Position numbers and translations under genes: made by a program. Under the pieces are notes generated by a model. It had not been told where the DNA came from and made no database searches. It was given only the letters and a program-made list of their open reading frames with translations. This document shows, one piece after another, positions 1-32,770 of a stretch of 32,770 nt of DNA; positions within the stretch are counted from its first letter, which is position 1; each line of letters starts with the position of its first letter. The stretch covers positions 811,951 through 844,720 of the forward strand of contig RDEW01000003.1 of NCBI GenBank assembly GCA_011109175.1. Reading direction: 5' to 3'. The stretch comes from Dicyema japonicum. Taxonomy: Eukaryota > Animalia > Dicyemida.

Positions 1-959
1 TATAAGGAACATTTTCATTTTACTGGAATACAGTAATATAAACTAAAATGGAGCCATTTAATAAAATATTTTGATAAGAATTGTTTATGCAACTATTTTT
101 GAAAGACTCCGAAACTGATCAAAACACTCCTTAAAGACGAAAACTTTTATTTTCCATAACCATAAATAACACAGTAAAACGAAGCACAAAATTAATAAAA
201 CCAACCATACCCTCTTTATAGAACACCAATTAGGGTAACCTATATCAAATACTCCAAAATAACACCAAACTGAACTGGATCTTTCTCCACAAACTTACAG
301 GTACACAGTGACAGCTTGAATCATACCAAGTTCAATTTGAGAATGAAATTCGTACAACATCTACGCCACGAGCTCCAGCACCTCATTGAAGGTCCGTCTT
401 ACACGAATTTGGATCTTCCAAATCCTAACTAAAGTGTAGTTCGGAATGTATTTCAGCGGACATGTCCTCAGAGAATTGATCTTTGAGAAGTTTTCTTGAG
501 TAATTAACCCAGGTTGTTCCGTTCACTCAAATCCTTTAAATCCAGTATAGAAAAGGGGCTAGTCACGATGAAATTGAGGCTAGTCAAGAAAGAGCTTTCT
601 TCTACAAGGATTTTCTGTCAATTTCCCTTCAATTTAAGACAGGCAAGATTCGAATTGATTCATCTGATGTTTTTTTTAATATGAAAGTTTTAGAGATTTA
701 ATAGAAAAAATACCATAGACCGAGGTAACACCAGACTAGCCATTCACGTAATCCCAGTACGCTCTAACAGAGACCTCAACTTCTTCAGATGCTCCTTCTT
801 TGACCACACACAAGCACAATTGGCCGTATAACTGAATCCTCGTAGTCGCAACAGCACATTCCTCGGTTCTAACTAGTTAAGGATTCTAGAGGCATTGGAG
901 AGTGGAATCTTCCAAAAGAAGCTAAGTTTGCCAACTGGTTTGATGGTTAGTTGGCTGTT

Positions 960-2030
960 TGAAAAATGATTCTGGAATAAAGGTTCCCGCATAAAAGAAA
1001 ACGGTCTCTATTTTTTGGAACAACTTAATACCATTAATTCAGTATCTTTCGATGTGTCTACGATATAAAATACCTTGAAAAAAACTGATATCAGAATATT
1101 AAAACTCTTTACTGAAAGCGGTTCAAGATCCCGGGCTCGACCTCCACCTTGTGGATCTGGGAAGACTTAGATAGCTGAGGTTATTCTATTCTCATTTAAG
1201 AGAGTGAACCTCAACTAGTATAATTTCTATATATAACGAAAGCATCATGGGTACTCTATAGGTCGACGTCTTGTATGAATCTTTTAGATAATTTTTTTAG
1301 TGAAATTGGGATTATAGTCTGCAATTAGTCCTCTTGAAATGTTTTTCTCGTCGGCACTGAGGATGATTTTATTAAAAAATTTCACTGTGGCGTCAAACGA
1401 TTTGAAATTCTCAACGGAAAAGTCAGATAGAAATTTTTCTGTTTCTTCTCTGAATGAATCCCATTTTGCACATTTGTAATTCGTTAGTTTTCCGATGTCT
1501 AACAATAGGCGAGAGTAGTTCGATTGACAGTAGAATTGGATTTATGGTCCGAGTGTAGGTCATATACAATTCTCCAAGATATCGCCGAAGATAGTGATGG
1601 AGAACATTTGTTGTCAGCATGTGATCGTCATCTTCAAACAGAGCTCGTGTCTGAGCGTAAGTATCGAAGAATGGAATAGATTTGTATATGAGTATGAGAA
1701 CACCGCCTCCTCTGTTTGAATTCGGTCGATCACGGCGGACAATTGAGTAGTCTGTAGTGTGGAAGCGCTGACTTTCTTGATAGTTTCGTTTCCTGTAGCA
1801 TGGCAACATCAATTTTGTGAGAAGTTAGAAATGCAAAAAGTTCATTTGATTTGTGTGTGAGGCCGTTTATGTTAAATTGCATGATGTTAAGGAATTTCCC
1901 GTTTTTATGGGGCCCGGGGTTCTGTTCGATGTCCCCAGCTAGGATTAGGAGTAGCCAATCCGATCTTTGAGAGCGAAAGATACGCGCCCGCTCAATTACC
2001 GCCATCATCCAGTCAACTTCCAGAGGTCGT
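960..2030 (-). mobile_element. Decayed APE-type non-LTR retrotransposon (I/Ingi-like): 2A-like peptide, endonuclease and linker
   Basis: Three frameshifted ORFs join into an endonuclease (LNIMQFNINGL..IDVAMLQETKL; YSIVRRDRPNSNRGGGVLILI) and a post-EN linker (TNYKCAKWDSFREE..ISRG..DYNP). Weak RT-start similarity continues to about 960 and possibly about 730. Confidence 0.85.
1910..1936 (-). other. 2A-like ribosome-skipping motif GDIEQNPGP
   Basis: DWLLLILAGDIEQNPGP is in frame with and directly upstream of the endonuclease; it matches the D-[V/I]-E-x-NPGP consensus with a Leu-rich lead-in. Confidence 0.9.
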
Positions 2031-2187
2031 TGAAAAGGTTGACAAGGTATTGGAAGTGGTTCTTTTAGTTGTCAGTTTAATACGGGCATCCAATTTTCTC
2101 CACGTGAAGGTGAACCACATCGAAAATTTGAGATGGTGAATCACATGACGCATCAAACAAAATTTAAATTTAAAAAATTAGATTTTT

Positions 2188-2278
2188 AATGAATAAAACA
2201 TGACAAAATTTACTTTTATCTTATTTTAATAATAAATAAATGAAAAAAATTCTGCCATTATAGCACTTAAATTGCCCT
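2188..2278. repeat. AT-rich dispersed repeat, copy 1 (copy 2 at 30079-30169)
   Basis: Shared blocks aatgaataaaacatga, tacttttatcttattttaat, aaaaaaattct and cattatagcac, ending in gccct, in the same orientation. Confidence 0.75.
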
Positions 2279-2349
2279 AATAAATACTATAATATCACTG
2301 CATTGATTTGTCAGTCAAATCAAGCTTCACTTTCATTAAATGGCAGCAA

Positions 2350-4400
2350 CAAATTATTTCTTTAACCATATGATAAGTTTGGTCACTTACACTCCGACCT
2401 CCTCTGAAACCATTATAACATCTGGAAGTTCATTAGGATGATCACATCAAATGCCCGTGAGTCAGTACAAAAATCCGTCAATAACTTGGTGGAAATGCAC
2501 AAGTTTTTCATCCTTTACTAGACATGATACTTGTTAGAAATGATTATCCACATTACCTTGAATGCAACAGAAGAAGAGGCTTTAAAATGTAGGAATATCG
2601 ACCTGCAGTGATGGAAGGTCATAAATAGAATGAGACAGAAGAAGGTCGTAACGGATAGCACCTACAAAAAGCGTGACAGCACTCGCGTAATCAGTCTCAC
2701 TCTCAATCACTACAGAGTTGAATCTCCCACAGTGATTAAGTATCCGTGACAACTATAATGCTTATATTAGAGGACTAGATTCAGAGATGTCATAAACAGG
2801 CAGTAAGGCTTTGATTAGATCTGGAATGAAAACGTGGCACGTGGATTGAGTCAAAAGGTTGGAACTCTATGTACTCAGCCGGCAAAAGCACCCAACGGAG
2901 GCCATATGTACAGAAATAATTGTCAATATAAAATTTGTTAGTTCGAATAGGGGATGTCTAGTGAGTGTAAGACAACCTTCACCACGTATTACAAACCTTG
3001 GAGAATCAGTAAGACCACATATGATGGGTCAGCAGTACTTATTCTCCGAGATACATCAGTCAAGGAAAATATGCTAGGGTCACCAAGCCATCTACCAGTC
3101 CAACTCTGGTAGAAGAGAGGTTCGCATAAAGGAGTGTGGTTATTGAATATATGGTCCTGCAGGTTCAATAGAATATCATATTCATCGTCACATATTATGA
3201 ATTGGATGTTTCCATAGACTTAGTACAATGTTCGCGTCCTTGTGACTTGTAATGGGCCTCTGTCTCAGCCTCGAACTGAATTAGTAAAATGGTTACTAAA
3301 TTTAAAGTCCTCTGGCAGAGACAAGTATTTCTGATTCTCCATAGAACAAGGAATTCTTAGCAGAAACTTACGTAAATTGGATATATTGAATACCTGAGCC
3401 AAATAAATAATGTACACGCGGGTATGCAGTCCGGTAAGTCCTCAATCTCATCCTGTGCCATTCTATTAATAACTTGTGACAACTGGGAGTAATTCAATTC
3501 ACTAAATTCGTCCAAATAGTAGAGTAGGTGGACCTGATAAAAAATTTGATATCTGGTTGAAAAATCGAATTGGTCACATCAATAGCAAGTTCAACGTGTC
3601 CACAACTTAAAAAGGATGTCATCATATTCATCGGATGTTGAATACTTTGAGTGCCAACACTCAGATATTGGAACACAGGGTTAGGGGAGACATTAGCTCA
3701 TCATAGATATTGGTAGTAAAGGAGGCTGTTTTGATAATCTTATACAAACTACTCAACTCCAAAATTTTTAAACAGAGGATCTGACCACCGACATGAGAGC
3801 ACATATCAATTCTATATACAAGAAGATCAGTTTGGTAATCAGTGAATATTTCATAGCGGAACCGGATTGTCTATAGAAGACTCGCACGAAACAAAAAGAA
3901 AAAGAGAAGTAAAGAGCATTACCTAGTTCCCTCCCTCAACGATAAAGTCATGTATTATTACGGTGGAAGCAATGAGAAAGAAACTAATAGCATCTGACCT
4001 GCTTAGGTAATTCTGGTTCCCCTTAATCCCCCTTTCCATTTTCATCCTTCTGCTCATCGAGGGACCCCAATGTATCTTTGAGATGTATGTGCTTGTGCCT
4101 AAACAGGATGTCAATGGGAACAGATCTCTGAGGAAGGACAACTCGGACGAACATAGGGAATTTCCTGGTGCTTGACAAAACAGCAAAATCCACAACTGTC
4201 CCTTCGTAATGTCGACTCCCACATGACACTGCATAGAGCATGATCCGTTCGACGACGTTAAATGATTTGTCTGCTCGTGTAATTTTCTCAAACATCGACG
4301 CAGAGTCTGAACTTCCAGGAGCACATGCATATTCGATATTTATACTTAACTTTCCTACTAAATAATCGGAGCGTGCTAAAGTTCTGTCCACCAGGAAAAA
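2350..4400 (-). pseudogene. Unassigned, apparently intron-free decayed coding region, GC-richer than its flanks
   Basis: Long protein-like stretches broken by stops and frameshifts (ORF 4023-4391; QVHLLYYLDEFSELNYSQLSQVINRMAQDE; NIQFIICDDEYDILLNLQDH; RFNSVVIESETDYASAVTLF). No family recognised. Confidence 0.35.
3838..3920 (+). mobile_element. Partial SINE copy (central domain) inside the unassigned coding region
   Basis: atcagtgaatatttcatagcggaaccggattgtctatagaagactcgcacgaaacaaaaagaaaaag aligns with the core of the copies at about 12.0 and 23.7 kb. Confidence 0.7.
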
Positions 4401-4914
4401 AACTGAACAGGGTAAATGAAAAAATACAGAGGGCTTTTCAGCTATTGTACTTTCCGTACGTACGATTTATGAGAATCAGTTGATGGTTGAGACATGGTTG
4501 TATGGGCTCGAGATAGTAAATCATGCCAAGAGGAGGATTCTGTTGATCGTGCCGGGATCACGTGAGTAGTTAGTTTGGTGTTACACTGGTCTTTGAAAAT
4601 TTTCTTTCATTCAATATGGGAAGTGATAAATTGAAAGGAAACACTGCACAGAAGGTGCATTTCTGACGAGTTGAGATGTTTATAATCGAGCAGAAGTGGT
4701 TGTGACCATACAAGTAAACTCGACCCTTACAAATTGGCCATTTTTGCTTTTTAGAATTTTATGAAAAATAGCCAATTTGAAAAAAAATAAAATCAATAAT
4801 TTTGAAAAACAATGAACATAGAATTTATAAAAAAAATCCCTTAAATGAACAAAAAACATATTTAAGTTTTATTAAAAAAATTAATTCCTAACTGTTTTTT
4901 TCTTTACTTCAAAA

Positions 4915-5500
4915 ATGCTTGCTTTGTATTTCGAAAACATTGAGGCACTTTTGTCTTGCGATCATCACTGGTCTCAACTTATGCGTTCCGGCCATGTTTG
5001 AACAAAGCATAATAGAGACAAGTTCTTAAAAATTTTTGTAACCTTGGATCGGTTTCTGTAGAAGTTTTTCGATGAGGTTATAGTACAATCGAATTCGTCG
5101 ACTCTGGACTCCAGATCATCGATTTGGTCGGGTTTATATGTTTTTGGAATTTCTTTAAAGTCTTCAGGAAAGGCTTCAATGTCAACTAATTTATCTTTTC
5201 GCATTTCTCCATGTAACTTGAGCATTCTGACTTTGTGTCTTTTGATTTTATCCAAACCCATTAAAATTTTAGAAATTATAAAGTTTTAACTCATTTACAA
5301 AAAAATGCTGCCTTGGTAGATATTAAGGCATCATTCAAAAACCACCAGAAATTGATTTTTCAATAAATACCTTTTGATTCTTACCTCCATCCATTATACC
5401 AACTTCTCTTCAATCTATGAAAGCTTTGGAGCAGCTTTAAAAGACGGCTAATATTTTTTTAATCTTTCAAAATAGCGTCTTTTTTCAGTAATAGATTTTT
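4915..5500 (-). mobile_element. Tigger/pogo-family transposase remnant
   Basis: IEEKLV..; LNDALISTKAAFF; GLDKIKRHKVRMLKLHGE; YKPDQID; CSNMAGTHKLRPVMIA fit the CENP-B-type HTH and the start of DDE_1. Confidence 0.85.
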
Positions 5501-5639
5501 TATTGTTTTTCTAAATATCGCTTTTCGAAACAAGTGCGAGAATCTATCAGCTAATTACTACAAAATAGCAACATCATAATTTACAATTTGAGTTTTTTCA
5601 TTAAAGTAGGGCCTCCACGAGAAGCATTGGAAGGCATTT

Positions 5640-5790
5640 GTTAAACGAATGCTGAATCTTCCATGAACTACTGTTTCACGAATTGTTACCAAATTTTTGC
5701 TGTTAAATTTTGATGAGGTCGGATTTTCAGTATCTTCAAGACCAAGACTTATATGTCTAATGCTCGTCGACTTTACCTAAGAGTCTGAAG
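5640..5790 (+). mobile_element. Possible Tc1-like N-terminal HTH fragment
   Basis: KRMLNLP*TTVSRIVTKF resembles the Tc1 HTH; short and degraded. Confidence 0.35.
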
Positions 5791-6153
5791 ACATATTTTA
5801 TGGATATTACTAATATTTAAATTCATTTAACCAAAAAACACCGTCATAGCCACTTTATGCATTCCTCCAGATTCTGTGTACCCATCAGAAGCCTCAACAG
5901 GGAGAGTCGTTCGGCTTGAATGGCAGCACGACTAATTATTTCTTCTTGTTGAATTATGCTCTTGCTACCAGCTCGCACCATGTGATTCAAATTTATTCAA
6001 ATATAAAAGAGAAAGTTACTCTAAATATGCTGATATAATTAATAATATAATTATTTATTTTATTATTTCTTATTTTCTCGAAAAAATATAGCTCATTAAA
6101 CTGCAACATTACCACCTAGGTTTGATTAGGGATTTCTTACATATTTCAGGGAT

Positions 6154-6640
6154 ATTATTATTATTATCAGCACTGCCGAGAACACAAAAAAACAAAAGTC
6201 AATTAAGGTTCCCTTGTGCCGCGCCGGCCACCCTTTGCACCAATCGCATCCAAAGGCCTCTCGGTTTCGCAAGATCTCTTAGTTCATCGAGGTCATCCAT
6301 TGTTTTCAACTCCCTGCCTATGGCTTTTAGGTCCTCATTTAGCGTTTTAGGTAAGGTTGTTCTAGGCCTTCCTCGGAATGATTTTGTTTTTTCCATGAAA
6401 AATATTCATCTATTACGTGATTTGCCGGGACATCCAGGTCCATCCTCAGAATGTGACCGAACAGTCTCCATCTCGATCTTCTGATTTCCATGGATAATGG
6501 TTCTGTTTTGCTCAACTTATATAATTGTTCGTTTTTGATCTTCATTTTGTAGTGAATATTAAGTGCCTTCCGAAGCATACTGCGGTCGAAACTGTCAATA
6601 GACTCCACTGCCCGTTTAGACAAACCCAATGTTTCAGGGA
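6154..6640 (-). mobile_element. 3' end of an RTE-like LINE with a (TAA)n tail
   Basis: IDSFDRSMLRKALNIHY..IKNEQLY..IRRSRWRLFGHILRMD; RGRPRTTLPKTLNEDL; a short 3' UTR ends in a TAA repeat (about 6154-6167). Confidence 0.85.
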
Positions 6641-6699
6641 TACAACAAATAAATTAATTTTAAAATTAATAAAATTTTTGAAATATAATTAAAAATTTT

Positions 6700-7215
6700 T
6701 AATTATATTAAGCGAAGTCTTGACGGACAGGGAGGAATTAACAAACAACCATTATTCTCTATGCATGTGGATTGAAAGCAAGCGAGGCGGTGTTGGTTGA
6801 GGTTTTTGATAAGCTCCAAAGATTGTGAGGCGAGTGCTATTTCGTCTCAAGAGCTCTGAGGAAAATCGTCCGCTGGGGAACAATAAGCCGACCATTCCCA
6901 TGCAGCTCGAACTACTGAAAAAGCCTCTTCGAAGGGAGATCTCGAAGTGTTGAGTAAATCTCCAACGACAAGCCAACACGTGAAGCAAACGAAGAAAGAA
7001 AAGCAGGGAGAGTATGTCAGTCAAGATTTGAGGCCGAGGATACCCTGAGAGCTCAGGAGTTTTGAATTTTCTCCAGCCTTTATCGTCTAACTGCACATCG
7101 AGGACAGCAGCCAAGGCTTTCAGTTTGTAAAAGACTAGGTTGAGGAATCTACAAGCCGTAGTTGAGAAAACCATAAGGAATGAGTTTCCAGCATTTTTTT
7201 GTCTAGTTAAGTGAC
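6700..7215 (-). mobile_element. CRE-clade non-LTR fragment (post-RT linker)
   Basis: Frameshifted LAAVLDVQLDDKGW..; PAFLSSFASRVG; QSS*DEIAL..LNQHRLACF match the CRE region between RT and RLE. Confidence 0.75.
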
Positions 7216-7246
7216 TGTTTGACAATTTTATCCACATAGTAGTAAG

Positions 7247-8310
7247 ATGGCAACATCATCTCTTAAGGACTACTGGTTGAAGTACTCGTTTTTAGGTTGT
7301 GGGATATAAATAGGCTTAATAAAGCCGATGGGGTAGGTGAATTTCAAAAACTCTACTCCCAAAGAGACGTGATTTTGCATACATCTTACTTGTTCTCGTT
7401 TCCTAAGCAATAAGGTTAATTGGATAAACCTTCCTGGAAAGACCGGGAGTGGAGCCAGATGCCTAATTACGGGAAGGAGATACAAGGTCTCGTATCTCGG
7501 ATGAGGCAGCATCATTTGTTATGTCGAACTAATATTGCAATCCCAGAAAATCCGTCGAAACCTGAAAGTGATTTGATCAGCGAATTCCTTCCAAGGATGA
7601 GGGACCAGCTAGATACAAATATTCGAGTAACACTCCTTTTGCTGCTGCAGAACATCCTGAATTCGTCAAATTCGTCCAAATGCTTCTTCCTGGGTATCGT
7701 TTACCCTCTCGTCATCAAATTGGTGTTCCATTGCTCGATCGTGTGTACGACCAAATACATGAAGACTGTCGGCAAAGGCTCCAGGAGAAGACAGTGTCTA
7801 TGATGTTGGAACATTCATTATGAACCTGTTATTTGTGTCAGTTGTAACATCGGATGTAGAAATCTATCTAATTGACACTGTGAACATTTCTGGATATAGC
7901 CACACCTCAGAGTATCTTCAATCTGTTGCTTTAGCTTTTGCAAAGTCCGCCGAGCAACGGTTAGATGTAAAATCGGGAGTCTTGTAACGGACGATGCTGC
8001 CAACATGACTAAAATGAGGCGGATAATGATGCAAGATGACGATGAAATTATTACATATGGTTACTCGGCACATTATCTCAACCTTTTCTCAAAGTATGTC
8101 GAAGAAACTATCGGAAAAAAAAATAAATACTTTCGAAACGTCCATCTTCCAGCGGCATGGTACAAATCTGCTGGAGAAAAAAAACTTATTCTTCCGATTG
8201 ATGTTCGCTGGAACACTTTATCAGAGTGTCTTTAATCTTATCTTGATAATTGGTCTATAATTTTGAGAATTTGTGAGGAACACAGATCGAATATTGATAC
8301 AGAGATGTTG
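7247..8310 (+). mobile_element. hAT transposase pseudogene with a BED-type zinc finger
   Basis: GKEIQGLVSRMRQHHLLC (BED finger); FVQMLLPGYRLPSRHQIG; SLVTDDAANMTKM; YSAHYLNL; DVRWNTL. Confidence 0.85.
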
Positions 8311-8349
8311 TTTACAAGCTTTTAAATAAATAATACGTTTTCCTAAAAA

Positions 8350-8545
8350 CCGAAGATCACACGATAACTGTCCTGACTGCGTGCCTATTCCCTCTCAAGA
8401 TGGCGAGGGAGATTCGCTCAAATAGCCAGCAGCGCTGACGGAGATATCATGTGCGTGTAAAAATCTGATTCCCTATACAACTACGGAATTCAAAAATCCG
8501 ATTTCCGTCAAGTTGTCACAAAATGTCTAATTTATGGTTGGCATC
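8350..8545 (-). mobile_element. CRE-clade 3' end
   Basis: IGNQIFTRT..RQRCWLFERISLAILRGNRHAV* is the typical CRE C-terminal motif. Confidence 0.8.
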
Positions 8546-8869
8546 AATGATGTTGTTGTCTCGAACATTTCGTAGACATTTCATTTAAATAAAAAATATT
8601 AAATGGGAGGGGACAATTATGGCCTTCGTTAATACGCAAAGATTTGTTGATATTACCACATTTAGAACCGTACGATGACCTTAACATTGAGAAAATATTT
8701 AAGCGGGCTTTTTTGACGGAGGAGTAAATTTGGATTTTTTCGATTTATTAGTCTTTTTATTTGTTTTTGGGATTACTTTGTATTTTGTCTATGTGGATGC
8801 AATTTGACTCTACGTTTTCTGATGCGATCTACCGATATATCAGTACAGCATATAATATTCCATTATTTG

Positions 8870-9196
8870 TTGAATTGACTGATGTTTAAGAAATAATGAG
8901 AATTGTAGTTCTCTTCTTTCTGATTCTTCTGTTTTTGATTAATTCTTGTAAGGATTCAAGCTGAATGTATTTTTGGAAGATGATTGCCTTTTTTCCTGAC
9001 AAATAAAGTACCAAATAAAACTTGGATTCTCCGGCCACTTACTCTGCCAAACAGAGAAAGCTGGATAAATATTTTGAGCTTGGGGGCCGTTTCTCATGTC
9101 CCAAATGTGTTCGAGACGGCAACCGGTAAATTCATCGGTAAATTCTTCGCGAGGTAAGAGGTTCCAGGAAACAAATATCACTGCTTGTTTAGACAT
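8870..9196 (-). pseudogene. Unidentified host-gene fragment with a probable 26-nt intron (8996-9021)
   Basis: ORF 8939-9196; removing gttttatttggtactttatttgtcag gives ..WPENPRKKAIIFQKYIQLESLQELIKNRR.. The family was not recognised. Confidence 0.3.
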
Positions 9197-10129
9197 ATGA
9201 TTCCATGAGCTTTAAGAAAAATTCCAACAAGCAATATTGTCAAGGCTCGTTGCAGATCAAGAAATGGGGGAATAGGAAATATTTAATAAATCATAACTCT
9301 TAACTCCATTAGATGCCCTACGTCAAGGTCAATTAAGAGTGAGTGTATAATTTCTCTTACCAAAAAATCGTAAAGCACTGACGAATAAAGGTAAGAGTGA
9401 TTTTGTCAAAAACTGCATTTATGGTGTTCTAATTCTGAGAAACGTAGTAAACTACCAAAAATTAGTCTACTTATTGAAGACACCTGCAAGAAGCTCTTGA
9501 ACACTGCTAATGTTCTAAAGCAAAAGGTGAATTATTTTTAAACAGAAAAATAAATCGAATTGATTTTAATTTTTTAGGTGAAAAAATCAATGATTTGACG
9601 GGTGGTTTCTCTTATTTATTTACTTATGTCCATTCAAGTAAAGGAAACCGGCGGCTAAAAGAAATGATTACCAAAAAAGGACGTTTTTAGAGACCTGTCA
9701 GGTATATCTGGTCGATTCATACATCAAATTAGGACAAGAGCAGAGATGGCTTGTCTAAAATGGAACTGAGAAACAACCATCGTCTGATTTTGTTCATATA
9801 GTCTTGCAATTAGTATTGCTAGTATACTATTTAAAAAAATGCCCAAAAAACAGAGGTTTCCCCAAAAATGGAGGTTCGGCATTTTCTTTAGATTTATCCA
9901 CAGTTTAACGATTTAAATTTGATTTTTATTAAATTTATAGATAAATAATGTTTTTTTTATAGATTTTTCAGAATTATATTAATAACATATTTATTTAACG
10001 ATAGGAAAATAGTCTGTTAATTTCCCTCCGGTTGCGGATTTTTTCAATTGCATTCCTAATATTTTTCTGAAATTATAATAATCTTTCAAAGCTTAAGGGA
10101 ACAAATTGAAAATGTTCTCGTCAAGTGTA

Positions 10130-11030
10130 TTCATCGCTGTTATTGTTTCCAAACGAGAATAGGTACATTTTACTCCGTCGTATATATTATCGTCATCATT
10201 TACTACATTTTCAGTAATTATATTTAATTATGTTATCTAAACTCTCCAATTCATTATTCACCAATGAGAGAGTTTGAAAACGACATTCATCAATTTTCTT
10301 CCAACAATTAGTAATTGATTCAGAGTGTATTTGTTGCCATGTCTTCTCAACAATAATGATTATTTGTCTGAGATTTACTTGCTTTAAATTAAACATTGTA
10401 AACTTATCATCCTCAAAAGATAGGGTAAAATCCATCAAATTATTTAAATAATTGGATTTGAACGATTTAATAACTCCCATATCTAAGGGTTGAATTAATG
10501 ATGTTGCATTTTGGCAGAAAAAATAGCTCAATGTTAGAAAAATGATTAGTCTTGTGACTACTTGCATTGTCAAGCAAAAGGACAATTTTTCGGTTGTGTT
10601 GAATCATTTCTTCGTTGACAATGTTCAACCGAGTAATAAATATATCAGATGTCATCCAACAATTTTTAGAAAACGAATATAAAACTCCGTGCTCTTCAGG
10701 GTTAAAATTTTTCATACAAAGTGGAGATTTATATTTTTCTATTAATAATGGTTCAATTTTTCGCCACAAGCACTGACCGACAAAAGAATAGTGATTTTTT
10801 CTTTACTCCTTTTAATTCCAAAACAATCTTTTGATTGTACGGACCCATTATTTATAAAGTTCATATAATTTTGTTTGATTCTAGATACTGCTCCTAAACA
10901 ATAGAATTATCAGATAACCTTTACTAATTTTATACTTTTTGACAATATCTCGTTCGCTCATGAGACAATTTTTGTTGATTTCTTGGGCAATTTTAAGCTT
11001 TAACTCCAGAGTAAGCTTCCTCACCATCAC
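10130..11030 (-). mobile_element. Internally deleted Tigger-family transposon
   Basis: MVRKLTLELKLKIAQ (HTH); KRSKEKITILL; NCWMTSDIF; VLLLDNASSH; TSLIQPLDMGVIKSFK; TNCWKK. Confidence 0.9.
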
Positions 11031-11990
11031 AACAAAAACGCAAATCTAGCACGCGAAGTTTAAGAAAATTTTATATAATTAAATTAAATATTAATTGCAA
11101 GACTTTATATAAATTAAAAAAAATTAAGTGCCCCACTAAGAGGTTCAGGTAATTTCCAAATTCGCCACACCAAAGTACACATAAGAATCAGTAACACCAG
11201 GGTTCAAATTAAGATAGACAATGTTGTCCGTACATAGTGGTACACGATAAGGCTCTGGTCTGAAGCAGTTAAGGGTAGATAGGAAGCTCCAGGCCTATCT
11301 ACAGTCCACTGTATTAAAGCGGACCATAGAGAGCCTGACACTGGAGTGTAAAAGGCGGTGCCCGGAGATCCCATATGAGTAGAGGGTACAATTGTACAAA
11401 GCGATCTTGGAGTTGTTTCAACCAGAATCGAACCTGCCTGAGGAAGCTGGCAAACAGACAGGCGAGAAGGTTGTTGATTATTAAATATTAACTTGTTATT
11501 GTTGGTTAATAAAGTTAAGTTAAAATAGCATAGATGATATATATTGAAAGTAATGAAAAATGTGTAAAAATAGATGGAGCTCAACGTACGAAGGGTGACA
11601 ATATATAAAGTTATTTTCATATATAAAAAATCATGAAATTTAACAAAATGATTTCATTCGATTCTTCTGGAGAAGACGTCGTTAAAAAGTTGTCTTAGGG
11701 TCCAAGAGTTGAATAGGTGTATTGATCTATTTGTTGCTCCAAAAAATTATATAAGAATGTGTCATATACTTAACCACTCTAGACAAGTCGAGGTCTTTTA
11801 GAAGGCTTAATAGTTTATGAATAAAACCTAAAAAATTTAGTCCACAATCCATTAAATGTCTGAAGACGCCGAATGTCTGGGCCGGTATTTTAAAAAGGTC
11901 TATCTATTCATTCCACAGGGAGAATTTTCGGTCTCTGTCGACGACTTCTGGAATCAACTCAGCTCGCCAGGAAACCACTCTCGACATAAT

Positions 11991-12307
11991 AATAAATAAT
12001 ATTCGCACTTTCGGAGGAGCCATATCAGCTATCGCTCCCCACAGGCAGAACACACACTTCATTTAAAGCAAAGAACAGTTATAATAGCAATCGATGAAGG
12101 ATCAAGGAGTGCTCTTCAGTTTTTTTCTTTTTCTTGGGTGTATGTCCTTTATAGACGATATGGATCCGCAATGAAGTTCACTGATAAAGGCGTCACTCGT
12201 CAAGCCAAAGCATATTGATGTGGGGAACCTTCAACCGACATGTGTAGTATCGACATTCGAACTAGCGATTATCAGGCCTCTTTTGCAGGCAACCGTCTCG
12301 ACATAAT
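11991..12307 (-). mobile_element. tRNA-derived SINE, near-complete copy
   Basis: B-box-like GTTCGAAT, conserved core and an (ATT)-rich tail; colinear with 23660-23975. Imperfect 22-23 bp direct repeats at 11968-11990 and 12286-12307. Confidence 0.8.
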
Positions 12308-12489
12308 GTGAAATAAAATGAAAATTTAAAAAATCACGATAAACCATACTAACTACCCACGTGATCTTCACCTCATCTTTCACCAATGTTCATTCCTCGA
12401 GTTCACATAAAGACATTTAGGGAGCAGAACCTGATGATTCGGGTATCAATTGTTGGATAGCAATTATTTTAATACTTGTTCCTCCAAAC

Positions 12490-12592
12490 TGTGAGTCCTT
12501 TTTAGACGATCCGGTTCCACGTCAATCCAAATCATGGAACCTTCAGCCTGAATGTATATCAAGGAGGTTCGACCAGGGACAATCAGGCCTTT
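12490..12592 (-). mobile_element. Internally deleted SINE copy
   Basis: gtgagtcctttttagacgatccggttcc fused to gtcaatccaaatcatggaaccttc..ttcgacc..caggcc; both parts align with the 12.0 kb copy. Confidence 0.6.
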
Positions 12593-12769
12593 CTCCATCA
12601 CTGATGACATATAAATACGACTGTCATTTAGTTCATTATTCGCGTATCCGATTGGAATTAAAGTCATAGCACCCTGTAGGGTCACCCTCGGTTGACAACG
12701 GAAACGCGGAGCGGCAGAACAAAGTAGTTCTCCATCGCCAATGAACACTCTTGGAGTTCAAAATCCGTC

Positions 12770-13679
12770 TTCATCGTCACTATTTCCAAAATGCTCGTTC
12801 CATTCATTTTCGTTTAGTCTGTCGTTATAATGGGGATCTTCTTGGTCTTCTTTATCTTTAGTTTCCTACTCTTCCCAGATAAGGTCGCTGCTGTTCCATC
12901 GAGAGCGTTGGAAATGCAGCATTTCTTAAAGGAGCGTTTCACAGTAGACAGTGACACATTATCCCACGACTGTTTAATCATTCTGTTATTGCTTCCAACG
13001 AAGGTGCTTTCATGGCTCCTCCTTTAGTAAACTGCTTCTCGTCTTCTATCATCCAAATACTCCAATTTCCTTTCAATATGTCTCCTAATGGCCTGTTCAA
13101 AAAAACATCAAGTAGTTAAACATCACTTGTTAATCCACCAGGAATAACGGCAACATCAGTGTTGTTGCATTTAAGTTTTATTTTGACGGAGTCCACTGTA
13201 GATGGGTTTTGAAAGAATCCCATACGAGAGTTTCATACTTTTTCTTTCCAGATCTTGATTCCCTCTGCATCCATCCATCCTTTTGGACGATTGAAATTAC
13301 TACACCAGAAGGGAATTATTTTTTTGGTAGAGTTTTTCTCTTAAAAACGACGATCGGCTTCAGCTTTGTATCATCAGCTAAGCAGAAAAGAACAACAGTG
13401 AATCTAGACTTTTCGTGGCCTGTTGTTTACACGAGAACAGTTTTTTCATTTTTGGCAGATAGTTTTCGACGTAGGCATATCAAACCATACCGGAGTTTCA
13501 TTTTATACCATTCACTTCTATAATTAGATTGATCTTTGCAAGAATTTTTTTGTGAAGAGTGTAGCAATTACCATCACATTTAAAGCGATGAATAGGAAGT
13601 TGAATTTCATGACTCGGTGTATGAGTCGAGGTCAACTTTTGATCTAAAAAGGTCGACTTATATACCGGCAAATACGGTA
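12770..13679 (-). mobile_element. pogo/Tc2-type DNA transposon remnant with one TIR
   Basis: ETPVWFDMP; TTGHEKSRFTVVL; PKGWMD; LVWDSFKTHL; VAVIPGGLTS; SFKKCCISNALDG; acidic tail. Terminus TA-CCGTATTTGCCGGTATATAAGTCGAC at 13679 downward. Confidence 0.92.
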
Positions 13680-13732
13680 AGTAGATATAAAATCAAAGAA
13701 CATGGTGAGAGTTTGTAGGTTATACTCTAAGC

Positions 13733-15385
13733 CACGGGTTCTCAACCTTTTTTTACTCGTCGGCCCCTTGACTTTTTTTTCGTCCCCCCTAATATTTAAT
13801 CGATTCCTTAAAACTTTTTTAGAACAGACAATTCTAAGTAAAATTAGTTAACTATCTATAATGAATTCATTGTTAATAATCAAATCAAACAAAAAAAGAA
13901 TAACTCGATGTTAAGTTGGTATCTTAACCTAAATTTATAAAAAAAAATTTAAATACAAATGGGATCCCCGTGACTGATGTTTTTTGGCCAAAGATTCGAT
14001 ATCTGGCTCTATATGTGTTATTTTTAAACGAATATCTCCTCTAGTGGACACATCCAATCTGTTTCGTTCTTTATTTACAATTCGATGTAGAATGCTAAAT
14101 CCGCATTCAACACAGTATGATGTCGGAAAATAGAGTAGCAATTGTGCTATTTTTGTCCACAATTTCGGATAACCTCAGTGTGAAGCACAAGACGGATATA
14201 TGTTTCTTTAGCCTCAGCAAAATTTTCTAAAAAGACGATCATACTTGCTTTAATTTTGTTTATGATTTTAATAAATATATTTATCGTATCATGTAGAATT
14301 GGCGAAAGAGCTTTTGAAACCAAATGTTGTCTATGTAGAACGCAATGTATATGAATCACATTTGGACATATTTTTTTTCAAATATGCCGCAAATCCTTTA
14401 TATTTTCTAACATAGACATTGCACCATCTGTGGCACAAGAAACCAAATTTTCATATGGAATCTTCTTGTCATCCAAAAATAATTTGACTACGGAAAAAAT
14501 AGAAAATCCAGTCATATCAGTTTCCAAATATTTGACGATTAATAAAACTTCTGCAGGAAGAGCATGATTGTCAAAATATCTTAAAGGGTAAGCTTCTAGT
14601 AAGATTAACCTGACATATCCGATTAGAATTGATTGGTTGTCATATGTATGACTTTCGTCAATTTAAAATGAAAAAAATAGTATTTTAAGCTTTTCACATA
14701 AAATATGTCCAACATTATCTGACATTTCGTCAATCCTGCGGCGAATGGAATCATTGCTAATTGTCACGGATTTTAAAATTTCGTCTGGATTTAAACCCAT
14801 CAGATCTGACAGAATCACTGATATAGATGGTTTGATGAGATTTTCACCAGAAACATGGGAACTCTCATTTTTGGCAATAATCATTGCAATTTTATAGTAT
14901 GCAATTAGTCTTCCTAAAAATAATTTAAAATAACAACAACTATTGTTTCTTTCACTACTATTTGTAAAATCAGTGACAATCGTTTTTTGTTTACGAAAAA
15001 ATCCTTTAATTCTTCAAAATACTCAATGGTTTATCAATTTTTATCCAAATGTTTACTCCTAAGATGATCCAACAATTTGGACGGTTTCATTGCATCATTT
15101 GATAACTTGTTACACAGTAAGCAATGTGGTCTATTATCAAAAAAAATTTTCAAATATTCAATTTTATATTGACGAATTTTTAATAGAAGGACGACTCATA
15201 AACGAACAAAAAGCATGCTAATTTTAAAAATTAAAAAAGACAAATGTTTCCACTTTAAAATAAACTAACTTAATTTAAATAGAAAAAAATTAAAATTATT
15301 AAATTTATTTTCGACCCCCTTACGATCGATCTGGATTGATTTTAGACTTCTGGGGGTCAAATCGACCCCAGGTTGAGAACCGCTG
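13733..15385 (-). mobile_element. Buster-family hAT transposon, internally deleted, with both TIRs and TSD
   Basis: TIRs cacgggttctcaacct / aggttgagaaccgctg; perfect 8-bp TSD CTCTAAGC (13725-13732 and 15386-15393) with central TA; HVSGENLIKP, CATDGA, HIHCVLHRQHL, FPTSYCVECGFS. Confidence 0.95.
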
Positions 15386-15393
15386 CTCTAAGC

Positions 15394-15600
15394 CATCCAG
15401 TTTCACGTTGATCCTTGGTGACCTTTGGATCATTGAGCCGATCCTACAGACTAGATCTTCCGTTTTGGGTCAAGAAGTCCTGATCCTCCGAAATACTTCG
15501 GTACATCCTTCTCTTCTGATTTTCTGCGTCTTAAGAAATCATCGCTTATATAAATAAATTGAGTCCACTTGTCACGGTTGTTGGCACATAGTTCAAATCG
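15394..15600 (-). mobile_element. CRE-clade RLE 3' fragment ending at the Buster insertion site
   Basis: DNA-level similarity to 22985-23165; the TSD falls in the ETGWLR codons. Confidence 0.7.
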
Positions 15601-15784
15601 AAGCTGTGTTACCCGATGATTAGAGAAAAATGAAAAAAGCGTCATTTAGGGAAGAATTCGTTAGTTCTCTGAATGTAGAGCCCGGATGCCATCAAATTTA
15701 CACGTGAAAGTGCCGGAGCTCCCATAAGTATTTTATGCTTTAGATACGAGTCACATCCTCTTGGCAAAATTAAATGTTCTAAAT

Positions 15785-16297
15785 CAGTGGTTCCTAACCT
15801 GGGTTACGGGGAACCCCAGAGTTCCGAGAAATTTATAGATCATTTGGTAATGTTGGATGACATTGGGATAAATTTGATGGCGACTGGGCACAAAATCCAT
15901 TCAAAGTGAAGTTATACCAGCAACTCAACCAAATCAGTAAATACATAAAATGAACCCCTTTTTAATTTTTGAAAAGCATATATTTCAAAATACCCTGATA
16001 TTTCAAAGGCTATAAGTAAACTATTACCTTTCCCTGCGAGTTACTTATGTGAGTCGGGGTTTTCAATATACACATCTACCAAAACTTCCGTGATATGAGG
16101 AGACATTTGTCATCAATAACTCATAACGATACACAACTATGCTATGGTAAAAAGTTACCTCAATGTTCACATAAAAATTATTGTTGGTTATTACGTATGT
16201 TTTAAGTGAAAATTGTAATAATTTAATTGGAAGGGATCCGCAAAAAATAAATTAACCCAAAAGGGTTCCGCGAGCACCTTAAGGTTGGGAACCACTG
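15785..16297 (+). mobile_element. Non-autonomous Buster-type hAT element, 513 bp
   Basis: TIRs cagtggttcctaacct / aggttgggaaccactg; residual dimerisation-domain sequence (SYLCESGFS). Flanks ttctaaat / ctgtaaag match at 5 of 8 positions and both have central TA. Confidence 0.88.
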
Positions 16298-16574
16298 CTG
16301 TAAAGAATCTCTTTTCCTGCCCAACCGAACCTCTGGCTGCCTCGAACTGGCGCTAGGCAGATCCCTAAAATCCATATACGAATTAGCCACCAAAGAATAA
16401 GTTCTAAATTCAAAAGTATAAGATTGAAAAATTAATATTAAATAAATTATTAAAAAAATAATATTTAAATTATATAAAAAATTCCGCTGGTAATACGTAT
16501 GGATATAACAAGACAGTGTAATAATAGTCAAATAGCTACAGAAATTGTCTCTATTATAAATTAAAGCATAGTGG

Positions 16575-17750
16575 TCGTCATTGGTGGCAGGACTAAAGGC
16601 AACACTACCGCTGAGAACATACAGGAGCAAATGGAAGATCATTCAAACTGTTTTAATGGGATTGATGCTGTCCACTATCTCCATCACTTTATGATATTTG
16701 AGTGTCCATTCTACAGACGTGGAGTCCCTCTGTTTATTCAATTCTCATTCCACAGTTCAAAAGTGGCCAAACTACTAGAAAAGTTCCGACAATGTGGAAT
16801 CATAGTACCCGTCAATAAATCCTTCTGTGTCCCTTCTTAGATGGAGATACTCTCTACAGGCAAAACTCTTTATATATTCAAGGTTCGGATCTAATAGGAA
16901 TATCAGTAGTCTCAGCAACCAGACCGAGGACCTAATAGCCTCAATGATGACACTCTCCATGCCCACAAAAAACCATTTAACTGTGCAGTACTCACCCCCA
17001 GGCAAATCGAGCTTATATATGCGGACGTTTGTGTGGACTTGTACTTTATGTACTCATTGTAGTCTGAGGAAGGAGCTGAAGGTGATGATCAAAAACACTA
17101 ACAAATTCCTTGAAATATCATAGAAGAGGTAGTGGATGGACGTATAATGATGGATTAATATGCATTATAATTGATAATTGCCAACAATTGGGGGTTATTA
17201 AAGGAGTCAATGATGACTGTGACAGAAGTCTTCTCCGATTGTTGGATGCCTATTATTGGGAGTTGGTTTAAAAGTAGAATCGACTGGTGATTTTGTAGAT
17301 GTCCGTAATCTGAGCTGTGAGATGGTTGAGACTATGTTCTCCTTTATTGCCAATTACTATAGAATGCTGGTGTTTGGGGAGGTTATACCCGCTGCCTGTG
17401 GGTGCGTCATTAAGGCTTGTTTGTTGGCTAAGAATGTCCCCGCTTTGCAGGTGGCATTGACTATGCTTCCCTCTGCTTCTTATCATGTGTTGCAAAGATA
17501 TTTTGTCGTGATGAGTAAACTGGTGGAGGATAATTGCACTCTGATGTGCCATGTTGACACGTGGATTGGGCTGATTGTAACATTTTTGTTATTGTAGAGT
17601 GTGGAACATAAATGTGCTGTGAGGAGATTTATGCGTACTCTAAAACGTGCTTGGACTATCCCCCATTCAGTTAAGGATGATATTAATAGAATAATTGATG
17701 ATACTCAGCACAGAGATTTGATTTATTTTTTATTTATTTCGTATTATTCG
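16575..17750 (+). pseudogene. DEPDC1: DEPDC1/DEPDC7-like (DEP plus RhoGAP-like) pseudogene
   Basis: LPLRTYRSKW..HSNCFNGIDAVHYL..KVAKLLEKF (DEP); MFSFIANYY..ALQVALTMLPSASYHVLQRYF..MSKL (RhoGAP-like). Several frameshifts; 22-nt (17041-17062) and 21-nt (17577-17597) GT-AG segments restore the frame locally. Confidence 0.7.
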
Positions 17751-19469
17751 TGTTTGCTTTTGTGATTTACCGTGATCACATGAGAACCAGTCGGAAGATT
17801 GTAGAAGGGAATAAAGCACCTATTACTAGCTTTTTGTGAGACAAATGATCGTTTTGTTCATTCTCCGTTGGGGCGTTACTTTTGAGAGAGAAGGATCACG
17901 TGTGTATTGCGCGACTGTTTGTCACGTTTGATTTAGGCATAAGGATTTTTTAGGTGGGCCAAATGTGGTAAAAGTCAGATTTTATTGATATCAAAGCAAG
18001 GTTGATAATTTCTATGACAGAGATTGTCAAACGGTGTGCCGTCGCTTATTGAAACTGTTTAATGATCGATTCTTAAATTAATGGTGTTGGAGTAGAATAT
18101 TGGAGAATTCTCGATCGACAGTATTAACTACTTAAGGGATCTAGTGATCATGGATTGTTTTCTGTCGAGACTGATAGAGTCCAGTCTCTGGATGGTTTTG
18201 TAGAATCAGAATTTGATCATCAAAATAGGAATAATTTACCTCCTTTATGAATTAATAAATAATAATTATTTATTAATTTTCGATTACAGATTTTATATGT
18301 AAATCACTGATAAATCTATTTAACAATATTCGAGATTAATTTATTAACTTGAAATATCGTTCCACGTTTGATTGACAACTAGAGATAATTTAGCTGAATT
18401 AAATGTCGTTTATAAGATTTATAAATAATCAGAATATATAATTTATTCTTAAATTTGCATTTAATTTACAATATGAATAATATAGTGATAACCAAATAAT
18501 TTCATTTCGAATTTAAGGTGATTTATTATTCCAAGGAAATATAGAATTTCATGTATCTATCGATGCTCAGTGAATTCCTTTTACTATTTCAGAATAAGAC
18601 TTCTCTTCCTTCTCGTATTCCTTCTCTTCTTTCCTTTTACTAGAAAAAATCATGCGATTCACTCATCCGAATTGTGCCTAGTCTAGGACGGCACAAAAAA
18701 GAATTGTTTCTTTCCCCACTCCTATAACTACCAATATTTTTTTAGAGGGAGTGTCGTATAAGACAGGAAACATGAAGTTTTGACTATTTTTTTTATTGTG
18801 AGTAGACAATGATAAAATGATGTTTTTTTAAATATCTAGTTATTATCAGAGTATAATTTAATATTAAATAATGGTTGTAAATGAAATCCGAATATTTATT
18901 AACAAACAAAGCCCCATGTAAATTTTAATTAAATTAGTATCACAAGTACCGTCAAAGCGATCACTCCCAATGATATTGCAAAGTAATGATTTGCAGACAA
19001 AGTCCTGCGTGAAGGATTATTTATCAGAAATAGTGTAGCGGTCGAGTCTACAATATAAATAATTAATATAATTTTAAAAATAGATTAATAAATATTAATA
19101 TTGTACCTTCAGTCGTTGATGTTGTCGTATTTGGTTCAACTAAATAATTGATGAAATATGTGAATTAAAAATGTTTCAAATAAACGACATATTTACTAAT
19201 TAGTTATTTACCTAGAATAGGATCAGTAGATTCGCATTTAGCATCTTAAAAATCATTTTGATTTCCTTTTTGTATTTTCATTTTATCCGCTGTAAATATA
19301 AATAATTGTGAATTCGTCTTTCAAAAGTATCGCAATGATAAACAGTTACGAAAAAGATAAACAAATTAAAATAATTACTAAAATTAAAATAATCATTTTT
19401 TTATTATATATTAACTGACATTTACATTCGTTAAACATTATTTATTAATTTTTTAATAACGTGCGCATC

Positions 19470-20566
19470 AACGTGCTTATGGTTAAATCAGTTCGTCGTT
19501 TTTATAAAGATACTTATTTGTCATTCGGATTTATGTGCAAAAATAAAAATAAACAACCTCAATGTCTAATTTGCATAGAAATCTTGGCAAATGATGCTAT
19601 GGTTCCTAGAAACTAAAGAGACATTTTACACCCAAGCATCCGGACTATTCCAAAAAATCTGTGGATTATCCATTTGAAAAAAACAACAAGTGTTATTTAG
19701 TTTTTACTATGAATCTTAGATTCAGTCAAATTATGTTCAGTGAAACTTTTGTAAACACAAAGGAATCATTGAAATGTTCATACCTGATCTCAGAATTGAT
19801 AGCAAAACAGCTAAAACCTCACACTATTGGCTAAAATTTAATAATCCCTCCTTGTCGTATTATTCCTCGGACTATGTTTGGTCATAAATATGAACAAAAA
19901 ATAATGAAGATACCTTTGTCAGATAAAACTGTTTCTCGTCGGATTTGTGCTTTGTAAATATTGAAAATGAACATTTAATAATTTTGGAAAACAAAATGAT
20001 GCTTATTTTCCAGACTTAGAAATTGAAAAATTCGATTGGGTTATTATTTTTTAAATATTTTTTAGATACGAAATACTTTTCTTGTGTCAGAATCAAAACA
20101 CTTATCTTTTAAAGAAAATAGAACTTATTGCACTGTTTTATGATCGATCCTTAAAATTAATGATGACGGAGTTAGACATTGGAGAATTTTGATATATATT
20201 CGAAACATATATCCCAGTTTATCAAAACAGGCACTGAACATAATTTTAAATTTTTCAATGATCCATTTATGCGAAACAGGTTTTTCTACGCTGCATAATA
20301 TGAAGTATAACAAACGTGAAAGTTTGAGAAACATTGATGCTGAAATGCGGGTGGCTTTGTCAATCATTTGACCTGATATTGATGATATATGCAAAAACAA
20401 TAATAATTAAGACTTCATTTTTTATTAATAAAAATTTGGGCAATAATTTCCAATTTTTACTTAGTTTTACACATCTTAAAAATTTAATTTTTTATTTTTT
20501 AATGTTTGCCGTGGATTATTTTTTTACGATTAGTGTGCCGCGAGAATTATATTTTGAAAACCTCTG
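19470..20566 (+). mobile_element. Buster-family hAT transposase remnant with right TIR
   Basis: YLSFGF..QPQCLICIEILANDAM..KRHF; KPHTIG; IPLSDKTVSRRI; LCETGFS..AEMRVALS. Terminus ttgaaaacctctg followed by ctaTAgta. The left TIR was not found. Confidence 0.88.
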
Positions 20567-20734
20567 CTATAGTAGATTTCTCACCACAGTTATGAATTTA
20601 TAAAAAGAGATATCAACTATTTATTATTATTATAACTATCCAGGAATAATTTATTTTTTATTTATTAAAATATTTATTTATTTTTTTTTCTTTTTTTTAT
20701 TTCAAAAATTTATTAACAATAAAATATTATTTAT

Positions 20735-20925
20735 TAACTATGGGGGAGAGCGGCTGCTGACATCACGGAGTAAGCGTTTCCGCGAACAACTACGATACCA
20801 ATTCTTTGCCTCAGCCAGACCGCTTCCCGCACGTCTTTTTTGCGGTGGGCCAATTTTCCCCGATTTCCTTTAGGAAAGACCTGTAATACTTCCGGCCGCA
20901 CCAGACATCTAGATTGCTACCGTTT
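20735..20925 (-). mobile_element. CRE-clade 3' end
   Basis: KEIG..LAHRKKDVREAVWLRQRIGIVVVRGNAYSVM, followed by an A/T-rich 3' region. Confidence 0.82.
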
Positions 20926-21029
20926 TTTTATTTTAATTTAAATTTATTGAAAAAATTATTGCATTAGAGAAAAAGTCGTGCTCTATGATCTTTTAATAGA
21001 AGATTGACTTACTCGTCGCCTTCATTGAC

Positions 21030-21135
21030 CCTAAATGGAATAACAATCCCCTACACAAATTCAACCAAAACAATGGGGGTCACATATGACCCACTAATGA
21101 CCTTCAGAAAACATGTGAGCAACATAATCTCCACT
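21030..21135 (+). mobile_element. APE-type LINE post-RT fragment
   Basis: LNGITIPYTNSTKTMGVTYDPLMTFRKHVSNI. Confidence 0.75.
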
Positions 21136-21779
21136 TTCCCATAAAAAATTGAACTTTGTAAAAACGCTACTTGGATACTACAAGAGATTGTTCCACCCAT
21201 CAGTAGATCATCTTCACTACCAATATATACTTCCGTCAATAACTTATCTTCTAGAGCACATCGATTATAATAGAAGTGATGACAAGAGACAGATGACGTA
21301 ACGATATACCATGGAGAAAAAGGGACGTGTCATTCTTGGGATTTAATGTGAACAAACACTTTCTCTAATGGAATTTGCTCAACTCATCGTTCTCCCTGGT
21401 TCCACAGTGAGAATTTCTAAAGATTTGTACAAATGAAGGTACCGCATCATTCGCTTTTCAGCATATTTTTGTTGAGACGTCAAGCGGTATTTACCCATGC
21501 GTGCATAAGTTACAGATTGGTTGACAATGGTTTGCTCTTTTCTCCTCGATACATTCATAGAGTTCACAGTAGATTTTTTTACCACAAGCTGTTTGGACGA
21601 AGTAAATGTCCAGAGTAAATTAGCATCCAAATTGTTGTCATGTTTCACAATAACGAAACCAATTAGAATCCTCTATATCAGGGATATATGCGAAATTATC
21701 TGCATTTTAAAAATTTTCCATTTATTTATGGTTTCATTTATTTATTATGATAACTTTCCATTTACTTATTTAAAACCCA

Positions 21780-22260
21780 AGACCACGGTAAAACCAAACA
21801 ACTATCACGTGATCCCGATGCGTTCCACCAAAATCCTCATCCTTTCCCGGTGATCCTCCCTCGTGCCCACACAAGCTCGTACTGGGCGGCTGACTGTATT
21901 TGCAGGGCCACCTTTCCGCATGCCGGAGTTTAGTTTGATGAGGGCCCCCCAGAGTAGTTGGTCCGGTTCTATGTCTCCCACAAGTCCACCGCTCCGTGAC
22001 TCTAAAAGACTTCTTTTGTACGTCCTCGATATTCTTGTATTCGTCCATGATAATGAAGGTCCCCACGAAGCACACGCATGCGAGAAGCATGATTCAATGT
22101 ATTGTTTGTAGATATTCATCAAGACCGGGTGGGCACCGGTCTTCCATATTCCTGATAAACATTTCAATACATTGATTTTCTTCTCGCACTTCAGAACAAT
22201 GTTTGCCACGTGTGGTGACAAACATAAGTGCGTATCCACTTATGGGAAAACAAGTAAGAA
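21780..22260 (-). mobile_element. I/Ingi-like LINE post-RT fragment
   Basis: DTHLCLSPHVANIVLKCEKKINVLKCLSG..NIYKQYIES..ACASWGPSLSWTN. Confidence 0.8.
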
Positions 22261-22519
22261 ATAGTAGAATTGTGCAATTTATTATCGGTTACAGGGTATC
22301 AACCGGTTTTCCGACATCAGATAAGTTGGATAATGGCGGCTTCCGAATGGTGTTGGTACTGAAAATCCCAATTTCAGAATAACTATTATTAGGCTTAACT
22401 CACTAAAACAAGAAAATAAAAAAATTAAAATTTTATAACAAAATATATTAATTATCAAATGAATAAAAATAAGCAAAAGTCCTATTTGTTTTGTGTCTTC
22501 GAAAAGAAGAAAGAGTCCC

Positions 22520-23222
22520 TTGAAAGACGGAAGATGTAAGAAGGTTTGCCTGCCTCAAAACAGCCAGTTGTCACTCGACGGGGGCCTGGATGAACGCTTA
22601 TCTATCTGCCGAAATTGGAAATCTGTTGGATGATGAGGCTGTGAGAATAGCTACCTCGCTTCGTCTTGATCTTAAATTGTGTGCCGAAAGAAAATGACCC
22701 TGTGGACGTTGGATCGATCCTTTTGGTTATCAACCCTTGTCATGCAAGATGAGTGCGGGTCGTTTCCCCAGGCACTCCTGTCTTAACTCGACATTAAAGA
22801 ATTCCCTTGCCTCTGCTGGACACTATTGCCTGTTAGAACCTGCTGGTCTTTCCCGAAGCGATGGAAAACGCCTGATGGGATGACGACTTTTCCATTCGCT
22901 AAACGGACGAAACCTGATTTGGGACGCGACGTGTGTTGATACTTATTCCCCGTCTAATTTGGTTGCTTCTGCTTCAGACTCAGGACATGCTTCAAGCAGG
23001 CCGAGGAACGAAAGAGGAGGAAGTACCAGAGAATTTCGGAGGAGTATCTTTTGTTCCATTCGCGGTGGAAACGTCAGGAATCCTTGGCCCCAAGCAGATG
23101 ATTGGTCGTAAGATCGGCTCCATGATTCAAGCTGTGACCAAGGATCCGCGAGAGACTGGTTGGTTCGAGAACGTATCTCGTTGGCTATTGTTAGGGGAAA
23201 TAGCATGGCCATTCAGATGCCT
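22520..23222 (+). mobile_element. CRE-clade C-terminal zinc-binding/RLE domain and 3' end
   Basis: GAWMNA..LSCKMSAGRFPRH..EPAGLSRSDGKR/PDGMT..LIWDATCVDT..FVPFAVETSG..RERISLAIVRGN. Confidence 0.92.
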
Positions 23223-23384
23223 TAATTTAATTTTTATTCATTTGATAATAAAACATATAAAGTCTATATAAAAAATATATTAATTTAAATATCAAGTTTT
23301 TTAGAAGACTTCCTCGATCATCACATTTTGTTATATGCTGTTTACGTTTGCTTAGTACAACTCGAGTCTTCGAGCCAAGGTTAA

Positions 23385-23640
23385 AAGTAAAAAAAAACAT
23401 GTAACCTCTCTGAAATAAGGTCCAACGTTATAAACATGGTGAACAAGGTCCTCCATACATATAATGTCATATTTTCTTTAAATTTTCAACATAACAACCA
23501 AATTATCACTAATCATAGCATTATTTGTAATTGGCTGACTGACTTCCAATGATCTTCATCGCTTATAAACAAGGTTCCAAAAAAAAAGATCCACGACGAT
23601 TACGAGTTTACAGTTTTTTAGCGAAACTTCGATCGCTCAT
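23385..23640 (-). pseudogene. RPL7: 60S ribosomal protein L7 (uL30) pseudogene fragment, internally deleted
   Basis: LVYKR..QPITNNAMISDNL..KYDIICMEDLVHHVYNVGPYFREV; a 22-nt gt..ag segment lies between DNL and KYD but is one base out of frame. Confidence 0.8.
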
Positions 23641-23659
23641 TTATAAAGTAGGTTTTTTT

Positions 23660-23975
23660 AATGAATAATAATAATAGCCTTTTCACGAGAGCCATAATAT
23701 CTATAGCTCCGCATAGGGAGGACACACACTTTATTTAAGTAAAGAACAGTTATTTTTAACTAATCGCAGAACCAAGATCACTTCTTTTTTTCTTTTTCTT
23801 GTGTGTGGGTCCTTTCTAGACAATCCAGTTCCGCAGTGAGTATCCACTGATGACGGCGTCACTCGTCAAACCCTTTTGGCATCGTAGATGTGTGGAACCT
23901 TCCACCAGGTGAACAGCAGCGATAATCGAACCCGTGACCTAAGCCACTTTAGCCCGACACATAATCTAGAGAGTC
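23660..23975 (-). mobile_element. tRNA-derived SINE, near-complete copy
   Basis: B box GGTTCGATT (23924-23932), conserved core and an (ATT)n tail. Confidence 0.82.
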
Positions 23976-24424
23976 CGATTAAAATAAATAATGAACGATT
24001 TTGGTAAAGGTAAAATTCTTTTTGAAGCGTGAAACCATAAATATGATGTACCTTTGCTGATTTTATATTTGTCTTTCATACAATTTACTTTCATGTGGAT
24101 GAGCATACAAAGTTATGCAATGTTGGAGCTTTGTAGACGCTGTCAGAGTCAATTGGTTTCGGAGACAGAAAGGTTTTAAAAGTAACACAACAGATACACT
24201 TTTTTAGTAGGCACCTTCTGAATGAACTCTTTTTGAATTGTTCTTGTAATTTCATTTATGTTCAAAAAACTCACATGTGGTGTACAAACAAAGTTGATCT
24301 GACTTTGGCTTGTGAGCGTAATCGTTCTTTATGAACATGCGTGTCAGCCCTATTCTAATATTTGGTGATTAGTACTATCACTCGTGTCAAGTTATAAGTT
24401 CGATTCCCACAATGATCCCCTAAT

Positions 24425-25210
24425 TAATGACAAACCCTAGTGTTCCAGTGCAAACAGAGATCTCGAAGTCCTTTTCTATCCAGAGATAGACTGTTCATGT
24501 CGTAGGTGTCCAATTCCTGCATTGACAAGAGGTTGGTAAAAATTTTATGAAGAGTTCGAGGACCCAAACGTGGTCCTTGAGTTCAAAAACCGGGTGAATC
24601 ATAAAATAAGCCACTACAATACAAACCATTTGGTAGGTCTTAACAATCAGAAATCTCACAAGATTCCAATCAGAAGAAAAAAAAGTTTATCGGGGAATTC
24701 GAGGAAGGATAGTGTTTACCTTCTTTAGTAATGTATATATCATGGAGTATCAGTGGCATCACCGAGTGCCATTTACCTATTCTATTTGTTAACAAAACCT
24801 TCTCGGTTATTATACGGAATGAAACAAGTCGATAAGTGTTTTTTGAAAGAATCTTTTAAAATGAAGAGTGCAGGTTAGTTAAATGTTGGAATACAGATTA
24901 AAATTGAGGTTATCTAGAACTCATCAAGTTCGAGCACATCTACGGTACCTTTGGTTCCCCATCGTAAATAACAAGTTTCACAGCAATCACTGTTTTGGAT
25001 TAAATAAAGGAAAAGAGGAATATGATATCTCATTGACCCAAGTAATCATATTTATTTACCATGGACTAATGATAAACTTAAATATATGTTTTATAATATT
25101 CATTATTGAAGAAAACAAAAAGAAATGTTTTGACGATAACTGTTGTGTTATATGTCTATCAAACTCTGACGCCTCCAACTTACATATTAACCTACACTGC
25201 CATCATTAAA
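24425..25210 (+). pseudogene. RPUSD2: RluA-family pseudouridine synthase (RPUSD2-like) pseudogene
   Basis: DKP/SVPV; IGEF..ECHLPILFV..VFFERIF..LVKC; RTHQVRAHLRYLWFPIVN; C-terminal DDNCCVIC..NLHINLH. Contains stops and decayed intron-like segments. Confidence 0.72.
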
Positions 25211-25333
25211 TAATTACTACAGTCTCTCGACTTTTATATTTACTCTGAACCCCCGTTTAACTAATAGAAAGCATTAAACTAATATAATTATAAACTATTT
25301 ATGCACGTTGTATCATCAGAATAAACACATTTG

Positions 25334-26660
25334 TTAATCTATAATCAAAAAAGTAGATAACCTTCTGTCGTTCCCTCTCCCAAATCATAACTAGATTTGG
25401 AGTTAATCCGTTTTTCTCGAGCCATTTTCTTAGCTCGATTTTTACGAATAACATCTACAATGATGTGTAAACAAACCTTCGAATGATGGCTTTGATATTC
25501 CCACAATCTCCGTACCACCTATATTTTAATCAACAACAAACGTCCACTGTTCAGATACTCTATCTTTTCACCATTAAGAGTATCCAAACCTACAACCCTT
25601 ACTCTTTTAGATCTTCTATGTCCAAGGGGTCCTATCTCTGGGATCACTATCCTTCCCCGAATTCCCCGATTAGACAATACTTAAAATATAAAAAACGGAC
25701 AACCTCAATTATTCCACGAAATCTCTTTACCATTTCATCATAGTTTTCTAATTTCGTGAGTTTGATCATTGAATCATTCACTTTACGTCTTCTTTGTTTT
25801 TTATTATATTTTGGCTAAAATGAGCACAAATAAACTCTAATATTTTTCATATCACTCATCTTTATGTCAGTCATGACTTGTGCGTCTTTACAAGAAACAC
25901 TACAGTTAGTTAATTTAATACATTTTCTTATTGGGAATATTCCGAACAGTTGAATGTTCATTAACATCTGAGTGAATTGGCTTATCACAAGACATTGAAC
26001 TTTTCATTATCTTTGGTATAACCATTCTATCATCTGGACTTCCGACATTCCTTATAGAACTCACTAATACAACATAAATATGAATGGAACCTCTGGGGAC
26101 AATAGAGTCATCCTCGATATTTTCCACTATCGTCTCTCTTCCAATATTATCATCCATAGTCTCCACCAGCATAGTATTCGCCCCAGTATTATCTTCTATA
26201 GTCTCCTCTAATAGGGTACCTTTCCTAATATTCTTCTCTGTGTATCTTTCATTTCTTTGGTAATTTATTTTTTCCAAATATGCAGACTTTCTAGGAATTA
26301 AAACATCTTGTAGAGAAGACATCGAAGGTGATAGTATCCTAGTATCCCCACGACTTTCGATTTTGTTAGAAAATAAATTCAACCATTGGATCTAAATATT
26401 ATAAATAAGAATACAAAAGAAGGATCGTTATTTCGGGGATCTATTATTTTATTGGAAGTTTCATCACTGTCGACAGGGGTACTGCAGTAATTGGCGTAAT
26501 GTTTATTAACAAGTTCTTGTTCATCATCAGTAATACCTGTAAATGTGAATAATATTAGTTACTGTCAAGACGTATCAGTTTGTGTCTCCTTGCTAATCTT
26601 CCATTTCTATATTTTTTAACACGCTCACTGTCTCTCATCACAACAGAAAATAATGTCCGC
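25334..26660 (-). pseudogene. 5'-incomplete multi-exon host gene with ten 21-27 nt introns and a CENP-C-like motif, frameshifted by one 26-nt insertion
   Basis: Introns 26607-26628, 26537-26562, 26392-26414, 26064-26090, 25900-25921, 25815-25835, 25680-25703, 25519-25541, 25455-25476 and 25339-25361. With 25645-25670 also removed, the exons total 1068 nt (355 aa plus stop) with no internal stop. Motif RRSKRVRVVGLDTLNGEKIEY at 25555-25617. Confidence 0.8.
26100..26220 (-). repeat. Three degenerate coding tandem repeats of about 42 bp (14 aa)
   Basis: TLLEETIEDNTGAN / TMLVETMDDNIGRE / TIVENIEDDSIVP. Confidence 0.7.
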
Positions 26661-26769
26661 CTAATTTTATTTATTTTATTAATTATTTTTATTTATTTAT
26701 TTGACATTAATTAGTAATTTTTACTAATGAAGACTTGGCTACGGGACGAGTGCTATTCTAATGTTCCCA

Positions 26770-26875
26770 GATTTCTTTAATCATGTGTATTGATGTTGAA
26801 CCTAACCAGGACCCGTGTCATTTCAGGGAATGTTGAAGATACTCCAGTTGAGCATAAACGAACTTTCCAAAAAAA
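26770..26875 (+). mobile_element. Second, decayed 2A-like peptide plus endonuclease start of an APE LINE
   Basis: LIMCIDVEPN(1-nt deletion)GP followed by MLKILQLSINELSKK; same layout as 1730-2008. Confidence 0.65.
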
Positions 26876-26901
26876 TGTGTTGATTTACACACATTTTTTA
26901 G

Positions 26902-26988
26902 CTTGAGGCAGTGCAAACTTCGGACCTTTCAAGATGGCCTCGGCTTCAAATCTTTTGCCGAAATTTCGCTCCTTGCCTTACTTTTTCG
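26902..26988. repeat. Dispersed repeat of about 88 bp, copy 1
   Basis: cttgaggcagtgcaa..cggacctttcaagatgg..tcaaat..gccgaaatttc..ctccttg, closely similar to 27877-27965. Confidence 0.85.
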
Positions 26989-27179
26989 CAATCGTTGTGT
27001 GGACGTTTTTTGGCACTCACCAGAAAGAGTTAAGATAACCTCGGATTGAAATTCTTAAGGTGCTATTCAGCTCAAACTCAAAGTGATTTTTTGTCTCCTG
27101 TGAGAGCATCAGGCTTCATAATAAATTTGTTCGACAAAGATATACTAAAACACGTGTTTACTTGGTTCGTTTCTTGATA

Positions 27180-27800
27180 TCCGCAATTGCTTCCTACACA
27201 CCAAATTGTTTATTAAATATGCTTGCCTTCGAGAAGACAAAGAAATCTTAGATATGGATATTGGCTACCCTATCGTATGGTTCGGACAGCAGAGTTGTCT
27301 TCGAAGATAATGTTGTGTGTTCTCTTTGGAGACTAGTGTGTTGGAGCACTCCTTTTTGACCTGACTGTGAATGATGTCGCATGCAATGTGCTTTCTCTAT
27401 TAAACGTATGGTATATGGATGAAGTGGAGGCCCTTATGACTCCGTCTTGAAAGACATCTATGTCATTAACAACTCTAAGGAGTCTTTGATTATCAACATC
27501 TCTATGTCCGCCCAAGATTTAGTTTTCGTTGCCGGAGCTTTAGAGATAAGTTTATGGGATAAAGGATCGGGAAGTGGGTGAATTTTTATTCCTTAAGATT
27601 TGCTTTGGTGACGACGGAGAGCTCTTTCCTCGAAGGAATCTCTGCTACACTCTACATCAAAGAAGCTCTAAGGATTTTAAGGTTGAATCGACGATGCTTA
27701 GGATATCCCATGCCAAAGATCCTTGATTCACACATGGTGTTCTTCCCGCTGAAAAAATGTCTTTCTTACTCTTTGTTCTGGGATACTCGTCATCCTTTAA
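27180..27800 (+). mobile_element. CRE-clade reverse transcriptase fragment
   Basis: YGSDSRVVF..GALLFDLTVNDV..LNVWYMDE (YLDD-equivalent)..LDSHMVFFPLKKCLS. Confidence 0.75.
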
Positions 27801-27876
27801 GCACAGGGACATTCTAAACGCCATCAACTCAAATCCTTAGTGGAGGGAAGTTTTTTATTTAGCTCAACGATCTAGT

Positions 27877-27965
27877 CTTGAGGCAGTGCAATCCCCGGAC
27901 CTTTCAAGATGGTCTAGGCCTCAAATATTTGGCCGAAATTTCCCTCCTTGTTTTTCTTTTTTCGT
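27877..27965. repeat. Dispersed repeat of about 88 bp, copy 2
   Basis: Direct repeat of 26902-26988. Confidence 0.85.
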
Positions 27966-28129
27966 GTGGTTCATTTGTTTGCCTTTCGTCGAGATTTTTC
28001 TCAACATTTTAAGATCTTTTCTTGAACGTTTATCTCTAACTAGTCACGTAGCCGATATATTAGGGATAGATTTGTAGTGGGTGAACAATTGAGAAATGAT
28101 AATATGAACTTTCGTGTATTAATCTCAAA

Positions 28130-28300
28130 CTTGGAATGCTGACAGTTACATGGCAGATGGAATAATCATCTTTTTCGCTGCTGGGAATCACCTATTATGG
28201 AATGTAACGTATATGAACAACTTCGCTTCAAATAACCTCCTTCAGAGTGTTGCCAATACCAGTTGAGCTCTGGTAGGTTGAAATATTGCTGAAAGTATGC
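28130..28300 (+). mobile_element. Degraded CRE RLE fragment
   Basis: ADGIIIFFAAGNHLLWNVTYMNNFASNNL parallels PDGMT..G..LIWDAT. Confidence 0.5.
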
Positions 28301-28329
28301 TAACCTTTTGGTGAGCATAATGAAAGCTA

Positions 28330-28640
28330 TGGTACTTATAGCACCGCATAGGTAGGACACAGATTTTATTTTAGAGTAAGGTCACGTAGTTATTTTAACT
28401 AAACATGGAAAAATAGATAAAGCACGTTCATGACTTTTTCTTTTTGTTGGGTGTGAGCCCTTGTAAACAATCTGGTACCGAGTAAGGTATCAATGATAAT
28501 GACGTCTTTTGTCAAAACAAGAACCACCATTTGTGGGTTAGACTCTCTGTCGGGATGGACAGCACCAAGATTCGAACATTTGGATTTTGTCCGAGATTTG
28601 AACACTGCGCAATACTCATGGCCAGAATAATATTTACTAT
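28330..28640 (-). mobile_element. Diverged SINE copy
   Basis: tatagcaccgcataggtaggacacag..gttattttaactaa..tttttctttttgttgggtgtgagccc aligns with the 23.7 kb copy; GTTCGAATC on the minus strand. Confidence 0.7.
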
Positions 28641-29169
28641 CAGCATCACACGTGATCTTCAGAGTTCTTTCAATTTTGGGCTGGACGAGGTTCAAACCGG
28701 ATTTTATGTTTCCTAAATCTCCCGAGTCCTTAACCTAGTCAATGCTCAATAGAAAAAAGGAAGATGAAGTTTCCATAAATCATGAAGCTAATTGTACATT
28801 TCGTTTGATACAATAGAATCAACTAATTAAAATATCTGCAACTTACGAATCTTTCCAAAGTCATACACAAGCCCACTTAGAACCAAGATGTTGGTACTTC
28901 AAAACGTAGCAGTTATAAAAATTCACAAGAAATGATCAATTGGAAAATATAATGGTGTTATTTGGTGCCATCCTATTCTTAGACGTGAACCAAGTGACGC
29001 TGAGTTAATACCATCAGGACAGAGAAGATAAAACAGAATCCTTCACTCTTTTGTCAGTGGTGAATTGAACTTATATAAATAATATTATTGTTAGGTATTT
29101 GCAACAAAACCACCTACATTCATGTTGTATCGTCTATGTTCAAGTTTATCAGTGTTTTGAGAGTAACGG

Positions 29170-29390
29170 ATTCAAACTCGAAACGTTGGAGAATCTGATA
29201 TCTTTCAAATTGCTCATTTATTCACTCGTAGTGGATGCATGTTTCCTCTCTCAGATTCAATCTGGAAATTTCAAAGTGTGACAAATTCTTGGACCACTCA
29301 CCCAGACATAAATATCATATCCATCCCACTCATTCAGAAAGACTTATGGGAGCGTATAGTAATCGTGGTAGGCATTTGGAGGTAGTATCC
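29170..29390 (+). mobile_element. Possible I/Ingi-like LINE C-terminus
   Basis: IAHLFTRSGC..KDLWERIV resembles the AQLRSG..DLW..P ending; degraded. Confidence 0.35.
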
Positions 29391-29989
29391 ATATGGTTAG
29401 TTTTAGTTGAGTAATTAACTAATATTTAACAAGTCAGATGGATAAATTCTTTTAAAGAATCATCATTAACACAACTCTCCATTAATATTTAATGACACTT
29501 ACCCTCTCAATTACCATTCATGGTTTATGCATCTTACTGCCCCGCTGGATATCGTGGCACATACTCAGTTTCTTTAGTTGGAAAGACTGTCCATATAAAA
29601 ATAATACACATTCAATAAAAAAGCGATTCAGTCAATTGAATAAATTAAATACATTAAAATCAAACAATAACAACAATCCTTTAATAACTTCAATTGGACA
29701 AAATTCGATGCACTTTTTACAAATATACATGTGTCCACTACTTCGGAAACGTCGTAATTTGACTGGGAAGCCTCTTCCATTATCAACTTGGGGCCACTCT
29801 GATAGAGATTACCTTCTGTCTTATTACTTCTAACAGATCTTCATCATCTCGCTTTCGCTCGGAAATAGCCCTTCCAGCTCCGTGATTCCTAATGTCTAAG
29901 AAATCCTACGTCTTCCCAGTCAGCACATAACTGCACGTGCCCATCGTCCTGGGCTGGCCATTCAACTACAAATATCAATTCTAGCAAAC

Positions 29990-30051
29990 TTGGTAATCAA
30001 AGGGATCATATAAGTCACTTTAGCCTGACACCTAACCACTACGCCACCCGG
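29990..30051 (-). mobile_element. SINE head fragment with a Pol III A box
   Basis: ccgggTGGCGTAGTGGttaggtgtcaggctaaagtgactta overlaps the 23.9 kb head (tgtgtcgggctaaagtggctta). Confidence 0.7.
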
Positions 30052-30078
30052 ATAAAATTGATAAAATTATCTTATTTA

Positions 30079-30169
30079 AATGAATAAAACATGATAAAAA
30101 TTACTTTTATCTTATTTTAATAAAATATAAAATAAAAAAATTCTAGCATTATAGCACATAAATAGCCCT
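30079..30169. repeat. AT-rich dispersed repeat, copy 2
   Basis: Homologous to 2188-2278. Confidence 0.75.
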
Positions 30170-30179
30170 TATATTACTA

Positions 30180-30410
30180 CACTTTATGAAGTGCCATATT
30201 AGCTATAGCTCCTCCTAGGCATAACACATTCTTAATGTTAAGTATAGAATAGTTATCATAACTAATCGATGAGAGAAAACCAAGGATTTTCATTTCTGTT
30301 TTCTTTTTGTTTTATAGAGACATTTTGTAGACGATCCGAGTCAGCTGGTAGAATCACTAATGACGGCGTCACTCTTCAAGTCAAAGCTGACACAATAGGA
30401 ATATCAATGT
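30180..30410 (-). mobile_element. 5'-truncated SINE copy (core and tail)
   Basis: gccatattagctatagctcc..atgacggcgtcactcttcaag matches the family. Confidence 0.75.
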
Positions 30411-30611
30411 TGACAGTGAATCAATTTCTTCGTGTTAAAGATATTTCAATTAAAAATATGATCCCAAATATAAAAAGCCAATAACTCAAAATAAAAAAAA
30501 TAATTAAATCAAATATTACAACACTAGTAAAATCATCTTATATTTATTAGCAGAAGTTCGAGTAAACACCACCAATTCCTCCCACCCTTCGCCTGATCAC
30601 CCAATGAAAGT

Positions 30612-31135
30612 CTACAAAAAACAATCGCATCTTGGTCCGCGACGGCAAAACGCTTTCAAGTGATCTTCCAACATCGGCTGATTGAAATTCGTTTTGAAGA
30701 CCTCATCATTCTTATTAAGTAAAAAGCCGACGTGACAGTATTTTAGCAAAAATTTCATATTCACCACAATTTGGTTATTGTATTGACTTACCACCATGTT
30801 GGTTACCTCAAACCGTGGATCCTCTTGATCTTGCCTTCTAATACCGTTCCTTTTCCTCTTTCTCTTTTTCAGCCTCCTCAATTCACGGATTCTCTTCATT
30901 CATAGGCTACTTCATCATCCTTAAAACGGATGTCCATAAGCCACATATAGCTAATTCAGTGGAAGTATCCCCTCGGTTTGCATCTTCAATCATCCTTAAC
31001 GTCGACTCCCTCTGGTCCTTAGCGATATCTGACGTATTTCAATCTTTCTCTTTAATTATTTCTTTTTCTCCAACTCCTGTAGACTTTTCCTGTTTTCCCG
31101 TTAAATAATAACCGCTTTTAAAAGTGGAGACGGAA
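30612..31135 (-). pseudogene. MFAP1: MFAP1 (spliceosomal B-complex protein) pseudogene fragment
   Basis: LLKAVII; STLRMIED; DDEVAYE..IRELRRLK; MKFLLKYCHVGFLLNKNDEVFKTNFNQPMLEDH parallels MFAP1 YKFLQKYYHRGAFF..APTLEDH. Confidence 0.8.
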
Positions 31136-32089
31136 CAAAAATGCTTGTTTTATAAAGTGAAAAATTAATTTTCTCCACTACAAATAGAAAATGGAAAAGC
31201 TGTGGGATTGGAACATCGGAGTGTGTTAACCTTTTCGGTGATATAATAATCTTTACGTAATGGACACTGTTGGAGCACTGAGACTTTTTTCTTACGATTT
31301 TTTTTAAAAATTCGGCAACCTAATCTCATTCCACTCAGAGAAACTCAAAAAGCGATGATAGCTAAGAATTCAAACGGTTTTCTTTTCAATCCCAAAGGGG
31401 TTTATTCACACTGTTAGTGCTTCGATTTTCTAACTCTTATTTTGTTTGTCGACTTTTGGAATGTCACATTCCAATATGGTTACACTAAAATAAACGTTAC
31501 AATACTTAACTTTTTTTTAAATTTATTAAGCCAATTATATTATTTTTTTAATTTATTAAATAAGTTAATACAGCGGCCCTTATTTACCACCGTAACCGTA
31601 TTGGCATGTGACACGCTTAATTAGTTGGATTACTCCTTCTTTCTTGGTGTTCCCTTTTCGGGGTTATTAAATAAATAAATGTGACACGCAACCATTCCAA
31701 GATGATAATCTGGGAACATGAAGAACGTTGAAAACTGATCATGAAAGTTTGACGAATATCAATATATTATTTTTTAGTAAATTATTATTATTTTTATTAC
31801 CAAGGGTAAAACCAATTTAACTACTTTATTGATCCACACGTTTCCAGTAGAACCGTCATCCATTAACAGTGATCCGGAGGAATTGGTCGGATAGCTGAAG
31901 TTGATGCCAAAGCTTGTCGCTAGGGAGTGAAATAGTCCCTCAGTGGAATGAAGATATGGATCGCTTTGAATACCGACCAGGCATTGGACGTTTCTTGAGT
32001 AAGGTTGATCCGATGTAGCCGAAATTGGGAAGGTAACAAGGTATAGGTAAAAAAGTGATGGTTAGATAACGGATACCTGAGGGACACCA

Positions 32090-32770
32090 TTGGGGAGATA
32101 GTCCACTGCTTTTTGGTGCATAGTTCTATAACGCCGTGATGACATCCTCAGGCGACGTAGACAAGGGGGTCACTTTTGATGGGGGTAAACAGTGCGTAGG
32201 TCATTCGGAGAGGGTTGATGCTTCTCCAATAGAATCTTGTAGGTATCAGCGGTTGGAGTGAGATGGCCTACAATGCGGATCGGGTTCCTCCTTCAAGCAA
32301 CTTCGATCGTACAGTCCTTCTTAGGCGAAAAATCTGCAATCTTGGGGGAGCCAAGTGCGAAAGTAGCAAAATAACACAAACGTACCCAGTCGTTTTATAA
32401 AGTCGGAGTGGAGAACATCGCCGATTGCTTTAGTTAAAGCTTCGCCAGCTAGGGGCGTGCTGCTTTTAGGATCTTCACCGGATACTCTTGATGAACGGCG
32501 TTCATTGATAAGTTTAAGTAGCGAATCTGGATCCAATTGGAAAGGTCTTTTCCGGAGTGTATACACTCGCGTGACCATTTGGAAACCCCCAGCCAATTCC
32601 AAGGTACGAGCGTCAGTGCCATGTTCCAAGGGCGCGGATGGATGCCTGAGGAGCTTCAAAACATCAGAAGTGAAAGAAGCCTCACAGCAGAACAAGAAAT
32701 TCTGAACTTCTCAAGTTGCTCATGTTGCACGCACATCAATTGGACGATGACTTTTCGAGCAACATTCCAT
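32090..32770 (-). mobile_element. CRE-clade N-terminal (pre-RT) fragment
   Basis: RVSGEDPKSSTPLAGEALTKAIGDVL..FVLFCYF; TYKILLEKHQPSPNDLR; SPEDVITAL fit the CRE pre-RT region. Confidence 0.6.

Follow-up and report, generated by a model that had tools for sequence, protein, structure and literature searches.

The introns of Dicyema are uniformly short, 26.2 ± 1.9 nt (Aruga et al., 2007; PMC2222250), and the genome of D. japonicum, with its 67.5 Mb, 36.7% GC, 49% repeats and abundant LINEs, has 6.2 introns per gene, the mean intron being 38 bp (Lu et al., 2019; PMC6736024). Among 51 animals, introns under 30 bp were seen only in myxobolid myxozoans and D. japonicum, and the splice signals of these micro-introns are reduced to GTa...AG (Hadjez et al., 2026; PMC13644364). 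Micro-introns are a published hallmark of D. japonicum.

The locus described here lies in a stretch of 32,770 nt of D. japonicum DNA, which was analysed as a whole and is called the window below. At about 35% GC and with a heavy load of LINE and DDE transposons, it matches the published genome of the species; scanning for Rfam families and tRNAs yielded nothing, and the window contains no conserved gene for calibrating introns, the DEP-like ORF at 16571 being too weak. Our reading of the locus, with a probability of about 0.7, is a micro-intron gene with a divergent CENP-C-like product, which would be one member of a family and is perhaps truncated or defective. An earlier, sequence-only reading of this DNA had proposed a miniaturised splicing system of dicyemid type; this main inference is correct in kind and not new, and, as such splicing has been in print since 2007, with genome-wide confirmation in 2019 and a further study in 2026, no new question arises from it, while at this particular locus we infer splicing from genomic DNA. 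What is left of value is a caution on the recognition of introns by their T-richness, a CENP-C-like product with an unusual motif, and the structure of the fifth junction.

Gene model and predicted product

According to the six-frame translation, a chain of open segments that switch frame extends on the minus strand from about 26690 to about 25340, the longest segment comprising 156 codons (26391-25922). With seven introns of 26, 23, 22, 21, 38, 23, and 22 nt taken out and no sequence edited, 372 codons run uninterrupted from ATG 26638, the first ATG of the open frame, to TGA 25347-25345, and no in-frame stop occurs among them. Every candidate segment is bounded by GT and AG, and the frame is restored at six of the seven junctions by a segment of 21-26 nt, the shortest usable one in each case. 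The features of this model, together with the segments considered as additional introns, are as follows.

26563..26638, minus strand: exon 1 of the 372-codon model, starting at ATG 26638 with MRDSERVKKYRNGRLARRHKLIRLD and ending in phase 1
26537..26562, minus strand: intron 1, 26 nt, GTAACTAAT...TTTACAG, the shortest frame-restoring GT..AG segment at this place, 77% AT
26415..26536, minus strand: exon 2, 122 nt
26392..26414, minus strand: intron 2, 23 nt, GTATTCTTATTTATAATATTTAG, the sole short solution, 87% AT, also found by the composition-only detector
25922..26391, minus strand: exon 3, 470 nt, acidic and repetitive, the 156-codon open frame
26064..26090, minus strand: optional 27-nt intron within exon 3, GTTCCATTCAT...GTATTAG, T-rich, frame-neutral and stop-free
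25900..25921, minus strand: intron 3, 22 nt, GTATTAAATTAACTAACTGTAG, with ACTAAC inside, the sole solution of 20-27 nt at this junction
25836..25899, minus strand: exon 4 of the 372-codon model, 64 nt
25815..25835, minus strand: intron 4, 21 nt, GTTTATTTGTGCTCATTTTAG, whose TAG is an in-frame stop
25718..25814, minus strand: exon 5, reaching down to 25704 with the donor of the 24-nt intron
25680..25717, minus strand: intron 5, either 38 nt (donor GTGGAA, 25717) or a T-rich 24 nt (donor 25703)
25542..25679, minus strand: exon 6, with the CENP-C-like motif; CENP-C chains are its sole PDB matches
about 25617-25555, minus strand: the CENP-C-like motif in exon 6, GHRRSKRVRVVGLDTLNGEKIEY
25519..25541, minus strand: intron 6, 23 nt, GTTTGTTGTTGATTAAAATATAG
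25477..25518, minus strand: exon 7, 42 nt, GTEIVGISKPSFE
25455..25476, minus strand: intron 7, 22 nt, GTTTGTTTACACATCATTGTAG
25345..25454, minus strand: exon 8, with the stop TGA 25347-25345
25339..25361, minus strand: optional last intron, 23 nt, GTTATCTAC...ATTATAG, T-rich and intron-like
26607..26628, minus strand: rejected first "intron", 22 nt, GTGAGCG...ATATAG, not T-rich, leading to a stop if spliced

In this model, the locus would be a protein-coding gene of a micro-intron animal genome, its CDS (26638 to 25345) being split by seven introns (the fifth of them of 38 or 24 nt), with two further introns, of 27 and 23 nt, possible. The predicted intron signals are minimal, GT[A/T]...AG and a T-rich body, and removal would be by the ordinary U2-type spliceosome of the host. 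We accept introns 1-4, 6, and 7 as predicted, and consider the 27-nt and the last 23-nt segments plausible as introns. Splicing of the former would take the hydrophobic GSIHIYVVL out of an acidic stretch; splicing of the latter would change the tail from EGYLLF and stop to D and stop, and, as the protein ends within seven codons either way, the frame is uninformative here. The greater uncertainty that had already been ascribed to these two segments agrees with our results, the former being frame-neutral and the latter altering the final codons only.

The sequence-only reading had listed ten GT..AG segments on the minus strand, and all ten were recovered with the lengths and in the order given:

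26628-26607 (22 nt), 26562-26537 (26), 26414-26392 (23), 26090-26064 (27), 25921-25900 (22), minus strand: segments 1-5
25835-25815 (21 nt), 25703-25680 (24), 25541-25519 (23), 25476-25455 (22), 25361-25339 (23), minus strand: segments 6-10

The donors reported to begin with GTT in six of the ten cases do so, and most acceptors (eight of ten) are TAG. As a count of introns, ten is too high: the first 22-nt segment is rejected, and the 27-, 24-, and final 23-nt ones are not decidable by frame. The first segment is unneeded as an intron, and, with the start at ATG 26638, it must stay in the exon, since its removal creates a stop just after this ATG. The stop-free frame of 355 codons was reproduced in length, as removal of the ten segments and of a 26-nt repeat (25670-25645) leaves 1068 nt, that is, 355 codons and a stop; it opens with ADIIFCC..., with no Met or start codon. 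Taking out this repeat as an insertion is needless, for donor 25717 with the 38-nt intron yields the uninterrupted 372-codon frame from ATG to TGA. Two other points hold well, namely, that the gene is split in such a way that ORF callers would miss it, and that a Paramecium-type code is argued against: the 372-codon model is free of in-frame TAA and TAG codons, hence the code is the standard one. A variant chosen by dynamic programming, with introns of 16-19 nt and a frame-0 tail (MLFVKIELRK...), was rejected, as these introns fall under the published size range and the alignment scores to CENP-C are lower.

Next to the predicted 3' end, an ORF at 24883-25206 on the plus strand converges on the gene, with a partial RING-like CVICLSNSDASNLHINLHCHH at its end and AATAAA at 25321-25326; it has no Pfam match, and may be a neighbour gene whose 3' end abuts that of the gene described here.

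The product would have about 372 residues, with a basic N-terminus, an acidic repetitive middle that has no relatives, a putative CENP-C-like nucleosome-binding motif and a short basic tail, the cupin domain being absent. Exon 6 (25679-25542) matched only CENP-C chains in PDB, namely, chicken 7bxt_K and 7by0_K, with E-values of 0.17-0.19; the spliced C-terminus matched the same two chicken chains and human 7XHN (E-values 0.45-0.82), and these alignments cross junction 6. Pairwise scores to human and chicken CENP-C segments are 54-73, compared to shuffle maxima of 44-57, and none of 2000 shuffles reaches them. The highest pairwise CENP-C score is obtained with the model having introns of 38, 23, and 22 nt; with intron 6 removed, the alignment score is only slightly higher (64 instead of 54 for human, 73 instead of 70 for chicken), and the phmmer score is no higher.

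The motif retains the arginine anchor RR[ST][KN]R.R (GHRRSKRVR here, NVRRTKR(I/T)R in CENP-C) and the "GE...Y" part. The aromatic Tyr-Trp pair is absent from it and replaced by Thr-Leu (LDTLNGEKIEY here, LEYWRGER..Y in CENP-C), and the C-terminal cupin is absent from the ORF, which ends about 67 residues past the motif. Pfam scans of exons 2, 3, 5, and 6-8 yielded nothing, including no SANTA domain (KNL2/M18BP1), and the downstream ORFs on both strands had no Pfam match either. Exon 7 alone retrieved nothing relevant from PDB, and exon 1 alone no kinetochore match; in exon 1, KKYRNGRLARRH, a possible counterpart of the N-terminal segment that binds the Mis12 complex, recalls the human KNGYRRRF.

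The middle exon (156 residues) had no match among 1.84 billion representative proteins, and in the ESM Atlas it retrieved only low-score LRR look-alikes, that is, noise. It contains, at 26140-26260 on the minus strand, an imperfect tandem repeat of three acidic units, each about 13 residues long (EETIEDNTGANTM, VETMDDNIGRETI, and VENIEDDSIVPR), which drew the spurious LRR look-alikes. Judging from the motif, the product is probably a divergent CENP-C-like inner-kinetochore protein, CENP-C-like by alignment while missing two defining features of the family. The literature search for Dicyema together with CENP-C found no papers; hence the gene itself may be undescribed, and it may be the first dicyemid CENP-C-like protein to be described.

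The fifth junction and the putative copies of the locus

Junction 5 has fifteen formal solutions, of which only those of 38, 17, and 29 nt are both short and in frame. The 29-nt solutions are GC-rich, and the 38-nt intron is atypical, beginning with 14 nt of exon-like sequence. The segment of 24 nt (25703-25680) is T-rich and looks like a typical intron, but its use leaves the downstream exon out of frame; at this junction, the composition detector picks the 24/21-nt version. Close to the junction lies one copy of a repeat whose partner is found 930 nt away.

25645..25670, minus strand: gene copy of the 26-nt repeat, coding for NRGIRGRIV in the 372-codon model; the "insertion" of the sequence-only reading
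24689..24714, plus strand: partner copy of the 26-nt repeat, inverted

The copies differ by one mismatch, and two are present in the window, with none expected. The first three bases of the 26-mer, ATC, are repeated right after the gene-side copy. Such an arrangement resembles a templated insertion with nearby DNA as its source. At each of the two copies of the 26-mer, the read contigs are interrupted. The RGRIVIP encoded by the gene-side copy aligns with RQKIVLP of chicken CENP-C. A donor moved 14 nt upstream would exactly offset a 26-nt insertion, with a net gain of 12 nt. Junction 5 could show whether a frameshifting insertion is tolerated via an alternative donor.

Read contigs (Logan) were compared over 23001-29000. 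Four runs of one sample contain the locus, and they behave as DNA, with even intergenic cover and with contigs unspliced through introns, e.g., over 25396-25666; the contigs of one run add up to 2.2 Gb, and no short joints were listed. Between the left flank, 23976-25415, and the read contigs there is practically no difference. Over 25416-27200, the contigs lie two to five deep, each at single-copy depth, and are 2-5% off the window sequence, with up to five of them, again each at single-copy depth, overlapping the exon with the motif. These observations suggest a small multi-copy family of diverging copies and a boundary of homology or recent duplication at about 25416, inside the last exon. 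The copy described here probably belongs to a small family of recent duplicates, and it could be a truncated or a defective one.

The variable sites were listed for the best-supported differences only, and at the listed sites of the gene the base of the window is found in no read contig. Twelve of the 17 listed differences are nonsynonymous and five synonymous, which is close to the 21% synonymous expected under neutrality. In exon 5, a 1-nt deletion at 25794, carried by about half to two-thirds of the read depth, would frameshift the gene model; 4 nt from it, at 25798, there is a fixed T>C change. Elsewhere in the compared region, 23600-24000 and 28336-28462 contain a very high-copy short repeat, with a summed depth of 10^5-10^6 compared to about 300 for single-copy sequence, and the many contig joints between the two indicate that both are copies of one SINE-like family.

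Taking the junction and the contigs together, it is possible, though we hold it unlikely, that a CENP-C-like gene with micro-introns is present here as a broken copy, either a pseudogene or a defective allele, in which the fifth intron is the T-rich 24-nt segment and the 26-nt templated insertion shifts the frame before the CENP-C motif. The composition of the 24/21-nt segment speaks for such a copy, as do the 26-mer with its near-identical inverted partner and the ATC repeat, which are as in templated-insertion repair, the near-neutral ratio of nonsynonymous to synonymous differences, and the frameshifting allele at 25794. The contigs also suggest several paralogues next to an identical left flank, and a duplication boundary inside the last exon, beyond which there is no cupin exon. 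On the other hand, the 38-nt intron keeps the frame with no editing, the model with this intron scores best, the residues encoded by the repeat align with chicken CENP-C, and the 372 codons are free of stops and of frameshifts except at junction 5. This alternative overlaps with our preferred explanation, since in it, too, the introns are real, and only the copy is dead.

The same contigs bear on a further reading, which appears rather improbable to us, namely, that the assembly at 25416-27200 is a mosaic, a consensus blended from near-identical paralogues, so that its frame breaks and single bases are unreal. It would account for the bases of the window that no contig contains at the listed gene sites, for the almost perfect agreement of the adjoining 23976-25415 with the same runs, and for the up to five contigs of single-copy depth over the motif exon. 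However, Logan contigs drop rare variants, and the absence of a base from them is thus no proof; the list is restricted to the best-supported differences; and blending would more likely leave several frame breaks than one.

Intron-like segments and the chance background

For a gene predicted in this way, the frequency of chance solutions has to be taken into account. A GT..AG segment of 20-27 nt suffices to link 25-29% of neighbouring ORF pairs, in the window and in shuffles alike, and a dynamic programming search that allows GT..AG segments of 18-35 nt yields "spliced ORFs" of 500-1600 nt throughout the window. The antisense strand of a LINE gives a chance chain of six segments (23, 23, 26, 22, 22, and 20 nt), and the extension downstream from exon 3 of our gene is marginally unusual, with p of about 0.01-0.09. 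A leave-one-out test of frame by codon position gave 8/8 for the gene and also 7/7 for the chance chain, and was discarded, because the requirement for a stop-free frame biases it. That no stops remain once short GT..AG segments are taken out is weak evidence here.

The locus as a whole is the best spliced ORF of the window with introns of 20-27 nt, scoring 873/1083, where 200 dinucleotide shuffles reach 420/674 at most. The intron interiors contain 51% T, and the exons 27% (Fisher p = 9e-9), and four chains that stem from chance or from transposons show no such shift in their "introns" (p 0.35-0.65). We also used a detector based on composition only, accepting GT..AG segments of 20-27 nt with T >= 45% and AT >= 70%. 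On the gene strand it found nine segments at seven loci, and on the opposite strand one; five of the seven loci are at frame breaks, and the remaining two correspond to the optional introns (27 nt and 23 nt).

Transposon debris elsewhere in the window comprises a LINE endonuclease fragment (Exo_endo_phos) and pieces of pogo-type DDE_1. The LINE fragment (1285-2177, minus strand) carries the 2A-like peptide GDIEQNPGP at its N-terminus and the beginning of Exo_endo_phos, and has three frame changes, each of which can be bridged by a GT..AG segment of exactly 22 nt; these segments are A-rich, not T-rich, and hence may be due to chance or decay. A candidate micro-intron in the pogo/Tigger-type DDE_1 transposase (10214-10802, minus strand) was rejected, being actually a 1-nt frameshift with two overlapping frames; it falls within FFLP.NATSLIQPLD, and the copy is dead.

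That coding is limited to the 156-codon ORF or absent altogether, and that the GT..AG segments are coincidences of AT-rich DNA with no splicing, is very improbable: the share of ORF pairs joinable at random, the six-segment chain in the LINE, the marginal extension downstream of exon 3 and the uninformative frame test would allow it, but the segments of the gene are T-rich where those of chance chains are not, their lengths stay inside the narrow published range, the 156-codon ORF has no usable start unless exons 1 and 2 are joined to it, the CENP-C motif is found further downstream, in an exon read in the predicted frame, and the whole spliced ORF scores far above shuffles. In practice, stop-free splicing frames arise easily by chance in this AT-rich genome, and T-richness discriminates better.

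Relation to CENP-C and to known micro-intron systems

Like CENP-C of chicken (7BXT/7BY0) and human (7XHN), the predicted product has the pattern "IV.P...P..RR(S/T)KR.R...L....GE...Y" with "G..I.G(I/V)..P" and a basic stretch behind it; outside this block, CENP-C, too, is a long disordered protein that evolves fast. The differences are the Thr-Leu in place of Tyr-Trp, the pair with which CENP-C docks on the CENP-A tail, the lack of the C-terminal cupin in a protein of only about 372 residues, and the weakness of the match (E-values 0.17-0.8). One might speculate, with considerable doubt, that the locus belongs to a small, recently duplicated and fast-evolving dicyemid family of CENP-C-like proteins that has lost the aromatic pair and the cupin dimerisation domain; equally doubtful is the corollary that this copy has been caught just after the 26-nt templated insertion, or was rescued by the shifted donor of the 38-nt intron. 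If true, such a family would point to rewired recognition of centromeric chromatin in a reduced parasite.

As for the introns, the same size class is known in ciliates (Paramecium, 20-35 nt; Stentor, 15-16 nt) and in the Bigelowiella nucleomorph (18-21 nt). Unlike in those systems, the locus is surrounded by remnants of LINE endonuclease and pogo-type DDE transposons, and the runs containing it hold gigabases of other DNA. The myxobolid myxozoans (Henneguya, Thelohanellus, Myxobolus) have a median intron of 22-27 nt and the same reduced signals (PMC13644364), but they belong to a different phylum, and the genome of H. salminicola has 29% GC; the composition of the window and the dates of the read runs, 2017 and 2019, are in better agreement with D. 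japonicum.

Compared to described dicyemid introns, the lengths here center on 22-23 rather than 26 nt, most donors are GTT rather than GTA, and one junction requires either an intron of 38 nt or a repair. In common with them, the predicted introns are GT..AG, several per gene, in a narrow range of the low to mid-twenties, with the signals GT(a)...AG and a few A residues before the AG, in a repeat-rich genome of about 36% GC. The view that introns this short are a dicyemid trait is supported, as both the size and the minimal signals of the predicted introns match the published ones (PMC2222250, PMC6736024, PMC13644364).

Follow-up and report, generated by a model that had tools for sequence, protein, structure and literature searches.

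The locus on the minus strand at positions 25334 to 26638 of the window (the whole 32,770-nucleotide stretch of DNA analyzed here, from the octopus parasite Dicyema japonicum) raises the question of whether a peptide that resembles the nucleosome-binding motif of CENP-C without its aromatic pair belongs to a working centromere protein. The first-pass annotation had proposed a highly derived CENP-C or KNL2, possibly with altered centromere recognition. We consider it probable that the locus is a young, decaying duplicate of a D. japonicum CENP-C gene; it is probably a pseudogene, or at most a truncated paralogue, and is to be labeled in annotation as a CENP-C-derived pseudogene or truncated paralogue.

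Direct reading of an open frame on the minus strand (25522 to 25680) gives VLSNRGIRGRIVIPEIGPLGHRRSKRVRVVGLDTLNGEKIEYLNSGR, of which residues R22 to Y42 are exactly the core of the CENP-C-like motif, RRSKRVRVVGLDTLNGEKIEY, encoded at 25555 to 25617. The frame, the coordinates, and the splice from which this motif had originally been read were all reproduced. Searched alone with phmmer against 177,635 distinct PDB sequences, the window exon retrieved two sequences at an E value below 10, both of them the chicken CENP-C motif (E = 0.17). A profile (A1) built from eight paralogous Dicyema motif exons and searched against the same sequences gave as its four best matches the rat motif (4X23; E = 8e-4), Mif2 (6QLD), the chicken motif (7BXT), and Mif2 again (7ON1), so that for the core of the motif the phmmer and profile matches were to CENP-C/Mif2 motif peptides only and the profile search that had been suggested supported the identification. 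These four entries, rat, chicken, and yeast, are the CENP-C motif nucleosome structures used for comparison here.

HMMER aligned the Dicyema exons with the motifs of rat, chicken, and yeast without gaps, following the pattern RRSxRxRxxxLxxxxGE(K/R)IxY, and 10 of 23 residues agree with the rat motif. The Dicyema exon profile carries the arginine block RRSxR and the GE(R/K)I.Y block of CENP-C, and exon 6 of the window copy retains both (RRSxR and GEKIEY), whereas Thr-Leu (T34-L35, codons ACT CTT, 25576 to 25581) occupies the canonical Tyr-Trp columns and Gly the Pro column; the original observation of a CENP-C-like motif with TL in place of YW was therefore correct. The likeness also extends into the flanks, where IV(L/I)P...P precedes the motif (IVIPEIGP in Dicyema, IVLPSNTP in the compared sequence) and I.G(I/V)..P follows it on both sides of the comparison. 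To our knowledge, Pfam has no model for the CENP-C motif, and a Pfam search of the exons of the window gene taken singly, including the motif exon and covering SANTA, matched no family. A feature search of the ESM Atlas with the motif exon of a paralogue (L013) gave no usable match, and the 39-residue chicken motif peptide, in a first and uninformative look, found no match in the D. japonicum genome. The PDB matches and the flanking likeness support genuine descent of the exon 6 motif from that of CENP-C.

The structure of the gene was modeled by comparison with paralogues, as greedy open-frame modeling over-extended and misjoined the exons, and the exons of each spliced model were searched separately. 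Eight introns, each of 21 to 26 nt, are predicted in the window gene; introns shorter than 30 nt have been documented in D. japonicum (PMC13644364). Exons 1 to 5 (25704 to 26638, minus strand, with the ATG at 26638) encode 283 residues and are separated by introns 1 to 4 (26562-26537, 26414-26392, 25921-25900, and 25835-25815; 21 to 26 nt), the positions and sequences of which are kept in paralogues. The middle part of the protein is acidic and repeat-like (EETIEDNTG...; EETIEDNTGANTMLVETMDDNIG...). In another copy, L014, this acidic part is expanded into tandem units of ~45 nt (L014:3100-3780; C223:~2.1671-2.1678 Mb). Intron 5 (24 nt, 25680 to 25703) leads to the motif exon, exon 6 (25542 to 25679), which reads (V)LSNRGIRGRIVIPEIGPLGHRRS...YLNSG(R) and was aligned with its counterpart in L010 and compared with those in L014, L021, and L024. 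Between RGIRGRI and VIPE, other copies contain a further intron, of which the window copy and L010 show a precise loss. Intron 6 (23 nt, GT-AG, gtttgttgttgattaaaatatag, 25519 to 25541), also found in L010, L014, and L015, joins the RRSKRVRVVGLDTLNGEKIEY exon to GTEIVGISKP to give ...YLNSGR/GTEIVGISKPSFE; this splice is supported by the homologous YSDFGYGLQIVGITK, which is uninterrupted in L013. Exons 7 to 9 and the stop (GTEIVGISKPSFE / DVIRKNRAKKMAREKRINSKSSYDLGEGTTE / D-stop, 25334 to 25518), with introns 7 and 8 at 25476-25455 and 25361-25339, follow from the splice model and the L010 alignment. DNA comparison places the 3' flank (24751 to 25333) within the duplicated unit, with 77% identity to L014.

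The window copy carries two lesions. The first is a G-to-A change at 25681 that shifts the acceptor of intron 5 by 1 nt, where the only AG close by lies one base further on. In L010, a copy 95% identical to that in the window, the intron ends ...TTTTAG/GTATTG and the frame runs on into VLSNQGIRGRIVIPE...; in the window copy it ends ...TTTTAAG/TATTG. Because the acceptor has moved by 1 nt, the motif exon is no longer in frame under conserved splicing, and translation reads YCLIGEFGEG before a stop 10 codons after the junction and ahead of the motif, so that no intact frame runs from the start codon through the motif. Contigs from four public DNA runs contain no alternative letter at 25681. The frameshift comes from this acceptor change and not from a 26-nt repeat: the stretch ATCGGGGAATTCGGGGAAGGATAGTG (25645 to 25670), which has an inverted copy on the plus strand at 24689 to 24714, was considered as a frameshifting insertion and rejected, as it belongs to the gene's own coding sequence (NRGIRGRIV), which all paralogues conserve and whose counterpart in L024 is HPNIQGKI(I)V.

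The second lesion removes the C terminus. A deletion of ~335 nt lies between the intron 8 acceptor and the final two codons (junction at 25338 to 25339 on the minus strand, its exact position made ambiguous by a TAG microhomology); it took with it all of the cupin-like exons, leaving no C-terminal cupin dimerization domain. The deletion is shared with L010, and both copies end ...GEGTTED-stop; the deleted sequence is present in L014, L015, L017, L019, L020, and L023. An independent assembly of public reads yielded a contig (X1, record 1) that spans 25000 to 25415 without a gap and thus crosses the junction, which rules out an assembly artifact as the source of the deletion. The absence of a cupin after the motif, remarked on from the outset, is thus real for the window copy.

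The substitution pattern of the window copy resembles that of a sequence evolving neutrally. Between the window copy and L010, pN/pS is 1.12 for exons 1 to 5 (18 nonsynonymous and 4 synonymous differences) and 0.94 for exons 6 to 9 (12 nonsynonymous and 4 synonymous), values near 1 that are based on just 38 differences and that can also be obtained from strong positive selection mixed with constraint. In the introns, 4 of 184 sites (2.2%) are different, near the 2.6% of exons 1 to 5, and the comparison gives no sign of purifying selection on the window copy. A disabling lesion and a neutral substitution pattern thus occur together at this locus, which probably yields no product at all or else a 293-residue N-terminal fragment that lacks the motif. 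The original proposal of a working, highly derived CENP-C does not hold here: the locus is one of ~25 copies, its cupin has been deleted, its motif is out of frame, and its pN/pS is ~1. Contigs of the public DNA runs also differ from the assembly within the motif exon, where every run has A to T at 25588 and two of them lack 1 nt at 25605; there are further variants at 25625 and at 25634, the last matching L010, and these differences may be alleles or cross-mapping paralogues.

The alternative that survives best, possible though unlikely, is that the window gene and L010 constitute a functional, fast-evolving, cupin-less CENP-C paralogue. Its product would be monomeric and would bind nucleosomes through the arginine block as a specialized (e.g., germline or stage-specific) or competing centromere factor, with an alternative splice keeping the window copy in frame. 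L010 (on C322) has a fully open frame of ~374 codons through the motif to the stop that it shares with the window copy, so that a cupin-less CENP-C-like protein may be made there; both copies retain an intact arginine block and GEKIEY, and specialized Cenp-C paralogues are known in Drosophila (10.1101/134817). Routes that would restore the frame of the window copy also exist, namely a 38-nt intron that would start at GTGGAA, an unusual donor, an additional GC-rich 29-nt GT-AG intron (25675-25647), and a 68-nt intron to a downstream AG, but all three require splice choices that no paralogue uses, the conserved acceptor itself having been destroyed. Also against such a paralogue are the pN/pS of ~1 with many radical changes within the motif exon and the visible decay of the remainder of the family, and after ~3 to 6% divergence the frame of L010 could well have stayed open by chance. 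A second, degenerate tandem motif exon with following exons lies 3' of the stop in L010 (L010:3970-4130 on C322), beside an N.

The family to which the window copy belongs is dispersed through the genome. The D. japonicum assembly has been described as 67.5 Mb in 377 scaffolds with 49% repeats (PMC6736024), and the version examined here contains 67,542,437 bases in 377 contigs. Within it, the motif exon found 16 matches, the profile found 22, and the 2-kb gene with its flanks found ~25 dispersed DNA loci. Four CENP-C lineages could be told apart: L013 on C363 (RQSNRVRVVGLDFFNGERIKY), L024 on C1 (RRSSRIRISGRDGYIGEKIVF), L021/L022 on C344/C35 (RRSSRTRISGRDNCVGERIVY), and the window's own family, family C. 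The loci on C363, C1, and C344/C35 are candidates for the working CENP-C genes. Between L021 and L022, pN/pS is 0.12, and this pair is under purifying selection. Within family C, RRSxRVRVVGLD and NGEKIEY are conserved, and free variation is seen at the pair of "aromatic" positions (TL, SL, IP, TV, RA, and others). Other than the window copy, all of the family C copies examined except L010 contain stops or frameshifts; in L014, for instance, the motif is in frame only if an alternative acceptor (35 nt) is used, and the loss of 1 nt brings a stop right after the motif.

Duplication of centromere protein genes has precedents, in the Cenp-C and CenH3 genes of Drosophila (10.1101/134817) and in Caenorhabditis, where duplicates of centromere proteins are short-lived (PMC9577544). 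As in those animals, usually single-copy centromere proteins have been duplicated in Dicyema into divergent paralogues, some of which are decaying; unlike them, Dicyema has, in 67.5 Mb of genome, four lineages and ~25 loci that for the most part look like pseudogenes, and none of its copies keeps the aromatic pair (Tyr-Trp).

The dispersal of ~25 copies of a ~2-kb unit with short shared flanks might also be explained by a CENP-C-derived gene spread by a mobile element, which we think quite improbable. The copies have in common ~90 nt upstream and ~600 nt downstream of the gene, about half of the genome is repetitive, as noted above, and a 15-nt inverted pair (I6) brackets the window copy. This inverted pair is absent from the other copies, and for that reason a transposon with terminal inverted repeats was rejected; no transposase, long terminal repeat, or target-site duplication was seen, and the introns are retained in the copies, so that retroposition is not the general route. 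The homology between the window copy and L010 (92 to 95%) extends to at least window position 27998, and that duplication therefore exceeds the ~2-kb family unit. Upstream of the gene, a short repeated segment occurs at window positions 27877-27998 and 26901-26986 and is found twice near L010 as well. Elsewhere in the window, open frames at 12800-15200 and 21800-22240 (minus strand) look by eye like remnants of transposase or reverse transcriptase genes; a Pfam search of these transposon-looking frames gave nothing at an E value of 0.01 or below.

We regard the young, decaying CENP-C duplicate as the better description, and the cupin-like exons of its paralogues bear on the type of gene from which it descends. 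In L013, L024, and L021/L022, the motif is followed by three short exons that are by eye colinear with the CENP-C cupin; in L024 they read GELVIKPNSKKP... / ILTVHSGFVGVSLNNSPIRKLKIGDYFVVPP / NWYSISNLRNYKARIFFILIKPNN-stop. The fuller paralogue that was to be looked for thus exists in the form of these more canonical, cupin-bearing copies. The best Pfam family for a 34-residue exon of L021 is CENP-C_C (PF11699, E = 0.015), and other C-terminal exons of the paralogues match Cupin_2 at E values of 0.04 to 0.19 when searched exon-wise. Profile searches of the PDB with the cupin-like exons (A2, A3, and A4) returned no CENP-C matches, and the single exon L021:4034-4135 matched only cNMP-binding beta-barrels there (E ~0.2); the Pfam matches weakly support a cupin-like character for the C-terminal exons. 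A single weak whole-genome match to PF11699 on C318 (E = 0.017) was set aside as by eye unrelated to CENP-C and probably repeat-derived.

A KNL2/M18BP1-type licensing factor, as the other half of the original proposal had it, would resemble the window gene in combining a CENP-C-type motif (CENPC-k) with a protein that lacks a cupin. This identity appears very improbable. Cupin-like exons follow the motif in all three of the other lineages, and the older family C copies (L014, L015, L017, L019, L020, and L023) keep remnants of them, so that the cupin was ancestrally present and its absence here reflects a recent deletion in a CENP-C-type gene; moreover, an exon-wise search for SANTA (PF09133) over the genome found none at an E value of 1 or below, a weak negative to which the exons of the window gene add no match. 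The family is accordingly better described as CENP-C-like than as KNL2-like: descent from CENP-C, to which the profile and the cupin-like exons of the paralogues point, stands, and KNL2 identity is unlikely. Chance resemblance of an unrelated basic peptide, for which the single-exon E value of just 0.17 and the lack of a Pfam model leave some room, is scarcely credible in view of the profile E value and its four CENP-C/Mif2 matches, the likeness on both sides of the motif, and the cupin-like exons that come after it in paralogues, in the order expected for CENP-C.

What the loss of the aromatic pair would mean can be judged from solved complexes, in which the acidic patch of H2A-H2B receives the motif arginines and the Tyr/Trp residues hold the hydrophobic C-terminal tail of CENP-A, and in which mutation of R, Y, or W lowers binding (PMC3865007, PMC4830207). 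By analogy with these complexes, the motif arginines of the intact Dicyema paralogues should still dock on the acidic patch, a contact made plausible by their retention of the arginine block and GE(K/R)I.Y. The aromatic grip on the CENP-A tail, in its canonical form, would be impossible for any Dicyema lineage: profile matches to all lineages contain the YW pair at none of their loci, and the corresponding residues are FF on C363, GY on C1, and NC on C344/C35. A precedent for a CENP-C motif without aromatic residues is the putative CENP-C of a shark, in which the motif position lacks tryptophans, although a second RxxxxPxxWW-type region may compensate there (PMC4830207). Since the loss of YW is common to all Dicyema lineages, any altered centromere recognition would be a property of the lineage. 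The suggestion of a derived CENP-C with altered recognition may therefore be transferred from the window copy, which it does not fit, to the lineage as a whole. Our literature search found no paper that treats dicyemids together with CENP-C.

The partner of the aromatic pair, CENP-A's C-terminal tail, was sought among the H3-like genes of the genome, as the first-pass annotation had suggested. A survey found canonical H3 and H3.3-like genes, a family of short H3-like genes, and one divergent full-length H3. The short genes are histone-fold open frames of ~90 residues, the loop 1 of which is longer by two residues, as in CENP-A; they end in ...AQRLR(F)-stop and so have no C-terminal tail; among the H3-like genes examined, the CENP-A-type lengthened loop 1 occurs only in them. 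They are located at C223:2075645-2078914 (L036), C46:32882-36139 (L037), and C168:~221.4-221.8 kb (L038/L044), on C146 (L051), and also on C3 and C373. The family is partly decayed, with the ATG out of frame in two copies and stops in three, and one copy contains an internal 52-residue duplication. It is a candidate for the present or former centromeric histone. The search for the tail thus produced tail-less frames with a lengthened loop 1; co-variation of the centromeric histone tail with the CENP-C motif, in a family that is itself partly decayed, is something we can only hypothesize. The divergent full-length H3 (L035, C5:31774-32154) contains one 21-nt intron, reads MKVRNTARKSTGGK..., and ends RIRGNSSNN; its loop 1 is of canonical length, so that it is not obviously CENP-A-like.

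A bolder reading, and a decidedly unlikely one, is that Dicyema has rebuilt the interface between CENP-C and the centromeric nucleosome and that the cupin-less form of the window copy and L010 is a live, monomeric CENP-C variant. The Trp-containing hook is gone from all CENP-C lineages, and the CENP-A-type H3-like genes offer no tail for it to grip; the amplification and turnover of both the CENP-C and the H3-like families would be the signature expected of centromere drive, and the window/L010 form would bind any nucleosome via the acidic patch and modulate kinetochore assembly. The Tyr-Trp pair is one of the two motif contacts in the solved complexes cited above. Dicyema, whose CENP-C lineages all lack this pair and whose CENP-C-like and H3-like genes are both amplified and decaying, offers a natural test of whether centromeres can be specified through docking on the acidic patch by itself or through some new contact.

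Two minor observations concern the CENP-C-like and H3-like families together. H3-variant genes and CENP-C-like copies occur on the same contigs, 20 to 90 kb apart (at 2.077 and 2.168 Mb on C223, 34 and 55 kb on C46, and 32 and 8 kb on C5), an arrangement that could reflect chance or co-duplication. Both amplified families also carry the element GGCG(G/C) some 25 to 30 nt 5' of the ATG, inside a conserved AT-rich leader (window positions 26655-26665, and upstream of the H3-like frames in L036 to L038), which is possibly a shared core-promoter element.
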